Source of the DNA: a virus
Taxonomy: Duplodnaviria > Caudoviricetes
Length of the DNA: 64,000 nucleotides
Strand: one strand, 5' to 3'
IMG/VR virus record: IMGVR_UViG_3300020112_000918
Location: 32,001 to 96,000 of that record
Shown: positions 1-64,000 of the stretch, in pieces
Position numbering within the stretch: position 1 is the first letter of the stretch
How the letters are laid out: every line of letters begins with the position of its first letter
Notes under the pieces: generated by a model
What the model was told of the DNA's origin: nothing
Databases searched by the model: none
Seen by the model: only the letters and a program-made list of their open reading frames with translations
Program-made: the position numbers and the translations under genes

Positions 1-76
1 ACAGGCACAGGAACCGTGCGTATAGAAGTTTCTGACTATAATGAACTAAAAAAGGCTATACACTAGGAGGTAAATC

Positions 77-511
77 ATGTTTGTTCTGAAAGAAGCAGTA
101 TCTTCTAATACAGCTGTTTTCCCTATGGGAATTCCATCCAGTGTAGAGTCTATCTACTGGGATCAGAGTGCTTCAAGAACCTTTGGTCAAGTTGATGCTT
201 GGTCTTCCGGACTTGGAATTCTTGGAGGACATGACCCTGATAGAGACAATGCTATCATTAAGGCTATGAGATTTCCTAAAGATGGAAAAACTCTTGCAGC
301 TGAATTAAACAGGTGTACTAAACTTTTCTGGAAACCTGTTCAGATAATTGGAGGCAGTTTTGTCTGCACTAAAGAAGAAATAAGCCCTAAGAAAGTTATG
401 GGTAAGACTATCCCTGGAGTCATGGAGCATTACCTCCGAGTAACGGCTAAGACTCCAACTAACTCAAAAGAGTTTGTAACAATTCGTTGTATCTGGTATG
501 AAAAAGTCTAG
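77..511 (+). CDS. hypothetical protein (possible internal head protein)
   Basis: 144-aa ORF with SD AGGAGG; N-terminus MFVLKE|A resembles a prohead-protease cleavage leader. Confidence 0.6.
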   Translation: MFVLKEAVSSNTAVFPMGIPSSVESIYWDQSASRTFGQVDAWSSGLGILGGHDPDRDNAIIKAMRFPKDGKTLAAELNRCTKLFWKPVQIIGGSFVCTKEEISPKKVMGKTIPGVMEHYLRVTAKTPTNSKEFVTIRCIWYEKV

Positions 512-519
512 GAAGGCTT

Positions 520-789
520 ATGACAATCTTAGTAAGACGGGACTTTAATTTTTCGGGAAAAGCTGATGAAGACAAGGAAGTTTTAGTTGGCTCTTCTCGA
601 AAATCTATTATAGAAGGACTTACAGGGTATCCTATAAAGATGTATCCTAGTCCTTTAGACCACAAAGACCTTTATCCTAAACTAACTTTAGTTCAGTCTT
701 CTGAAGACTTTAGCGAATACTGCAAAAAGCCTTTGAAAGAAAGACTACCTACTGTAAGTGAGTTTAAGATGGCAGGAGAACACCTATGA
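520..789 (+). CDS. hypothetical protein
   Basis: 89-aa ORF in operon; stop overlaps next start (ATGA). Confidence 0.6.
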   Translation: MTILVRRDFNFSGKADEDKEVLVGSSRKSIIEGLTGYPIKMYPSPLDHKDLYPKLTLVQSSEDFSEYCKKPLKERLPTVSEFKMAGEHL

Positions 790-1283
790 TAGTTTTACAC
801 GAAAACGCTTTACTTGTGCAAAGTTCTTTAGATCTTGCAGCAAGACTCAACAGTCTGATAGGTTCAGAGTTGATTGCTTCTACTCAGTATAGAATTGCAG
901 CTAAAACCGTAGTTGGAACAGACTATGATGCTTGTCGTGCTGAGTTTGAAAAACACGCTGATGAAGAGATGGATCACATGAAGAAACTTATGGATGCAGC
1001 TGTCAAGCGTGAAATTCCTGTTTGCCAAGATTTGGCTTGTCTGATAAACTGTGCAAACCCTAAATACGAAGTAATGACTCTTAGCAAGAGCTCTTACTTA
1101 GTTCGTTTTCATCTTCAAGCAGAAGAAGAAGCAATCGACGCTTACACAGAATTTTACGATTTGATAAAGGATGTAGACACAGTCCTTGCAGATGAAATCA
1201 AAGAGATTCTTAATGATGAGATGGAACATCGTTCAGACTTGAAGAAAATAAGCTCCTCTATTTACGGGGCTGCTGATAAATAA
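786..1283 (+). CDS. ferritin-like (bacterioferritin/Dps/rubrerythrin superfamily) protein
   Basis: Diiron four-helix-bundle motifs ELIASTQY, HADEEMDH, AEEEAIDAY, ILNDEMEH. Confidence 0.85.
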   Translation: MIVLHENALLVQSSLDLAARLNSLIGSELIASTQYRIAAKTVVGTDYDACRAEFEKHADEEMDHMKKLMDAAVKREIPVCQDLACLINCANPKYEVMTLSKSSYLVRFHLQAEEEAIDAYTEFYDLIKDVDTVLADEIKEILNDEMEHRSDLKKISSSIYGAADK

Positions 1284-1302
1284 ATTTTCAACTACCTTAC
1301 AT

Positions 1303-1341
1303 AAGTCCTTCTTCTTAATCCGGAGAAGGACTTTTCTTTTT
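1303..1341 (+). terminator. rho-independent terminator
   Basis: Stem AAGTCCTTCTTC/GGAGAAGGACTT followed by T-rich tail. Confidence 0.75.
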
Positions 1342-1351
1342 AAGGTCCCAG

Positions 1352-1358
1352 CCTATTT
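1352..1358 (+). promoter_or_regulatory. putative phage late promoter core CCTATTT (DGR1 target operon)
   Basis: Motif recurs upstream of ~20 structural operons in this window. Confidence 0.6.
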
Positions 1359-1395
1359 AATTAAATACTATCTTTTTAGACAAGGAGAAATTTAT

Positions 1396-2298
1396 ATGAG
1401 CGTGTATCACGGATCACATAGAATAGCTGGATCTAATAAAAACGTTATTCGAGACAGTTTAACTCGTCAGGATACTACTTGGTCTTCTGCCAAAATTGCT
1501 GAAGAAATTCAAAATGCTAAAACATATGCATCCTACGCAGCTATGCTTGGAGAAAACTTTACTAACGGGGTTTTAACAGAACGCAACTTAGTAAATGTTT
1601 TAGGAGCTACTAGTGTTGCGGATGCTTTTGCTAAGCTGCAGGCAAAAACTTCTGTGGGAGATTTTACAAACTTAGGATTGGGAGACTATATTGATATTCC
1701 TTCTATCACTTTTGACGGTCAGACTTTGACTCATAATCCTTCTTATGAAAATCTTCGAGTTCAGATAATTGCGTTTGACTACTTTAAAAACTACTATAAT
1801 ACTACTCATCATGCAGTAATGCAGTTTAAGCATTGTCCTTTTAAAAAGGAAATTAACTCTGCAAACTCTAACGTAGGTGGCTATCCTGCTATGCCTATAG
1901 CAGGTTACTTGAGTACTACTTTTGGAGCAGGACTTGAAGCAGCTATAGGAATTAACTGTTTGTCTATTAAGCAGTTCTTCCAGAAAGCAGCTACTGCTTG
2001 GTCGAACTCTACAGGATACAAAGTATTTTTACCTACAGAAAATCAGCTGATTGGACACAAAGGTTCTTCTACAGTAGCTACAAATTTTGTTTCCTATGAA
2101 CTAGGTCAGTTCCCTTACTACACAATTAATCCTAAGGGTCTTATGAAGAACTCTAATGGAGTACTTCACTACTATTGGACAGCTTCTCCGTTGTTTGCTG
2201 TCTCGTATCGCTTTGCTTACGTGGGCGACAGTGGTCGCGTGTACGACGGCAGTGCTAATGATGACGTTATCGGTGTTGCTCCAGTTTTCTGTATCTAG
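1396..2298 (+). CDS. DGR1 target protein, C-type lectin fold (DUF6273-like), probable receptor-binding/tail tip protein
   Basis: C-terminal YYWTASP...FAYV...GVAPVFCI; 3' end is the variable repeat matching TR at 2826-2921. Confidence 0.9.
   Translation: MSVYHGSHRIAGSNKNVIRDSLTRQDTTWSSAKIAEEIQNAKTYASYAAMLGENFTNGVLTERNLVNVLGATSVADAFAKLQAKTSVGDFTNLGLGDYIDIPSITFDGQTLTHNPSYENLRVQIIAFDYFKNYYNTTHHAVMQFKHCPFKKEINSANSNVGGYPAMPIAGYLSTTFGAGLEAAIGINCLSIKQFFQKAATAWSNSTGYKVFLPTENQLIGHKGSSTVATNFVSYELGQFPYYTINPKGLMKNSNGVLHYYWTASPLFAVSYRFAYVGDSGRVYDGSANDDVIGVAPVFCI
2189..2284 (+). repeat. DGR1 variable repeat (VR1)
   Basis: 96-bp ungapped match to TR1; 18 mismatches, all at TR adenines. Confidence 0.97.
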
Positions 2299-2317
2299 TA
2301 TCCAAAATCTTTAATCT

Positions 2318-2337
2318 GGGCTGCATACCTGCAGCCC
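2318..2337 (+). promoter_or_regulatory. DGR1 target-recognition hairpin/cruciform
   Basis: GGGCTGCA-TACC-TGCAGCCC: 8-bp GC-rich stem, 4-nt loop (GGTA = GRNA on bottom strand), just after VR/IMH. Confidence 0.85.
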
Positions 2338-2362
2338 TTGTAACACAGGTTGAACGAGGAAT

Positions 2363-2815
2363 ATGAGCGTACCAGTAAGAAAAAGAAATTTATCTAGCCT
2401 TGAGTTCTATAATACAGCAGTTACAATCTACAAGGACATTGTGTCTATCTTAGACAAACTGCCGAGAAAATTGGTAGATTCAACCAGTCACGAAGTAGAT
2501 AGAACTTACTTAATAGATTTCTATCAGAAAGCGTTTCTGAAAACTTATGAAGATATGATGCTGAATATTGATTTAGCAAATGAGATTTTCATAAGTGATA
2601 AAACTGCAGCCCAGTTTAGAAATAGAAGATTGAGTTACCAGGATACAGCTATCGCTATGTGTACTCATTTAGAAACTCTGGTAGAATTGCTTACAATGAA
2701 TTTTCCTAAAATCGTAGGAGAATTAGGGGTACTGTCTCAGAATCTGGAATTTGAGTTGTCTTTACTAAAAGGATGGAAAGAATACACTAAAAAGAAAAGA
2801 AAGGTGCTTGACTAA
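2363..2815 (+). CDS. avd: DGR accessory variability determinant (Avd-like four-helix bundle)
   Basis: MSVPVRKR..LEFY start, IDLANEIF..RRLSYQDTAI, C-terminal LLKGW; lies between target and TR. Confidence 0.85.
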   Translation: MSVPVRKRNLSSLEFYNTAVTIYKDIVSILDKLPRKLVDSTSHEVDRTYLIDFYQKAFLKTYEDMMLNIDLANEIFISDKTAAQFRNRRLSYQDTAIAMCTHLETLVELLTMNFPKIVGELGVLSQNLEFELSLLKGWKEYTKKKRKVLD

Positions 2816-2825
2816 AAATTATCGT

Positions 2826-2921
2826 CGTTGTTTGCTGACTCGAATAACTTTGCTAACGTGAACAACAATGGTAACGTGAACAACAACAATGCTAATAATG
2901 ACATTATCGGTGTTGCTCCAG
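2826..2921 (+). repeat. DGR1 template repeat (TR1)
   Basis: AAC/AAT-rich (13 AAY codons) copy of VR1. Confidence 0.97.
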
Positions 2922-3194
2922 ATTTAGATAAATATTTGATATCCCAATCTAGAGATCTTAAGTTGTTACACTTCAACTACAAAAAGTGTTGGGATTTTTA
3001 AATTTATTTAAAGGAGTCAAGAGTCCTGCTAGAAATAGCAAATCTTCGGTTTTGACATAAGAAAGTGGACGCTGCTTGCATGGTAGAAGCGTAAGCAAAC
3101 TTCTATTTCATACTTTCAAAATTATGCAGAGTGTAACTTAATTGCTAAAATCCTTCCTCTAGAAAGGATACTCTGTGCAAAACCTTTTTATTTT

Positions 3195-4286
3195 ATGACT
3201 TCTGAAGATCGACGAGAATTAAGATACCAGCGAAGAAAAGCTAAAAGAATTAAAGACCAACCAGATTTTTCTGAACTTTTAAAACCAGAAAATTTATACA
3301 ATTCCTACAAGCTATGCAGAAAAGGAACTTCTTGGAAAGCAGCTGTGCAACGCTATGGAAAACACTGTATACGAAATATTTTTGCTTCTATTGAAAAGCT
3401 AAAGAAAGGAGAACCAATTACAGAACCTTTCAATCTGTTTGAAGTTCAAGAGCGAGGACGTATCAGAGTAGTTATGAGCGTTCGTATAAAAGAAAGAGTA
3501 GTTCAGAAAGCCTTGCATGACTATATACTATTTCCTATTCTAAAACCTACATTAATTCCTGACTCGGGAGCTTGTATAAAAGGAAAAGGAATTTCTTTTA
3601 CGAGAAAACGACTTAAAGAGCATTTGCGCAGATTTTATAGGAAGACTGGAAATAATGAAGGCTACGTACTTTGTGTAGACTACTCGAATTACTTTGGCTC
3701 TATAAGGCATGATGTCTTGTTAAAGTTTTTATCCAAAAAGATTCGAGATGAACAGGTATTAAAGCTAGTAAAAGAAATTTTAGACAATTATAAAAAAATC
3801 GGCTTAGGACTAGGTAGTCAAATTTCTCAGCTATGTGCTTTATTTTATTTAAGTTCAGTAGATCACTTTGTGAAAGAAAAGTTGCGAGTAAAATATTATG
3901 GTCGTTATATGGATGACTGCTACTTAATAAGTGACTCAAAAGAGGAACTTAAGTATTGGCTTAAGGAAATTAGAAAGTTTAGTGAATCCGTTCTAGGACT
4001 AACTATAAGTTCTAGAAAAACTACTATTCAGAAATTAACAAATTTTAAGTTCATTAAGGGACACTACTGCTTATCTCTTACTGGAAAAATTAAAGTTTTT
4101 CCGGATAGGAAAACATTTTTAAGATTTAAACACAAATTCGTTAAAATGTTGAAAATGAAGTGTTCCGAAGAAATTTTGCTTCCTGTAGTGCAGAGCTGGA
4201 AAGGTCATTTAAAATATTTTAATTCTTGGAAAGAGAAGCAAGCAATGTTTAAGCTCTTAGGAACCTATTTAATTAAATCTAGCTAA
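3195..4286 (+). CDS. DGR reverse transcriptase RT1
   Basis: ERVVQ, DYSNYFGSI, GLGSQISQ (DGR-type GxxxSQ), RYMDD; MTSEDRRE..YQRR N-terminus. Confidence 0.95.
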   Translation: MTSEDRRELRYQRRKAKRIKDQPDFSELLKPENLYNSYKLCRKGTSWKAAVQRYGKHCIRNIFASIEKLKKGEPITEPFNLFEVQERGRIRVVMSVRIKERVVQKALHDYILFPILKPTLIPDSGACIKGKGISFTRKRLKEHLRRFYRKTGNNEGYVLCVDYSNYFGSIRHDVLLKFLSKKIRDEQVLKLVKEILDNYKKIGLGLGSQISQLCALFYLSSVDHFVKEKLRVKYYGRYMDDCYLISDSKEELKYWLKEIRKFSESVLGLTISSRKTTIQKLTNFKFIKGHYCLSLTGKIKVFPDRKTFLRFKHKFVKMLKMKCSEEILLPVVQSWKGHLKYFNSWKEKQAMFKLLGTYLIKSS

Positions 4287-4296
4287 GGAGAATAAG

Positions 4297-4701
4297 ATGG
4301 TTTACATTTGGAATAAAGATGAACAAGTAGTATTTCATACAGATAAAAAGTTTGCAGTAGAAGTAGAAAAACTCCCTGCTACGCCAGACTTAGAAATGTC
4401 TGAAGAAGAATTTTATGCAAAACAGCCTATCCGAATAGTAGACGGAAAGTTTACTTTTGGAAAAACTGAAGAAGAACTTTCTCAGGAGGAAGCTGCAGCT
4501 GTAAGAACTAAAAGAGATTATCTTATAAATGAAGTTCAATGGCGTGTAGACAGATACCTTGAACAAAAAGCTGCAGGAGAGACTACAGTAGATTCAGAAG
4601 CAAAGTTTAAAAAGATTTCTGCTTACATAAGAGCTCTGAGAGACATTCCTACTCAGAAAGGATTTCCTTTTGACGTTGTCTGGCCAACTCTGGAGGTCTA
4701 A
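4297..4701 (+). CDS. phage tail (fibre) assembly chaperone-like protein
   Basis: RTKRDYLI...YIRALRDIPTQKGFPFDVVWP motif; CCTATTT at 4264-4270 upstream. Confidence 0.8.
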   Translation: MVYIWNKDEQVVFHTDKKFAVEVEKLPATPDLEMSEEEFYAKQPIRIVDGKFTFGKTEEELSQEEAAAVRTKRDYLINEVQWRVDRYLEQKAAGETTVDSEAKFKKISAYIRALRDIPTQKGFPFDVVWPTLEV

Positions 4702-4896
4702 GTGTTCCTACTCAAGACTCAAGAAGACGCACAAACTAGTTCCTCGATAGGCTTGCCTCCTGCTAATGTTGGTGGCGTTTTTGCCCTCAATACAGGCTCT
4801 CCAGCTCCTAGAGAGGACTCGATCTCAAAGTCAGTTAAACTTTACCTCGATAAAAATAAAGTGCCTCAGAAGGGAGATTTCGGAGGGTCAAAATGA
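4702..4896 (+). CDS. hypothetical protein
   Basis: 64-aa ORF, GGAGG before GTG, coupled to neighbours. Confidence 0.45.
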   Translation: MFLLKTQEDAQTSSSIGLPPANVGGVFALNTGSPAPREDSISKSVKLYLDKNKVPQKGDFGGSK

Positions 4897-5246
4897 ATCC
4901 AGAACTTTTAGATACTGTAAGAATCCTGATGACAGCTGTAATGATCGTCTCTACAGAAACTATCGGGATTCTTCAGTGGCTTAAGAACTTCATGTCAGAC
5001 AAAGGCTCAAAAAGAAAGAGAAACGCTTTTATTGCTTTTTGTATCTTAGTTCCTTGTGCTCTGATGAACTCAACTCTTGTGTCAACCTTGGCTACGGCTA
5101 TATTTAATGTTATATTTCTTTCATTAGCAGTTGAACAGCTTGCTTATCAGACCATTGTAAATGGTATTCCAAAAATCATCGATGCGATGTTTGACAAGGC
5201 TGCTTCCTTTGCTTCTAAGAAAGAAGAAAAGGAGAATTTACAATGA
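4893..5246 (+). CDS. membrane protein, possible holin
   Basis: Two to three hydrophobic segments, charged C-terminus. Confidence 0.5.
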   Translation: MNPELLDTVRILMTAVMIVSTETIGILQWLKNFMSDKGSKRKRNAFIAFCILVPCALMNSTLVSTLATAIFNVIFLSLAVEQLAYQTIVNGIPKIIDAMFDKAASFASKKEEKENLQ

Positions 5247-5902
5247 TTATCTTAAATGAAGCATCTGGAATCCAGAAAGCACAGATAGGAGTTTCTTCTG
5301 AACACAAGAAAGACCCTGCAACAAATCGAGGATTTGGCTATCTCTCACTTGAATACAAAGTAAACGGTGTAAAGCAGAAAGCTCGTTTTTCTTTCGATGC
5401 AAAAACAGGAGTTGTCAATTTCACAGGAGAGCCATGGGACTGGATCAAGAGTGAAATAGCTAAACGACCTTACACTTCCGATGAAAAAGACTTTATGACT
5501 CTTCATGCGAAGTCTTATGCTCGGTTCGTTAAGGGAGCAAGATCTTGTTTCTTTAATGGAACTAAGTGGAGTCTTGGCTACGGTAGTCTTGACGAAGCTG
5601 CTTTGAAAAACAAGAGTAAGATAACAGCAGACATAGTAAACCAGTATTCTATGTTGGTATCTGTTAATCCGATTAATTCTACTTTTTCTTACAACCTGAG
5701 AGATCAGGCTCTGTCCCAGGAAATAGCAATTCCGTTTATTGAGAATCCAGCTTATCCTTACATGTTTATTCTGAGACCAGACAAGCAGGAAGAGTTTGAG
5801 CAGCTTTGCAAAAAATACTGCACCCGTTCTTCTTCTGGTTGGTTTACTGTGTCTAGAAGACCTTCTTCTATCGCAGTGGGCAAGAAAGTCTACTTAGTAT
5901 AA
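5243..5902 (+). CDS. hypothetical protein (possible internal head protein)
   Basis: 219-aa ORF, SD AAGGAG, MIILNE|A leader. Confidence 0.6.
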   Translation: MIILNEASGIQKAQIGVSSEHKKDPATNRGFGYLSLEYKVNGVKQKARFSFDAKTGVVNFTGEPWDWIKSEIAKRPYTSDEKDFMTLHAKSYARFVKGARSCFFNGTKWSLGYGSLDEAALKNKSKITADIVNQYSMLVSVNPINSTFSYNLRDQALSQEIAIPFIENPAYPYMFILRPDKQEEFEQLCKKYCTRSSSGWFTVSRRPSSIAVGKKVYLV

Positions 5903-5922
5903 AATCTTTATTCTTAAACATT

Positions 5923-5944
5923 AGCTCCCTTCGGGGAGCTTTTT
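5923..5944 (+). terminator. rho-independent terminator
   Basis: AGCTCCC-TTCG-GGGAGCT-TTTT. Confidence 0.85.
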
Positions 5945-5960
5945 ATTTGCCTATTTGTTT

Positions 5961-8900
5961 ATGGCAAATAATTTAACTGATGGCATGCCTGAGGGCTTGA
6001 CCTTTAAATCTGAAGAACACAAACAAGATCTCACTTACAAAGCTACAGAAGAAGCATTGAGACAATTTTTAAAGATTTCTTCTCAGCTCGGAACTCATAA
6101 TAAAGACCTTCAAGAAGAGATTAAAACTCTTGTCGGAGATCAACAGAAACTGTACAAAAGATTCGATGAGGAACAGGCTCAACGCAGATTAGATGCAAAG
6201 CTGCTTCGTGAAAAGGGTGCTTCCGACGAAGAGATTATTGCCTACTTGTCTAAAAGACAGGAAACTTACGAAAAAGACACAAAGGCTTTGTTTGACTCAT
6301 TTGGAGATCTTCACAGAACTCTTGAAGGCTGGATTGAAGAAGATGAAAACCTTTCTGGTGGAGACAGAGTCCTTTTAAGAAAACAGCTTGAGACTTTCCA
6401 AAAGTCTTACGACCTGGATGAGCAGCTCAAGGCTGAAGCCGAAAGAAACGAAAAGAAACGAAACTCAATCCTCGAAAACATAGCAGAAAGTACTAAGGGA
6501 ACTTGGAAAGAAGCTCTTGAAAGTGGTAAATCTGAAAGAAAAGACCTGTTCGGTTCTTTTGCTTCTTCTCTGCTCGGTCCTCTTCGTGTTATTGCAGACC
6601 CTCTGACCAAGGTTGCCACAGGTAAGACAACTAGAGAAATCGCAGGAGACATTTTCGAGAAATGGACTTCAAAAGAGGACAAAGAAGATGAAGATAAGGC
6701 TGCAGAAAGAGACCTTGAACTCGAGACAGCTCTTTCATCGGCTCAACCGCCTTTAATTTCTTCTGTAGACCAGATAGCTAATCTTATCGAGAGTGACTCT
6801 CCTGAAGGACTTCTATCTCCAGAAGATATGAGAACTACGTCAACTGAAGAACTTCCTGTGTCTGCTTCTGTAAACAACGAAGGAATTCTGGAAAGAACAA
6901 CTCCTGTAGAAAACGACCTTTTACGTAAGGGTGGAATTGTCGGAGCAGCTGCTGTCTTCTTAGGAAAAGAAATTCGTAAGCTGGGTGAAGGAATTGAAGA
7001 CATCGACGTAGATGGAGATGATGAGGGATTCCTCGACAAAATTTCTGGAGGTAAGTTCTCAAAGACTCTTGCCAAACTCGCTCCTACTCTTGCTTCAGCT
7101 GCAGGAGTTGCTGCCGTTGCTGCAGTTCCTATTGCTATGCTCGTAGGTGGAGCTAAACTTCAGGAAAGAGATACTGAAGATGCTAAAAAGTATGCTGAAA
7201 AAGGCGAATACGGTCGAGCAGTAGAAACTGCTTGGCTTGGAGATAGAGAAAGACTCACTGAAGAAAATGCCAATGCAGAACTCGGAAGAGCAACTGGTAA
7301 AACAGCTCTGCTTGCAGGAGGAGCTGCAGGTGTTACAGCCTTAGCTGCAGGAGGAGCTGCTGCCGGAATGTCCGCAGGAGCTGCAGCTGCTGCAGGAGGT
7401 GCAGGACTCTTAGGTACGGGGCTTGCTGCTGCGGGAGCAACTGCAGGAGCTGTATTCCCTCCAGTTCTCATAGCTGCTGCGATTGCTGCAGCTGCAACAG
7501 TTGTAGCTAAGGGAGTTCAGGAAGCATATGAACTCGGATGGGATAAAAACCAAGCCGAAATTCAGAAAAACTTATACGATGTAATCTACTCAGAAGACTC
7601 TTCTGTTTGGGAGAAAGTTAAGGCTTCTGTCAGTTCAGACTGGAAAGAGTTTACAGGAACTATTGCTGGAGGAATCCGTGGAGTTACTGAAGAACTTGAG
7701 GGAGACGCAGCTATTGAATGGCAGAGAGGAATTGAGTATCTTGAAAAGACAGCTGCTGAAGGTAACGCAGAAAATGCTCGTCTTCTGACTATGATTCAGA
7801 GCGAAGAGTTTAAGTCTCTTTCTAAGAAAGACCAGGAAATGATGCTTAAATCAGAAGGACTTTTTGATGAGTATGAAACAATGCTCGATGAAGCTCAGAA
7901 CTCTTTCGGTGAAAGTATGCTTAACGGCTTACGAGCTACAGGGGACTTCTTTATCGGAGCTGTAAATACTAAGATGGAAGCCTATAACGGTAGAAAAGGA
8001 GCAGCAATAGATGCAAAACTTCTCAAAGAAATGGACAAAATTACGGGTGAAGATGTTGAACGCCTTAAAAATTCTACAGCGTATGCTGAAGCTCTTTCAC
8101 AGGGTAAAAATAAGAAGCAAGCAATGGAAGCAGCGTATCTCGAAGAAAAGCACAAAGAAAATGCAGCCCTCGGAATCCAAAAAGAAAACGGAGTCGCAGT
8201 AGGCTACAACGACTACGCTGTTACTTACTTCCAGAAAAAGAAATCTGATGAAGACTATCGTCAGACTCACGAATACGCTCAAGAAAAAGCTAAGCTCATG
8301 CAGAAAGGTTACTCTTCAGAGGAAGCAGATTTAAAGGCTATTGAAGAGTACAACGAAATGTATGAACAGGCTCTAACTTGGCGACTTAAACAGACTAAGG
8401 ACTATCGTGACCACTATAAAAAATGTCTCAAAGAAGGAAAGTCTATGGCTCAGGCTGAAAGAGAAGCCCTCCAGGTAGCCCGTGAAAACAAATACAACAC
8501 GATGACCTATACTGAGATCGTTAAAGAAAAGTTCTCAGAAATGGGTAAGGCTATTAAAGAGACATTTACAAAAGTCGGAGATAAGATCAAAGACGTGTTC
8601 GGAGATGTAAAAGAAAAGATTGCTGACGGGTTCAACGCTTTTAAAGAATCTGAATTCGGTCAGGCTATCTCAGACTTTGTTACAGGAATCTGGACAAAGG
8701 TTACTGAATGGTTCGGTAAGATAGGTGACTGGTTCTCAAGTAAGTGGGACTCAGTGGTTGGAGGTCTGACAGATGCTAAGGACTGGGTTGTAGACAAAGC
8801 CACAGCTGCGGGTTCTTGGATAAGTGATACAGCTTCATCTGCTTGGTCAGGAATTACAGACTTCCTCTCAATTGATGACGGTATCGTCACAAAAGACGGA

Positions 8901-9146
8901 AAGGTTATTCAGCTTTCTCCAGATGACAACGTTTATGCTACTAAAAATATGCCAACCGTTGTGGGAGATGCAGACGCACAAAGAGCTATGCCTTCTATTC
9001 CTGCTCCACAGCCTGAGTTTACAGATAAGAACATTATTGCAGCTATTCAGGTTCTTACAGAAGTTCTAAAGGGCAAGAATATGTCTCCTGAGATTAATAT
9101 TCCGGACAATTCGACTGTAGCTTTTGATCAGTTCAGATCTGCTTAA
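5961..9146 (+). CDS. tape measure protein
   Basis: ~1060 aa helical; Ala/Gly-rich hydrophobic segments; W/F-spaced 11-aa repeats near C-terminus; start likely ATG 5961, 4 nt after CCTATTT. Confidence 0.8.
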   Translation: MANNLTDGMPEGLTFKSEEHKQDLTYKATEEALRQFLKISSQLGTHNKDLQEEIKTLVGDQQKLYKRFDEEQAQRRLDAKLLREKGASDEEIIAYLSKRQETYEKDTKALFDSFGDLHRTLEGWIEEDENLSGGDRVLLRKQLETFQKSYDLDEQLKAEAERNEKKRNSILENIAESTKGTWKEALESGKSERKDLFGSFASSLLGPLRVIADPLTKVATGKTTREIAGDIFEKWTSKEDKEDEDKAAERDLELETALSSAQPPLISSVDQIANLIESDSPEGLLSPEDMRTTSTEELPVSASVNNEGILERTTPVENDLLRKGGIVGAAAVFLGKEIRKLGEGIEDIDVDGDDEGFLDKISGGKFSKTLAKLAPTLASAAGVAAVAAVPIAMLVGGAKLQERDTEDAKKYAEKGEYGRAVETAWLGDRERLTEENANAELGRATGKTALLAGGAAGVTALAAGGAAAGMSAGAAAAAGGAGLLGTGLAAAGATAGAVFPPVLIAAAIAAAATVVAKGVQEAYELGWDKNQAEIQKNLYDVIYSEDSSVWEKVKASVSSDWKEFTGTIAGGIRGVTEELEGDAAIEWQRGIEYLEKTAAEGNAENARLLTMIQSEEFKSLSKKDQEMMLKSEGLFDEYETMLDEAQNSFGESMLNGLRATGDFFIGAVNTKMEAYNGRKGAAIDAKLLKEMDKITGEDVERLKNSTAYAEALSQGKNKKQAMEAAYLEEKHKENAALGIQKENGVAVGYNDYAVTYFQKKKSDEDYRQTHEYAQEKAKLMQKGYSSEEADLKAIEEYNEMYEQALTWRLKQTKDYRDHYKKCLKEGKSMAQAEREALQVARENKYNTMTYTEIVKEKFSEMGKAIKETFTKVGDKIKDVFGDVKEKIADGFNAFKESEFGQAISDFVTGIWTKVTEWFGKIGDWFSSKWDSVVGGLTDAKDWVVDKATAAGSWISDTASSAWSGITDFLSIDDGIVTKDGKVIQLSPDDNVYATKNMPTVVGDADAQRAMPSIPAPQPEFTDKNIIAAIQVLTEVLKGKNMSPEINIPDNSTVAFDQFRSA

Positions 9147-9170
9147 AAGGTCGCCGTAGAAAAACTGTTC

Positions 9171-9180
9171 GGAATTATAC
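9171..9180 (+). promoter_or_regulatory. GGAATTATA-type promoter for the downstream ncRNA
   Basis: Matches the GGAATTATAA(T) motif found upstream of several non-structural genes. Confidence 0.5.
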
Positions 9181-9185
9181 TGAAT

Positions 9186-9649
9186 GAGCATTAAAAACAA
9201 GCCTTGATTTTACGCAGAAGAGATCTGACACTTGGGTCAAGGCTGCTTAACCTCTTCAACAAGGGGTAACTTCTACAAAGAAAAACACTTACTAGTATTT
9301 CTGGCTCGGGACGACAAAGCGTGATGCTACTCCGTAGGGGAATACGCTAAGGCGAGACTGTGGTCTAGCGTTGTAATCGTGGGAAGCAGTTTATGACCCT
9401 GACGTGTAGGTGGAGGAGTGGTGAGGGGAATGAGTACGCCACGTAGAAGCGATCTGAACTTATCGATAAAGGTACCACGGGAAAAACGGTTCAGCGATTT
9501 TTCCTGCTCTGATGATGGCTCCGTAGCTTGAATCATGGGCAACCCTGTCTTTAGGAGACCACCTAACGCCAGAAGCAGTTAGGGACTTTAAGCCACTCGG
9601 CTAAGTAGCGTTTCCTAAGGTCGGGTCTGCTCTTCCGAATCCACCACTC
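9186..9649 (+). ncRNA. putative large structured non-coding RNA
   Basis: No credible ORF, raised GC, many helices (AGCCTTGA/TCAAGGCT, GGAAAAA/TTTTTCC, CCTAAC/GTTAGG, GAGTGGTG/CACCACTC), loop-loop complementarity. Confidence 0.6.
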
Positions 9650-9701
9650 TTGAGATTTCTTTCTTATCTAATTGAGTTCCTATTTTTGAGTGGAGGATTA
9701 A

Positions 9702-10355
9702 ATGTGGAAAAATCTAAGATTACTTTACCTACTTGGCTCTTTATTCTTGTTCTCGTTCTTGCCCTTGCAGGAATTGCATTCTCAGTCTACTCCGAGTATA
9801 ACTTTTACAAATTTAAACATGATGCAGCCACTCGGTATTCCGAACTTGAACAGCAGTATAAATTGGAATCTGCCTCTCTCGCAGCAGAACTGGACTCAAT
9901 TCGACTTCACGCTGATGAGCTTGAACGACTTATCCAGGGCGTTCAATCTGGAGTATCAGAACTCTCAGAACTTAATAGACAATCTACAGAGTCAGCTAAA
10001 CTTCTCGAATCTTCAAATTCTGTCATTGGAGTTATCTTTGGAGAGTACGCAAGACGAACTGCAAAGGTTACAGCAGAGCTTGAACAACTCACTCGAAACT
10101 CAACAAAATATGGACTCCCTAGCCGAACAGATGACAACGGAAACTAATGTTCTGAAAGAAGAAAATAAACTTTATAAGCGTAAGATTAAGAAACTCTGGA
10201 TATCTATTGGAGTTTCTTCTGGAGGAGCAGCTATAGGAAGCCCTCTAATTGTTGAAGGAATTCGAACAGACAATCAAGTGATGACTTGGTCTGGAATAGG
10301 AGTTCTTGGAATAACAGCTATTTTTGATATAGTTTACAACATCTTCATAGAATAA
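9702..10355 (+). CDS. signal-peptide/coiled-coil protein with C-terminal hydrophobic hairpin (spanin partner-like)
   Basis: ATG after same GGAGG; signal-like N-terminus, coiled coil, two Gly-rich hydrophobic C-terminal segments. Confidence 0.6.
   Translation: MWKNLRLLYLLGSLFLFSFLPLQELHSQSTPSITFTNLNMMQPLGIPNLNSSINWNLPLSQQNWTQFDFTLMSLNDLSRAFNLEYQNSQNLIDNLQSQLNFSNLQILSLELSLESTQDELQRLQQSLNNSLETQQNMDSLAEQMTTETNVLKEENKLYKRKIKKLWISIGVSSGGAAIGSPLIVEGIRTDNQVMTWSGIGVLGITAIFDIVYNIFIE
9704..10147 (+). CDS. N-terminal TM + coiled-coil protein (i-spanin-like)
   Basis: GTG start after GGAGG; hydrophobic helix then heptad pattern; upstream of endolysin; nested in another frame of 9702-10355. Confidence 0.55.
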   Translation: MEKSKITLPTWLFILVLVLALAGIAFSVYSEYNFYKFKHDAATRYSELEQQYKLESASLAAELDSIRLHADELERLIQGVQSGVSELSELNRQSTESAKLLESSNSVIGVIFGEYARRTAKVTAELEQLTRNSTKYGLPSRTDDNGN

Positions 10356-10366
10356 GGAGAAAAGAA

Positions 10367-10774
10367 ATGGACACAAAACAGTTTGTAGACAAGTATCTTG
10401 GAACTAAGGTTGACGCAGACGGATTTTATGGAGCACAGTGCGTAGACCTTTTCCGTCAGTTCAATAGAGAAGTTTTCGGCTTTCCTCACACAGGAGGAGT
10501 AGACGGAGCTAAAGATTTGTATGAACTTTACGGTAAACTTCCAGAAGAAAAGAAATACTACGAGCAGATTCGTAAAGAAGGAACTATTCCTCTCGAAGGA
10601 GATATCGTAGTCTTCGGAAAAACTACTAAAAACCAATTCGGTCACGTAGCTATTGTTTTATGGGCTTCCAGAAAGACTATGGTTGTTCTTGAACAGGATG
10701 GTCTGAAACAGGATGGAGCAAAAATCGTAGCTCGTGACTATGACAATGTTCTGGGATTCTTACGTAGGAGATAA
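10367..10774 (+). CDS. CHAP-domain endolysin/amidase
   Basis: DADGFYGAQCVDL (catalytic Cys), GHVAIV (His), LEQD. Confidence 0.9.
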   Translation: MDTKQFVDKYLGTKVDADGFYGAQCVDLFRQFNREVFGFPHTGGVDGAKDLYELYGKLPEEKKYYEQIRKEGTIPLEGDIVVFGKTTKNQFGHVAIVLWASRKTMVVLEQDGLKQDGAKIVARDYDNVLGFLRRR

Positions 10775-10776
10775 AC

Positions 10777-11382
10777 TTGCCTAAAAAGATTCAGAACAAC
10801 TGGACGTTGCGTAAGCTGATCCAGAACACGTATGCCCATCAGTATTCTCGAACTCGCTTTGCCTATAAGCTAAGAGATATGGTAAAGGTCATACGTGTTG
10901 AACAAGTCTCTGTTTACAATGGAAAAGACCCTGGAAAAGCCCGAACAAAATACGTCATCACGACTCGTTCAACTCCTCAGTACTATCCTTACTACACTAA
11001 GAAAGATGCTTGGGGAAGAACTAGACAACGTCAGACACGCTACCATCACGAATACGCAGTTACTATTCAGATGGATACTCTTTCTCTAGACGTTCCGTTT
11101 AAGGGCAGAGTAGGTTCAATAGGAGCTTGGGATTTTTCAAAAAGAGGTTCCCCTATTCGTTTACCTAACGGAAAAGTCAAAGAAGGAACTAACTACCAGA
11201 AAGGAATTAACGCAGACTTCTGGTTTAGATGTTCTTGGGTGTGGCAGCAGGAAGGAATTCTTTTCGGTAAGAACTATGCAAAAGGTGCTCCTGTAAAGGT
11301 TAATCCTAACAGAATTGTTTTTGCTCCAAAGCACTTCTTAGCCGTAGTTCAGTACCTTATGGAAAGGGGAATTTTACACTAA
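10777..11382 (+). CDS. hypothetical basic protein
   Basis: 201-aa ORF, SD AGGAG with TTG start. Confidence 0.65.
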   Translation: MPKKIQNNWTLRKLIQNTYAHQYSRTRFAYKLRDMVKVIRVEQVSVYNGKDPGKARTKYVITTRSTPQYYPYYTKKDAWGRTRQRQTRYHHEYAVTIQMDTLSLDVPFKGRVGSIGAWDFSKRGSPIRLPNGKVKEGTNYQKGINADFWFRCSWVWQQEGILFGKNYAKGAPVKVNPNRIVFAPKHFLAVVQYLMERGILH

Positions 11383-11395
11383 GGGAGCAAAATAG

Positions 11396-11671
11396 ATGGA
11401 AAACTATTCAGACGTCTTAGATAAAGAAGCAATCATTGAGAGAGTATTTACTCAGGAGTTTGACTTCGGAGATTACTCTCTTGTAAGAGTAAATAATCAC
11501 TGGGAGATCCAGTTTGAAGATGAAGAGGGAGCTCAGTCAATTGTTATTCAGCCAGATGACTTTGATGAAAAAGATGAATTCCAGTTTATGATTGGTACAA
11601 AAGAATACACGTTCTCAAAATCTTCTTTTCTTAAAGTTGAAAATTTCTGTTTGGAGAATCACCTTATTTAG
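11396..11671 (+). CDS. hypothetical acidic protein
   Basis: 91-aa ORF with SD. Confidence 0.6.
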   Translation: MENYSDVLDKEAIIERVFTQEFDFGDYSLVRVNNHWEIQFEDEEGAQSIVIQPDDFDEKDEFQFMIGTKEYTFSKSSFLKVENFCLENHLI

Positions 11672-11682
11672 CCTATTTCTTT

Positions 11683-12066
11683 ATGGCAGTATATGTAGAT
11701 TATGACCTTACAGGAACTTCAAACCAACAAGGTAACATTCCCGTTTTAACAGATCAAGAAGCTCTCTCTAATGCAATCAAGCTCTGGCTATGTTCATTCA
11801 GAGGGGAAAGACTCTACCGTCCCAATAAAGGAGGATGGATTGTCGGTTCTCTTATGAAGCCAATGTCAGAAGACCGTGCCGTTGAAATGGAAAAGAATAT
11901 CAAGATAGGACTGAGAACAGACTTTCAGCCCTCTATTGAAGTAACTAGATGTAAGGTTACTCCTGACTACGAAAATAGTTGTTACTACGTTCACGTAGAA
12001 GGAAGATGTCCTGCATTCCGTTCATCTGTATACTCCGATGTAACTGTAAAACATCTGCACAGGTAG
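11683..12066 (+). CDS. baseplate wedge subunit, gp25-like
   Basis: EALSNAIKLWL...GERLYRPNKG motif. Confidence 0.85.
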   Translation: MAVYVDYDLTGTSNQQGNIPVLTDQEALSNAIKLWLCSFRGERLYRPNKGGWIVGSLMKPMSEDRAVEMEKNIKIGLRTDFQPSIEVTRCKVTPDYENSCYYVHVEGRCPAFRSSVYSDVTVKHLHR

Positions 12067-12075
12067 AGGTTTTAT

Positions 12076-13881
12076 ATGGCAGTTATTAAATTCGACTATA
12101 ATTCCGTTCTGGAAAGACTTAAGGCAAGAGTTCTTGCTCGACTTGGAGGGGAACAGATTCTGCTTTTCTCTACTAACTCGGCTTTCCTTGAAGCAGCTGC
12201 TGAAGAATTTGCGGACGCAGCTCTTTATGATGAATTTCTTACCCGTGAAGCAGTCTGGGAAACAGCTCAGGGTTACGGTTCTATTATGAAGCAGGTAGGC
12301 TTCTACGCTTACAAACCTCACAGAAAAGTTGGAGCTACAGGTCAGGTTCGTTTGTCTACTTCTTCTAGTTTTGACGGTTCTTGGGGAACTAATATAAACA
12401 TCCCTAAGTTTTTTCAGGTTTCAGGTGGCGGACTTTCTTTCCTTACTAAAGAAAGCACTTATCTCGCTGCAAATGCAAACTATGTAGATGTAACTGTAAT
12501 TCAGGGAGAAAAGATTGAACGCTCAGTCGAAATTACTTCAACTGCTTATCCTGAGCTTAAATACGCTACAGTAACTATAAAAGACTCAGACATTGAAAAC
12601 ACTCTATACTCTGTAAAAGTAAACGGAACTGTTTGGACTGAAGTAGATTCGATTCGTCTGGCTTCTTCTAATGAAGACCTTTTCTACACTTTGAAAACTT
12701 TGCCAGATTTTTCTGGAGTTGAAATATCATTCGGTAACGGAGTATTTGGTAGAAAACTTGAATACGGAGACACTGTGACCTTTGAATACCTACAGACAGC
12801 TGGAGCTAACAGCAATGTTCTTTCTAGTGGAATCATAACTTCTGCTGATACAAAGATTAAAGATGAATCTGGAACAGAAGTTACTTTCTATTGTACTAAC
12901 TTAGACGCTCTTGTAGGTGGATCAGGATATGAAAGTATCAATGACATCCGTTCATCTGCACCTCTTTCTTTTCAGACAGGTAACCGTGCTATTTCTTCTT
13001 CTGACTATGCTACTTTAATTAAGCAGACAAACTTAGTAGATAAAGTTCAAGTATGGGGAGAAAAAGAGATTAACGAAGACGCTGGAAACAGACCTGGAAC
13101 TTATGTAGAATCTTCTGAAAACCTGATTTACATAACAGGAATTACAATCGACTCAGAAACAGGTACGGGGCTTCCTTTGTCTGAAACCTCTAAAACTCTT
13201 ATTCGTGAAGCTCTTAATGACAAGAAAGGAACTACAGACATTCTTCAGTTTATTGATACTCAGATAGTTTATGTAACCTTTAATTCTGAAGTCTATATTT
13301 CTAACACAAAATATTCTTCAGAACAGGTTGTGGGAAATATTCACAAAGCTCTAGCAGAAGAGTATGCTCTGACAGGTTCTGCCTACAAAAAGAATCTTTA
13401 CTTCTCAGACTACTACAGAACAATAGATGCTGCTGAGGGAGTTGACCATCATAAGACTTCTCTCTCATTTACAGAATTTTATAATTTCTCTTCTGCTTAC
13501 ATGTTAACCGCAAATCTTAACTTGTCTAATATCGCTCCAGGAACTGTTAAGCTCTTTATTAGAGATGCTTCTCAGGATGAAGACTGGAAAGCTCTGGGAC
13601 ATGATAATGGCTACGGCTTAATCCTTGGAGATGAAATCGATCCTAGTGATCCTTCAAAGGGTAACTATGACCTGAATTCTGCTTCTATCTCATATAGCGA
13701 TGGTTCAATTGGAAACATTCTTGTTTCCTATGGCTTGTCACAGCCTTTCTCTAACTATCAGATAAAGATTGAATTCGGTCAGCAGGATTCTGAAGAAGGC
13801 GACCTTATTTTGAAATACAGACAGCAGTTGTTTGCTTTCTACAAAGACAAGATCACTACTCATATTATGGGGGTTGCTTAA
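12076..13881 (+). CDS. baseplate wedge subunit, gp6-like
   Basis: ISFGNGVFGRKL, GGSGYESINDIR..AP...NRAISSSDY. Confidence 0.9.
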   Translation: MAVIKFDYNSVLERLKARVLARLGGEQILLFSTNSAFLEAAAEEFADAALYDEFLTREAVWETAQGYGSIMKQVGFYAYKPHRKVGATGQVRLSTSSSFDGSWGTNINIPKFFQVSGGGLSFLTKESTYLAANANYVDVTVIQGEKIERSVEITSTAYPELKYATVTIKDSDIENTLYSVKVNGTVWTEVDSIRLASSNEDLFYTLKTLPDFSGVEISFGNGVFGRKLEYGDTVTFEYLQTAGANSNVLSSGIITSADTKIKDESGTEVTFYCTNLDALVGGSGYESINDIRSSAPLSFQTGNRAISSSDYATLIKQTNLVDKVQVWGEKEINEDAGNRPGTYVESSENLIYITGITIDSETGTGLPLSETSKTLIREALNDKKGTTDILQFIDTQIVYVTFNSEVYISNTKYSSEQVVGNIHKALAEEYALTGSAYKKNLYFSDYYRTIDAAEGVDHHKTSLSFTEFYNFSSAYMLTANLNLSNIAPGTVKLFIRDASQDEDWKALGHDNGYGLILGDEIDPSDPSKGNYDLNSASISYSDGSIGNILVSYGLSQPFSNYQIKIEFGQQDSEEGDLILKYRQQLFAFYKDKITTHIMGVA

Positions 13882-15626
13882 TGAGTGACGACCTTTACAC
13901 AGAAAAACGAATTCCTCCTGTTCTTAAGGGAACTATATACCAGACTTTTCTTGAAGCTATTGCGGAAGAAATTAGTCTTTTCCGAGATCAGATGTATCAG
14001 CAGAAAACTTCTTTCTATGACCCTGAGAAAATGGAAAAAGAACGACTAATCCAGATATCAGAAAACTTCGGAGTTCCTTTCTCAACCGTTGTTCGAGATG
14101 ATCTTGACTTTTTAAGACAAGAAGTAAATAACATTGGATTTAAACTGTTCTACAAAGGCACTCCTACCTTGTATAAGTCTTTCTTTTTGTCTATCGACAG
14201 AATCGGTCAGATGTTTATTTACACATACTCTTCTGCATCAAACTACCTGCAGAGAAGTATGAAAGACCCTTGTGACTCAGCAGCTTCCACAGATAAGAAT
14301 CTTCCTTTTCTGTTTAAGTCTAAGAATGACTTCTCGGGCGTAGTAAAAGACTTCCTTACTTTGGACTCTGGATTTATTTTGGATGATTCTCCTGCCTTTA
14401 AGCTCGATACAAGTAATTCTAAGATTTCTTCAAACCATATAGGTCTTGAATACTTTATCGATAGAATAATTCGTAAAAATAATAAAGACTACCTTATGAC
14501 TGATGAGTATCTTTTGTTCTTGTCAGAAAACATTAACTGGGGAAGACGCTGTAAAGAAGTTCCTCATATCGGCTCCCAGCTTTCTATCCAAACAGACTTG
14601 TCGGGAAAGATTAATTTTCTGTTCCCTGATCAAGAATTTTCCGTTCCTTCTCTTAAGACAAACGTAGTTGCTAGTCCGAACTTGCTTGATTACATTTCTA
14701 GTCAGTACGATATTACGGAAGCAAGGTTCGGAATAGGGTCGAAAATTCTTCCTTCTGTTCAGAATCCAGACATACCTTTCCCTACTGACCTTGAATCTAC
14801 TGTAGCTGTTATGTCTGTAAATTCTTCAGATACTTACGAAAACGAAAGCTACGTAGGAGCTACAGGAGAATACATCGGACAGGAAATTCGTCAGCTTAAG
14901 ATTAAAGATGACTTTTCTGGTTCAGAAACTCATTTTAATTTTACTTTACCTCTGGCTCCTATACGTAAAGGGAACGTCTGCTTGTCTATAAAGCAGCACG
15001 GGCTTGCAGATCCTCTTTACGTTCTTGATGATAAAAAAGGTATCTTCAAGTCTAATAAGATGCTTGGTTCTATTGACTATGAAACAGGAAACTGCACTCT
15101 TGATACAGACTTTGAGTACGATACCTCTTACGTTGTTTCAGACGCTTTTTCTGAAGAAGACCCTGGACTCTGGGCTTATGTCGTAGACAAAGATGAAACT
15201 GACCTGACTCCAGGCTCTGTAAAGATTACGTTTACAATGGGAGAAGGATCTTCTAAGAAGACTTACACAGTAGCTGATGACGGAGAGGGACATTTCCAGA
15301 GCAGCCCCGTAATTGTTGCATCAGAGATTAACTACGAGTCTGGAGAAATTCAGATTCGATTCACGCAAACTCTTTCAAAAGATTCTTCTATAGAAAACAA
15401 GTATTCATACCATGTTTCTTGGAAGCCAGAAGCAGAAGATATTCTTTATGCTTCTTACTTCTTCGTCTTGAACTCTATTGAGATTACAGAACTTGGATTC
15501 TTCAATACGAAAGGAGATCTGCTCGTTTATGCAACTTTTCCTCCTCTTCAGTTCTCTTCAACAGAATTTCATTGCAACTTTACGATTCTTGTTGATAAGA
15601 AAGCTGCGGAAGAAAAAACAGATTAA
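13881..15626 (+). CDS. baseplate wedge/tail protein (gp7-like)
   Basis: Follows gp6; YKGT motif; C-terminal ITELGFFN..GDLLVYATFP. Confidence 0.7.
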   Translation: MSDDLYTEKRIPPVLKGTIYQTFLEAIAEEISLFRDQMYQQKTSFYDPEKMEKERLIQISENFGVPFSTVVRDDLDFLRQEVNNIGFKLFYKGTPTLYKSFFLSIDRIGQMFIYTYSSASNYLQRSMKDPCDSAASTDKNLPFLFKSKNDFSGVVKDFLTLDSGFILDDSPAFKLDTSNSKISSNHIGLEYFIDRIIRKNNKDYLMTDEYLLFLSENINWGRRCKEVPHIGSQLSIQTDLSGKINFLFPDQEFSVPSLKTNVVASPNLLDYISSQYDITEARFGIGSKILPSVQNPDIPFPTDLESTVAVMSVNSSDTYENESYVGATGEYIGQEIRQLKIKDDFSGSETHFNFTLPLAPIRKGNVCLSIKQHGLADPLYVLDDKKGIFKSNKMLGSIDYETGNCTLDTDFEYDTSYVVSDAFSEEDPGLWAYVVDKDETDLTPGSVKITFTMGEGSSKKTYTVADDGEGHFQSSPVIVASEINYESGEIQIRFTQTLSKDSSIENKYSYHVSWKPEAEDILYASYFFVLNSIEITELGFFNTKGDLLVYATFPPLQFSSTEFHCNFTILVDKKAAEEKTD

Positions 15627-15634
15627 GGGCTTCT

Positions 15635-15659
15635 GGAAGCCTATTTAATTATCTTTAAA
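15635..15659 (+). repeat. 25-bp direct repeat copy 1 (contains CCTATTT)
   Basis: GGAAGCCTATTTAATTATCTTTAAA identical to 17274-17298. Confidence 0.9.
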
Positions 15660-15727
15660 AACAAAAGCCTTTCCTGCTACCAACAAGAAAGGCTTTCTAA
15701 ACACATCAAATAAAAGAGGTATTTGCT

Positions 15728-17287
15728 ATGTCTGAAAAAATAGTTGAATGTTCTATTTGTGGAAAAATCCATAAAGTTTGCTCTTATTATATTTCAGAGA
15801 GAACTTTTACTCCTCATGAAGTTACTTGTCCTGTATGCGGAAAAATCTTTATTATAAAGTGGCAAGCAGCTCAAGCTCGTCAAAAAGAAAATGTAGATGA
15901 GTCTTACTGTGCAAAATGTCTTCAAAAACATACTGCTTTAAGACTTTACGGAGTAGAATACCCTATGCGTTCTCCTAAGATTGTCGCAAAAGCTAAGGCA
16001 ACTTGTTTAAAGAAGTATGGAACTTCTTCTCCTCTAAATAAAGAGTGCTCCGTTAGAATAGAACATGAAAAAGAATTTAAAGAAGGTTCTATAAAGGGAG
16101 GACAAGGAAAAGAATCTCCTTTTAAAGACCCTCAAATAAGAGAAAAAGCCCGTAAAGTCATTAAAGAAAAATACGGGGTAGACAATGTAATGAAATCCGA
16201 CGAAATTAAGTCTCGATTTCAGAAAACGATGATAGAAAAATATGGTTCTCCTTGGGCTATGCAGTCAGAGCAGCTTAAACAACGAATGAGTGATTCTTGC
16301 TTGAAAAATAATGGAGCACCTTGGCCAGCTCAAAGTCCAGAAATTCGAAAACAAATGTCTCAGACCTGTTTCGAAAAATATGGAACTATTCATCCTAATA
16401 TTGGATCTCAGTCTAAAGAAGAAAAAGAAATTTTTAACTATATATCATCTTTAGGGTTTAAACCGATTTCAGGATTTGTTGACTGGGGAACGGGAACTCA
16501 AGAAATAGATATCTTTATTCCTGAACTAAAAGTAGGATTTGAATATAACGGTCTTTATTTTCATTCTACAGCCTGTAAAGTAAATCCTCTTTATCATCAT
16601 GAAAAATCTGTCAAGGCTTTAAACTCAGGGATTAAACTTTATCACTTATGGTCGAGAGAAGATCTTTCCTTGCTTAAAAGTGTTGTAGCTTCTAAACTAG
16701 GAAAGTGTAAGAAACTTTATGCTCGAAATCTTACTGTAAAGTCTGTTTCTACACTAGAAGCTAATAGTTTTTATAATAAAAATCATATTCAAGGCTCTGT
16801 TGGAGTAAGCTCATTTCATTATGGACTTTTTGAAGGAGATACTTTAATATCTTGTATGTCTTTTAGAACCTTTCACCCAGGAACAGTAGAGCTTTCTAGA
16901 TTTGCAACTCAGCAATTTACTCAAGTTATAGGAGGATTTAGTAAGCTCTGGTCTTATTTTGAAAGACATAATACAAAGTACTTGCATGCAGTATCTTTTG
17001 CCATGAGAGATATTTGTCCTGTTTGGCAGGAAACTGTTTACGCTAAAACGGGATGGAATAAAACTTTAGAGTACTCTAATCAATTATTCTACACAGACTG
17101 TACTCGACTTCTTAATAGACAAAACTTTATGAAACAAAAATTAAAAGACTTGTGGGAATGGAAATCGGAATATAATTCAATGACCGAAGTTCAAATCTGT
17201 CAAGACCATGGAATTTATGCTATTTATAATTCGGGCTGCTGGAAATTTGAAAAAGACTTAGTCCCTCTAAATCGGAAGCCTATTTAA
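15728..17287 (+). CDS. free-standing Hef-like homing endonuclease (Zn ribbons, KYG repeats, PD-(D/E)XK/Vsr-like core)
   Basis: CxxC pairs, repeated (E/K)KYGxxxP, EIDIFIPELKVGFEYNGLYFHS, NHIQG, ELSRFAT. Confidence 0.8.
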   Translation: MSEKIVECSICGKIHKVCSYYISERTFTPHEVTCPVCGKIFIIKWQAAQARQKENVDESYCAKCLQKHTALRLYGVEYPMRSPKIVAKAKATCLKKYGTSSPLNKECSVRIEHEKEFKEGSIKGGQGKESPFKDPQIREKARKVIKEKYGVDNVMKSDEIKSRFQKTMIEKYGSPWAMQSEQLKQRMSDSCLKNNGAPWPAQSPEIRKQMSQTCFEKYGTIHPNIGSQSKEEKEIFNYISSLGFKPISGFVDWGTGTQEIDIFIPELKVGFEYNGLYFHSTACKVNPLYHHEKSVKALNSGIKLYHLWSREDLSLLKSVVASKLGKCKKLYARNLTVKSVSTLEANSFYNKNHIQGSVGVSSFHYGLFEGDTLISCMSFRTFHPGTVELSRFATQQFTQVIGGFSKLWSYFERHNTKYLHAVSFAMRDICPVWQETVYAKTGWNKTLEYSNQLFYTDCTRLLNRQNFMKQKLKDLWEWKSEYNSMTEVQICQDHGIYAIYNSGCWKFEKDLVPLNRKPI

Positions 17288-17298
17288 TTATCTTTAAA
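17274..17298 (+). repeat. 25-bp direct repeat copy 2 (putative promoter of tail tube gene)
   Basis: Identical to 15635-15659. Confidence 0.9.
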
Positions 17299-17325
17299 GA
17301 AATCTTACTAGTAAGGAGATACACT

Positions 17326-17856
17326 ATGTCAATTGATAGCGTTTATGCAATGGGCGACGATGCTTTAGGAAATATGGCAGAAATCGAAGTTGGAGCATTT
17401 TCTCTCTTCGGTGACTTGAAAGACAACCTTAAGTATCGTACTACTAACATTTCTGTTCCTGGATTCGCAATGGGCGAATACATGGTTGCATGGAAGACAC
17501 AGCAGTTCCCTAAGCCAAACGGAAAAGATGAAACTCCAAAGCAGTTTACTTGTCAGTTCCGTGTTGACAAATACTATACAGTTTACAAATCTCTCTTGGC
17601 TTGGTGGCAGTATGAATGCAATTCAGACACTGGTGCTATGGCAGAAGATGTTGGAGCTGTTTCAGGAACTTCTAACATTCGTACAGACATTCAGGTTCGA
17701 ACAGTTGATTCAAACGGTGTTACTACTAACGAAGGATTCAAATTCGAAAAGGCTTACATCAAAGAACTTTCGGGATTTGACTATGACGTTAACTCTGGTG
17801 ACCCTTTGTCTTGTACTGTTACTTGGAGCTACGTAAAAATGCTCCCACTTTTCTAA
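17326..17856 (+). CDS. tail tube protein (gp19-like)
   Basis: 176 aa; ISVPG, YKSLLAWW, AYIKELSGFDYD..GDPLSCTVTWSY. Confidence 0.8.
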   Translation: MSIDSVYAMGDDALGNMAEIEVGAFSLFGDLKDNLKYRTTNISVPGFAMGEYMVAWKTQQFPKPNGKDETPKQFTCQFRVDKYYTVYKSLLAWWQYECNSDTGAMAEDVGAVSGTSNIRTDIQVRTVDSNGVTTNEGFKFEKAYIKELSGFDYDVNSGDPLSCTVTWSYVKMLPLF

Positions 17857-17876
17857 TCAGAAAGAGAGTAGAAATG

Positions 17877-17907
17877 AAAAGAGGAGACCTTCGAGGTCTC
17901 CTTTTTT
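17877..17907. terminator. bidirectional terminator at strand switch
   Basis: AAAA..AGGAGACCT-TCG-AGGTCTCCT-TTTTT between convergent genes. Confidence 0.85.
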
Positions 17908-18055
17908 AACCGAAAATAAATGCCAGTAGAGTTTCTATTTTTATTTGAATCTCCATTGCTTGACGGATTAGTTTAGGGTCGTGAGTTTCGATGAACTTGT
18001 GAAGTATTTGATCTTGTTCATCTTGTAAGTGAACAACTTTATCGCTATCTGACAT
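17906..18055 (-). CDS. small hypothetical protein (49 aa, not in ORF track)
   Basis: MSDSDKVVHLQDEQDQILHKFIETHDPKLIRQAMEIQIKIETLLAFIFG; ATG 5 nt after CCTATTT (18061-18067). Confidence 0.6.
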   Translation of the reverse strand: MSDSDKVVHLQDEQDQILHKFIETHDPKLIRQAMEIQIKIETLLAFIFG

Positions 18056-18113
18056 GCAGTAAATAGGTGTTTACGCTATCAGTAACCCCCCCCGAAAATA
18101 CAGAAGCTCAGGC

Positions 18114-18341
18114 TTAAAAGTCTTCTCCCGCATCATCATCCGTTTCATGGATAGTTCGTTTTCCTCCATGAAAAACAGTCAAGCATTCACTCAGTTCCGC
18201 ATAAGCTCTACGCACAGGAGAGCGAGTAGGTTTTTCCCAGAGATCAGGCTTATCCATCTGTTCCTGAATTGCCTGAATTTCTGCCACAGTAAGTTTAACA
18301 CAAACCTTAGGATGTCTCTGTCCTTTCATTTTATCCTCCAA
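18114..18341 (-). CDS. hypothetical protein
   Basis: ORF with GGAGG; real start probably at second Met. Confidence 0.55.
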   Translation of the reverse strand: MEDKMKGQRHPKVCVKLTVAEIQAIQEQMDKPDLWEKPTRSPVRRAYAELSECLTVFHGGKRTIHETDDDAGEDF

Positions 18342-18344
18342 CTT

Positions 18345-18707
18345 TTAGCAAGGAATTGCTCGAGCTATAAGCCCTTGTTCTGCGTATTCCTCTACTTTTT
18401 TCATAGCCTTATTTTTAGACAAACCTACGTGTTTTACGTAGAAAAGATAATCGTCTTCTGATTGAACGGATACTCTGTAAAACTGAGTTATCTTTCCAGG
18501 AGACTTTCCACCGTGTGCTCCCTTAGGAACATAGGTAATGACTTTCTGATAGTCTTCTTCAGAATACAGATTTGTTATTCCAATCTTATCTACAGGGACT
18601 ATCCCGAGACGCTTTATCCTTTTGTCAAGAGCATTTCTAGAAATCCCTGTAGCTGCTTCCATCTCGTGAAGCGTTCTTTTTCCTTCCATTAGATTTTCTA
18701 ACCTCAA
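18345..18707 (-). CDS. HTH DNA-binding protein
   Basis: TLHEMEAATGISRNALDKRIKRLGI helix-turn-helix pattern. Confidence 0.65.
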   Translation of the reverse strand: MRLENLMEGKRTLHEMEAATGISRNALDKRIKRLGIVPVDKIGITNLYSEEDYQKVITYVPKGAHGGKSPGKITQFYRVSVQSEDDYLFYVKHVGLSKNKAMKKVEEYAEQGLIARAIPC

Positions 18708-18708
18708 A

Positions 18709-20664
18709 CTAAAAAAGGTCTTCCGATTCTTTAACTACTTTTTCCGGCTCCTGCTTAGTTCCTTTTACAAGGCTCAAAAACTCTTCTTCTGTGATAACCT
18801 TTGTTCCCTGTTCCTGAGCTTTCTTATTCTTAGAAGATCCTGAGTTTGGATCGTTTGTAACAAGGTAAGTAAGACCCTTAACTACATCGTCCTTAACAGT
18901 TCCCCCGTTATTTTTTACAAGAGCAGCTGCTTCAATTCGCTTCATTGTCTTCAAAGACCCTGTGAAACATACGCTCATTCCCTCGAGGATTCCTTCTGAG
19001 GCATTCTTTACGGAAATGTAGGAAAGTGTTTCTCTCATGTCATCCAAGTTAGTTCTGAGTCCTTCTACAAACTTCTTTGCAAATTCTTCTCCTACACCTG
19101 GACAGATGCAGTCTTTTTCTGTTAAAGTAGAAAGGTCTTTGATAGAAGTCTTCTTGGTTCCGGAAATAATCTTCTTAGCGATACTAGGACCAATAGAAGG
19201 AATATTGAATCCTGCAATGAAGTCCGCCAAGTCCACTTCCTTTACAGAAGACAGATTACGCTTAATTCCTTCTGCAGATTTTGCTCCGAACCCTTCCAGC
19301 TTTTCAATAGCCCCGTAATTTATTTTGTAAAGAGAAGAAATTGTTCCATCGACAATTCCTGCATCAAGCAGCTTGCCCAAAGTTGTAGGAGCAAGTTCTT
19401 TTATTCCGAAGATGTTTACCCACTTATTCATCTTTCCAACTTTGATAGAAGAACAGAAAGGATTTAGACACTGTGTCTTAGTGCGGTCCGCATTTGTGTA
19501 AAGTTTATTTCCACACTCTGGGCATTTTTCAGGAACGAAGATTTCTGTCTCTCCTGACATATGCTGATAGACCTTTTCAATCTTAGGAATAATTTCTCCA
19601 CGCTTTGTAACAGATACTTTACATCCGATCTTGAAACCACCTTTTTCGATTAAGCCGATGTTGCACAATGAAGCCTGTTTAACAGTTGTTCCACAAAGAT
19701 GAAGAGGAGGATCAAGCAATCCGATAGGAGTGAAAGTTCCATTTGTCAGAGACCACTGAATTCCTACAAGCGTAGAAACAAGTTCTTCTCTCGGGAACTT
19801 GTATGCTATCTGAGTTTCCGGCAAAAGATTTCTTAGATCAGCGTTGTCACATGCATTCTTTTTAAGAACAATTCCATCCAAGTCATAAGGAAGTTCTGAA
19901 CGGTGACCGTTTACACGAAGCATGATTTCAGTCAGCTCTTTAGCAGAAGCTTCTGGAGTTGACTTTACTCCGAATCCTGTAGTATCTACTGTTTCAAAGC
20001 CCTGACCTCCAAGCCAAGATATTTTCTGGCTTTCTCTGTCAAAAGTCTTATTGTCATCTTCATACATCACATCGTAGGTAACAATGTGGAGCAGTTCGCA
20101 GCCTTCTCCGTTTTTGCGTTTCATAACTCCGGAAGCAGCGTTACGACAATTAGCCATCTGAGGAAAGAATTTATTCTTTTCTTCATGGAACATAAGAACT
20201 TCGCCCCGTACCGAGCCTGTAAAGTTGTCATTCAGCTTTTTGATACAGCCTTGCATCTTAGCTACATTTTCTGTGATGTCATCGCCTACTACTCCATCTC
20301 CACGAGTTACTCCTGCGGAGAAAACTCCGTGCTTGTAGTAAAGTTCAATAGAACATCCATCCAGCTTAGACTGAACTAAGATCTGTTCAGTAGGCTTAAA
20401 CTGGGTAAGCCATTTTTCGACTTCTTCTGCTGAGTTGGCTTTCTGCTGGCTTCCCATAGGAATTATGTGCTGCATCTTTGGGAATCCATCCAAAGAGTCG
20501 TCACCCACTTTTTCAAAAAGTTCATTATTAGGGTCAAGGCTTTTAAGTTCATCCCAGAGATTATCAAACTCAGCGTCTGAGATAGTTGCCTCGCCTTTGT
20601 AATAGTTGTCCTGATGCTGCTTGATAAGATCTTCAAGTTCCCGTATGCGTTCAGTGTTTTCCAT
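18709..20664 (-). CDS. ligA: NAD-dependent DNA ligase
   Basis: KLDG adenylation motif, TRGDG..G.DIT, RNAASG, Zn finger, HhH, C-terminal BRCT (CFTGSL). Confidence 0.97.
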   Translation of the reverse strand: MENTERIRELEDLIKQHQDNYYKGEATISDAEFDNLWDELKSLDPNNELFEKVGDDSLDGFPKMQHIIPMGSQQKANSAEEVEKWLTQFKPTEQILVQSKLDGCSIELYYKHGVFSAGVTRGDGVVGDDITENVAKMQGCIKKLNDNFTGSVRGEVLMFHEEKNKFFPQMANCRNAASGVMKRKNGEGCELLHIVTYDVMYEDDNKTFDRESQKISWLGGQGFETVDTTGFGVKSTPEASAKELTEIMLRVNGHRSELPYDLDGIVLKKNACDNADLRNLLPETQIAYKFPREELVSTLVGIQWSLTNGTFTPIGLLDPPLHLCGTTVKQASLCNIGLIEKGGFKIGCKVSVTKRGEIIPKIEKVYQHMSGETEIFVPEKCPECGNKLYTNADRTKTQCLNPFCSSIKVGKMNKWVNIFGIKELAPTTLGKLLDAGIVDGTISSLYKINYGAIEKLEGFGAKSAEGIKRNLSSVKEVDLADFIAGFNIPSIGPSIAKKIISGTKKTSIKDLSTLTEKDCICPGVGEEFAKKFVEGLRTNLDDMRETLSYISVKNASEGILEGMSVCFTGSLKTMKRIEAAALVKNNGGTVKDDVVKGLTYLVTNDPNSGSSKNKKAQEQGTKVITEEEFLSLVKGTKQEPEKVVKESEDLF

Positions 20665-20667
20665 CTT

Positions 20668-21108
20668 CTAGTTCTCCAACTTACAAAGTGTTACTTCAAT
20701 AGAAGAAAGTCCAAAGACCTGTTCTATTAAACCATAAACCGTATTCCAGTCTCCTCCCCCGATTCCTGCTCCCATTCCATAAGGAAGTGAAAGGCTCTTA
20801 AGGTGAAGAGATTCCATCTGTTTTCTTAAGTCTTTCAACCCAGAAAGAATACAACGGTAGTTAGTTGCAGCTCCTGCTTCATACTGACCGAAAATATTTG
20901 CCAGAATTCTTCCATCATTGCATTTAAGTAACTGAGTTTTTCCCAAAGGTCTGTTTACTTTACAACACTGAAGATAAGGTGTCCAGCATTCTGGAAAAGT
21001 CTTAAAAATAAGACCCGCAAGACCTCCTGCAATTCCTTTGCAGTTTGTCTGGTGTCCGATAACTTCTGTATTCGATTTGAGCAGATTGCCCGATTTGATT
21101 TGAACCAT
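20668..21108 (-). CDS. macrodomain protein (ADP-ribose binding/hydrolase)
   Basis: GNLL, HQTNCKG..GGLA, PYGMGAGIGGGDW. Confidence 0.9.
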   Translation of the reverse strand: MVQIKSGNLLKSNTEVIGHQTNCKGIAGGLAGLIFKTFPECWTPYLQCCKVNRPLGKTQLLKCNDGRILANIFGQYEAGAATNYRCILSGLKDLRKQMESLHLKSLSLPYGMGAGIGGGDWNTVYGLIEQVFGLSSIEVTLCKLEN

Positions 21109-21177
21109 AGTGGTTTATTATCCTCTATAAAATAGGAATTTTTCGGAAGCTGTGAGGAAAGTCCGTTCGCTTGCCTC

Positions 21178-21372
21178 TTACATAGAGATTCCAAACTGTT
21201 TAGACAGTGAAGAATAATTGTTAAGGATTTCTTTGTACTGCTCAGCAGTGCAACCAAGGATCGCTATAACCTTTTTAGCGTCCATAACCATGTTGTATTT
21301 TCCTTCACGCTGAATTTCAACGTATTTAGAAAACAATTCTTTTGTAACTGAGGATTCTTTTAACTGAACCAT
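21178..21372 (-). CDS. small protein (DUF5049-like)
   Basis: YVEIQREGKYNM motif; own promoter and SD. Confidence 0.55.
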   Translation of the reverse strand: MVQLKESSVTKELFSKYVEIQREGKYNMVMDAKKVIAILGCTAEQYKEILNNYSSLSKQFGISM

Positions 21373-21387
21373 AGCTACCTCCTATAT

Positions 21388-21398
21388 ATTATAATTCC
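21388..21398 (-). promoter_or_regulatory. putative early/middle promoter GGAATTATAAT
   Basis: Same motif with upstream CTTTTT at 34953, 35249, 40892, 63243. Confidence 0.7.
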
Positions 21399-21416
21399 GA
21401 GGAGGTAGAAAAAGGT

Positions 21417-21698
21417 TTAATTTTTATCGCCAATTCCTGACGCTTGTTTTGAGACAGTAACTGTTTTTGAGATGAAGAATTGGTTAGGATCGTCTTGAAT
21501 AAAGCCTACTTCAGTATCTACTGCGTGCACATAGTAGGTCACCCAAGTAGGCTTTCCTTCGTTTATTTTCGATTTCCAGACAAGAGTTGTAACTGACTCT
21601 CCGACTCTTGGAACTCCGGAAGAGCTAGGAAGAGTGAAGAGCAGATTACCTTTGTCGTCTTTGTAATAGATAGGGAAATTATTATTTTCTGTCGGCAT
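21417..21698 (-). CDS. hypothetical protein
   Basis: ATG 21698 is 7 nt after CCTATTT. Confidence 0.6.
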   Translation of the reverse strand: MPTENNNFPIYYKDDKGNLLFTLPSSSGVPRVGESVTTLVWKSKINEGKPTWVTYYVHAVDTEVGFIQDDPNQFFISKTVTVSKQASGIGDKN

Positions 21699-21712
21699 AG
21701 TAACCAAATAGG

Positions 21713-22165
21713 CTAGAAACCGTAGTAAAGTTTATCAAACTCCCGTAAGGTAATTCCGATCAGCTTTGTTCTATTGAAGTGAACATCGTTCCAGTAAGGC
21801 TTGAGAGCCGAAGGGCAGTTGTCTAAAGTAATGAACTTTGCAGCTGTCTTAGGCAGCCCTCTACTCCTTTTATCATTTTCCCACTTTCGTTCACACTCCC
21901 GATATGAAGATGCTACTACAAGGTAACGAATCTCTACAGGCTTTTCGCTTTCAAACTTCTCTACGTAGTGAACGTATTTAGCAACTTCATCACGGGTTTT
22001 CATTAAAAGACAAACAAGAAGGATGTCTATTAAGAGTGAGCTCCCCTGTAAGCTCAGGATGATCACAAGCAAGCTATTTGGCATTACGTTTCTCCTGTTC
22101 TTTGAACAACCGAAAATAGAAGTCTGAGATTTCTGATGTATGGACTTCTGGCTCCTGATATTCAT
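21713..22165 (-). CDS. hypothetical membrane-anchored protein
   Basis: Hydrophobic segment; true start probably the internal Met (MPNSLL). Confidence 0.5.
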   Translation of the reverse strand: MNIRSQKSIHQKSQTSIFGCSKNRRNVMPNSLLVIILSLQGSSLLIDILLVCLLMKTRDEVAKYVHYVEKFESEKPVEIRYLVVASSYRECERKWENDKRSRGLPKTAAKFITLDNCPSALKPYWNDVHFNRTKLIGITLREFDKLYYGF

Positions 22166-22478
22166 CGTTAGCTAGTTCAAAACGGTAACGCTGCTTAATG
22201 TCTGGATACTTTTCTTTGTCCACTTCAGAAAAGAACATTTCTGTAGGACGAGCACAGACACAGCCTTCCGGAATCTCCTGCTTAGTTCCAGGGATTCCTT
22301 TAGAGGAATAAAGAGATTCATAAACAACCAAATGTTCCCCTGTTTCTGAATGCTTAGCGAACGCAATTATTCTATAGAGATAAGCGTTAGGGAACTGCTT
22401 TAAGTCTACTGTCTCACGTTTAAAATGACGAATTACGCTTCCCACTTTGAAGCTAACTTTTCTACTAAAATCTCCCAT
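22074..22478 (-). CDS. DUF1653-family protein
   Basis: RHFK, AKHSETGEHLVVYESLY, RP.EMF.SEVDKEKYP..KQRYRFE. Confidence 0.9.
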   Translation of the reverse strand: MGDFSRKVSFKVGSVIRHFKRETVDLKQFPNAYLYRIIAFAKHSETGEHLVVYESLYSSKGIPGTKQEIPEGCVCARPTEMFFSEVDKEKYPDIKQRYRFELANDEYQEPEVHTSEISDFYFRLFKEQEKRNAK

Positions 22479-22492
22479 GGTATTTACTCTCC

Positions 22493-23023
22493 TTACCGTA
22501 TTGGTGCATATTTCTGTCTTGCGTTAGCACGATCTTCAATATTAAGAGCACGAAGTTCTGAACGAAGATTTACTGCCAAGTTGGTTAAAACGTTGTCAAA
22601 CTTATTAAGTGTTTCTCTCATGCGAATGTAGTGATCGCATTTCATTTCTGCTTGCAGAAGTTTTCTCTGCCAAGCAAAGTAGTCCATCTTGTGAGTAACC
22701 TTAACTTGCTGCTCAATTTCTTTAAGAGCAGGCTTTGTAGATTTTCCAGTATTTTCTGCCATGAGAAGTTCTTTTGCTTCATGGAACCATTGAGCATAAA
22801 GGTCTTCATACTCCAGTTCAAGGGCAGCTTTTTCTACTTTTACTCTCTGGTATTCTTCATTCAGCATACGACAAGTATCGTAGTACATACTTAAAGCGTA
22901 GTTAACTCTGCCAGGAGTTACTTCATTCCCAGTAGCGATTTCTCCGATCTGTTCATACTTCTTAGAAGTAGACTGAACAAAGGCGATATACTCGTCTATG
23001 AGAGCTTCATTTTCTTTTGTCAT
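22493..23023 (-). CDS. helical protein, possibly UvsY-like recombination mediator
   Basis: 176-aa coiled-coil; resemblance only. Confidence 0.35.
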   Translation of the reverse strand: MTKENEALIDEYIAFVQSTSKKYEQIGEIATGNEVTPGRVNYALSMYYDTCRMLNEEYQRVKVEKAALELEYEDLYAQWFHEAKELLMAENTGKSTKPALKEIEQQVKVTHKMDYFAWQRKLLQAEMKCDHYIRMRETLNKFDNVLTNLAVNLRSELRALNIEDRANARQKYAPIR

Positions 23024-23047
23024 GTCTTATCCTCCAACTTTTATAGA

Positions 23048-23524
23048 CTAGTTGTCTTTCTTCTTTTTGTAGCGTTCCCTGTTTTCAAGAACACGCTTAG
23101 CAAATACTATGTTCTGCTTTTCACAAACTATATGGTTTGTTAAAAGCTCAACTGTATGCTTATAAATTGCAGAAGCAGCTGATCCTTGATTAAAATAGCG
23201 TGACTCTTTTATTTTGTAGAACTTATCATTCTTGTAGTAGTAGAGTCCCCATCCTTCAGGAAGTTCTTCTGGTTTTATAAACTCACCGAAACAAACGTAA
23301 TATCGCTTATCTCCAAACTGTGGCTTTTTACGGGCTTTCTTGTACTTGTCTGCAAGAAAGTCTGAACGGCTCATTTTTATTTCATACAAATCTGTATGAG
23401 CTGAAGAGTCAAATACAAGAACATCTGGCTTTTCAATTCCAAGCATTGTAACCTCAAATAAAGCCATAGTCTTGTCATTAGCGAAACGCTGCGCAGTTAT
23501 TTTACAAAGTTCAAAGTGTGTCAC
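23048..23524 (-). CDS. PD-(D/E)XK nuclease-fold protein (MmcB-like)
   Basis: EKPDVL...YEIKMSRSDFLAD..K. Confidence 0.75.
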   Translation of the reverse strand: MTHFELCKITAQRFANDKTMALFEVTMLGIEKPDVLVFDSSAHTDLYEIKMSRSDFLADKYKKARKKPQFGDKRYYVCFGEFIKPEELPEGWGLYYYKNDKFYKIKESRYFNQGSAASAIYKHTVELLTNHIVCEKQNIVFAKRVLENRERYKKKKDN

Positions 23525-23527
23525 TTA

Positions 23528-25288
23528 TTATAATTCCGTCGCAAAGTAGAAGCCAAACAGCTTCTTTAAAGAATTTATTTCCCCGTAGTCTAAATCAAGT
23601 TTTATGTCCTGCTCTGAAACAGCTACTACTTGAGCTAATACTCCGTTATTTAAGACAACAAAGTCTGACTCGTTTAAGGTAACAGTGTCTGACGTAAGAC
23701 GAATGCATGAGCATCCTTCCAAAAGAGGAAGAGGTGTGAACGGAATGCTCTTAGACACTATGTCAGACTGAGCTGAATAGGAATTAAACGTATCGGCTCG
23801 AAGAATAGGTGAATCTCCTTCTTCATCGCAAGCAAATACTCGGAAGAATGTATTTTCTGTAGGAGGTTCAATAACTTTCTCTGTAAGTAAAAATCCGTTT
23901 TCATTCAGCCCCGTAATTGTTTCAGCTCCTGCAGTTAGCCAAGCGTCGTTAGTCAGATCTGCAAAAGAAGTAACTGTCTTACGTATGAGTTTGTATTTAT
24001 TGGCTGGAAGCACGTTTTTCCACACTACATGAGTTTCCCATCTTTTGATAGACTTGTCCAGATTAAGAACTGCTTGATTAAAGACACCTTGAATCTCGGG
24101 AACAGAGAGCCAAGTATTAACATCATCAGAAAAAGCCTTTACGCTTTTATCTGCATTAGCAAGACCCTTAACAGCATCTTCATAGATCTGAGGAAGTCCC
24201 TCAAGAACTGTATACGGTCCGTCAGGCTTTTTGACAAGCTCCTGCACCCAGTAGACAAGACCTTTACGAGTTCCTGAATCCGGAGTTCCAAGCTGTGAAG
24301 AGCTCTGATCAGACAAAGCATTGTAGTCTGAGATTAAAGTATTACAGTCAGCAACCAAGTCCTGAAGTTTAGAGTTAATAGAAGCTCTGTTTGAAGAAGT
24401 ACCCGAGCTTATTGAATTAAAGTAAGAGCGATAAGATTCTATCTTAGTAGTATCAGCTCCAACTTTTGTTAAGCAGTCGTTTAATCGACTTATGTCTCCA
24501 GGAAGGTCTATCTGGAATTCTTCAAGGATTGCTCCTTTATTGTTGATTGCGTTTACAGTGTCATTTAAACAAGTCTTATAAGCAGAAAAGCCGTTTAGTA
24601 AAGCATTAATCTTTCCTAACAGATCAGACTTAAACGAGTAGTCGTCTGGAGTGTCAATTCCGTTCTGACCTATATACCAGACTCCCTCTCCTTGCATATA
24701 AACTTCACTATTTTCAGTTCGCTTTCCTAAGTAGCCCGAGCCTTTATCCTTATCTGCTTGTGCTTTAGCAAGCTCCTGAGTAAGATAAGGACCTCGCATA
24801 TTTCCGTTAGAGGAAGCAACCGTTCCGATAGCTGCGATAAGGTCTTCACAAAACTGGCGAACACCAGTGCCTGAAGGAGATCCCGTAGACTCTAATGAAA
24901 AAGAATTAAGCCATTTAGAGTTTACGTTGAAGTCTTTCTGAGCTTTTTCAGTAGGCTGTCCTTCTTTCAGTTCAGGAGGATAAAGACCGTCGGCTCCGTC
25001 TCCGGAACCCGTAACGCAGAGAGAAAGATTTTTCTTATACTGAGTAGACCAGTCTCCACTAAAATCAGGAGTAGAAGTTTTTCTTCCTGCAGTTAATCGA
25101 GCCTGTTCTAGATAAAGAGCAACAACTTTCAGAATTCCCTGATCAGTTCCGTTTCCGAACAGAATAGGGTGTAAGTCATCTCGTCTAGTTTCTGTTTCAA
25201 TCTTAAGATTTCTTACAGACCTTAGAGACATGACTGCATTAGACCGAGTAGTTCTTGCTTTTTCGTATTCTTCTGCGTATGAAGTCAT
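23528..25288 (-). CDS. hypothetical (probably virion) protein
   Basis: 586-aa ORF, helical core, beta-rich C-terminus. Confidence 0.6.
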   Translation of the reverse strand: MTSYAEEYEKARTTRSNAVMSLRSVRNLKIETETRRDDLHPILFGNGTDQGILKVVALYLEQARLTAGRKTSTPDFSGDWSTQYKKNLSLCVTGSGDGADGLYPPELKEGQPTEKAQKDFNVNSKWLNSFSLESTGSPSGTGVRQFCEDLIAAIGTVASSNGNMRGPYLTQELAKAQADKDKGSGYLGKRTENSEVYMQGEGVWYIGQNGIDTPDDYSFKSDLLGKINALLNGFSAYKTCLNDTVNAINNKGAILEEFQIDLPGDISRLNDCLTKVGADTTKIESYRSYFNSISSGTSSNRASINSKLQDLVADCNTLISDYNALSDQSSSQLGTPDSGTRKGLVYWVQELVKKPDGPYTVLEGLPQIYEDAVKGLANADKSVKAFSDDVNTWLSVPEIQGVFNQAVLNLDKSIKRWETHVVWKNVLPANKYKLIRKTVTSFADLTNDAWLTAGAETITGLNENGFLLTEKVIEPPTENTFFRVFACDEEGDSPILRADTFNSYSAQSDIVSKSIPFTPLPLLEGCSCIRLTSDTVTLNESDFVVLNNGVLAQVVAVSEQDIKLDLDYGEINSLKKLFGFYFATEL

Positions 25289-25750
25289 TTACATCTCCCG
25301 AATTTCAACAATCTTGTTTACATAAGCATCGAAAGGTTTTCTTGAAGAGAAGAAACCACAGTCTCCTGCCATTCTGAAACCACCGAATAGATTCTTCATG
25401 CTTTTCCATTCCTGAGCAATTTCTTCAATTGAGTAAGCTGCTTCCTCTTTTTCGAAGGAGTATTTACCGTTGTTTTTAATCCACTCAGGAAATTCTAACT
25501 TAGATTGTTCCAGAAGGAAATTTAAGTAATCGTTGATTTCTATTTTGAGAGTTATTTCCCATCCTGGCTTTTTAAGGTTAGCTGACAAGTTCTTTACACA
25601 GAATTCTTTTCTTCCGTCTGGAGTTTTAAAGAAAATCTTCTTAGTGCAAAAGCTGCCATGAGGAATTTCAATGTATTTTCCCTGGATAGTATTTCCGTTT
25701 TCAAGAAGAACAGAAAAAGTTCTGTCATTCGCAAATCTTTGAGAGTTCAA
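25289..25750 (-). CDS. hypothetical protein
   Basis: 153-aa ORF in operon. Confidence 0.55.
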   Translation of the reverse strand: MNSQRFANDRTFSVLLENGNTIQGKYIEIPHGSFCTKKIFFKTPDGRKEFCVKNLSANLKKPGWEITLKIEINDYLNFLLEQSKLEFPEWIKNNGKYSFEKEEAAYSIEEIAQEWKSMKNLFGGFRMAGDCGFFSSRKPFDAYVNKIVEIREM

Positions 25751-25763
25751 TTTTAAGCCCCTT

Positions 25764-26075
25764 TTAGTAAGGCTTCACAAGAGACTGCAATTCATTAAGC
25801 AGAGCTTCTGTGAAGTTACTCCAAACATAATTTATGTGGTCAGTTCCGTTTTTAATAGACTGCACCATTCCCATATAGGTTTTACCTCGTTCTGATCGAG
25901 GTTCTGTTTCTTCGTCTTTCATCTGACATTTACGAAAAGCTCTAGCTAATTCTTCGTCAGAAACGTTCTTTAGTGATATAGTTTTTCCGTTAAACTTAAA
26001 CACGTAGCAGTCCATGTCTACGTTGTAATAGCACTTAACAGGAACTAAAGAACGAGATTCATTAAATCTTATCAT
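25764..26075 (-). CDS. hypothetical protein (possible internal head protein)
   Basis: SD GGAG before ATG 26075; MIRFNE|S leader; CCTATTT at 26107-26113. Confidence 0.6.
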   Translation of the reverse strand: MIRFNESRSLVPVKCYYNVDMDCYVFKFNGKTISLKNVSDEELARAFRKCQMKDEETEPRSERGKTYMGMVQSIKNGTDHINYVWSNFTEALLNELQSLVKPY

Positions 26076-26126
26076 AAAAATTCTCCCTAAGAAAGTTGTA
26101 TAACTCAAATAGGGAGAATTTCGGCT

Positions 26127-26402
26127 TTAGTCTTCTACTTTAGCCAAAATATCGTTCATGTCTACCAAACGGCATTCTGTGTCGTTGGCTTTTATGATAG
26201 TTCCCGCATACTGAGAGAAGATTACTTTATCTCCCTTAGCTACAGTAACCTTTGTTTCTTCTGTTCCTTCCCCTACTTCAAGAACAACAGCCATCTGTGT
26301 TTTTTCTTTAGGATTAGCTGGAAGAAGAATTCCAGACTTTGTTGTCTCTTCGGGTTTAATTTCCTCGATGAGAACACGAGCACCAATAGGTTTTACTTTC
26401 AT
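26127..26402 (-). CDS. groES: co-chaperonin GroES
   Basis: MKVKPIGARVLI..EETTKSGILLP...GDKVIFSQYAGT...DILA. Confidence 0.95.
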   Translation of the reverse strand: MKVKPIGARVLIEEIKPEETTKSGILLPANPKEKTQMAVVLEVGEGTEETKVTVAKGDKVIFSQYAGTIIKANDTECRLVDMNDILAKVED

Positions 26403-26457
26403 GATGAGTACCTCATTTGTATAAAAATTAAAGATTAAAAAAAAATCTTTCCACCTT

Positions 26458-26589
26458 TTATAATTCCGGATTGTCTTCAGGAGGGGAGTCTTTTTCAAAT
26501 AAATTCAACCAAACAGCTCCTACTGCTCCGAAAATAAGAATAATGCTAAAAATGCCAAGACCTAAATACTGTAGAATTTTTACTATCAT
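26458..26589 (-). CDS. small membrane protein (43 aa, not in ORF track)
   Basis: MIVKILQYLGLGIFSIILIFGAVGAVWLNLFEKDSPPEDNPEL. Confidence 0.5.
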   Translation of the reverse strand: MIVKILQYLGLGIFSIILIFGAVGAVWLNLFEKDSPPEDNPEL

Positions 26590-26624
26590 AAAAACAAAAA
26601 TCCCCCACTACATAAAATAGTGAA

Positions 26625-27682
26625 TTATTTATACGCTCTAGAAACACAGACTGTAGAGCAGAATTCTCTATTTAGTAAAATCTGAGAAGTAGAAAGCTCT
26701 TTTCCGCAGTATCTACATTTTGAAGTTTTAATAGACCCTTCTTCTTTCTTAAGAACTAAAAACTCATTCTCTGTCCACTTATGAGTCCTAGATAGATGAT
26801 TATGTAAATACATCTTAGAAGGAAATTTTCTACAGCATTTTAAGCATTCAAGCCCTTTTACGTAGTTGATTCCTGTAAACTGCTTTTCCCAAGAAGTTCT
26901 ACTTAAGTCTGGAGGTTCACTTAGTAGATCATTTTTATGTAAGTCGAATTCTTCACTAGAAACTTTTTCTATTTTATAAAGTTTAGTAAGAATTCCTAGT
27001 TTGCTGAACTTTTCAGGAACGGAAACATTCCCTTCTAGCCAATCCCAAAGACTTTCTTTAAAGTAAGAGGCACTGCCTGTAAGCCACTTAGAAAGCCAAT
27101 AGACATTTTCATGATAAGTTTCTTTCCCCGTTTTTATTTCTATGAGCTTCACAGCCTGAAAAGTTCTCTCCTGTCCATGAGCTGTCACCGTGTTAGACAA
27201 AACAATTTTAGATTTAGTTTCTTCCGAAAGAGAACTCCCTAGCCGTTTTTCTGACATCTGTTTAAGAGCTTGTTCAGAAAAACATCCTTGTTTTCCTTTG
27301 TTCCACGCAGAAAGTTCTCCGTTACAGTAACGACTCTTTAAAGTAGAAGACATCTTCTTTAGAGAAAATTCTCCTAGCTTACCTCCATCTCCACCTTGTG
27401 TACAATTATACCCTTTTCCAGAGGTATAAAAACTTTCTTTTTCCTTAATCCAAAATTTTTCTCTTTCATTCAGTTTACTTTCAGGGATTTCTTCTAATAT
27501 AGAAACGAAAAATTTTCTATTCCGTATTTTCTAATAGCAGTATACAAGTAAGCAGTCTCTTGTTCGTTTTTAGAGTTCTCTCTATGACGCTGCCAACGAC
27601 TAAAAATATTTACAGATTTACCTATGTAGATTTTTCCGTTTATTTCATTTCTTATTTGGTAGATTCCGCAAACTTTGTCCAT
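26625..27682 (-). pseudogene. GIY-YIG homing endonuclease split by a frameshift (GIY-YIG + NUMOD3-like + zinc fingers)
   Basis: GIYQI..YIGKS..RW..H in 27494-27682; -1 frame continues SILEEIPESKLNEREKFWI..GYN..GG into 26625-27353. Confidence 0.85.
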
Positions 27683-27688
27683 TAAAAA

Positions 27689-27710
27689 TCCCCCTATGAA
27701 AATAGGGGGA
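27689..27710 (-). promoter_or_regulatory. hairpin combining terminator, CCTATTT promoter and RBS of the GIY-YIG gene
   Basis: TCCCCCTAT-TTTC-ATAGGGGGA-TTTTT-A-ATG on minus strand. Confidence 0.65.
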
Positions 27711-27740
27711 CTAAATTAGAGAATTACTTGTTTGCCTTTA

Positions 27741-29615
27741 TTAAGCTACGTCTTCTGTTATAGAAGCTCCGGCTGCAGAATTGATGAAGTTGAACAGGAT
27801 TGTTTCTGACTTAGGTGTAACTTTAATAGCTACAGTAAGAACAAATGCTTCCTGAGCAAGAACATCATCACCGTTGTTTTCGCTGTCGCACTTAATAGCG
27901 TATTCACGAAGAACGTTGTTTGGTGCTGCAAGGAGAGGTTTAAGAATGAGGTCAGCCTTGTTACGAACTGTAGCACGGTGAGCATCATCATTAAACTTGA
28001 TCAACTGATATGGAAGAACTTCGTTGTAGATTCTTTCAACACAGTAGTCAACAATAGCAGAGTAGTCTGCGTAAGAGTAGTTTCCAGCAGATTTGTCTGT
28101 TGAACGACGAGACATAATGATAGGTCCGAAAAGTTCGTTTGGTCCGATAGGATTTACACGACCTGTATCCATAGCCTTTGCTTCGTCTTCTGTACAGTTG
28201 TAGACAAACTCAACGATACGACCCATAGAAAGCTGACCACCTACCTGGTTTTCATCAGCCCATGCACAAGCACGTCCACCGTATGAGTAAACAAGAGCGT
28301 CTGCATATTTAGCAGCAACTTCACCCATAAGAGTAGAAATAAGGTCGCCTGTTGGTTCATAAGGGTTCTGAATATAAGCAGCTCCCCAGAAAGTTTTGAT
28401 ACCGCGGTTGCTCAAAGAGAGAGGAATCTTTGAAAGCATGTCTGCTGCTGTGCAAACAGCCTGTGGATACAAGTAAGTCTTGTATTTTGCAAAGCCGTCA
28501 CGCAAAGCAGAGAAGGCAGTTGGAACAGCTTCATTTGCAGTTGTATCAAAATAAATATCTGTTGGATATTTTTTGATATCTTTAAACTGGTCCCATGCCT
28601 CGGTAAGAAGAGTGCCATCTGGTTCAATACCACGGTAGCCACCCTTGAAGTCTACTAAGTCACTAGAGTCTCCAGCCCAAGTGTCCCATACCATTTCTTC
28701 GCTTTCATTAACCTTTACGAAGATGTTATCATCATCTTTGAAAAGAGTTGGAGCGTAGATGATAAGACCTGAAGCATTCTTTGTTCCCTTTTTGAGAGAG
28801 AATTCTTTAGGATAGCTTGTCATAGGGTAATTGATACCCTTTCTTTTCTGCTGAAGGTCAAGAACCAAGTTTCCTGAGTTTTCAGACTTGTAAACTGCAG
28901 CAGCCATGTAATCATCGCAAGCATAACGCATACCAACAAGACCGTAAACTTTCTTTGTGAGAGCCTTTGTGTTTGTTGTCATACGAATAGAAACAGCCAC
29001 GCCATCAGCAGGAGCAGTTTCAAAAGTAAGAGAAACAGAAACAGCAGATTCTGCAGAAGTTATAGTTCCAGTTACTCCGTCAGCAGAAAGGCTGTAAGCA
29101 TGGTCACTTGCATTCCAAGAAACGCTAAGTTCCTTAGCTACTCCGTTTACAACGTAGTAACATTTTGGCATGTAAGAAGCTGTGTCGCCTGTTGAGAAAG
29201 TTGGGAAAACGTCTGCAGAGAAAGTTGCAGAGAAAGAAACAGTAACTCCGTTTCCTACTCCGGCTTTTGCCTGCATTGGAAGATTTGCAAGGTCGATTGC
29301 ATTTTCATCTTCGCCAACGAAAGTGACTGGCTTAAGACCATTTTCTGTGATAAGTAAACCAGCAGAAGCACCACCTACGTTTGGAGCAGAAATCCAAAGA
29401 GGGTACTTAGTATTGTAAGCAATAGCTTCGAGAACTTCGTAACGAGTTGCACCGAAAAGCTGACGAATACGTTCTGTTTCACCACGATTAATTTTTACAG
29501 GCTTTGTTCTACCTCTGCCACAAGGAAGAACAGTTGCGCCCATTCCAGTAGCTGTTGCTGCACCTACTGAAGCTGACTTGTCGTTCAATTGAACTTTTAA
29601 ACGCCATGAATCCAT
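27741..29615 (-). CDS. tail sheath protein (gp18-like)
   Basis: 624 aa; GRVNPI, FNDDAHR, IKCDSENN, IKVTPKSETILFNF. Confidence 0.9.
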   Translation of the reverse strand: MDSWRLKVQLNDKSASVGAATATGMGATVLPCGRGRTKPVKINRGETERIRQLFGATRYEVLEAIAYNTKYPLWISAPNVGGASAGLLITENGLKPVTFVGEDENAIDLANLPMQAKAGVGNGVTVSFSATFSADVFPTFSTGDTASYMPKCYYVVNGVAKELSVSWNASDHAYSLSADGVTGTITSAESAVSVSLTFETAPADGVAVSIRMTTNTKALTKKVYGLVGMRYACDDYMAAAVYKSENSGNLVLDLQQKRKGINYPMTSYPKEFSLKKGTKNASGLIIYAPTLFKDDDNIFVKVNESEEMVWDTWAGDSSDLVDFKGGYRGIEPDGTLLTEAWDQFKDIKKYPTDIYFDTTANEAVPTAFSALRDGFAKYKTYLYPQAVCTAADMLSKIPLSLSNRGIKTFWGAAYIQNPYEPTGDLISTLMGEVAAKYADALVYSYGGRACAWADENQVGGQLSMGRIVEFVYNCTEDEAKAMDTGRVNPIGPNELFGPIIMSRRSTDKSAGNYSYADYSAIVDYCVERIYNEVLPYQLIKFNDDAHRATVRNKADLILKPLLAAPNNVLREYAIKCDSENNGDDVLAQEAFVLTVAIKVTPKSETILFNFINSAAGASITEDVA

Positions 29616-29699
29616 GTTTTATCTCCTTAATTAAAGATTTGTTCTACTAAAGCGTGAGAAATTTCTTCACAGTTTAAATAGGTTTATAAAACAAAAAAT

Positions 29700-30332
29700 C
29701 TAGCAGGATTCAAACTTAGAGTAGTCATACTCTTCATAGTGAGTATGATAAAATTCTGTTTTAAAGATTTTAAAGAGATTAAATCTTTCTCCTACTTTAC
29801 ACTTATTTAAGTGATGGTAAAAAGGAACTTGATATGTTACAAAATCGTTAGGAGTACAATAGTTTCGAATAGTTTTAGCAAATTTGCTATATTTTTTCTT
29901 TGCAAAAGGATTTAAGAGGCAAGCAACACTTCCATAGGTTGTAACTTCATCTAGCTGTCCAAGTCTTGAATAAATATGAATCATAGACAAAACAGACATA
30001 GCTGAACCAAAAGACCAACCTCGAATAATTCTTTTGTAAGTAGGATACTTATGAGCTGCTTCACAAAATTTGTCAATAGGAGTATTTTTAGCAGAGGTGT
30101 AAGCACAAGCGTAGCCCTTAGTTGTCCAAACTTTCTTGCTGTCCAGTTTAAGGGTACAGGGTAAGAATCTAAAATTGTGCTCCCAGTCTTTATGTGAATC
30201 AGATTCTTCGTACTGAAGAATAATCTCTTTTGTTTCATGGTTAACCAAGACTATAAAGTCTATGTCTTCTCCTACTATTTCATAGTCTCGGAAAGTTTTT
30301 ATGTCATAAAATTTCTGTTGCTCTTGAGTCAT
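29700..30332 (-). CDS. class 3 lipase-like alpha/beta hydrolase
   Basis: GWSFGSA nucleophile elbow (GxSxG), TYGS, NDFVTYQVP, C-terminal His. Confidence 0.8.
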   Translation of the reverse strand: MTQEQQKFYDIKTFRDYEIVGEDIDFIVLVNHETKEIILQYEESDSHKDWEHNFRFLPCTLKLDSKKVWTTKGYACAYTSAKNTPIDKFCEAAHKYPTYKRIIRGWSFGSAMSVLSMIHIYSRLGQLDEVTTYGSVACLLNPFAKKKYSKFAKTIRNYCTPNDFVTYQVPFYHHLNKCKVGERFNLFKIFKTEFYHTHYEEYDYSKFESC

Positions 30333-30625
30333 TTACCTACCCCCACAAGATTTCCTTCTTCATCATAGCTGCGTTCTCTTAAAGTAGAAATCTCATCACG
30401 ACATCTCTGACGTTCTATAAGAACTTCAGCTGGAACATCTTTTCCGATTTCCTTAGCACGAATTGCATACCAGTCAGTGTCTTTTAGGTACTGCTCATCT
30501 TTTTCAATTAAATCAACATCTACTCTCTGCTGAGAAATTAAATGAGCTGCAACTTTTTCTTCTGTACTGAGTTCTTCAATGTCTGTTTTAGCAGAATTGA
30601 TTTTATAGCCAGGCTGATGAAACAC
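30329..30625 (-). CDS. tail fibre assembly chaperone-like protein
   Basis: YLKDTDWYAIRAKEIGKDVP.EV..ERQRCRDEI motif; start uncertain. Confidence 0.65.
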   Translation of the reverse strand: MFHQPGYKINSAKTDIEELSTEEKVAAHLISQQRVDVDLIEKDEQYLKDTDWYAIRAKEIGKDVPAEVLIERQRCRDEISTLRERSYDEEGNLVGVGK

Positions 30626-31910
30626 AGTTTTCTATATGAGATTTTCTTACATCTTCCTGGCAATTAATATCTCCCTGAACGTCTTCTACTTTAACAAAAT
30701 CAAAGATAGCTACATCGGGATTCTTAGTTGTTTTACCATCATAAAAAGTATTTTTACCTATTGAAGCTCCTACTATGAGAACAGGAACTCCAAGTATGTC
30801 TTGTATTCTGGTATGTTTTCTAGAGTCATAAGGCTTAACTACTTTATCTAGCTGCAGCAACATATCAGCTCCGTATATATGAAAAGTTTTATAAAGTTCA
30901 TCAAAATGATACTTTTGTCGGAATCTAGTTGCTTTACAAAAATCTAAAATTCCTTTATAAGAAGCAAGTGAGTGGTCTATTTTGAAGATTTCGTAATCTG
31001 TAAACTGAACGGTATTTTCAAGTGCTCCTTTATCTATTAAAGAACTACACAACCTTTGAATATTTCTAGCTGTGCGTCTTTTTAAGGTAGTCACAGAGTT
31101 TCCTTTAAAGTCTACAAAAGAACGATATCCTAAAGCCTGAACGCAGCTTCTTACACAAGCTAATCGATTTTTGGAAAGATTTAACTTGAGTTCCTCCTTC
31201 ATAAATAGGGGAATTTCTTTGCTAAATTTCTTTAAGTACTCTCTGTCATTAGAAAAGACATAAGTATCATCGCAGAATCTAACAAAATGAAGATGCCATT
31301 TATGCACTATCCAGAGGTCTAGCTCATTTAGATAAAGATTTCCTAACCACTGAGAAGTAAAATTTCCTATAGGAATATTAGTAGGACTGTTAATAGAGTC
31401 TATAATTTTGTCTAAAGTTCTTAATAAAGGAGGATCTTTAATCTTTTTACGAATTATTTCCTTCATCTTTTCATGATTTAATGAAGGATAAAACTTACGA
31501 GCATCTAGCTGAACGTACCATTTGTATTTACGAATGTACTCAACAATTTTGGCATGAGCTGCTTGAGTTCCTCTTCCCTTTATACAAGCAAAAGAATTGT
31601 CCTGCATAAGTTTAGCCCAAAACGGCTCAAGTACATTCATAATTGCATGATGTACCATTCTATCTGGAAAAACAGAAGTTGCATAAATTGTTCGCTCTTT
31701 TGGTTCATGTATGACTTTTATTCTATAAGGGCTAGGAGTGTATTCTTCATTTTTAAGAAGTCTTAAAACTTCATCTTCATAGTAAACATGATTTTCACCT
31801 ATCTCTTTTATTTCTCTATAAAAACCCTTGCCCAAAGTACACTTGTGGTAGGCTTTGGCTATATTTTCAGGTGTACAGATTTCTTCCCAAAAGCCAGTTT
31901 TTCTTTTCAT
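30603..31910 (-). CDS. DGR reverse transcriptase RT2 with C-terminal extension
   Basis: EPKER.I, FPDRMVHHAIM, LDARKFYPS, PIGNFTSQWLGNLYL, RFCDD, LGYR. Confidence 0.95.
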   Translation of the reverse strand: MKRKTGFWEEICTPENIAKAYHKCTLGKGFYREIKEIGENHVYYEDEVLRLLKNEEYTPSPYRIKVIHEPKERTIYATSVFPDRMVHHAIMNVLEPFWAKLMQDNSFACIKGRGTQAAHAKIVEYIRKYKWYVQLDARKFYPSLNHEKMKEIIRKKIKDPPLLRTLDKIIDSINSPTNIPIGNFTSQWLGNLYLNELDLWIVHKWHLHFVRFCDDTYVFSNDREYLKKFSKEIPLFMKEELKLNLSKNRLACVRSCVQALGYRSFVDFKGNSVTTLKRRTARNIQRLCSSLIDKGALENTVQFTDYEIFKIDHSLASYKGILDFCKATRFRQKYHFDELYKTFHIYGADMLLQLDKVVKPYDSRKHTRIQDILGVPVLIVGASIGKNTFYDGKTTKNPDVAIFDFVKVEDVQGDINCQEDVRKSHIENCVSSAWL

Positions 31911-32095
31911 TAGAATGCCTAAAAATAACGACTGTTCTTCAACTAAACTCTTAAAGGATTTTTCGATTCATTATCTACTAAATTATCTTTAAAACACTCT
32001 CGACTGTAAATTTGTCGTTTTATGAAACGTGCAGGTACAAGCTGTCAGTCTTATAAGTTTAAAAGCGGAGTGAGAGTTACTCCTCAACTTATGAT

Positions 32096-32212
32096 ACTCG
32101 GAAACAGCACGGAAACCAATGTTGTTGTTCAAATTCAAAGGAGAATTGTTCCAATTCAAACCACGAGATCCACAGTTATCACCATCGTTCCAATTCCCAC
32201 CCAAGTGAGCAC
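32096..32212 (-). repeat. DGR2 template repeat (TR2)
   Basis: 117-bp ungapped match to VR2; 10 AAY codons. Confidence 0.97.
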
Positions 32213-32333
32213 AAGGCACAAAAATGAATTTTTAGCAGCTACACCGAAGAACCGCACATAGCGAACAGCTAATACCTAAGAACAGCCGTTATTTTTATCC
32301 ACTCCTTTTACAGAATTTTGTTTTAACAAGGAT

Positions 32334-32397
32334 TGGGGAGCGCAAAGAACATCTGCCCCTGCGGGGCAGTTGTGCCTTGTGCTTTGCGCATTCCCCA
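32334..32397 (-). promoter_or_regulatory. DGR2 extended hairpin downstream of VR2
   Basis: Core CTGCCCC-TGC-GGGGCAG (32353-32369) inside outer pairs GCGCAAAG/CTTTGCGC and TGGGGA/TCCCCA. Confidence 0.8.
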
Positions 32398-32433
32398 CTA
32401 TTTTGCATTCCCCTGAGTTCCCCTCACTTAGTT

Positions 32434-34182
32434 TTACTTGTGCATTGACTCGGAAACAGCACGGAAACCAAGGCTGCTGTACAAATCCAAAGGAGAATTG
32501 CCCCAACTCAAACCACGAGAGCCACAGCCATCACCAACGTCCCAACCCCCACCCAAGAGAGCACGTTTACCCGCACCGAAGTAGTACTTACCCAGTACAT
32601 CACGCTTGTTAGCGTTAAAGTTGTCGGACCAAGTAGTAGAACCAGAAGCATCGTAGCTACTTTCACTAGACCACTGCCACAAAACACCTACGATATCCTC
32701 TAAACCGCAGTAAGAAATAATACGCTTATCATTTGTAGCCAAGTGCCCACTCGTAGTTACAGGGTCTATCGAACCTTTAATATTTACTCCCTGAGGAGCA
32801 CCCCTAGCTAAGTCGCCAAACTCGGCTATTGTAGGAAGTCTCATGCCTTGATAATGAAGCTGCTGCTCTCCGTCAAGACAGCCTAAAGCTGGAGTAGAAG
32901 CTCCATCAAGAATAGTTCCCCCATTTTTAGAAACCATTTTAAAGCTGTCATTAGGGTACTTACTTCCAGAAGCAGTAGTTCCTGTTGTCCAAATGTTTAA
33001 AGTTGCGTCTTTAGACATTAAATAAATTGAAGCCCAAATTCCTAAAGTAGGAGCGTAAGCAAAACCTTCTGGACAACAAACAGGTCTGTGCCATAAATCC
33101 CATACAGAGAACGGATGAATGTAGCCAGCCACTGCTCCTGAGAATGGATGCACTTCTGTAGTAGAGTAAACCTGCTCAGGAGTAACAGAAACACAAAGTG
33201 TATCAAATCCACCTATAATTCTTGCAGCCAAGGCTCCAGTAAAGGTCTGTTTATCAGAAGTAGAAATCTTAAACAGCCAGTTATCCTGATCTATGTAAAC
33301 TAAGTAAACAAAGTAACTAGTACCTGCTGCAAAAGCATCTCCGCTAACTAAGTTAGCTGCAGAAATTGTAATTTCATCATCTGAGTAGAAGATGTGACAA
33401 GTTCCATTATTTTCAAAAACAGGAATAGGAGTACCTGCTTTAAGTACGAGAGATTTCCAAGTAGAATCCCCTGCTGCAGCTAATTCCCAATTTTCTTCTG
33501 AACCTCTATAAGAGTAGTAGGTTCCGTTTGGACGTGTCTGACAAGCAGGGTACAAGAACTTACCAGATGAGAGTCTGTCATTAGCTGGATAAACAAGTCC
33601 TGCAAGTTTTTGAGATGACCAAGTAGACAGCGGAGAAGTTTCTTCATCTTGAATAAGCTCTTCATCAACGTCATCTATAATGTTGTAAAGAGTATTTGAG
33701 TCCTTAACAGGAATTGCATCAAACTGTTCTTTAGTACCTGACCAGAGAGTTGTGATACTTTCAGATTCTACTGAAACCTTTACCGAATAAGTAGTGGTAG
33801 AGTCTGCTGTAAGAGTTACAGAGTTTTCTGTTAAGTTCATAGTAGAATAAGAAACTTCACCTACTTCAAGATACTTAACAGTTAAAGCGTGGCTGGTGGT
33901 GTTTACAATCTTGATTTCATTTCCCTTAAAGGCTGTTACATCGGACATATCAAGTACAGCGTCTGCGTCACCTGTGAAAACAAGAACTGCATTTCGCTCA
34001 ATACGAGAAAGAGTTTCATCATGAGAAAACTCTACTGCTCTCTGAGCTGTAAAAGGCTTGATTATGTTGTTATTTGTTTCTACTGTAGAAAGAGAAACTA
34101 GAGGATCCTTTTGAGTGCCGAAAGGGGGAGTATAGTCTGGAATTCCTGGAACTGTTAAAGAGTCAAGAGTTAAGTCTATCAT
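32434..34182 (-). CDS. DGR2 target: tail fibre/Mtd-like protein with C-terminal FGE-type C-type lectin domain
   Basis: RLPTIAEF, GLEDIVGVLWQW, LLGGGW...GSR...GFRAV; tail-fibre motif WSGTKEQFDAIPVKDSNTLYNI. Confidence 0.9.
   Translation of the reverse strand: MIDLTLDSLTVPGIPDYTPPFGTQKDPLVSLSTVETNNNIIKPFTAQRAVEFSHDETLSRIERNAVLVFTGDADAVLDMSDVTAFKGNEIKIVNTTSHALTVKYLEVGEVSYSTMNLTENSVTLTADSTTTYSVKVSVESESITTLWSGTKEQFDAIPVKDSNTLYNIIDDVDEELIQDEETSPLSTWSSQKLAGLVYPANDRLSSGKFLYPACQTRPNGTYYSYRGSEENWELAAAGDSTWKSLVLKAGTPIPVFENNGTCHIFYSDDEITISAANLVSGDAFAAGTSYFVYLVYIDQDNWLFKISTSDKQTFTGALAARIIGGFDTLCVSVTPEQVYSTTEVHPFSGAVAGYIHPFSVWDLWHRPVCCPEGFAYAPTLGIWASIYLMSKDATLNIWTTGTTASGSKYPNDSFKMVSKNGGTILDGASTPALGCLDGEQQLHYQGMRLPTIAEFGDLARGAPQGVNIKGSIDPVTTSGHLATNDKRIISYCGLEDIVGVLWQWSSESSYDASGSTTWSDNFNANKRDVLGKYYFGAGKRALLGGGWDVGDGCGSRGLSWGNSPLDLYSSLGFRAVSESMHK
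32448..32564 (-). repeat. DGR2 variable repeat (VR2)
   Basis: 16 mismatches to TR2, all at TR adenines (T on + strand). Confidence 0.97.
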
Positions 34183-34248
34183 ATAAAATAATCTCCTTAC
34201 TTATTTAAGTAATTAAATAGGGTGAGAGAAGTTTTAAAGAGTAGAACT

Positions 34249-34422
34249 TTAAATACGCTTGATAATTGAATAATGATACGGTCCGGACAGAGCCCAAGCC
34301 AGCTGAAATATATTTCCTTTCTTACCTATGTCTTGAATATGAACCCTATGGTTAGGAAAACCAAATTCCCACACTTGATCTCCTAGCAAGAAAGGCTTGA
34401 ACTTCTGCTTAACCGCTATCAT
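34249..34422 (-). CDS. small hypothetical protein (57 aa)
   Basis: MIAVKQKFKPFLLGDQVWEFG...; fills gap, overlaps upstream small ORF. Confidence 0.4.
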   Translation of the reverse strand: MIAVKQKFKPFLLGDQVWEFGFPNHRVHIQDIGKKGNIFQLAWALSGPYHYSIIKRI

Positions 34423-34585
34423 CTAAATGAAAATGATGCAAACCAAAGTAGTAGGCAAGGGACTTTATATCTTCCTTAGCAAATCTTTTATGAGTAGACT
34501 TATTGAGCTCATTTGCTCTTTTGTAAAGGTAACGAAGCATCCATTTAATGATTAAAGGATTCTTATCTTTGTATTTTCTGCTCAT
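34409..34585 (-). CDS. small hypothetical protein (58 aa)
   Basis: MSRKYKDKNPLIIKWMLRYLY...; starts 4 nt after upstream stop. Confidence 0.45.
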   Translation of the reverse strand: MSRKYKDKNPLIIKWMLRYLYKRANELNKSTHKRFAKEDIKSLAYYFGLHHFHLDDSG

Positions 34586-34589
34586 ACTG

Positions 34590-34934
34590 TCATACTGTTT
34601 TCATGGCTGCAAGGAAATCCCCTTGTCCGAATTGAGGGTCATTCATGTATTTTAAAATAATTTCTTTATTTTTAGAAATAAAGTCTTGAACCGTCTGAAG
34701 CTCCTTAGCCGTAATTTTTTGGTCGAACTTCTTTAACAGAATTTTAGGATTTTCATCTACAGAGATCGGAATTAAATCTTTTCTTCCTGTAAATCTGTCA
34801 GAAGTATTGTTCTGAAATTTTAATCTAGATAGATTATGTCTAGGATTTCTTTCTCCGTCTTCATCTACCCAAAGATTAACAGGCAACTTAGTATCTACTT
34901 TGCGGAACATAGACATTTCTATTAAAGAGTACAT
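34590..34934 (-). CDS. hypothetical phage protein (DUF4160-like)
   Basis: LPVNLWVDE...H...RLKF; own promoter (34953-34963) and AGGAGG. Confidence 0.6.
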   Translation of the reverse strand: MYSLIEMSMFRKVDTKLPVNLWVDEDGERNPRHNLSRLKFQNNTSDRFTGRKDLIPISVDENPKILLKKFDQKITAKELQTVQDFISKNKEIILKYMNDPQFGQGDFLAAMKTV

Positions 34935-35088
34935 AAACGGAACCTCCTATATATTATAATTCCTTCTTTCATTAAAAAGTTTTCAAACAAAAGAACTTTT
35001 TTCAGCTTTTAGAGTTTAGACGACTTTACAAATAAGCTGTGAATCTGTTGTCGGACCGTATAAAAAGAGTTGTCTAATTCTCTTTCTC

Positions 35089-35232
35089 CTAAGTTTTCTT
35101 CAGAAATCCGTATATTAAGGAAGAAACTTTGTCCATCTTTATAATCTGGCTTTTTGTATTGTAATGGTAGAATCGATTAAGAAAAGGATCGAACTCCACA
35201 AATATGTGGTCATTAAACCTGTATTTATTCAT
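35089..35232 (-). CDS. small hypothetical protein
   Basis: MNKYRFNDHIF... after promoter 35249-35259 and GAGG. Confidence 0.45.
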   Translation of the reverse strand: MNKYRFNDHIFVEFDPFLNRFYHYNTKSQIIKMDKVSSLIYGFLKKT

Positions 35233-35329
35233 ATATTTACCTCTACGAATTATAATTCCTCGAGGAAACAAAAAGGGGACCCATTTCTGGATCCCCTCTT
35301 CTTAGGTCAGACAAAAAGTCTGCTTACGA

Positions 35330-36781
35330 CTACAGGTTAAGAATCTTAAGAGTAGAAGCGTAAGCCTTCTGGTTGATCTGGATGTCACCGTAAGAAGCAA
35401 CACCAAACTGTGTCTGACGGTTAGCCAACTGAATCTTGTCTGTTACATGAAGTGGAACAAGAGTACCGATCATGATGTAAACATCTTCAGGAAGAGCTTC
35501 GTTCTTGTAAACACAAGTAAGTTCGTCGTTTGGACAAACGTCGATTGGTGTGCGGAATACGTCAATATCACCAAGTTTACCGAGCTTGTAGATACCGTTA
35601 GCATTCTGAGCTCCTTCATCAGACCACTTGCGGTGACCTGTAAGAACACCAGTTGCAGCTGGACCACCGAAGATCTTTGTTACGCCACCACGGAGGAGAG
35701 CGTTGTAGATCTGTGTTCCAACAGAGTCGATCTTACGAGAGATAACCTGGATACGTGCGTCTTCAGATTCACCAACAGCACCCTGCATATTGAATGTGAT
35801 CTGGTTTGAAGCAGCATTTCTGTGTGCCTGACGGTATCCAAGTGTGAAAGCCTGGAAGTCAAGAGTCTTACGAAGTTCATCAGCCATAGCACGAAGATAT
35901 GCTTCTTCTGCATCAACTTTGTAAGAAGTTCCAAGAGTAAGTTCAAGTTTCTTTGAGAAAGATGCTGTAATTGGATATTCACGGAGAGTGAATGGTTTAG
36001 CATTCAAAGAAAGTTCCATTTCCTGAGTTACAGAAAGATCGTCGTCGTTTTCAAGAGCGATTCCTGCTTCAGCGTTTACAGTTGTAAGTGAAGTTGGAGC
36101 TGTAGTTACAGTTACAGTGATTGCACCTGTAGCGTAGTTTACAGAACCAGTTACAGCTGTTCCGTCTACGTCCTGACCAGCAATGTTTCCTTTACCATCG
36201 TCGTTTGCAACGATTGCGTCATCGATTACAATGCGAACTGTGTATGGTGAAAGAGGAACTTCATCAGCAGCTGGAGTGAATGTGAAAGTCTTTACAGAAC
36301 CGTTTGGAGTTTCGTTTGCAGCCCATGAGCCGATGTCTGAAGCTGAACGATAAGAAGAACTTTCGTAAGCAACCTGACCAGCAGTAGCTCCACGAAGTGA
36401 CTTCTTGTATTTTGGTTCAAGATAGAAGAAGATATCATGTGCTGTTGAAAGACCCATTTCCCAGAATGCGTCCTGACGACAAGTGTTAAGGTAACCCAAG
36501 CGAAGTACACGGAGTACGTTTTCTGGAGTTGTTCCCAAAGTTGAAGAAATCTGAGCTTCTGAAAGTTCACCAAGATGTTCTTCAGTGTGCTGAATAGCAA
36601 AAGCCAAGTTCTGAACACGGCGAGCATCTTTTGCATATGCTTCAGCAAGACCTTTACCGATATTTGGACGACGGCAGAGGGATTCAACAAGAACCTTTGC
36701 TTCCTGTTCACGTTTTGTTTTTGCTGCTTCTTTCATGTCCTGAAGCTGTGCTTCAGAAAGATGTCTGATAGCTGTTCTCAT
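35330..36781 (-). CDS. major capsid protein (gp23-like)
   Basis: 483 aa, strong codon bias; IFFYL, beta-sandwich insertion, YLRAMADELRKTLD, QFGVASYGD; CCTATTT at 36975-36981; terminator ~35270-35297. Confidence 0.85.
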   Translation of the reverse strand: MRTAIRHLSEAQLQDMKEAAKTKREQEAKVLVESLCRRPNIGKGLAEAYAKDARRVQNLAFAIQHTEEHLGELSEAQISSTLGTTPENVLRVLRLGYLNTCRQDAFWEMGLSTAHDIFFYLEPKYKKSLRGATAGQVAYESSSYRSASDIGSWAANETPNGSVKTFTFTPAADEVPLSPYTVRIVIDDAIVANDDGKGNIAGQDVDGTAVTGSVNYATGAITVTVTTAPTSLTTVNAEAGIALENDDDLSVTQEMELSLNAKPFTLREYPITASFSKKLELTLGTSYKVDAEEAYLRAMADELRKTLDFQAFTLGYRQAHRNAASNQITFNMQGAVGESEDARIQVISRKIDSVGTQIYNALLRGGVTKIFGGPAATGVLTGHRKWSDEGAQNANGIYKLGKLGDIDVFRTPIDVCPNDELTCVYKNEALPEDVYIMIGTLVPLHVTDKIQLANRQTQFGVASYGDIQINQKAYASTLKILNL

Positions 36782-37015
36782 AATTTGTATTCTCCTATTT
36801 AAGTGTTCTACAAGTAGAACAAAATGAGCTAAAAGTAAAGTTTAAAATCCGCAAAAGCGAATTATTTAGGACGAACTACATAAAAGAGTTTCTTTTTAGC
36901 TGGACTCAACTAACCCATATATTCAGGTCCCGTTGTGCAATGAAAGAAGTTCCTTCATTTTTCATTCGATAATAAAATAGGGTCACGAAAAAATAATACT
37001 CCCTATTTAAGTATT

Positions 37016-37627
37016 ATGACTTTAGCCAAAGGATCAATTGTTACTATATCACATCTTCCAGGTGAAGATGAAAGCACCGCAATCTCAGCAGCTCTTGAAG
37101 AAGACCTTGTTCTAGGACTTTCATCTGATTTTTCTCAGTTAGTAGAAGACAATGAAAATAAGGCTCTTACTGTTTTGGGTGGAGCCTTGAAAACAATTTC
37201 CGGAGGAGCTCTTGGAGGTTCAGGTCAGATAAAACAGGCTGGATTTCAGATCTGGAATAGGACCAAACCGATTATAATTAACCTAAACTTAGGTTTCTAT
37301 CGAAAAATAAACGCTGCAGATGATATAGCGTGGAGCGTTAGAACCTTACTTAAACTTCCTCTCCCAGGAGAAACAAAAGCAGGAGTTCTCATACCTCCAG
37401 GACCTTCAGTAATCGAAGCTCTCGGAATCGAGCCTTCTTCTGCAGGAACAGACTCCTATGTAAACCTAGACATCGGAGGAATCTCAATTCCTAAATGTAT
37501 TATGACTCAGGCAGATCCGACTTACTCTAAGTATCAGGATTCTAGTGGTTACCCTATTCACGTAAGAGTAAGCTGTGTTTTTCAAACAATGTACTCCGGA
37601 ACAAAAGCAATGATGGAAACAGTATAA
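37016..37627 (+). CDS. baseplate/tube-associated protein
   Basis: Tube-fold-like C-terminus (IGGISIPKCIMT..DPTYS..DSSGYP); leaderless, divergent from capsid. Confidence 0.5.
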   Translation: MTLAKGSIVTISHLPGEDESTAISAALEEDLVLGLSSDFSQLVEDNENKALTVLGGALKTISGGALGGSGQIKQAGFQIWNRTKPIIINLNLGFYRKINAADDIAWSVRTLLKLPLPGETKAGVLIPPGPSVIEALGIEPSSAGTDSYVNLDIGGISIPKCIMTQADPTYSKYQDSSGYPIHVRVSCVFQTMYSGTKAMMETV

Positions 37628-37635
37628 AACAAAAT

Positions 37636-37660
37636 GACCCTCCCGAAAAGGAGGGTCTTT
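37636..37660. terminator. terminator between convergent genes
   Basis: GACCCTCC-CGAAAA-GGAGGGTC-TTT. Confidence 0.8.
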
Positions 37661-37677
37661 CTTAGCTATGTATTTTA

Positions 37678-38103
37678 TTACTTGGCTAACTTTTTCACGA
37701 TAGTAAACTCTTCCATTTTCCAGAGCTTTACGAATTCCTTAACGCTGTTTTCCAGAGCTTCATAGTCATCTGTTCCGATAAACACGTTAGCTCCTCGAAT
37801 ACGAATGTCAACTTCTGGGTACATTCTCTTAACAGAAGCCCAACACTTTATGAATGAGGACTCGATAAGAGAATTGTAATGGAAGTTTTTGTCCTTCTCG
37901 CTTACGCTAAACGACATCATCAGGTTAAAGGTAACGTTAATTGAAGAAGGATTTTTCAAAATTACTGTTGCAGGAAATTCGTTCTTCATAGTTACATAAC
38001 GCTGGATAACGAGTTCCTCTCTCATAAATTCTAAAAGACTTTTGACTTCTACCTTTGCTTGAGGTGCAGCCATTTCTTTCAGTACCCTAGGTTTTCTAAT
38101 CAT
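37678..38103 (-). CDS. hypothetical protein
   Basis: 141-aa ORF with AAGGAG; VLKE|M leader. Confidence 0.6.
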   Translation of the reverse strand: MIRKPRVLKEMAAPQAKVEVKSLLEFMREELVIQRYVTMKNEFPATVILKNPSSINVTFNLMMSFSVSEKDKNFHYNSLIESSFIKCWASVKRMYPEVDIRIRGANVFIGTDDYEALENSVKEFVKLWKMEEFTIVKKLAK

Positions 38104-38114
38104 GGTTTACTCCT

Positions 38115-38822
38115 TTATTGAATACTCTCTAAAAGAGAACGGGTCTCTTTTATTTTCTTAACACAGGCATTTTCTTTAAAGAAAGGATCCTTGAAAAGAT
38201 TTTCATTCTCTTCATAGGTTTTGATTTTCTTCTCGAGAGCTCCTTCGCAAAGAATAAGGGCTTCCTCAAAAAAGTCGTTCACAATATCTTTAATAATCTT
38301 TTCTGAGTTCTGTAAAACAGGAAAGGCAACGGAACAAGGTGAAGACTTAAGCCGGAATTCATTATCCTGATATTCATCAAACATCTTATTGGTTATTATG
38401 TCTATAAGAGGTTGTCGGTTTCCTCGAGAGAGCTTTTGAATAAAATCACTTCTAGCATAGTAAGCTACTAAGATTTCTTCAAACACGCACCCCATTGTAA
38501 AGCCCGCAAAAAAGCAGCTTACGTTCAGGGACTTAATAAAATCGTGCTTTCTACGTTTAGCACAAAATCTTAAATCGACAGCAAGATCCTGATCAATCTT
38601 ATCTATAGCACTACGCAAATCTTCTTTCAGGAAAGCATCATGTCTGCTTGCGTCAAGAACTTTTTTAGAACCACCTATGGTCAGACTCTTGAATGAAATA
38701 CCATAACTTGCAACGAGCCAAGCTACAGTTCCAACAACAATTACCAGTAAGCATCCTAATATGATTGCTTGAGGAATAGAAAGACCAGAATACGCTGTGA
38801 TTACTTTATCAGCGTTTTCCAT
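38115..38822 (-). CDS. membrane-anchored protein
   Basis: N-terminal TM then helical domain. Confidence 0.6.
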   Translation of the reverse strand: MENADKVITAYSGLSIPQAIILGCLLVIVVGTVAWLVASYGISFKSLTIGGSKKVLDASRHDAFLKEDLRSAIDKIDQDLAVDLRFCAKRRKHDFIKSLNVSCFFAGFTMGCVFEEILVAYYARSDFIQKLSRGNRQPLIDIITNKMFDEYQDNEFRLKSSPCSVAFPVLQNSEKIIKDIVNDFFEEALILCEGALEKKIKTYEENENLFKDPFFKENACVKKIKETRSLLESIQ

Positions 38823-38832
38823 TTTTGTCTCC

Positions 38833-39276
38833 TTAATTCAAACTGTTTAAATAGGTTTTTACAGTATTCAGAACCTTTGCCCAGTCTACTTGTTCTGTAT
38901 AATTAGGAAGTACAGGGCAGCCTACTGCACGGTCGTCGATGTAAAGATCAGCAATCATTTTTTGAGAACCTGAGCTAAACAGCTGTATTTCTTTTCCTGA
39001 CAAACTTCTACACAAGAGCTTTCCGTTTACGTCGCTCATAGGAATAAAGATTTCTGTCAGGTCGTTTGCAGCTAAAAAGTCATAAACGTAGCTCAGTTCT
39101 TTTTCTTCGTTAAGATTTCGACAAGTCCAGAGAACTAAAACAACGCTGTGGCGAATACACCAGTCATAAAACTTACCGAAGCCATATGAAAGATGAGATT
39201 CTTCTATGGGAGTTCCATAAGCTGCTGGAAGTCGAATAGTTCCGTCAAAGTCTACGGATATAACTAGGTTTCTCAT
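38833..39276 (-). CDS. HAD-superfamily hydrolase (capsule/BT0820-like)
   Basis: VDFDGTI, LWTCR, K..ADLYIDDRA. Confidence 0.85.
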   Translation of the reverse strand: MRNLVISVDFDGTIRLPAAYGTPIEESHLSYGFGKFYDWCIRHSVVLVLWTCRNLNEEKELSYVYDFLAANDLTEIFIPMSDVNGKLLCRSLSGKEIQLFSSGSQKMIADLYIDDRAVGCPVLPNYTEQVDWAKVLNTVKTYLNSLN

Positions 39277-39292
39277 AAGATCTCCTTAAAAT

Positions 39293-39370
39293 AAGAACGG
39301 GGAGGATTCGAACCTCCACAATTCAGAACAGGCTACAAGTTCTAGTGTCTACCTTTTGCACCACCGTTCC
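39293..39370 (-). tRNA. aberrant tRNA (Leu-like D arm, 9-nt anticodon loop TTGTAGCCT)
   Basis: Acceptor GGAACGG/CCGTTCT, T arm GGAGG-TTCGAAT-CCTCC, anticodon stem AGAAC/GTTCT; identity uncertain. Confidence 0.6.
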
Positions 39371-39382
39371 TGCAGTTAGTAT

Positions 39383-39712
39383 TTACGATTTTGCTTTCTT
39401 GACGACAATCGCCCCGAAGATAATATCCAGAATAATTACAACGCCACCAATAACGGATTCAATAATAGACCCAGAAATTCCGGCTACCGTTAAAGCTGCT
39501 ACACCCAAAGTCATTAGTACTACAAATACCCAGCACTTCCAGCCTTTTACCTCATCTTTCATCAAGATGTCAAAGATAGAAGTTACAGCACCTGCAATAA
39601 TGAGGGCAACAGCGATGATGTCTGCTACAGGCATCTTAACAAGGTATCCTACTACGATACCTGCTACCAAAAGAATAAGACCTACAATAGTCTTCCAAGA
39701 AAATTTAGTCAT
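39383..39712 (-). CDS. four-TM membrane protein (holin-like)
   Basis: Four hydrophobic helices, basic C-terminus, CCTATTT at 39740-39746. Confidence 0.6.
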   Translation of the reverse strand: MTKFSWKTIVGLILLVAGIVVGYLVKMPVADIIAVALIIAGAVTSIFDILMKDEVKGWKCWVFVVLMTLGVAALTVAGISGSIIESVIGGVVIILDIIFGAIVVKKAKS

Positions 39713-39754
39713 TTAGACCTCCTTGCTTTTCAGCTAAGAAAATAGGAGAAAAAC

Positions 39755-39787
39755 AAAAAAGACCTGAAACTTTTTGTTCCAGGTCTT
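39755..39787 (-). terminator. terminator ending the ncRNA tract
   Basis: AGACCTGGAAC-AAAAA-GTTTCAGGTCT-TTTTT on minus strand. Confidence 0.75.
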
Positions 39788-39939
39788 CTAATACAGAGAA
39801 AACGAGAGCCTTTGGCTTTCGAACACTACCAATAGTCTACTCACCTTAGATACTCTCTAGTCGTGTCCTACTGCAGATAAGACTTTTACGTCCGACTCAG
39901 ACGGTCAAGATTTTTGGTAAGGCTCATTGACAGCACTTT

Positions 39940-40003
39940 AGGACCAAAGAGGAATTGAACCTCTAATTTCTTTGCCAAAGGAATCCTGAGACCTTGTTAG
40001 CCC
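39940..40003 (-). ncRNA. tRNA-like element (D-armless, Ala-like)
   Basis: GGGCTAA/TTGGTCC with G3.U70, loop TT-GGC-AA, T arm AGAGG-TTCAATT-CCTCT. Confidence 0.55.
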
Positions 40004-40141
40004 TATCCGAGTTTACGTTTCGAAAAACGAAGAGCCTTGCACTCTTGCGGAAGTTTTAGTAGCCACGTATGCGATTCTGTGGTATTTGTGCTACCCGTTC
40101 GACTTCTAAACTAGTTGTGACAAGCGACGCAGTCACATATG

Positions 40142-40204
40142 CGGGATATCAGGTATCGAACCTGTTAGTAACTAAGTTACTCCGTAAGCCAACTACGGTA
40201 TCCC
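40142..40204 (-). ncRNA. compact tRNA-like element (63 nt)
   Basis: GGGATA/TATCCC, D arm CCGTA-GTTGGCT-TACGG, AGTAAC-TTA-GTTACT arm, T arm CAGG-TTCGATA-CCTG. Confidence 0.6.
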
Positions 40205-40322
40205 AAGAAAAATGCTCAAGCAAGTGGGAGAAGAGCTTGAACGTATAAGGGATGCTCCGGAGAGCACCTCCACTACTCTGTTTGTTCTTTTCCAGAAGCT
40301 GCAAACAGAGAAAAAAGCCTAG

Positions 40323-40695
40323 TGGAGCATAGGGGAATTGAACCCCTGTCCGAGAAATAGCAACGTAACTACTTTTATACGGTCGTAAGCAACCTGTTTT
40401 AGCAGATGGCATTGTTGCGTTGCCACGATGAATAACCCTGTAATTTCTCATCAGAGTGCAGGATCTGCTTAACTCACTTACTGATGATAGACCTCTCATG
40501 TTTCGCAGGATTCCCCTTAGGAAGTCTTGAAAAGGGATCTGCACCTGAGCTCACGCAGTCTCAGGGAAAGCACTGCTTACGCAGCAGCTTTCATTGAGTA
40601 ATCGTTGTCGGTTACTTTAACTTGAACTGTTAAGGACGTTCTAGCCCTGACCGATAGCTAAATTCCTGATAACCCGTCGAAACCAAGAATGCCCC
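40323..40695 (-). ncRNA. ssrA: tmRNA
   Basis: 5' GGGGCATTCTTGGTTTCGAC, 3' GGACAGGGGTTCAATTCCCCTATGCTCCA, G3.U70 pair, tag (A)DNDYSMKAAA* at 40577-40609. Confidence 0.95.
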
Positions 40696-40702
40696 GTAGT
40701 AT

Positions 40703-40876
40703 TTAATTAGACCTGTAAGGCTTATTTCCTTCTTCTAAAGTAAGGTTACGAGCCTTTTCTTCGAATCCTCTTGATGCATTTGCATAAAAGACCTTAAGAT
40801 TTCCGTCTTTTGTTTTGAGAGCTTTTGCAACGCACTTATCTCTCTGATCCATTAAGTGTTGGTAAACTGTTTTCAT
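40703..40876 (-). CDS. small hypothetical protein (57 aa, not in ORF track)
   Basis: MKTVYQHLMDQRDKC...; promoter 40892-40902 and GGAGG; cotranscribed with tmRNA. Confidence 0.65.
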   Translation of the reverse strand: MKTVYQHLMDQRDKCVAKALKTKDGNLKVFYANASRGFEEKARNLTLEEGNKPYRSN

Positions 40877-40920
40877 ACCGTTCCTCCAACTATTATAATT
40901 CCCCAGAGAGATAAAAAGGT

Positions 40921-41106
40921 TTAATTTTTAGCCAAAATTCTTTCCAGATATTGTGTTCTGCAAGCAAGACAAAAAGTTACTCCGTAGGTTAAATCTTTAA
41001 AGGCTACGTCTACTCGAGGAACAATTTTCTTTTCACAGTTATCACAAATTAACTCTTTTTCAAAGAATATGTTTTTAAGAGTTAATGTAGGTTTGTTTTC
41101 TGGCAT
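40921..41106 (-). CDS. small zinc-binding protein
   Basis: CDNC...CLAC. Confidence 0.55.
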   Translation of the reverse strand: MPENKPTLTLKNIFFEKELICDNCEKKIVPRVDVAFKDLTYGVTFCLACRTQYLERILAKN

Positions 41107-41109
41107 AAA

Positions 41110-41505
41110 TTAGTATCCTATGTACTGCTGAGGATTCATGCTTGGAGGTGGAAGACCCTGAGCCTTTGCATAAGCAAGGGCTACTGGCTTGTCCATTGGA
41201 GTTTTAGGATCCCAGTAAAGTTTTCCAGAACCTGTCCAAGTAAGCATGAAAGAACCCTTGATTCCGAACTGCTGATAAATAGTCTGAAGAACAGCTCCAG
41301 CTGTCTGCATGTCAGGAACTTCTGCGACAACATTTTTCATAGCATTGATCTTTGTTTTAAGACCCATTGCAAGACAAGTGTCGTAAATGCTGTCCTGGCG
41401 AACTACATCAGTAATTTTAGGATTTACAACAGTTCCAGCTGCTTTAACGATGGCTGGAGCATCTGCTTCATGTAATCTCTGTTTTGATTCAGTTACTCTA
41501 ATCAT
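41110..41505 (-). CDS. hypothetical protein (possible internal head protein)
   Basis: MIRVTE|S..RLHE|A leaders. Confidence 0.6.
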   Translation of the reverse strand: MIRVTESKQRLHEADAPAIVKAAGTVVNPKITDVVRQDSIYDTCLAMGLKTKINAMKNVVAEVPDMQTAGAVLQTIYQQFGIKGSFMLTWTGSGKLYWDPKTPMDKPVALAYAKAQGLPPPSMNPQQYIGY

Positions 41506-41508
41506 AGA

Positions 41509-42006
41509 TTATTCTCCTTGTGTATTTTCAACTTCTGAACGTTTAGCGTAGACAGAAGTATTTTCCTTGATACGATTAGGTAGAGTAAAAGACTCTGTAA
41601 ATTCTTCGTCGTAGAACCATCCTTCAAAAGTTTCTGGGTTTTCTACAGAAGGCATCTTTTCAACGTCAATAAAATCCCCACAGAAAACTTCAACAGGAGT
41701 TACAAGATCTCCGTCGTAAAAGCTAACTGTCTGCATAGGAATCTCCGTGCCAATAGAAGCCAGAGCCTTAAAAATCCAGTCAAAGTCTTTACCTGCAAAT
41801 TCAATAGAACGAGATTTACAGTAGATCTTGAACGTATCTGTTTCCGGAGAGTAAGATACAAAATCGTGAGTTTCTTTCTCGACCCCGTACTTGTTCTTTT
41901 CTGTTCTATAAATCTTAACAGAAGTAGGCAAAGCCTGTTTTCCTGAGTAGATTGTATTTTCCGCAGACTGCTGCTGCGCAAGTAATAATTTTCTTTGAGT
42001 GCTCAT
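41509..42006 (-). CDS. protein with InlB B-repeat (Listeria-Bacteroides repeat)
   Basis: TVSFYDG...FEGWFYDEEFT...VYAK. Confidence 0.7.
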   Translation of the reverse strand: MSTQRKLLLAQQQSAENTIYSGKQALPTSVKIYRTEKNKYGVEKETHDFVSYSPETDTFKIYCKSRSIEFAGKDFDWIFKALASIGTEIPMQTVSFYDGDLVTPVEVFCGDFIDVEKMPSVENPETFEGWFYDEEFTESFTLPNRIKENTSVYAKRSEVENTQGE

Positions 42007-42023
42007 AATTCTAAATAGGCTTT

Positions 42024-43184
42024 TTAGTCTTTGAAAGCTCTAGTCTCAAGAATAGAATCCTTGACAGGTTTTACAGAAGTTCTACACAGAACCAGTCGAG
42101 TAGAAGGACGAGAACTTTCGCCGTTCCAGTTATGATAGCTCTGTTCAATAAGCCAGTTTCCTGAATAAAACTCAGACAGCTGTTCTTCTCCTTCAGCGTT
42201 TAAGCAGTTTACCTTAAGTTCTACAACTTTCCCAGCAACACAGTCAGCGTTAAAAGGAACTATACAAAGAGCCTTATCCAGAACAAACTTCATCGAAGAT
42301 GAATAAAGTCCTACGTTGAGTTTTTCGTATTCTACAGCAGGATTAAACTGGCGACCGAAATAAACGTTATGGCACATTTTATTTTCAGACAGCAGAGGAA
42401 TTTTGTCTACAGCATCTGCAGCAACTGATTTATCTTCTACTACGAATTCCTGATCAGCGTTAAACACTTTTCCGGAAGTTCGCATATACGGATATACGGA
42501 GTTACCTCGCTCATTAAACGGAAGGAAGCCCGTTATTACAGTAGATTCATCATCCTGCTCTGAAAGATTTGCCTTTAGTTCAAAAGAAGCAACTGCAGAG
42601 CTTGTTTCAAGTTTACTTACAGAGCAGAAATGAAGCACGCCTGTAAGATCTCTAAAGAATACATAAGGATTTACTTTCCCGTTATTTGCTGCAGAAAGAA
42701 GTAAATCTTTAGTAACTGCATAAGGGTCTTCAAAAGCGTAAGTAGAGATATTTCCTTTAGTTGCTTCTACATCTAATTCTGACTCGTCTGAAAAGAGTTC
42801 AGAAACACAGTCGCTTATAGGCTTTTCGATAAAAGACAACTTAGGGTTTTCCCGATTCTTAAAATAAGATTCGTGTAAAGCGTAGATCTTTAGAACTCCG
42901 GACAAACGAGGAGCACTTCCTGCTTCTTTTATAGAGTCTCTACCGACAGAGCACCAATTAGTTTCAAGCAGCTTGTCTGAAGTTCCAAAAACGGTTTTTA
43001 GCTTTATTCCTTCCATAAAAGAGCCATACTCAAGAGCAAGCCCTGACAAGTCTGGATAAACTAGTTCAAAGTCAGGAAAAGGAGAGAAAATAGAATCGTG
43101 AATCGAGAACCCTATCTCTTTTCGGGATAGGAATTCTGAACTTTCTTCAATAGAAACACTTACCTTAAATTCATCATCAGCCAT
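42024..43184 (-). CDS. baseplate hub/tail protein (gp27/late-control-D-like)
   Basis: YVFFRDLTG.LHF, AGKVVEL, YSGNWLIEQSYH. Confidence 0.7.
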   Translation of the reverse strand: MADDEFKVSVSIEESSEFLSRKEIGFSIHDSIFSPFPDFELVYPDLSGLALEYGSFMEGIKLKTVFGTSDKLLETNWCSVGRDSIKEAGSAPRLSGVLKIYALHESYFKNRENPKLSFIEKPISDCVSELFSDESELDVEATKGNISTYAFEDPYAVTKDLLLSAANNGKVNPYVFFRDLTGVLHFCSVSKLETSSAVASFELKANLSEQDDESTVITGFLPFNERGNSVYPYMRTSGKVFNADQEFVVEDKSVAADAVDKIPLLSENKMCHNVYFGRQFNPAVEYEKLNVGLYSSSMKFVLDKALCIVPFNADCVAGKVVELKVNCLNAEGEEQLSEFYSGNWLIEQSYHNWNGESSRPSTRLVLCRTSVKPVKDSILETRAFKD

Positions 43185-43194
43185 CTAAAGCTCC

Positions 43195-43500
43195 TTAAGT
43201 ACGATTCTTAACGTAGAACGAATTTAGGTCACTGTTACTAGGAACATTTAGTTCTGTTCCTGGCGCCATTTCTCTACGAGAACTAATGTTGTTTAGCCAG
43301 AGTATAATATCTTCTGAGTTGTTATTGCCCCGTAAATCTGCAAAGAACAGATCAGGACGGTAGTAATTTTCTTCACGAACTATTACCTGTTCATAAGGGT
43401 CTTTTGCTACAAACTTATCTAAAGGAAGAGAAAGACAGTCGGGGTAAACAGTTCCGTCTGCTTGAGTTTGAGTAGTCATAAAATCGTAACGAGTTATCAT
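43195..43500 (-). CDS. baseplate wedge protein gp53/LysM-like
   Basis: YRPDL...IILWLNNI...PGTELNVP. Confidence 0.75.
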   Translation of the reverse strand: MITRYDFMTTQTQADGTVYPDCLSLPLDKFVAKDPYEQVIVREENYYRPDLFFADLRGNNNSEDIILWLNNISSRREMAPGTELNVPSNSDLNSFYVKNRT

Positions 43501-44294
43501 TAGTTATCCTCCCAAGCTCTATTAGAAAAAATAGCCCCTACTGTTTCTTCAATAGGAATATCTTCGTGAATCGGAATTCCTGCGTCAGCTGCAAAATCCA
43601 GCATAACTTTTTTAGTTATCCAGTAGCGATGACGGTCTTCATTCATTATCCAAGTTCCACAAGGTAAGTCTACTGTAACGGTCTGGATCCTGTTTTTCTC
43701 AAGCCAATCTCTATCTGTAAAGTCCGCATTCATATGCGTTGTTGTAGAGCAAACAACAATGTTCTTCAAAGTCTGTTCAGTTCCGTCTTCAGCTGTAGTG
43801 TCAATGAATGATTCAAGCAGTGTTTCATTAGAATCTGTCCAAAGCATCTTGGAAGTGATATATTGCAAGTCTACGTCTTCCTGACAAACAAGAATTGCTG
43901 TATAGTTAAAGGTTGCTGGAGTTAAGCGAACTTTACGTCCAAGCTCTTCCATCCACATTCCTTCAACGTTCAGAGCTTGATTAAACCAAGTTCTTTCGTG
44001 ACTTGTAGAAGCTGAATCCTGATTAAGCCGAAAAGCACAAAAAGGAAAGTCAAGAACTCCCCCATTTTTATTCCCTTTTCCCTGCTGAACAAGAGCGTTT
44101 ACCTGCTGCTGACGTTTACGAAACATAAGGTCGGGAGAAGACCAGACTACTCGAGTCAAATCTCCTCCGAAGAAAGTGTCTGCAAAAAAGCGATACACCG
44201 CAATGTTAGTAGAGAGGATATTGTTGTAAAACGGTTTTTCAAACCATCCTTTTCCCTTCTGCTGGAAAAAGCTGTCATCTCTTTTGTCAGCCAT
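43500..44294 (-). CDS. tail completion/terminator-like protein (gp15-like)
   Basis: FPFCAF, P.TFNY, context among neck/baseplate genes. Confidence 0.5.
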   Translation of the reverse strand: MADKRDDSFFQQKGKGWFEKPFYNNILSTNIAVYRFFADTFFGGDLTRVVWSSPDLMFRKRQQQVNALVQQGKGNKNGGVLDFPFCAFRLNQDSASTSHERTWFNQALNVEGMWMEELGRKVRLTPATFNYTAILVCQEDVDLQYITSKMLWTDSNETLLESFIDTTAEDGTEQTLKNIVVCSTTTHMNADFTDRDWLEKNRIQTVTVDLPCGTWIMNEDRHRYWITKKVMLDFAADAGIPIHEDIPIEETVGAIFSNRAWEDN

Positions 44295-44302
44295 AGGTTC
44301 TC

Positions 44303-44641
44303 CTAGTCAGCTAAAACAAGGTCGATTAAATCTTTCTTGTTCAATTCTGATATATCTCTCTTATCGTATCCTTTGTTAATCAGATAGATTTTAAGGTCAG
44401 CTACAGTTGCTTTTTCAACAAAAGCCTGACGATCATCTGGAGCTGCTTCTTCCTGTCTTTCCATAGGAGCTACTGTTTCATAAGCCCCGTTCTTGAATTC
44501 TGATACTTCAATCTGAGGATTCTTTGAACACTGCTTAAACAGTGAAGTTGAAACAAACTCATTCCACCTGTCTGAAATGAGCTTACCATCGATAAAAACT
44601 CCTCCAGGGATAGAAGTTCTTGCTTTAAAAATTGTTTCCAT
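44303..44641 (-). CDS. hypothetical protein with C-terminal SAP/Rho-N-like motif
   Basis: TVADLKIYL...NKKDLIDLV. Confidence 0.55.
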   Translation of the reverse strand: METIFKARTSIPGGVFIDGKLISDRWNEFVSTSLFKQCSKNPQIEVSEFKNGAYETVAPMERQEEAAPDDRQAFVEKATVADLKIYLINKGYDKRDISELNKKDLIDLVLAD

Positions 44642-44642
44642 T

Positions 44643-45701
44643 TTAATCTCCTTGTGTCTTGCCTTTTCCAGCAGACTTTTTTGGCGTAGTTGTATATTTT
44701 ACAGGTGCGGAAACATTCTGTCCCTGAGCCTGTGCCTGAACTACCTTCTTAGCAGAAGCATAATTAAAGGTGAATCCTGCATCGAGAATTCCCATAGCCT
44801 TAAGCTGTTTAGATACCTTAGAGGTCATGTTGTTCAAGAAGAAATCAATGTTCATTATCAAAGCTGTCATATGCTTAGACAAGAAGTATTCTCCTCCGTG
44901 AATTTTATTCCAGTGCTTCGGAGGAATAGTAACTTCATAAATTGAAGCATCTAACTGACTTAGATTATAGGCGAATCCTTGCCAGTAAAGAGAAGGATCG
45001 TCATCCCACATCTTTATAGCACAAGCAAGCATCGCATCTTTTAGGTCTGCTGGTGTAAAAGGCTGACCATCTGGCATAGTATCTAAAAGCCATGTAAAGA
45101 ACTTTTCCATGCGAAAAGTAATTCTGTAAGTTCCTGAAGGATTACGAATAAGGTTGAATCCGTTTGAAGGATCAGTTCTATATTTGGTTGTCCCGTCAGG
45201 AGTCACCTGAGACAAAAAGTCAAACTCAGCATAGTCATTAGCTCTATCTAAGTGGGAAGAAACTAATTTAACGTATTTTATTTCGTTTCCTCCCCCAAGG
45301 AGCTTTTTACGAGCTTTACGGGTTGCCTGAACTCTGGCAGAAACAGCTGCTGCTGACTTGAAATCTTTCAGATTCATGTCTTCTACAAGAATAGAAGAAC
45401 TTTCTCTTAAGAACATCTGCTGGAATCTACCTGACAAGTCAATACGAATAAACAAAGCACCAAGAGGGTCTCCGTAGAATTGTTCAATAGGAAGAATGTT
45501 TGTTAAAGACATTCTTTTTCCATAACGGAAAGGAATTACAGAAGCAAACTCATGTCTGTGACACGCTACAGAAGTAAGAGGAATGTCTGGTTTTCTACTA
45601 TCAAAGAAAACAAAGTAGATACGAGTAGGAGCTCCTATAAGACGAGCGTAATATACCTTTTCAATGTTCTCTAAGCCGAGTTCCTGTTTGAGATTATTCA
45701 T
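44643..45701 (-). CDS. hypothetical virion/head protein
   Basis: 352-aa ORF in structural operon. Confidence 0.6.
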   Translation of the reverse strand: MNNLKQELGLENIEKVYYARLIGAPTRIYFVFFDSRKPDIPLTSVACHRHEFASVIPFRYGKRMSLTNILPIEQFYGDPLGALFIRIDLSGRFQQMFLRESSSILVEDMNLKDFKSAAAVSARVQATRKARKKLLGGGNEIKYVKLVSSHLDRANDYAEFDFLSQVTPDGTTKYRTDPSNGFNLIRNPSGTYRITFRMEKFFTWLLDTMPDGQPFTPADLKDAMLACAIKMWDDDPSLYWQGFAYNLSQLDASIYEVTIPPKHWNKIHGGEYFLSKHMTALIMNIDFFLNNMTSKVSKQLKAMGILDAGFTFNYASAKKVVQAQAQGQNVSAPVKYTTTPKKSAGKGKTQGD

Positions 45702-46212
45702 GCTTTTCTCCTTCGCACGCTTTCTGGATAGCTTCAGCTACGCTGTCGTCTACTTCCTTGAGCGAAGTAATTGGAGCACACATAAACTTACGCCAAATAA
45801 GTTCTGATGAGAAAGAACCTTTCTGGTCAAGAACTTTAAAGATAACTGGCATCTTGTTTCCGTATTCATCTGGAGTAGTGAAAAAGAAAATGTCCCCTGT
45901 CTCGATCTTATCTTCCCACTTGAAGTAGGCTTCAGTAGGAAGAATATCGTAAAAGTAAAGTGCCGAAGTATCTACGTCTGCAGAACCGTTAAGCTCTCTA
46001 AGACGAATCAAAGGCATCTCACCAGGAGGAAAATTCAAGACTGCGTTTGTAAACAGCGAGTCAATTACTGTGTCTTGCGATCCACCCCAAACATCATACT
46101 CCCGATGGATTCTTACGATATCCATCTGTCTACCTTGTGTGAAAACATGGTAGTCGTGAAGTTTGCGAATTGCTTTTGCTTGAGATGAGTTAAGTTTTTC
46201 GTATGCACCCAT
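45694..46212 (-). CDS. head closure/neck protein (gp14-like)
   Basis: DVWGG, GDIFF; structural context; leaderless. Confidence 0.45.
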   Translation of the reverse strand: MGAYEKLNSSQAKAIRKLHDYHVFTQGRQMDIVRIHREYDVWGGSQDTVIDSLFTNAVLNFPPGEMPLIRLRELNGSADVDTSALYFYDILPTEAYFKWEDKIETGDIFFFTTPDEYGNKMPVIFKVLDQKGSFSSELIWRKFMCAPITSLKEVDDSVAEAIQKACEGEKHE

Positions 46213-46236
46213 GTTATAAATAGGTGCTTACGATGT

Positions 46237-46479
46237 CTACAGAACTCCTGCTTTGCGCATAGCCTGTGCTGTTGCTTTAGGGTCTGCCATACCTTTGAAG
46301 TTCGTCTTTTCTCTTTCAAGATCTCTTAAAAGGGCTTTAATGTAGTGGGCTGGTTGAGAGCAAATCTCATTCCAAGTCCACCCAAAGTTTTTAGCCAAAA
46401 GATATCTTAGATTGTTTAGCCCTGATGGATTCCACCGATACAGTAGGGAAGAAATTGTAGGTCCGAAAGGGAAAGCTCC
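46237..46479 (-). CDS. start-less +1-frame ORF (tail/baseplate chaperone frameshift extension)
   Basis: ...LRYLLAKNFGWTWNEICSQP...LLRDLERE; overlaps end of 46391-47425. Confidence 0.55.
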   Translation of the reverse strand, partial: GAFPFGPTISSLLYRWNPSGLNNLRYLLAKNFGWTWNEICSQPAHYIKALLRDLEREKTNFKGMADPKATAQAMRKAGVL

Positions 46480-47425
46480 TTACGACATTCTTGCCGAGCA
46501 CCTCCGAATAGAACTCTACTTCATCCTGAACTCCAAAGTTTCCTTCGTTTTTAAGGAAATCATTGTAGATCATCCAGTGCTTAACCGAAATATCAGCCCC
46601 GTCCTGAATAGCTGCAACTCTTTCTTCAAAAGTGTTTAATGGAACTCCGTTTACTTCACAGATAAGCTGTGCTCTTGTGTAGATAAGATCTTTGTCTGCC
46701 TTACGGGCAAGGTAGTCTTTGTAGAGCTCTGCTTCTTCCAGAGAAATTTCCTTACGAAGTTCTGGGTCTTTCTGCTGTTCGTTCCATTTAACAATCTGAG
46801 CTGTCTTAAAGAAACGCTGCTCTTCATCAGCAAACTCTTTTTTCAGAAGGTCTGCTACAATCGACGAGTTGCGAATTCTTGGATAAATGAACTTAACAGT
46901 AACCCCGTCTGCCTCAATATTGATAGGCTCTTTAATTTCTGGAGCCAAAGGCTTAATTCGCTTACCAATGTTAGCGATTGGAATTTCAGCAATAGAGATG
47001 TTCTCTTTTGCAAAGAGCTTTTCACGGTCAGTAATAGTATCATCCAAAAGGTAACGATACCCTGAGAGATTAGCTCCCCACCATTTTACGTGAACATTGA
47101 GAAGAACTTCTTTGGCTTCTTCTAGATGCAGAAGTCCGCAATCGAAATCTTCTACGACCATAGAGTTCAGAATGTCGATAATCAAAGGCAGGTGCTCAGT
47201 TGCATTTGGCACTTCAGCAATAGCCTGTGATGCTTTCATAGTGTAGTCACGGAAGTGAAGCACAGGGGGAGCTGAAAGTCTACCCCCTGTGCAAAAACGA
47301 ACTTCACAGACAGTGTCGTCTTCTACACGGTTAGGAGAAAGGTCTGTGACCTCTTGTGGAATCTTTGCGGTCAGTTCCGGCTTTTCAGGACCGAAAAATG
47401 AGTCTGCAGTAATTTCTTCTGTCAT
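46391..47425 (-). CDS. baseplate hub assembly/tail assembly chaperone (gp26-like)
   Basis: VKFIYPR, FGV, C-terminal FPF..FFP. Confidence 0.6.
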   Translation of the reverse strand: MTEEITADSFFGPEKPELTAKIPQEVTDLSPNRVEDDTVCEVRFCTGGRLSAPPVLHFRDYTMKASQAIAEVPNATEHLPLIIDILNSMVVEDFDCGLLHLEEAKEVLLNVHVKWWGANLSGYRYLLDDTITDREKLFAKENISIAEIPIANIGKRIKPLAPEIKEPINIEADGVTVKFIYPRIRNSSIVADLLKKEFADEEQRFFKTAQIVKWNEQQKDPELRKEISLEEAELYKDYLARKADKDLIYTRAQLICEVNGVPLNTFEERVAAIQDGADISVKHWMIYNDFLKNEGNFGVQDEVEFYSEVLGKNVVRSFPFRTYNFFPTVSVESIRAKQSKISFG

Positions 47426-47453
47426 AAATTTTATCCTCCAAATTTATATTGAA

Positions 47454-48539
47454 TTATTCAATTTCTGGTTTCTTGTAATCTACTAAAGGCAGATTAAGCG
47501 TAAAGGAAACAGCCCCTCCAGATTCATAAGAGTAGTTGTCCGCAGAATAGGACTGAAGAGCTACTCGATAAATCGAAGTTGAAGTTGTCTTTTCTGTCGA
47601 CGATGCCTTTGGCAGTTTACTCAGTATCTGGTCAACTTGTTTAGCACAGTCTTTCAAAGCCTTAGCCCCGTTTGCGGAGTCAAAAACAGAACGAGTTGTT
47701 TTCTTAGCTGTATTCTGTCCAGGCTTAGTAATCTTTGTTTTAGCTCCAGGACCTCCCCTAGATATTAGATTTGGCTTAGGAGTAAAGTTAAGAGCTTCCC
47801 CTACGATTGACTTAAGATTTAAGTTCAGACTTGTAGGAACTTCCATTAAAGGAGGAGGAATTACTATAGGAACAGAAATAGCTCTTCCTAGAGGAACTCT
47901 CGAAGTAAGCTGATTAGTTACCATTTCTCCCATCTTAAGGAGTTTATCTACTATAGGAATCTGCTGCTTGTTTGTAAGAATGATGTTTTCTTTCTTTTTA
48001 ACATTTTCCTGCAAAACGTTGTTTGCAAATTCCTTGGAGATTTCAGCAATAAAATCTTCCTGCTTTAAAGATAATTTAGTCCCCTTTAAAGAATCGATAG
48101 TTGTCTTTAAAGAGTATGCTACTGCATTTGAGATATCAATGGCTGCGTGTTCAAGATGACCTTGAATAGAAGTTTCGTAAGTAAGAGTTCGGAACATTAT
48201 CTGACGGTAAAGATATGACTCTTTTTCTACGGCTCGGAAGTTTCCTTTTTCTATATCAAAAATACCCTTTTCTCCAAAAGCCCAGTCCAATAAGTATTTT
48301 TCAAGATCTCTCTGGCGAGTTTCATACATAGACAAAGTAAGAGCGTCAGGTAAAGCCCATCCTTCGTATCCTCTACGAGTTCCAGAAGACTGGTCGTTTA
48401 CAACAAATGAGAAAGTAGGATAATTAATAGACTGAACAAGTCCTTTTGTCCAGCTAAGTGGCTGATCGTCTGCATCATAGAGAACCACGTCGAAAAAAGG
48501 CTTTAGAGCATGGTCATCTTTCTCAATTTCTTCTATCAT
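47454..48539 (-). CDS. tube-fold/baseplate-related hypothetical protein
   Basis: VQSINYP, LTLSMYET, C-terminal YSY..GAVSFTLNL with large insertion. Confidence 0.45.
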   Translation of the reverse strand: MIEEIEKDDHALKPFFDVVLYDADDQPLSWTKGLVQSINYPTFSFVVNDQSSGTRRGYEGWALPDALTLSMYETRQRDLEKYLLDWAFGEKGIFDIEKGNFRAVEKESYLYRQIMFRTLTYETSIQGHLEHAAIDISNAVAYSLKTTIDSLKGTKLSLKQEDFIAEISKEFANNVLQENVKKKENIILTNKQQIPIVDKLLKMGEMVTNQLTSRVPLGRAISVPIVIPPPLMEVPTSLNLNLKSIVGEALNFTPKPNLISRGGPGAKTKITKPGQNTAKKTTRSVFDSANGAKALKDCAKQVDQILSKLPKASSTEKTTSTSIYRVALQSYSADNYSYESGGAVSFTLNLPLVDYKKPEIE

Positions 48540-48612
48540 AAATTAAATAGGGAATAAAAACGCCCTCTCACTTGCGCAAGAGGGCTGGAGGATAAAAGCC
48601 TAAGAAATGCTA

Positions 48613-50157
48613 TTAAATGAATCCCTTTGGCAATTTAAGATCTGAGTTAACCTGAGTTCCACGTCCTTCTTTGAGAGAAACGCTTAAGTCCTGGTTAGAG
48701 AACTTCTGTTCTTCAAATACTTTGTGGCTCTTATTTTTAAGGAAGTAAGACTGAGCTTCGAAGAGTGTCTTCTTTCTGAGAATTGCTTCACGCATATCCT
48801 GAACATTTTCACCACGAGCTACAAGGTCTTCGTAGTAAGAAAGAACTTCTGGATTTGCTCCATCTACGAGTTCACGTTCACGTGCTTCCTGAATCTTACG
48901 TTCGTTACTACGACGAGCTTCAAGAACTTTTTCCTGATGCTGTTTAGCAGCAGCTTCTTCTTTCATCTGTTTGTCTACAAGAGCTGCAAGACGTTTTTCA
49001 CTCAGAGCAAGAGACTTCTGAAGATTTGAGTTTTCCATCTGGAGTTTACCGATTTCAGAACGCTTTTCACCGAGAAGTGTTACAGCTCTCTCTGCGAATT
49101 CACGAAGTTTAGCGTAGTTTTCATAAGCTACTTTTTTAGAAGCATCTTCTGTGAAGCTCTTGATAAGTTCACGATACTCTTTTATAGAAGCATCTTTCTT
49201 ATCAGTTTCTTCGTTCTTTGCAGCCAACTGAGATTCAAGACTAGAGATAATTCTGTCTTTTTCTGCGCATTCTGCCTGAGCAGTTCCTGCATCGAATTCA
49301 GCATTTTCTGCTCTGCGAATAGCGTCTTCTGCTTCAACTGCTTTTTCAATTGCAGCATCGCATTCTGCTTCAGCTGCAGTTACCAAGTCTTCAAACTCTG
49401 TTTTGAGAGTGTCACAGTCCATTCCTTCATAAAAAGAAAGTGCTTCTTTTGCTCTAGCTAATCTTTCTTTTGGATTAGCAATAGCAGAAGTTTCAGCAAA
49501 TATCTTTTTCATAGAAATTTCGTATTCTCTCTTTTCTCTAAGAGTCATTTCTTTCATAAAAGTCTCCTTATTTTCGGTTTTATGATTAGCTATTGCTGTA
49601 TTTGTTTTTTCTACTGATTCACCGATTTTGTCGCTCTGATGACCGTAAACTTCATAAGAAGGTTGAAGAACCCAGTCGAAATATCTTTCCAACTGGAAAG
49701 TTTCTGGGTCAACTGTAATACCATCAGACATAAAGTCACCGTAACCACTAGAAGAAAGACCGAGGTCTCCTCCTGCTTCAAGAACTCCTAAAGCACTTCT
49801 ACCGTTTTCGTTATCGATGATGTAAGCATCTGCTGTGATAACTTCACGGTCTTCTGAGTACTGAGGATTTCTTACAACAGCCCATACATCTTTAGGATTT
49901 CCGGCTCCCTCAGAAGGATGATCCATAAGAGCCAAGGTTACGAGTCCAGCTGCGATTACTCTGTCCCACAAAGCGTAAGGATAGATTCTTCCATTCAGGT
50001 TTTTCTTTCCTGGACGTGTAAACTCAAAACGGTAAACGGCAAGAGCCTTATAAGGAGTGCCGTCTACTAAAAGATTCTGTTCAGACTCAGTTAAAGGTCT
50101 GTCAACCTTGTGATAAGCACTAGCCCGAACAATAATATTTTCTGTAAGTCTCTGCAT
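48613..50157 (-). CDS. prohead protease (gp21-like) fused to coiled-coil scaffold
   Basis: NLNGRIYP, MDHP, GLSSSGYG, FDWVLQPS; C-terminal half is coiled coil. Confidence 0.9.
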   Translation of the reverse strand: MQRLTENIIVRASAYHKVDRPLTESEQNLLVDGTPYKALAVYRFEFTRPGKKNLNGRIYPYALWDRVIAAGLVTLALMDHPSEGAGNPKDVWAVVRNPQYSEDREVITADAYIIDNENGRSALGVLEAGGDLGLSSSGYGDFMSDGITVDPETFQLERYFDWVLQPSYEVYGHQSDKIGESVEKTNTAIANHKTENKETFMKEMTLREKREYEISMKKIFAETSAIANPKERLARAKEALSFYEGMDCDTLKTEFEDLVTAAEAECDAAIEKAVEAEDAIRRAENAEFDAGTAQAECAEKDRIISSLESQLAAKNEETDKKDASIKEYRELIKSFTEDASKKVAYENYAKLREFAERAVTLLGEKRSEIGKLQMENSNLQKSLALSEKRLAALVDKQMKEEAAAKQHQEKVLEARRSNERKIQEARERELVDGANPEVLSYYEDLVARGENVQDMREAILRKKTLFEAQSYFLKNKSHKVFEEQKFSNQDLSVSLKEGRGTQVNSDLKLPKGFI

Positions 50158-50211
50158 AGTATAGTTCCTTTTCTAAGTTATATTACAAATAGGTTTTCCT
50201 GGAAGGAATTT

Positions 50212-52131
50212 CTATTTCTTCTCCGAGTCCGATCTATAGATACTCTCCTGTAAAAACTTACGTTCTTCGTCTTTATCAGAAAGAGCTTCAAACAGCTTAC
50301 GGCTATTAATTGTTTCTGGATTCTGCTTAAGAGAAGATCGGAAATGATCTCCTCGTCCCTGTCCTTCTGTAATACGATCTTTAGCTTTGATACGAAGTGA
50401 GCTTTCAATAAGAACGTCAGAGGTAGTAGACTCCTGCCATCGGTTAGCAGCTCTTTGATAACTTTCCTGCTTAGTAAGTTTTCTTCTGGAACGTCTTTCA
50501 CCGAAAGCAGAACCTATCTTGTTCAAATCTCCGAGAGGATCTACGTCTTTATTTCCTCCGTTATTTCCCCCGAATCCAAATCCGTTATCTTCATCTTCTT
50601 CAGGTTGATTTTCGTTTGCTTTCATAAGTTTATTTACATAGTAATCGACTTTATCCTGAGGAAGAGAAGTCATAAGACCGAAAGCGTCTTTTACAATCTC
50701 TGGAGGAACGATGTCAACACCAAGAACATCCTTGATAGATTCAATAGTATCCTTTGCAAGAGTAAGCTCTTCGGCTTTGTGTTGTGTTCTTTCAGAAGTT
50801 TCTTCAATTACAGGGAAGTCCATAAGAAGTTCAAAAGGAGTATCCCATCCATCAAACTTACCTGTGATAGCAAAGTGAAGTTTAACCTTTTCTATAAGTC
50901 CTGCAAGGTAGTCAGACTGATGAGAGAAGACCTTACGACCGAAAGGCTTGAACTGCTGTAAAAGAGACTGTCCTGAGGTTCCCCAACCTCCCTGATCTAC
51001 GATAAGATAGCCCTTAGGAATGAAAAGCCCGATAATCAGATTGTCTCTTAAGTATTCTACGTCCGCAATCTTGTCTAAGTCAAGATTGTTGTCAAGCTGC
51101 TGGTATTCAACAAGGTCTTTTGGAACGATAAGACGACTTCCGATGGAAGGAACTTCTTTGGAACCGTCATAAAGTCCAGCGTTGTCTAACTGTTCAGCAA
51201 ACTCTTCAAGAGCTTCCCACTTCTCTGTAGAAGTGCTTCCTGGTTCTGTTTCTACAGAATAGAAGTCACGAGGGAAAGAAGAAGCTCGAGCTACTTCCAT
51301 AAGTCCTTCCGCTGACATTAACTGACGGAATCCAGGGAGAACGTTAATAAACTGTGAACGTCCCCAAGGAGAAAACTCACGTAGCATAGAAAAAGTGCGG
51401 TAATGAGTAACTGCCCAAGGCGATACCATCTGCCCACCCTTTAGTTCAAAGCCGAGCAGATACTTCTTAAAGTAGTTAGAAGGATTTGTTCCAGACTTTT
51501 CTAAGTCGTTCATAAGAGTCTGGAGCTTTGCTGCAGGACTTACTCCGTCGTTGTTTGCATAGAACTTAAGATGCTCTAAAAGTTTAGAAGGGTCAAACTC
51601 TAATCTGTCACTTACATCCCAAACAGACAAAGGAGTTACGGCTCGAATACCTTCTTTTTCATCTATATCGTTTGCATCAAAACTGTCCCCAAAGGCGACC
51701 TTGTTATAGATGCATTCACGTACTGTCTGCTGATTGATACCCCACTGCTCAAAACAGTCTTCAATAGCAGCTGCTACATCTGATTTAGCATTTACACGAA
51801 CTGGGTCTCCAGAAACGTCGCACTGAGTTGCTTCGTCTGCATAAAGATCAGCTGCTGCTTGAATAAGGGAGTTGTTTTTAATCGCAAAATCGATATCTGT
51901 ATAACGATTCATACGGTTTTTTAAGGTTTCATAAGTATCATACTGCTCTGTTAAAAAGAAATTCCAAAGCATCGACAAAGGAGTATTCTCAGGGAGCTTA
52001 AGCCCTCGAGGTCCCTTACGTTTGCTTCCTGTAAGCAGAGGATTGTCTGGAACTATACGCCCGTCAACACTTCTTGTGTTGAACAAACCGAGCATTTTAT
52101 TAATAAAGTTAGGTGTTGATGTATTTGCCAT
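50212..52131 (-). CDS. portal protein (gp20-like)
   Basis: AADLYADEAT, FGDSF, PWGRS, IADVEYLRD, IPKGYL. Confidence 0.9.
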   Translation of the reverse strand: MANTSTPNFINKMLGLFNTRSVDGRIVPDNPLLTGSKRKGPRGLKLPENTPLSMLWNFFLTEQYDTYETLKNRMNRYTDIDFAIKNNSLIQAAADLYADEATQCDVSGDPVRVNAKSDVAAAIEDCFEQWGINQQTVRECIYNKVAFGDSFDANDIDEKEGIRAVTPLSVWDVSDRLEFDPSKLLEHLKFYANNDGVSPAAKLQTLMNDLEKSGTNPSNYFKKYLLGFELKGGQMVSPWAVTHYRTFSMLREFSPWGRSQFINVLPGFRQLMSAEGLMEVARASSFPRDFYSVETEPGSTSTEKWEALEEFAEQLDNAGLYDGSKEVPSIGSRLIVPKDLVEYQQLDNNLDLDKIADVEYLRDNLIIGLFIPKGYLIVDQGGWGTSGQSLLQQFKPFGRKVFSHQSDYLAGLIEKVKLHFAITGKFDGWDTPFELLMDFPVIEETSERTQHKAEELTLAKDTIESIKDVLGVDIVPPEIVKDAFGLMTSLPQDKVDYYVNKLMKANENQPEEDEDNGFGFGGNNGGNKDVDPLGDLNKIGSAFGERRSRRKLTKQESYQRAANRWQESTTSDVLIESSLRIKAKDRITEGQGRGDHFRSSLKQNPETINSRKLFEALSDKDEERKFLQESIYRSDSEKK

Positions 52132-52184
52132 AAACAAATAGGCTCGACCCTTTCGAGCCGAGCCTGTAAAGTTGAAAACTTATT

Positions 52185-55028
52185 TTAGATAAGAGCCTTT
52201 ACTAAATGGAGCAAAGGTTTTACAACTGCCTGAGGAACAGGAAGTTTTGACTGCAAAGCAGGATCTTCAACTGAGTTAATAAGCCAACGAATGTAGTTTT
52301 TGTTACATACGAAAACTTTTGTCATAATTCCAGCTGGAGTGTCTACTTTCATCTCACCGTTAAGTCCAACAGATTTAACTTCTCCGTTAGAGAACTTTTT
52401 GATTGCTGGCTCCATAGCCTTAACAACAGGTCCTGGGAGACCAACGAATTCTTTGTTTCCACGAACAAGCATCTTTTTAATTTCAGGAGTTACAATACCC
52501 CAGATAGATGAGTTGCCGTGCTTAGAGCAAAGTTCCATAAAGCCTTTCATAACGGAACGGAAAGGTCCGAAAGAAGCAACAAGTTTATACATGTCGTTAG
52601 ACATCTGTTTTCTTACTGCGATTCCACCTACAGGAGCATTTGGGTTATTGTCGTTAGGAGCATCACCCATAAAAGTCCAGTTATCTGCACGCCAGTCAAA
52701 AGCCGAGCGAGAGAAAGCTGCACCAGTTGCTTTTTCATAAGTATCTTTGAACTCATCAAAAAGTCTGTCCTGTTCTTCTGGAGAAAGATTTCCGTAGTAG
52801 AATTCCTGTTCTTCCAAGCTCATTTTTGAGTTAGGTCCATAAAGGAATTCGTTGAAAACTGTATTGAAGTCTAAGTCTACAGAAGCCTGCTGCTTGCCTA
52901 AGTTGTAAACGGCGAGGTCATCATCAGAGTCATCGTCGTCGCCAATAATAGCAGTAAGCTGCTGAGCAGTAAAGGCTGTATTTTTATACTTCTTAGCCAG
53001 AGTTCCTGCAGTTTTTGCAAGGTTCTTGCCAGACTTTTTAGCAGCTGCCATAAGGTCTCTGTATTCGCCTGACTTAAGAGCGTCGATAAGAGCAGGAATA
53101 TCTTTCCAAACAAGGTAAGCACCCTGATCCATAAGAGTTGCTTTTCCGTTAAGAAGAATAGTTGTCTGAGCGATAACCTTAGAAGTTCCGATAGTTGCTC
53201 CTGGAATAAATTCAGCTACCCCGTTAGACCACTTACATTTTGCAGCGTCCCAAGTTCCACCGAACCATTTACCCATGAACTGTCCTTCTGTGTAGATTCC
53301 TGCACGGAATTCTCCTTCGAACAAGTTGTTTCCTTTTACGACACCTCCGTTGATACAAACTTTATTTGTGTAGTAATCGAAACAAACAGTTCCTACTGTC
53401 AAGCTACCTTCTTCAAGAACACATCCGTTATTGTCAGAGAAAGCGATTGTTGGAATATTTCCAAACTTAATCTTTTTCCAGAGCCAGTCGTAGTGTTCAC
53501 GAATGTATTTAAACTTGTCTGCTACAGAACCAGAAGGTCCGTAAGAGTTAGAAACAACAATCTTTGCTCTGTAAGGAAGAGAGTCTTCCAAGTTTTCTGC
53601 CAAAGGTTTTGTTGGATCTACGAAGTTTTTAGTTCCACCTGGAGTTGCCTGAAGTGCGAGTTTACGCTGAACCCATGCTTCTGGTTCACAGTCGAGTGGG
53701 TAAACTTTTCCTTCATATTCAATAAAGTGGTTTGGAGAAGAAACGAACTGAGCATTTTTACCCCATACAGCTTTTGGTGAGTATTTCCAGAGACCTCCGT
53801 TAAAGATTCCTTCAAACTGTCCTTCCTGGAAAACGCCACCGTAAAGGTTTCCGGCAAAGTATCCCCCCAAGAAAGTTCCTCTGTGCCACTCAGGCATGTA
53901 GCTCTGATTGTCCAAAGGCTTACCGATAATCTTTTCGGCTTCACCGATACAAACTCTGTCACCTCCGAAGTAGCCAGAGAAGTTGCCCTGAAGCCACTGA
54001 CCTCTGAAAATTACAGAAGGCTTTGAAGGACTCATAGGAACTGCGCATTCCAGAGCTGTAAAGCCGTTTAATGAGTTTTTGAGCCAAGGAGCAATCTGAG
54101 GAAGAGAATCTGTAATCTTGTCTACGTTGTTAAGGTTCATTCCTTCAACGTAAAGAGTATCTACGGCACCTCTTTTTGAGATACATTTCTTTTCAGCTGC
54201 CATGTCTACGATAACGGTAGCGATATCTGCTGCAGATTTAACTCCGTCACAAGGATGCATTGGAACGATCCACTTAGATGGGTTTCCTGGATCTCCTGGA
54301 TCAGAAATACCCCACATAAGAGGTTTTACTTTTGGAAGTTTGTACATAACGATAACGTTACCGTCATGGTTTCCAGAGAATACAATTCCGTTTACTCCTC
54401 TGAACTTGTCGAAGTTTTTGTATTTGTTAGCAGTCCAAGCAGCGTGGATATAAGCGTCCACCATATCTTTGTCGATGCTCTTAAGACCTTTTGCAAGCTG
54501 TGGGATGTTTCCACCTTTCATAATTCCCTGAACGAAAATCTGATAAGCACGGTCTGCGGAGATTGTTCTGTTTCCTCCACCGAAAGAGCTTTCCAAGTCT
54601 ACAGAAAGAACCTGGAAGATTTCTGGGACTTTGTTAGCCTGGAAAATTCCGTAGCGAACCAGCTGATCTTCAAGAGAATAAGCTGGCATTCCAGATTTTC
54701 CTAAGCCTGTGCCGAAAAGCAAAGCAGAAATATTGTAGTCAAAGATCAGAACTCCCTGAACCGGAACGAGAAACTTGATAAGACCTAAACCGTAAGAACT
54801 GATGTTTGCTGGATTGAAAGAACTCTTACGGTCAGTTGTACCGTACATTCCTACTCCATACATATCTCCAGATCCTGGTTTGAATCCTGTTTTCAAGATA
54901 CTGTCAATAGTTTTTTCACAGGATGCAGGATTTCGTCCTCCTGTGCGATGATAAAAGGTGAAGCCCTGTTTTGAAACACCATCGGCTCCAATAACACGCT
55001 CACCTAAATATTTAGATTCACGACGCAT
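52185..55028 (-). CDS. large protein with N-terminal PARP-like ADP-ribosyltransferase domain and Gly/aromatic pentapeptide-like repeats
   Basis: FYHRT...GFKPGSGDMYGVGMY; GxF/WxG repeats. Confidence 0.55.
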   Translation of the reverse strand: MRRESKYLGERVIGADGVSKQGFTFYHRTGGRNPASCEKTIDSILKTGFKPGSGDMYGVGMYGTTDRKSSFNPANISSYGLGLIKFLVPVQGVLIFDYNISALLFGTGLGKSGMPAYSLEDQLVRYGIFQANKVPEIFQVLSVDLESSFGGGNRTISADRAYQIFVQGIMKGGNIPQLAKGLKSIDKDMVDAYIHAAWTANKYKNFDKFRGVNGIVFSGNHDGNVIVMYKLPKVKPLMWGISDPGDPGNPSKWIVPMHPCDGVKSAADIATVIVDMAAEKKCISKRGAVDTLYVEGMNLNNVDKITDSLPQIAPWLKNSLNGFTALECAVPMSPSKPSVIFRGQWLQGNFSGYFGGDRVCIGEAEKIIGKPLDNQSYMPEWHRGTFLGGYFAGNLYGGVFQEGQFEGIFNGGLWKYSPKAVWGKNAQFVSSPNHFIEYEGKVYPLDCEPEAWVQRKLALQATPGGTKNFVDPTKPLAENLEDSLPYRAKIVVSNSYGPSGSVADKFKYIREHYDWLWKKIKFGNIPTIAFSDNNGCVLEEGSLTVGTVCFDYYTNKVCINGGVVKGNNLFEGEFRAGIYTEGQFMGKWFGGTWDAAKCKWSNGVAEFIPGATIGTSKVIAQTTILLNGKATLMDQGAYLVWKDIPALIDALKSGEYRDLMAAAKKSGKNLAKTAGTLAKKYKNTAFTAQQLTAIIGDDDDSDDDLAVYNLGKQQASVDLDFNTVFNEFLYGPNSKMSLEEQEFYYGNLSPEEQDRLFDEFKDTYEKATGAAFSRSAFDWRADNWTFMGDAPNDNNPNAPVGGIAVRKQMSNDMYKLVASFGPFRSVMKGFMELCSKHGNSSIWGIVTPEIKKMLVRGNKEFVGLPGPVVKAMEPAIKKFSNGEVKSVGLNGEMKVDTPAGIMTKVFVCNKNYIRWLINSVEDPALQSKLPVPQAVVKPLLHLVKALI

Positions 55029-55063
55029 AAATTTCTCCTAAAGGGAGCCGAAGCTCCCGTTAA

Positions 55064-56575
55064 TTAGATGTTACCACGAACGGCTTCACCAACAGCTGCG
55101 TAAGGGTTCTCTCCTAAGAGTTTTGCCAAACACCATGCCTGGAGACAAGCATTCATAGTACGGAAGTTTACGTTCTTAGCTACGCCCTTTTCTGTTGCAG
55201 CAGAAAGGAGGTTATAGACCTTGAGTTTGTCTGCGTCTGTAAGAATTGGGTCATCTGCCATCAAGCCATTCAAAGCGTCTTTGATAAGCATGAGCATTTC
55301 TTCGTCTGTAAAGTCGAAGTTGATTGACTCAATACGAGACTTCCAAGCTCCGTCAAGAAGAGTAACATCTTTGTTAGTACAGAAGATGAACTTAACTTCT
55401 GAAACATCGATTTCTGTTCCTGCAGGAATATCACGACCCTTTGGAGATTTGATTCCAGCCTGATCGATGTGAACAACACGCTGACTTGCTTTATCTGCAA
55501 GAATGTGAAGCATCCAGTTACGGTACTTATCTGTAAAGATAACGTCACAATCATCAAGAATGATGAACGACATACCGTCTTCTACAGCATCGTAAACCTG
55601 TCCGATGAATACTTCTACGCCACCTTTAAGGTTGTCGATAGTACGGTAGTTTACTCCGTTAGACATACCTTCTGACTGAAGAGAAGTTTCAGCATGGTGA
55701 GTTTTACCTGTACCACCTTTACCCCAAGCAACAACTCCGGCTTTTGTATATTCTGGAGCGTTAGCCATGGCTTTAATGTATTTTTTGTAACGGTTGATTT
55801 CAGCCATTGGATTTCCCTTGGCTTTTGGAGAGTCGAGGTTACCGAAGAAGTCGTTAAATCCTTTTGCGTCTCCACCCGAATATTTCTGAATAAGTTCGTC
55901 ATCTGTTGGAATAGGCTTTGAAGGAGCACCTGGAACAGCTAAAGGAATAGCTACGCTCTTAGCAGCTGATTTTCCAGCAGAGCCTGAAGCACCAGAAGCA
56001 AGAGTTGCCTGAAAAGTCTTCATAGCGTATGAGATAGGACCTGGATCGCCAGGAATTCCGTTTGTCTTACAGAAGTCTTTGTAAGTCTTGAAGAAAAGAG
56101 CCTGATCCATAGTTCCAGTCTGACTGTCTTTAATCCAGTTTGGCTGTGCCTGAAGGAACTGAGCCATAACATCGTTCCATTTTCCTTCGTGAAGGGCTAC
56201 ACTTTCTTTGAAGCCATTTGCAGTAAGTGCTTTTCCGTTTCCTCTCATCCAGTCAAGAACACAGTTGTAGATCTGAACGATGTTGTATCCTTCAAAGCTC
56301 AATGTTTCCTGAGGAGTAATACGTTTCTTGTCTCCCTTAGCAAACATATCAAGGCTTACTACTTCTTCAGAGCTTGCGTTTACGATGAAGTTAGCACGAT
56401 AAACTTTTCCTGTGTTGGAAACAACAAAGTATCCTACAAACTTTCCATACTTGTTCTGGTAGATTGTCGGAATATGACAAATCTGATAAGTTTCGCCTGT
56501 TCTTTTAGACAAAACTTTGAAAAGGCGATCCATCATTACAATGCCTTTGCCTTTAGACCATTCTTGTAATTTCAT
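55064..56575 (-). CDS. AAA+ ATPase
   Basis: Walker A GKGGTGKT, Walker B IILDDCD, FIFCTN, SR arginine finger. Confidence 0.85.
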   Translation of the reverse strand: MKLQEWSKGKGIVMMDRLFKVLSKRTGETYQICHIPTIYQNKYGKFVGYFVVSNTGKVYRANFIVNASSEEVVSLDMFAKGDKKRITPQETLSFEGYNIVQIYNCVLDWMRGNGKALTANGFKESVALHEGKWNDVMAQFLQAQPNWIKDSQTGTMDQALFFKTYKDFCKTNGIPGDPGPISYAMKTFQATLASGASGSAGKSAAKSVAIPLAVPGAPSKPIPTDDELIQKYSGGDAKGFNDFFGNLDSPKAKGNPMAEINRYKKYIKAMANAPEYTKAGVVAWGKGGTGKTHHAETSLQSEGMSNGVNYRTIDNLKGGVEVFIGQVYDAVEDGMSFIILDDCDVIFTDKYRNWMLHILADKASQRVVHIDQAGIKSPKGRDIPAGTEIDVSEVKFIFCTNKDVTLLDGAWKSRIESINFDFTDEEMLMLIKDALNGLMADDPILTDADKLKVYNLLSAATEKGVAKNVNFRTMNACLQAWCLAKLLGENPYAAVGEAVRGNI

Positions 56576-56645
56576 TTTATTCTCCTTAAGGAATGAATTT
56601 CATAAGATAAAACAAATAGGCTCGTAACGAGCCTTATTTTCCGAT

Positions 56646-57395
56646 TTAGTGCATTACAACCAGAGGTTTACGTGCTTTCCATTTATCTTTTAAGATGTCC
56701 TGATCTATCTGATCAGCTCTTGAGATAAATGCTGAGCCGTCGGCTGTAACTCCTGTATTTGGGTCTGTCTGATTTCGGATTCCTCCGATAAAACGTAAAG
56801 CGTACATCTTTGCTATGTCAATTACGTCAGATTCATGCTCAAAACGAACCTTACTCCAATCTCTTGAGAACTTAGCCCAGTTGATTACTAAGTTTCCCTG
56901 GATGTTCGAGTATCCCCAGAATCTTCGGTTTTCAATGTCAATGTTAAAGTTTCCAGCTTTCGATAAGTTTATGTAACTCTGACTTTCAGCGTATTCTGAA
57001 ATTCGTAAAGCTGTTGTCTGATAAGGATCTCTACCATAGGGAGTTCTTCCATAAGAACGAGAAGAACTAAACTTGCGAGTAATTGTTTCATTTATAAACG
57101 GATTTTTGCCGAGTTTAGTCCCGTTCTGTAACGTAGCCACACGTGCCATAGCAACGTTGAAAACGTCATCATCAGGGAACTCAATGTCTACGTTTCCTAC
57201 GATAGGATATTCTTTTTTGAGAATAAGAGGATAGTAGCCCCAGTAAAGTCTAAGTGCTGGGACTAACGCAAGATTAATGAGTCTTTCTTTAGAAAGACCC
57301 AAATCTTCTAATTCAAGGATAGGCACACCCAAGTCGGATGCTACCTGATCCACAATAATGTCTGGAATATTAAATTCGCCTACTGAAAAGTTCAT
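56646..57395 (-). CDS. neck/head-tail adaptor protein (gp13-like)
   Basis: DLGVPILELE, ALRLY, DGSAFIS; leaderless. Confidence 0.6.
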   Translation of the reverse strand: MNFSVGEFNIPDIIVDQVASDLGVPILELEDLGLSKERLINLALVPALRLYWGYYPLILKKEYPIVGNVDIEFPDDDVFNVAMARVATLQNGTKLGKNPFINETITRKFSSSRSYGRTPYGRDPYQTTALRISEYAESQSYINLSKAGNFNIDIENRRFWGYSNIQGNLVINWAKFSRDWSKVRFEHESDVIDIAKMYALRFIGGIRNQTDPNTGVTADGSAFISRADQIDQDILKDKWKARKPLVVMH

Positions 57396-57419
57396 AAAGA
57401 AATAGGTAGGCGAACAGGG

Positions 57420-59294
57420 TTATTTTCCAGCAAGAATTTTTCGGCATTCTTCCAGAGACAGAGGAGAGTCCAGATCGGCTGTGTCTTCTGGTTTGACTTT
57501 TTCCATCCACACTTTGGAGTTAAAGTCAAGACGCTTGTTTAATTCCGTATCTTGTTCTTCTTCAAGGGAACCTACGAAAATAAGAGGATTTACCACAACC
57601 TTTTCTGTCTGTCCTAAACGGTGAGAACGCTTAAGAGACTGTGCAAAAGTTTCAGCATCCCAAATTCTATCCCAGTAGATCTGACGAGGAGCTTCAACAA
57701 TGTTTACTGAAGTTTTCAAGCAAGAATAGTTAGCAATTAGAAGCCAACTATCTTTACTTGCCTTGAAAGATTCTACTACAGCATCGTTACGGGCTGCTAC
57801 GGATTCACCTTTGTTGATCACAACTCCTGCGTGCAGCTTAAACGGATGATACTTCTCGAACTCGATAGCCAAAGCGTCAATAATAGCAGGATGTCCTGAC
57901 CAGAGAATTGTTTTCTTTCCTTCGGCAACGTTCTTTTCTATTATACTCTTTGCTACATCGAACTTTCCGTTTTCTGTGATTTTCCACTTTTTCAGGTTTG
58001 CTACAAGTTCGGCAGAAGAGTATTCTTCGTCAAGATGTCCTTCTTTGATAACAGTAGGGTCGTGCAAAGCAAGAGCCAAATAACTGTATTTATTCTGAAG
58101 AGCACGCTTGGTAACCTTTCCTTGTTCTTCTTTAATTACAGAAACGACTTTAGTCACAATGTTCTGATAAAGAGTCTGCTGAAGAGGTGGCATCTTACAG
58201 TAAACAGGCTTGATTAAAAGTTCCGGCAATTCTACCCCTGAGCTCTCAACAGTTTCTCTATCTACTAAGTAGCTAACTCCATCCAAGAAATTCTGAACTT
58301 TGTCTTGGTAATAGTAGTTTATTGCTGACTGCGAAAATCTATTACCAATGTTAGCAATCATTCTTAAGAATGTCAAGAATTCTGTCGGAACGCTTGACTG
58401 CTGCAGAAAACGGAACTGTGCCCACAAGTCTTCTGAATACTTTGGAGCTGGAGTCCCTGTTAGTATGTAACGGTATTCAAAAAACTTTTTAGACTTATCT
58501 ACGATCTTAAAAGTCTTTCCTGTAGGATTTTTAATTGCTGGACTTTCATCGAGAATTAAAGCAAGGTTTTTTCCGAGCTTGTCCCAAGGAATATAGTTCT
58601 TCATAACTCGGGAAGTTGCTTTCTTTCCCTGAGCTTTTTTATAAAAATCATCGTGAAGCATGATTACATTTCTGTAAGTCATAACGATAACTTTCTTAGA
58701 AGCTGCCTCTTCAGAGAAGGGATTACGGTTTATAGTATCCACAAAGTAAATATCATCCCATGTAAGCCCGAAAGTATTAAACTTCACACATTCACGAGCA
58801 ATGTTCATAATTCCTTCTGGAGGAGAAACAATGACGTATTTGTCTACTTTGCCCCATGCAACTAAATGATTCAAGATTGTCTGGATTTCAAAAGATTTTC
58901 CCAGTCCCATTTCGTGAAAAAGAGCAAGCCTGTTCTGACTGATACCTTTCTGAACGGCTCTACGCTGATAGTCGCCCCGAAAAGTTCCCTTTACAAGTTT
59001 AGGGTCGATACAGGCTCTAAACTTTTTAAACTCGGCATCTTTTTCCGGAGTTGCAGCTACAACGAATTCTGGAATTACCGTGTGTGGCTCAATTCTCAAA
59101 AATGCTTCAGACAATCCAGGACCTACTAAAGCATCAAACTCCCAAACCTTAAGAAGAGGATTGCCTTCGCTGTCGTAGGCTGAATTATTGAATTTTCCCC
59201 CGAAGTCTTTACATACATGTAAAAGTTGAGTAAAGTTTTCTCCTAATATGGAAACTAAAATCTTGTTTCCTTCGCCTTCATAAAATTTAATCAT
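57420..59294 (-). CDS. SNF2-family helicase
   Basis: EMGLGKS, ILDES, LTGTP, Q..KRSHRLGQ. Confidence 0.9.
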   Translation of the reverse strand: MIKFYEGEGNKILVSILGENFTQLLHVCKDFGGKFNNSAYDSEGNPLLKVWEFDALVGPGLSEAFLRIEPHTVIPEFVVAATPEKDAEFKKFRACIDPKLVKGTFRGDYQRRAVQKGISQNRLALFHEMGLGKSFEIQTILNHLVAWGKVDKYVIVSPPEGIMNIARECVKFNTFGLTWDDIYFVDTINRNPFSEEAASKKVIVMTYRNVIMLHDDFYKKAQGKKATSRVMKNYIPWDKLGKNLALILDESPAIKNPTGKTFKIVDKSKKFFEYRYILTGTPAPKYSEDLWAQFRFLQQSSVPTEFLTFLRMIANIGNRFSQSAINYYYQDKVQNFLDGVSYLVDRETVESSGVELPELLIKPVYCKMPPLQQTLYQNIVTKVVSVIKEEQGKVTKRALQNKYSYLALALHDPTVIKEGHLDEEYSSAELVANLKKWKITENGKFDVAKSIIEKNVAEGKKTILWSGHPAIIDALAIEFEKYHPFKLHAGVVINKGESVAARNDAVVESFKASKDSWLLIANYSCLKTSVNIVEAPRQIYWDRIWDAETFAQSLKRSHRLGQTEKVVVNPLIFVGSLEEEQDTELNKRLDFNSKVWMEKVKPEDTADLDSPLSLEECRKILAGK

Positions 59295-60257
59295 TTACGC
59301 TCTCGGAAATTTTTCTGCACCGAAGAAGTCTTCTGTCTTGACTTCTTCTACTTTAGGAACAAATCTGGAATCCAGCTTTTCTGCATTGAACTTCAAAGTT
59401 CTATAAAGCATGCCAAGAACCTTTTTGTTGAAGACAGTAACTTCTGTAAATTCACGAGTTTCAGAAACAGTAAGCTCCTGAAAAGAAACAAGCTGATAGT
59501 TAAGGAGAACACGTCCCTTGTTTTCTTCAAAAGCCTGTTTCCACTTGTCTGACAAATCTAATTCCGCAAGATGGATATAAAGGTTTTCTACAGACTGTGC
59601 CTGTCGGATAATGCCAAGCACGGTTTCAGTTTTAAGGTTCTTTACGCCTACAGGGATATTGTCGGAGTCATCTCCCTTAATTGCTTTAAACAAGCAGACA
59701 GTATCGTTGGAAGGAACGAATCCGAATTTCTCTTTGTATGTTTCCCGAGTGTAGATAACGTCTTTTTTGGTTGCGTGATCTCGAATCATCCAGTGAACCT
59801 TTTCTGACATAGAACGACTCCAGTCAAGGTCGTTGCTTATCAAAAGAACGTTATAGCCCTTATCTCCAAAAGACTTGAGCACAGGGTAAACAAGGTCGTC
59901 TGCTTCAGAACCTGGACGACGAATAAGCCTGTCTCCATCGTTTAGAACCTGAAGAACAAGATAAAGGTAGTCAAGCCCTCTGTAGAAAACTGGGTCTTGC
60001 TTAGCTCTGTTTGCTTTGTATTCCGGATCAATTTCTTTACGACGCTGATCGCTTGAAGTAGCGTTGTCAAACAGATAGAAGATTCTTCCATTTTCAGCAA
60101 GATAGGTTTCTCTAATTCTCTTAAACATCTTGAGAACAGTGTAGATACCTCCTGTAGACATAAGTTCTCCGTCTACTTCTGCTGTCAAGTTCTGAGATAC
60201 AGAAAATGCTCTGTAATACATGTTTGAAACGTCAATTAAGATTCTATCATACTTCAT
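59295..60257 (-). CDS. 5'-3' exonuclease/flap endonuclease (T4 RNase H-like)
   Basis: LIDVSN, YKANR, EADD, SND.D, GDDSDNIP.GV. Confidence 0.92.
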   Translation of the reverse strand: MKYDRILIDVSNMYYRAFSVSQNLTAEVDGELMSTGGIYTVLKMFKRIRETYLAENGRIFYLFDNATSSDQRRKEIDPEYKANRAKQDPVFYRGLDYLYLVLQVLNDGDRLIRRPGSEADDLVYPVLKSFGDKGYNVLLISNDLDWSRSMSEKVHWMIRDHATKKDVIYTRETYKEKFGFVPSNDTVCLFKAIKGDDSDNIPVGVKNLKTETVLGIIRQAQSVENLYIHLAELDLSDKWKQAFEENKGRVLLNYQLVSFQELTVSETREFTEVTVFNKKVLGMLYRTLKFNAEKLDSRFVPKVEEVKTEDFFGAEKFPRA

Positions 60258-60822
60258 GGGTTATTTCCTTTATAGTGCTTTTTGCTGTAATGTATTCATA
60301 TCGCTCTGCGGGAGTCATTTCGTTTAAAGTGCTAAGCACCCTCATCAAAGGCTGCTTAAACTGTGCTAAATACGTTTCCCCACTTTCACGCTTGATAATC
60401 ATAGTCATCGAAGGAATAGAAATTCGGGCTATGTAAAGTGTAGATACTTTAAGGTAAGTTGCCCTGTTCTCTATTTCCTCCAGGGATAGTCCCTGTATTA
60501 GATACTGCTTTCTCTCTTCAATAGAAAGCGTTCTGCTTGAGACCGTAGTTTTTTCCAGCGTAGGATAAATCGAAGTCTCGCACAGAACAGCTAAATCGTG
60601 AATATTGTCTTTTACACTCTTGTCAGACTGTAAAAAGTATTCAACCTCTTTAAAAGTTGTGGGAACCTTAATTAGAACAGAATCTGCTTTAATAACAAGG
60701 TCTACTTTTACAGGAGCTGAGTCCATAAAGTAATGTCTCAACTTCCTTTGAAAATCAGCGTGATCGAATTCTACATTAAGGTTTCCCAACATTTTATTTA
60801 CTTCCTTCGGAAGCCTGTTCAA
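60247..60822 (-). CDS. hypothetical protein
   Basis: 191-aa ORF in operon. Confidence 0.6.
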   Translation of the reverse strand: MNRLPKEVNKMLGNLNVEFDHADFQRKLRHYFMDSAPVKVDLVIKADSVLIKVPTTFKEVEYFLQSDKSVKDNIHDLAVLCETSIYPTLEKTTVSSRTLSIEERKQYLIQGLSLEEIENRATYLKVSTLYIARISIPSMTMIIKRESGETYLAQFKQPLMRVLSTLNEMTPAERYEYITAKSTIKEITHEV

Positions 60823-61012
60823 AGGCTTTCATTTCTTTTCTCATACGAAGTCTTTCTTTTTTAGAAAGTCTTACACGAGGAACAACGTTCCCCGTTGCTG
60901 GATTTATACGAACCATAGTTCCTTTAGAAGTATGTCCGTACTGACGACCGTCCTGAGCAAAGTTTCCAATGCGTCTAGGAACAATCTTGTTTTCTTTTTT
61001 CTTCTCGTTCAT
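60794..61012 (-). CDS. small basic protein
   Basis: 72-aa ORF coupled to beta clamp stop. Confidence 0.55.
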   Translation of the reverse strand: MNEKKKENKIVPRRIGNFAQDGRQYGHTSKGTMVRINPATGNVVPRVRLSKKERLRMRKEMKAFEQASEGSK

Positions 61013-62085
61013 TAAACTACCTCTGAAAGTTTTGAATAAACAATGTGAAGACTTGGTTTTTCTTCTGTGAAGAAGTTAAGAGCAGCTGATGCAGGATCTA
61101 CCTGGATTGTAACTGTTTCCCCATCAAGTGAAGAAAGAATTGTCTTAATCCAGTCATTGCTTACCCAGATCTTTTCACCGTTGAATACACCTGCTGAAGC
61201 ATCTTCAAGAGTAATTTTGCGGGAAATACGCTGTCCGTTGTCTTCTGTTTTAAGTTCAAGTTCATCGTTTGTGATAATCATCTGCATACGAGTAGCTGCT
61301 GCTGATGATACAAAAGGAGCCATAAAGGAAACAATCTGAGAGAAAGCTCCCTTGTTCACTTTTACAAAAGTTGGATGGTTGTATTTTTCAATAAAGCGTG
61401 GATCCATGATCGGTGGGTTCTTAAGCACAGAAGAAGTTGCAAACTGAATTGTAATTTCATCTCCGTTAGCAATAAAGAACTTGTCTGCTGAAGTATTGTC
61501 GATTGTAAGGTTGTCACCGAGAACTTCAAGAGCCATTGTTTCCCAAACAGGACGTGGGAGGTTAAGGTCTACGCCTACGAGTTCCGGAATCTTTTCTTCA
61601 CAGAGACGAGACTTGTTTGTTCCAGCTACAGAACCGTTAATAATGAATACTCCGTTTAACGAAGCATTTCCGTCAGGGTCTGTGTAAAGTCCTGCACGTT
61701 TGATAGCTGCGATAATTTCTTTAGAGCAGCTGAAAGGCTTTGTAGAGATTGTGTCAAACGAAGGATATTCGAAATCATCGTCAAGGTGAGCAATTTCGAA
61801 TTCATTGTTTGAACCACTTTTGAAAGTATAGCCGTCCAGTTCCAAAACAGGGAATTCACTTACAATAGCAAGCAAAGCCGACAAGTTTACCAGGAAAGGT
61901 TTCTGACTTCCGTCATATCCTGTAACTGGCATTTTGATAGTTCCGAAGCCTTTCTGTGAACCGAAGATTGCTCTCTGGTTGGCAAAGTCGAGCTTGATGG
62001 AATCGAAAACAGGCTGATTAGTGTCCTTCAGTCTGTCGCAGATTTTTGTGTACTTTCGGATGAAAGTGCAGTCTACTGTCATCAT
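61012..62085 (-). CDS. dnaN: DNA polymerase III beta sliding clamp
   Basis: 357 aa, three-domain pattern, LNGVFI, GTNKSRL; next to DnaX. Confidence 0.75.
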   Translation of the reverse strand: MMTVDCTFIRKYTKICDRLKDTNQPVFDSIKLDFANQRAIFGSQKGFGTIKMPVTGYDGSQKPFLVNLSALLAIVSEFPVLELDGYTFKSGSNNEFEIAHLDDDFEYPSFDTISTKPFSCSKEIIAAIKRAGLYTDPDGNASLNGVFIINGSVAGTNKSRLCEEKIPELVGVDLNLPRPVWETMALEVLGDNLTIDNTSADKFFIANGDEITIQFATSSVLKNPPIMDPRFIEKYNHPTFVKVNKGAFSQIVSFMAPFVSSAAATRMQMIITNDELELKTEDNGQRISRKITLEDASAGVFNGEKIWVSNDWIKTILSSLDGETVTIQVDPASAALNFFTEEKPSLHIVYSKLSEVV

Positions 62086-62110
62086 AGTATTTTCTCCTAT
62101 AAATTAAGTT

Positions 62111-63226
62111 CTATTTAGTTGGTGCAAAAGTTGGTCTTGTTCTGGGAGCTGGAGTTACTGAAGCTGCAGGCTTTGTAAGGAAGTCTGTTAAGCGAACTCT
62201 GCAGTAGGAGTCCTTAAAGTAAGCACCCATTTTCAAGTCAATATCTGCATACAGATAATATAATTCCGCAACTTCTTTAGAAAGGCTACGCAAACTTTCA
62301 TACTGGTTCTTTTTCCACTCTGCGCTGCAAAGCCCCGTACGTAAATAAACCAAGCAGTCAGCCAGAAGTTTATTTGACTGGTAGAAAAAGTCTTTCAAGT
62401 CAAAATCCTGAATCATCTTAAAGGCTTCTGGCTTTCTGCCTAGAAGAGTTGTAACTACGTTCAAGAGATTGTCAGAACTGATGTATCCAAATTCCTGCTG
62501 AATCTGTTCTGGAGTCCAGAGCTCTGCTGTAAGACAACGTTCAAGGGTCTGAACTGCCATACGAACTGAGCCTTCACAGTTTTCAGCAACTGTAAAAATT
62601 CCCTTTTCAATAAAGTCATCAGGCACGTCTACATTTTCTTTTTCGATCAAAGAAAAAAGGTAGGCAGCGATGTCTGAAGAGCTAGGAGACTTAAACTGAT
62701 AATACTGACCTCTACCTCTGATAGACTTGTCAAAAACTTCAGGATTCATTGTGCACAAAATGATGCAAACGTCTTCTCTCTTCTTCTCAAGGAGCTTAAG
62801 AGTTGCTCCTTTTGAATGACGGGAAAGCTCCTGTGCCTCATCGATGATAATGACTTTCTTACCACCGAACAAAGAACGTGTTCCTACTACATCTTCAAGA
62901 GCCAGAACATCTTCTTTACCCATTTTAGAAGCATCATAAAAGCATACGTTTCTATTGTATGCTTCCGAGTAAACAGCCTTGTACTCAGGGCTGTCTGGAT
63001 TTGGGTCGCAGTAGCCATCCCTTTTAAGAGGGTTTGGATCATTCATCAAAGCCCCTAAAATAAGAGCCATGGTTGTCTTACCTGTTCCAGAATCACCACC
63101 GAAAATCATAACGGATGGGAATTCCATAGTAAGTGAACGTTTCTTCATCTCTGCAACAATTGTCTTCTGTCCGCACATTTCATCTAATGACTTCGGACGC
63201 AAACTTAAAGCAAAATCTGTTGTCAA
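62111..63226 (-). CDS. dnaX: clamp loader subunit gamma/tau
   Basis: LRPKSLDEMCGQ, GDSGTGKTT, IIDEAQ, ATLKLLE, EGSVR; TTG start after GGAGG. Confidence 0.88.
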   Translation of the reverse strand: MTTDFALSLRPKSLDEMCGQKTIVAEMKKRSLTMEFPSVMIFGGDSGTGKTTMALILGALMNDPNPLKRDGYCDPNPDSPEYKAVYSEAYNRNVCFYDASKMGKEDVLALEDVVGTRSLFGGKKVIIIDEAQELSRHSKGATLKLLEKKREDVCIILCTMNPEVFDKSIRGRGQYYQFKSPSSSDIAAYLFSLIEKENVDVPDDFIEKGIFTVAENCEGSVRMAVQTLERCLTAELWTPEQIQQEFGYISSDNLLNVVTTLLGRKPEAFKMIQDFDLKDFFYQSNKLLADCLVYLRTGLCSAEWKKNQYESLRSLSKEVAELYYLYADIDLKMGAYFKDSYCRVRLTDFLTKPAASVTPAPRTRPTFAPTK

Positions 63227-63316
63227 TTTTATCCTCCACAGTTTATAATTCCCTTGAAAAAACAAAAAGCGACTCTTTTAAAGAGTCGCCTTAAATTTCA
63301 TTTCCAAGCAAATCGC

Positions 63317-63976
63317 TTATTCTTCAATAGTATAAGCAGCTTCAAGCACAGCAGAATTTGTCATGCCTTCTTTAATAGCAATAGCCTTGATAGTTACAGC
63401 TTCAGAAACAACGATAGCTTCTGTGAACTTTGTTGATTCTGCAGTAGGCTCTGTTCCATCTGATGTGTAGAAGATTTCAGCACCTTCTGTTTCCGTAGTC
63501 AACATTACTTCTGTGTTAGCAGCAATTTCACCCGCAGCAGGAGTAGCTACAGGAGTAGCTACAACCTCTGGCTCCGGAGTAGGTTCGTCACTTGGAGTCC
63601 ATTTTGCATAAAGCGTAATGTTTGCTGTAACTTCTGAATTTGCTGTAAATTCCTGAGTGAAGTCACGATCTTTGAACCATCCTTCAAAAGTGAAGCCATC
63701 AGCTGTCATTTCTGGAAGAGTAATTTTAGCATTTGCCAAAACATTTCTTACAGGCTGAGGAACTGTACCATGTTCCATTCTGTCGAACAGAACTGTAAAT
63801 CCTCCATGTGGTTTTTCAACAGCACCGGAAACAGTAAGAATCAAAGTACCGTTCTTTACTGCTTGGTCAAAAGAAGGATTTCTCTGGTTCTTAACGATAG
63901 AGCCTTCTGGTTTAATGAAGACATCTCCAATCCATACTCCTTCTTGTTTAGAAGGATTTGTGTAAGTGAAAGTCAT
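63317..63976 (-). CDS. surface/decoration protein with InlB B-repeat and chitobiase/Fn3-associated domain
   Basis: FEGWFKD...LYAKW; VATPVATPAAG...IFYTSDGTEPT...TIKAIAIK. Confidence 0.8.
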   Translation of the reverse strand: MTFTYTNPSKQEGVWIGDVFIKPEGSIVKNQRNPSFDQAVKNGTLILTVSGAVEKPHGGFTVLFDRMEHGTVPQPVRNVLANAKITLPEMTADGFTFEGWFKDRDFTQEFTANSEVTANITLYAKWTPSDEPTPEPEVVATPVATPAAGEIAANTEVMLTTETEGAEIFYTSDGTEPTAESTKFTEAIVVSEAVTIKAIAIKEGMTNSAVLEAAYTIEE

Positions 63977-64000
63977 TTTATACCTCCAATTTATTTAAAT

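Follow-up and report, generated by a model that had tools for sequence, protein, structure and literature searches.

A conserved, structured non-coding tract with tRNA-shaped elements in the tmRNA transcription unit of an uncultured phage

We analyzed a window of 64,000 nucleotides (positions 32,001 to 96,000 of the IMG/VR record IMGVR_UViG_3300020112_000918; the phage record comprises 134 kb and is 79% complete) in which an initial annotation, made from the sequence alone, had proposed an array of small RNAs downstream of a tmRNA. On the minus strand, a promoter motif, a gene for a 57-aa protein and the tmRNA are followed by a gene-free stretch of ~565 nt 3' of the tmRNA, which is closed by a terminator and is organized as unit 1, element 1, unit 2, element 2 and unit 3. 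The ORF list contains no credible ORFs within the tract downstream of the tmRNA. The T-arm motif GGTTCRANYCC is present in exactly 3 copies in the 134-kb record, each at the tmRNA/tract locus and on the minus strand. The evidence laid out below supports the identification of the tract as a conserved, structured, non-coding portion of the tmRNA transcription unit, the modules of which are set apart by tRNA-shaped elements. The features of the locus, in the order of the minus strand, are the following.

40892 to 40902, minus strand: promoter motif GGAATTATAAT (includes TATAAT), a perfect match to a recurrent phage motif
40703 to 40876, minus strand: gene for the 57-aa protein (ORF), with the stop codon 7 nt ahead of the tmRNA
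40322 to 40695, minus strand: tmRNA (ARAGORN; Rfam RF00023, 88.5 bits)
40206 to 40321, minus strand: unit 1, three hairpins (minimum-energy fold, z = -2.7)
40276 to 40310, minus strand: hairpin H1 of unit 1, covarying
40250 to 40268, minus strand: hairpin H2 of unit 1, covarying
40214 to 40242, minus strand: hairpin H3 of unit 1, with the C-rich loop UCUCCC, then a U run
40142 to 40205, minus strand: element 1, a compact cloverleaf without an anticodon loop (minimum-energy fold, z = -3.0)
40004 to 40141, minus strand: unit 2, five covarying helices (pair counts and stem variants in relatives)
40116 to 40137, minus strand: helix H2a of unit 2, with the conserved loop UGCGUCGCUU
40050 to 40106, minus strand: long-range pair of helices of unit 2
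40030 to 40046, minus strand: helix H2c of unit 2
40006 to 40024, minus strand: helix H2d of unit 2, with the loop ACGUAAA, ending 2 nt ahead of element 2
39940 to 40003, minus strand: element 2, a tRNA-like RNA without a D arm (Rfam tRNA model; ARAGORN)
39790 to 39939, minus strand: unit 3 (stem variants and pair counts), with a conserved 3' domain after Pc
39904 to 39931, minus strand: Pa of unit 3, a covarying stem with the conserved loop GCCUUACCAAAA
39889 to 39903, minus strand: Pb of unit 3, invariant
39865 to 39883, minus strand: Pc of unit 3, covarying
39853 to 39862, minus strand: GACUAGAGAG in the 3' domain of unit 3, complementary to the 3' half of element 2
39755 to 39789, minus strand: intrinsic terminator (terminator scan), a 14-bp stem, then a U run
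39383 to 39712, minus strand: gene for a 109-aa membrane protein (ORF) with its own AAGGAGG ribosome-binding site, 45 nt past the terminator
39292 to 39371, minus strand: third tRNA-shaped slot, called as tRNA-Leu(UAG) (ARAGORN; Rfam, 35.3 bits), with a 9-nt anticodon loop

The minus-strand promoter that the initial annotation had placed at 40892 is borne out by the abundance of its motif, with 12 copies of GGAATTATAAT in the window against 1.5 expected, and by the conservation of the motif ahead of the homologous small gene in two relatives, L022 and L026; the copy at 40892-40902 is likely to represent the start region of the transcription unit. Homologs of the 57-aa protein, an ORF that had also been noticed from the sequence, share 41-66% identity and occupy the equivalent position in relatives. 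The protein belongs to no Pfam or PHROG family, and its AlphaFold model (pLDDT 94.7) consists of two helices that form a helical hairpin, for which a comparison with PDB folds detected nothing significant; the best-ranked entry, an RNase P protein from an archaeon, has an E value of 2.2 and is meaningless as a match. The tmRNA, likewise recognized at the outset, was recovered by both ARAGORN and Rfam; it encodes the tag DNDYSMKAAA, contains G3·U70, does not encode CCA, and is found in relatives as well.

The three-hairpin unit that had been described after the tmRNA is the minimum-energy fold of unit 1, and covariation upholds two of its hairpins. For H1 and H2, 93.6% of the cells are paired, compared with 42-53% with slid partners, 5 pairs are changed on both sides, and both hairpins are retained even in the divergent clade L026-L028. 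H3 resembles a weak terminator in the window phage and could limit transcription of the remaining tract. Attempts by hand to pair the C-rich loop of H3 with GGUGGAGG further upstream, as a pseudoknot, gave no fit.

Both tRNA-like elements of the original proposal were recovered, with the acceptor stem and T arm kept and the D or anticodon arm abnormal, as had been claimed. In element 1, the four-arm cloverleaf is matched by 1 of 200 shuffles. The acceptor is UGGGAUA/UAUCCCG and all four stems are fully paired; the 'D' stem has 5-6 bp and GG in its loop, in the 'anticodon' position, a 6-bp stem is capped by a loop of 3 nt, and linker bases are lacking; the T arm GGUUCGAUACC departs from GGTTCRANYCC at one position, and its stem ends in an A·A. 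Rfam does not match element 1 at E <= 10, even with a search space of 576 nt, and ARAGORN misses it at the default and 80% thresholds. It is known from the window and the near-identical relative L004 only; in other relatives, the same slot contains an ordinary tRNA-Gln(UUG), at times accompanied by a tRNA-Leu and larger tRNA-shaped RNAs, with the tRNA-Gln(UUG) and tRNA-Leu(UAA) in this slot scoring 54-57 bits. Element 1 and the tRNA-Gln of the relatives have in common the 5' UGGG and 14 of 17 T-arm bases, and three acceptor pairs are changed on both sides. Element 1 appears to be a lineage-specific substitute for the tRNA-Gln(UUG) cassette of the relatives. The canonical tRNAs of the array have all been lost in the window phage.

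The 26 pairs of unit 2 are 96.5% paired in the relatives (36-58% with slid partners), and both sides are changed in 10 of them, a count reached by 0 of 500 shuffles. By folding energy alone, units 2 and 3 are no better than shuffled sequence (z = 0.1 and z = 0.0, respectively). The main clade of relatives does not retain in its unit 2 the string AAGGCTCT(T)CGTTTT, which had been reported as common to the last two units.

Element 2 scores 19.8 bits against the Rfam tRNA model, in an alignment that deletes the D arm, and falls short of the RF00005 gathering score of 29 bits; it is called by ARAGORN at the relaxed 80% threshold only; among the clan members in cmscan, the tRNA model is the best match, over the tmRNA model. 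The acceptor GGGCUAA/UUGGUCC, which includes G3·U70, abuts the T stem; 13 nt replace the D arm, the variable region has 2 nt, the stem-loop carries UUGGCAA, the discriminator is U and CCA is not encoded. The T arm is perfect, with the exact GGTTCRANYCC, and the T loop UUCAAUU is the T loop of the phage's own tmRNA. The acceptor register chosen by ARAGORN (GGAUAGG...) fails in the relatives, whereas GGGCUAA/UUGGUCC holds. Of the 14 sequences that include the 5' strand, 13 have G3·U70 and one, L004, has A3-U70, and clade B has an extra U within the acceptor 5' strand. Element 2 is not a decoder because its 'anticodon' varies (GGC, but GCC in L009) and clade B has C in place of U33. The 3' half of element 2 is also complementary to GACUAGAGAG of unit 3, with alternative folds within ~1-3 kcal/mol, and, as this rival pairing is nearly isoenergetic, the tRNA-like fold is not proven. 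For the entire element 2 plus unit 3, RNAalifold returns a long-range fold that abolishes the tRNA shape, on an alignment with little variation.

In unit 3, a 21-nt core is identical across all clade A and B sequences. The helices GAGCCTT/AAGGCTC and TACCAA/TTGGTA, which had been proposed to close this unit, stand only as complementary strings: both complements are present, but they never covary and are broken in some relatives, and the GA of GAGCCTT belongs to a covarying local hairpin instead. The terminator predicted at the end of the tract was found by the terminator scan at 39757-39789, and its stem is 100% paired among the relatives, with 2 pairs changed on both sides. One of the homologs of the 109-aa protein encoded beyond it is labelled 'uncharacterized membrane protein' by its source. 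There is no copy of GGAATTATAAT ahead of this gene, the next minus-strand copy being at 35249. The third tRNA-shaped slot, downstream of the gene, contains unrelated middles within the same frame in the relatives.

The comparison set consists of ~20 related metagenomic contigs that represent about five independent lineages. It establishes the anatomy, conservation, covariation and synteny of the locus: the gene order is the same, the flanking proteins are 65-97% identical and the hairpins of the tract covary. Conservation in related phages, which the initial annotation had pointed to as a check, thus bears the tract out, most strongly in element 2 (92-97% identity to the relatives) and unit 3 (87-91%), as compared with 81-86% for the next ORF, 71-75% for the tmRNA and 67-73% for units 1 and 2. 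Element 2 and unit 3 together are the conserved core of the locus. In L022, a deletion has removed everything from tmRNA base 21 through unit 2, and element 2, unit 3 and the terminator are retained. The window and L004 have 14 differences in 607 nt, none of which breaks a helix, and four of these differences are two compensated events in Pa. Cassettes have been gained and lost in the array among the relatives, and the divergent clade L026-L028 keeps the membrane protein gene and a terminator, with unit 3 absent. Units 1 to 3 are folded conserved RNAs and, judged by the compensatory changes that preserve its hairpins, the tract as a whole appears to be a real RNA. Loops that stay invariant on top of covarying stems suggest that these RNAs pair with, or bind, partners from the host or the phage. 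In the rest of the phage genome, complements to the conserved loops reach 9-10 nt, which is the chance length only, so no phage target was found.

Searches beyond the comparison set yielded little. The locus has no blastn match among 50,697 phage records, protein-seeded IMG/VR scans with two neighboring genes returned nothing, and the pattern of the unit 3 core has 0 matches in IMG/VR and 0 in GTDB genomes. In IMG/VR, the pattern of the tmRNA 3' end retrieved nothing beyond a fragment of a tmRNA (L002) and a phage tmRNA that is unrelated (L003), and its absence from GTDB genomes (0 matches) leaves no clue to the host. A permissive Rfam search (E <= 10) detected no YrlA, 6S, ROOL, GOLLD, T-box or riboswitch in the tract; weak matches to ncr1015 and SdsR cover the terminator only. 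The 134-kb record contains no gene for TROVE, SmpB, CCA-adding enzyme, RNA ligase or RtcB.

Taken together, we favor, with a probability of about 0.6, the reading that the tract is the RNA-only part of an operon, the modules of which are released by cutting at the tRNA-shaped elements. The modules are presumably co-transcribed. Both elements appear to retain what the processing enzymes measure, namely a 7-bp acceptor stacked on the T arm, a standard T loop and no encoded CCA, and seem to be without the features needed for decoding. Given that these tRNA-processing features are kept, the host RNase P would be expected to cut at the 5' ends of the elements, near 40205/40206 and 40003/40004, and RNase Z or an equivalent 3' nuclease would cut after the discriminators, near 40141 and 39940. 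We consider such processing of the elements by the two enzymes likely. Together with the maturation of the tmRNA, these cuts would free unit 1 (~115 nt), element 1 (~65 nt), unit 2 (~137 nt), element 2 (~64 nt) and unit 3 with the terminator (~185 nt) as individual RNAs; the released products are probably stable. Since real tRNAs occupy the separator slot in relatives, the array must be processed there, and excision of tRNA-Gln by RNase P and a 3' nuclease, which would free the flanking modules, seems close to unavoidable in these phages.

Some of the same observations could be read as evidence that element 2 is itself the active product, alone or together with unit 3, as a mimic of tRNA-Ala or of the tmRNA's tRNA-like domain (TLD) that would tune or block trans-translation via AlaRS, SmpB or EF-Tu. 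A precedent is the TLD-only (CDS-less) tmRNA of mycobacteriophage DS6A and some plastids, a ~65-nt molecule with an alanine-type acceptor and T arm that inhibits tmRNA, alanine-chargeable or not (PMC4131195; PMC11915505). Element 2 resembles the DS6A molecule in size, in the nearly universal G3·U70 and in the T loop that it shares with the phage tmRNA, and the missing D arm, the lack of a decoding function, the highest conservation in the locus and the retention in the L022 deletion all fit this possibility. Unlike the DS6A molecule, however, element 2 has a full tmRNA alongside, its discriminator is U rather than A, and an extra stem-loop occupies the place of SmpB in a phage that itself lacks smpB; furthermore, Rfam ranks the tRNA model above the tmRNA model, and in the closest relative, L004, the AlaRS determinant is gone even though the pair is kept. 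We consider such a mimic rather unlikely. A related and more elaborate proposal, which we regard as distinctly unlikely, is that element 2 and unit 3 form an undescribed phage RNA family, with a D-arm-less head of the tmRNA/alanine type and a 140-nt domain that would pair with the 3' half of the head via GACUAGAGAG; the RNA would alternate between a closed state and one that is shaped like a tRNA and can be seen by RNase P, SmpB or AlaRS, controlling ribosome rescue or downstream read-through alongside the phage's own tmRNA. The two near-isoenergetic folds that this proposal draws on have also been considered under a cis-acting role, in which unit 3, with or without element 2, and the terminator would be a leader of the attenuator or riboswitch kind that sets read-through into the membrane protein gene and beyond. 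Such an arrangement would account for the succession of a conserved structured domain, an intrinsic terminator and, 45 nt on, a ribosome-binding site and start codon, and for the lack of any copy of the phage promoter motif from 40892 to 35259 on the minus strand. Nevertheless, no riboswitch, T-box or leader family is matched, no anti-terminator pairing was identified and L026-L028 keep the gene and a terminator without unit 3, which leaves the leader function only a slim chance.

That the tRNA-shaped elements are what remains of tRNA genes, with spacers that are trailers or insulators aiding the folding and maturation of tmRNA and tRNA and with functionless fragments, appears very unlikely. 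The initial annotation had itself named decaying tRNA genes as the finding that would overturn it, and for element 1 a part of this holds: it lies exactly in the slot of a true tRNA, tRNA-Gln(UUG), with which it shares the 5' end and most of the T arm, in a phage that has lost all canonical tRNAs of an array with cassette turnover. Yet the stems of element 1 are perfect, not decayed, and differ from those of tRNA-Gln by three doubly changed acceptor pairs. Element 2 does not conform to decay at all, its odd form being kept in all relatives; together with unit 3, it exceeds both the tmRNA and the flanking ORF in conservation, and in L022 the two persist with no tmRNA or tRNA needing insulation. 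The loops that are invariant over covarying stems also argue against relics. Slimmer than for the leader function are the chances of a decoy or sponge role, in which the tRNA-shaped RNAs would occupy tRNA-cleaving or tRNA-sensing anti-phage enzymes of the host. The tRNA shape is kept where a usable anticodon is absent, and such elements recur in the clade and in the third slot, but the known anticodon nucleases recognize the anticodon loop, which element 1 does not have, the 79% complete record contains no RNA ligase or RtcB repair gene, and a host or defense context is absent. The suggestion of YrlA-like RNAs is left unsupported: YrlA also joins a tRNA-like module to further helices, but the tract has no Rfam match to it, and the record has no Ro/TROVE gene (PF05731) in a search in which control genomes did match.

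The preferred reading, an array of RNAs released at tRNA-shaped elements, has its closest precedents in the stable RNAs of phages T5 and T4. Extra stable RNAs in the tRNA clusters of these phages have been known since the 1970s, with function unknown, and RNAC and RNAD of T4 are processed from tRNA precursors. The latter (the species 1 and 2 RNAs) are small, lie within the tRNA cluster and are still without a known function (PMC9697503). The sequences in the window are unrelated to RNAC and RNAD, the host group is another one, and T4 is without a tmRNA. The stable RNAs of T5 (RNA1, RNA2, RNAI, RNAIII, RNAIV and RNA2H; GenBank AY543070.1) are likewise small and phage-encoded in a transcribed block with tRNA genes, and RNA1 and RNA2, which abut tRNAs, are annotated in that record as 'tRNA-like stable RNA with unknown functions'. 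Compared with T5, the window has no sequence similarity (blastn, 50,697 phage records), and its block is headed by a tmRNA and has no canonical tRNA but an Ala-type, D-arm-less tRNA-like RNA. As in such phage tRNA-cluster stable RNAs, the tract is non-coding, structured, contiguous with tRNA-like genes and conserved in relatives.

Other parallels concern the mode of release. The mascRNA of MALAT1 and the TMERs of murine gammaherpesvirus 68 are tRNA-shaped processing signals of the t-element type. In the t-elements of plant mitochondria, a non-decoding tRNA fold recruits RNase P or RNase Z and sets the ends of the neighboring RNAs (PMC1920247). All these systems are eukaryotic or organellar and without homology to the window, and the cleavage that has been demonstrated there is what we infer for the phage tract. 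The 3'ETS-leuZ RNA of E. coli is a by-product of tRNA-operon processing that acts as a regulatory RNA; RNAs of this type are released chiefly by RNase E and sponge Hfq-bound small RNAs.

We regard the locus as a novel form of the long-known 'stable RNAs' of phage tRNA clusters rather than a set of dead tRNA genes. It offers a compact and well-conserved example of such RNAs, headed by a tmRNA, in an uncultured phage clade, with modules in which covarying helices and invariant loops are well delimited. Units 1 to 3 contain RNA motifs without an Rfam family, which are candidates for new families. Natural variants, one in which a cloverleaf without an anticodon stands in for tRNA-Gln and one in which a deletion has spared only element 2 and unit 3, indicate where selection on the locus is strongest. 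If the tRNA-shaped elements are indeed processing signals, or mimics of tmRNA or tRNA, the ideas of tRNA punctuation and of TLD inhibitors would extend to large phages.

The virus record (133,795 bp, estimated to be 79% complete; the window comprises its bases 32001-96000) contains only two RNA genes detectable with ARAGORN, both on the minus strand at the tmRNA locus. The interpretation proposed in the initial annotation is supported in part: comparison of this locus across related contigs lends good support to a conserved, structured RNA operon at the tmRNA. The constituents of the predicted operon and its surroundings are:

40892-40902, minus strand: motif GGAATTATAAT, before the 57-aa gene
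40703-40876, minus strand: 57-aa ORF, with homologs that keep this position
40322-40695, minus strand: tmRNA, tag DNDYSMKAAA (ARAGORN; Rfam, 88.5 bits)
40206-40321, minus strand: unit 1, folded RNA spacer with hairpins H1 and H2
40142-40205, minus strand: element 1, tRNA-shaped
40004-40141, minus strand: unit 2, folded RNA spacer
39940-40003, minus strand: element 2, tRNA-shaped
39790-39939, minus strand: unit 3, folded RNA spacer with helices Pa, Pb and Pc
39757-39789, minus strand: terminator (terminator scan)
39292-39371, minus strand: 'tRNA-Leu(UAG)' (ARAGORN; Rfam, 35.3 bits)

The landmarks originally recognized by inspection were recovered by these searches, including the tmRNA, supported by both ARAGORN and Rfam, and the terminator that closes the tract. 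The promoter claimed upstream of the 57-aa ORF corresponds to GGAATTATAAT, which has 12 sites in the window where 1.5 would be expected, most of them on the minus strand (sites include 21388, 23527, 34953, 35249 and 40892 (-)), also lies ahead of the small-gene homolog in two diverged relatives, and probably represents the main promoter class of the phage. The ORF is a genuine gene, with homologs of 51-68 aa (41-66% identity) at the same place in relatives; its product is confidently modeled as a helical hairpin, and a structure search with this predicted fold retrieved no informative match among known structures. An ORF scan detected no credible ORF between the tmRNA 3' end and the terminator. 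Folding of unit 1 yields the three hairpins anticipated after the tmRNA (z = -2.7). The T-arm motif GGTTCRANYCC is present in exactly three copies in the 134-kb record, namely in the tmRNA, element 2 and the tRNA-Leu-like gene, and the T arm of element 1 differs from it by one mismatch. An unrelated IMG/VR phage contig, L003, encodes a tmRNA with the tag GNTSYRVAA (2197-2858, minus strand), directly preceded by tRNA-Arg(UCU) and tRNA-Arg(CCU), that has only the 3'-terminal 29 bases in common with the tmRNA of this phage.

DNA searches of phage records and IMG/VR identified no kin. Relatives were reached through protein searches with two genes downstream of the tract, contig look-ups and one metagenome pattern scan, and about 20 loci that share the gene order of the window were gathered. 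These form four groups: the window with L004; L005, L012, L029, L030 and L031; clade B (L008, L010, L011 and L013-L021); and a divergent clade, L026-L028, whose tmRNA tag is GNDCELKAAA. L009 stands alone, a fragment limited to the 3' part of element 2 plus unit 3. The L022 deletion (see below) and the L009 fragment apart, the array starts with the tmRNA followed by unit 1. In clade B and the L012/L030 group, the element 1 slot is occupied by a canonical tRNA-Gln(UUG) (54-57 bits), followed in some relatives by a 162-nt tRNA-shaped RNA, a canonical tRNA-Leu(UAA) and a 108-nt class-II-like tRNA-shaped RNA, with all four present in L030; the array ends with unit 2, element 2, unit 3, the terminator and a membrane-protein gene. 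The divergent clade keeps H1 and H2 of unit 1, contains three or four other non-canonical tRNA-shaped elements and lacks unit 3. These contents make the array a cassette site, where conserved structured spacers frame an exchange of real tRNAs and tRNA-shaped RNAs. With real tRNAs inside it, the array must be cut by tRNA-processing enzymes in those relatives, which is the strongest, though indirect, argument for the proposal that tRNA-like elements punctuate the transcript for RNase P and RNase Z.

Several further tRNA-shaped RNAs and modules were observed. The 162-nt RNA (L030:180-341) combines a UCGGUCG/CGACCGA acceptor with a middle about 100 nt long, and the 108-nt RNA (L030:477-584) scores 24.3 bits with the Rfam tRNA model in L010; neither receives a tRNA call. 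A hairpin with the conserved loop UGC(G/A)UC(G/A)CUU and a covarying stem (L030:436-476; window 40116-40137, minus strand) is located after tRNA-Leu and after the 108-nt RNA in L030, and in the window after element 1, in the manner of a trailer module that accompanies the cassettes. In the sole 'tRNA' of the phage, Leu(UAG), the anticodon loop is 9 nt long (UUGUAGCCU). Its leucine-type frame recurs in relatives, where the acceptor and T stems covary and enclose unrelated middles: a short hairpin with a 5-nt loop in L005, an insert of about 60 nt in L008, and in L009 a different arm that is called 'Tyr(AUA)'. This locus resembles a third slot, one that accepts tRNA-shaped RNAs with interchangeable middles.

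The patterns of substitution identify the spacers as structured RNAs under selection. Unit 2 comprises 26 pairs in five helices; across the relatives 96.5% of cells are paired and 10 pairs are changed on both sides, a number reached by 0 of 500 shuffles, and pairing drops to 36-58% when partners are slid. H1 and H2 of unit 1 are 93.6% paired, with five pairs changed on both sides. In unit 3, the outer stem of Pa exists in four different versions, and in its inner stem a C-G pair is swapped to G-C. Covariation is also seen in Pc and the terminator; Pb and the T arm do not vary among relatives and therefore give no evidence either way on their pairing. The helices initially proposed to close unit 3 are indeed complementary, but they never covary, are weakened in L005 and L012, and are broken in L022. 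The loops UGCGUCGCUU, ACGUAAA and GCCUUACCAAAA remain constant over changing stems. None of the 14 differences between the window and L004 in 607 nt breaks a helix, and four of them constitute a compensated substitution and a compensated one-pair insertion in Pa.

Conservation is uneven along the locus. Measured against clade B and L012, identity is 92-97% for element 2, 87-91% for unit 3, 81-86% for the membrane ORF, 71-75% for the tmRNA, 72-73% for unit 1 and 67-70% for unit 2. In L022 (2180-2230), a deletion has joined the first 20 tmRNA bases (GGGGCATTCTTGGTTTCGAC) to element 2, with a short microhomology, AGGG, at the junction. Lost are the remaining tmRNA sequence, unit 1, the tRNA slot and unit 2; what follows, from element 2 through unit 3 to the terminator, is intact and almost unchanged. 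Given this retention and the uneven conservation, element 2 plus unit 3 forms the core of the locus. Downstream of the locus in L022, a weak match to HEARO RNA (4122-4356; 44.5 bits, below the threshold of 83) directly precedes a gene with RRXRR and HNH domains (4376-5333), which suggests insertion of an IscB/HEARO-type mobile element; this element is absent from the window.

The tRNA resemblance claimed for both elements was recovered. Element 1 folds as a clean four-arm cloverleaf (z = -3.0), with 'D' and 'anticodon' stems longer than those of a tRNA and a loop of 3 nt. It is seen only in the window and L004, where the copies differ by one base, in a loop. A real tRNA-Gln does occupy this slot in relatives, as decay of a tRNA gene would have it, and element 1 matches it in the 5' UGGG and over most of the T arm; decay is nevertheless disfavored by the acceptor stem, which pairs perfectly although it differs from that tRNA at three pairs on both sides. 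Element 1 thus gives the impression of a cassette that was remodelled or replaced, not of one in random decay. Because only two near-identical copies exist, selection on it is beyond measurement, and a functional mimic is just slightly the better guess than a young relic.

In its alignment to the Rfam tRNA model (19.8 bits; threshold 29), element 2 lacks the D arm and has a shortened variable region. Its acceptor register, GGGCUAA/UUGGUCC, is set by the relatives (U5·G68 here, U5-A68 elsewhere); the register chosen by ARAGORN fails in relatives and was ruled out. G3·U70, the alanine determinant that is also used by tmRNA, is found in all sequences except L004, which has A3-U70, and U is the discriminator base. 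In the window the loop is UUGGCAA, in clade B it is UCGGCAA, and in L009 it contains GCC; being variable, it is no conserved decoding loop. Ten base pairs can form between GACUAGAGAG in unit 3 (39853-39862) and the 3' strand of the T and acceptor stems of element 2 (39942-39951; minus strand); this complementarity is kept in all relatives, seemingly slid rather than lost in L009, and the fold that it forms is within about 1-3 kcal/mol of the tRNA-like one.

The main rival to the punctuation reading is that element 2 is a non-decoding mimic of a tRNA or of the tRNA-like domain (TLD) of tmRNA. G3·U70, the non-decoding loop and a T loop identical to that of the phage tmRNA fit such a role, and the version that requires charging is the weaker one because L004 has lost G3·U70. 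Mycobacteriophage DS6A has a TLD-only tmRNA, and a TLD-only molecule inhibits tmRNA whether chargeable or not (PMC4131195; PMC11915505). A cis-acting leader is possible as well: no GGAATTATAAT copy lies between 40892 and 35259 on the minus strand, so the downstream genes may depend on read-through of the terminator, against which stands the failure to find an anti-terminator. The tRNA-shaped RNAs are also candidate decoys for tRNA-targeting defences; RNA repair genes are absent from the record, at its estimated 79% completeness. The YrlA alternative found no support, with no Rfam match and no Ro gene in the phage record, and no known large or regulatory RNA family in Rfam matches the locus. 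Elsewhere in the window, positions 3000-3205 (+) match RT-2 RNA, which is associated with reverse transcriptases (Rfam, 74 bits, above the gathering score).

Returning to punctuation, arrays of this kind have precedents. In the GenBank record of phage T5, RNA1 and RNA2 carry the annotation 'tRNA-like stable RNA with unknown functions', and RNAI, RNAIII, RNAIV and RNA2H are listed as stable RNAs directly abutting tRNA genes; the function of T4 RNAC and RNAD is still unknown (PMC9697503). In plant mitochondria, the tRNA-like folds of t-elements direct cleavage of neighbouring RNAs by RNase P and RNase Z (PMC1920247). The kind of array is therefore already known. In contrast to these systems, to which it is unrelated in sequence, the present locus is headed by a tmRNA, lacks canonical tRNAs, and contains a strongly conserved D-arm-less tRNA-like RNA together with a 140-nt domain; processing at its tRNA-shaped borders is likely.
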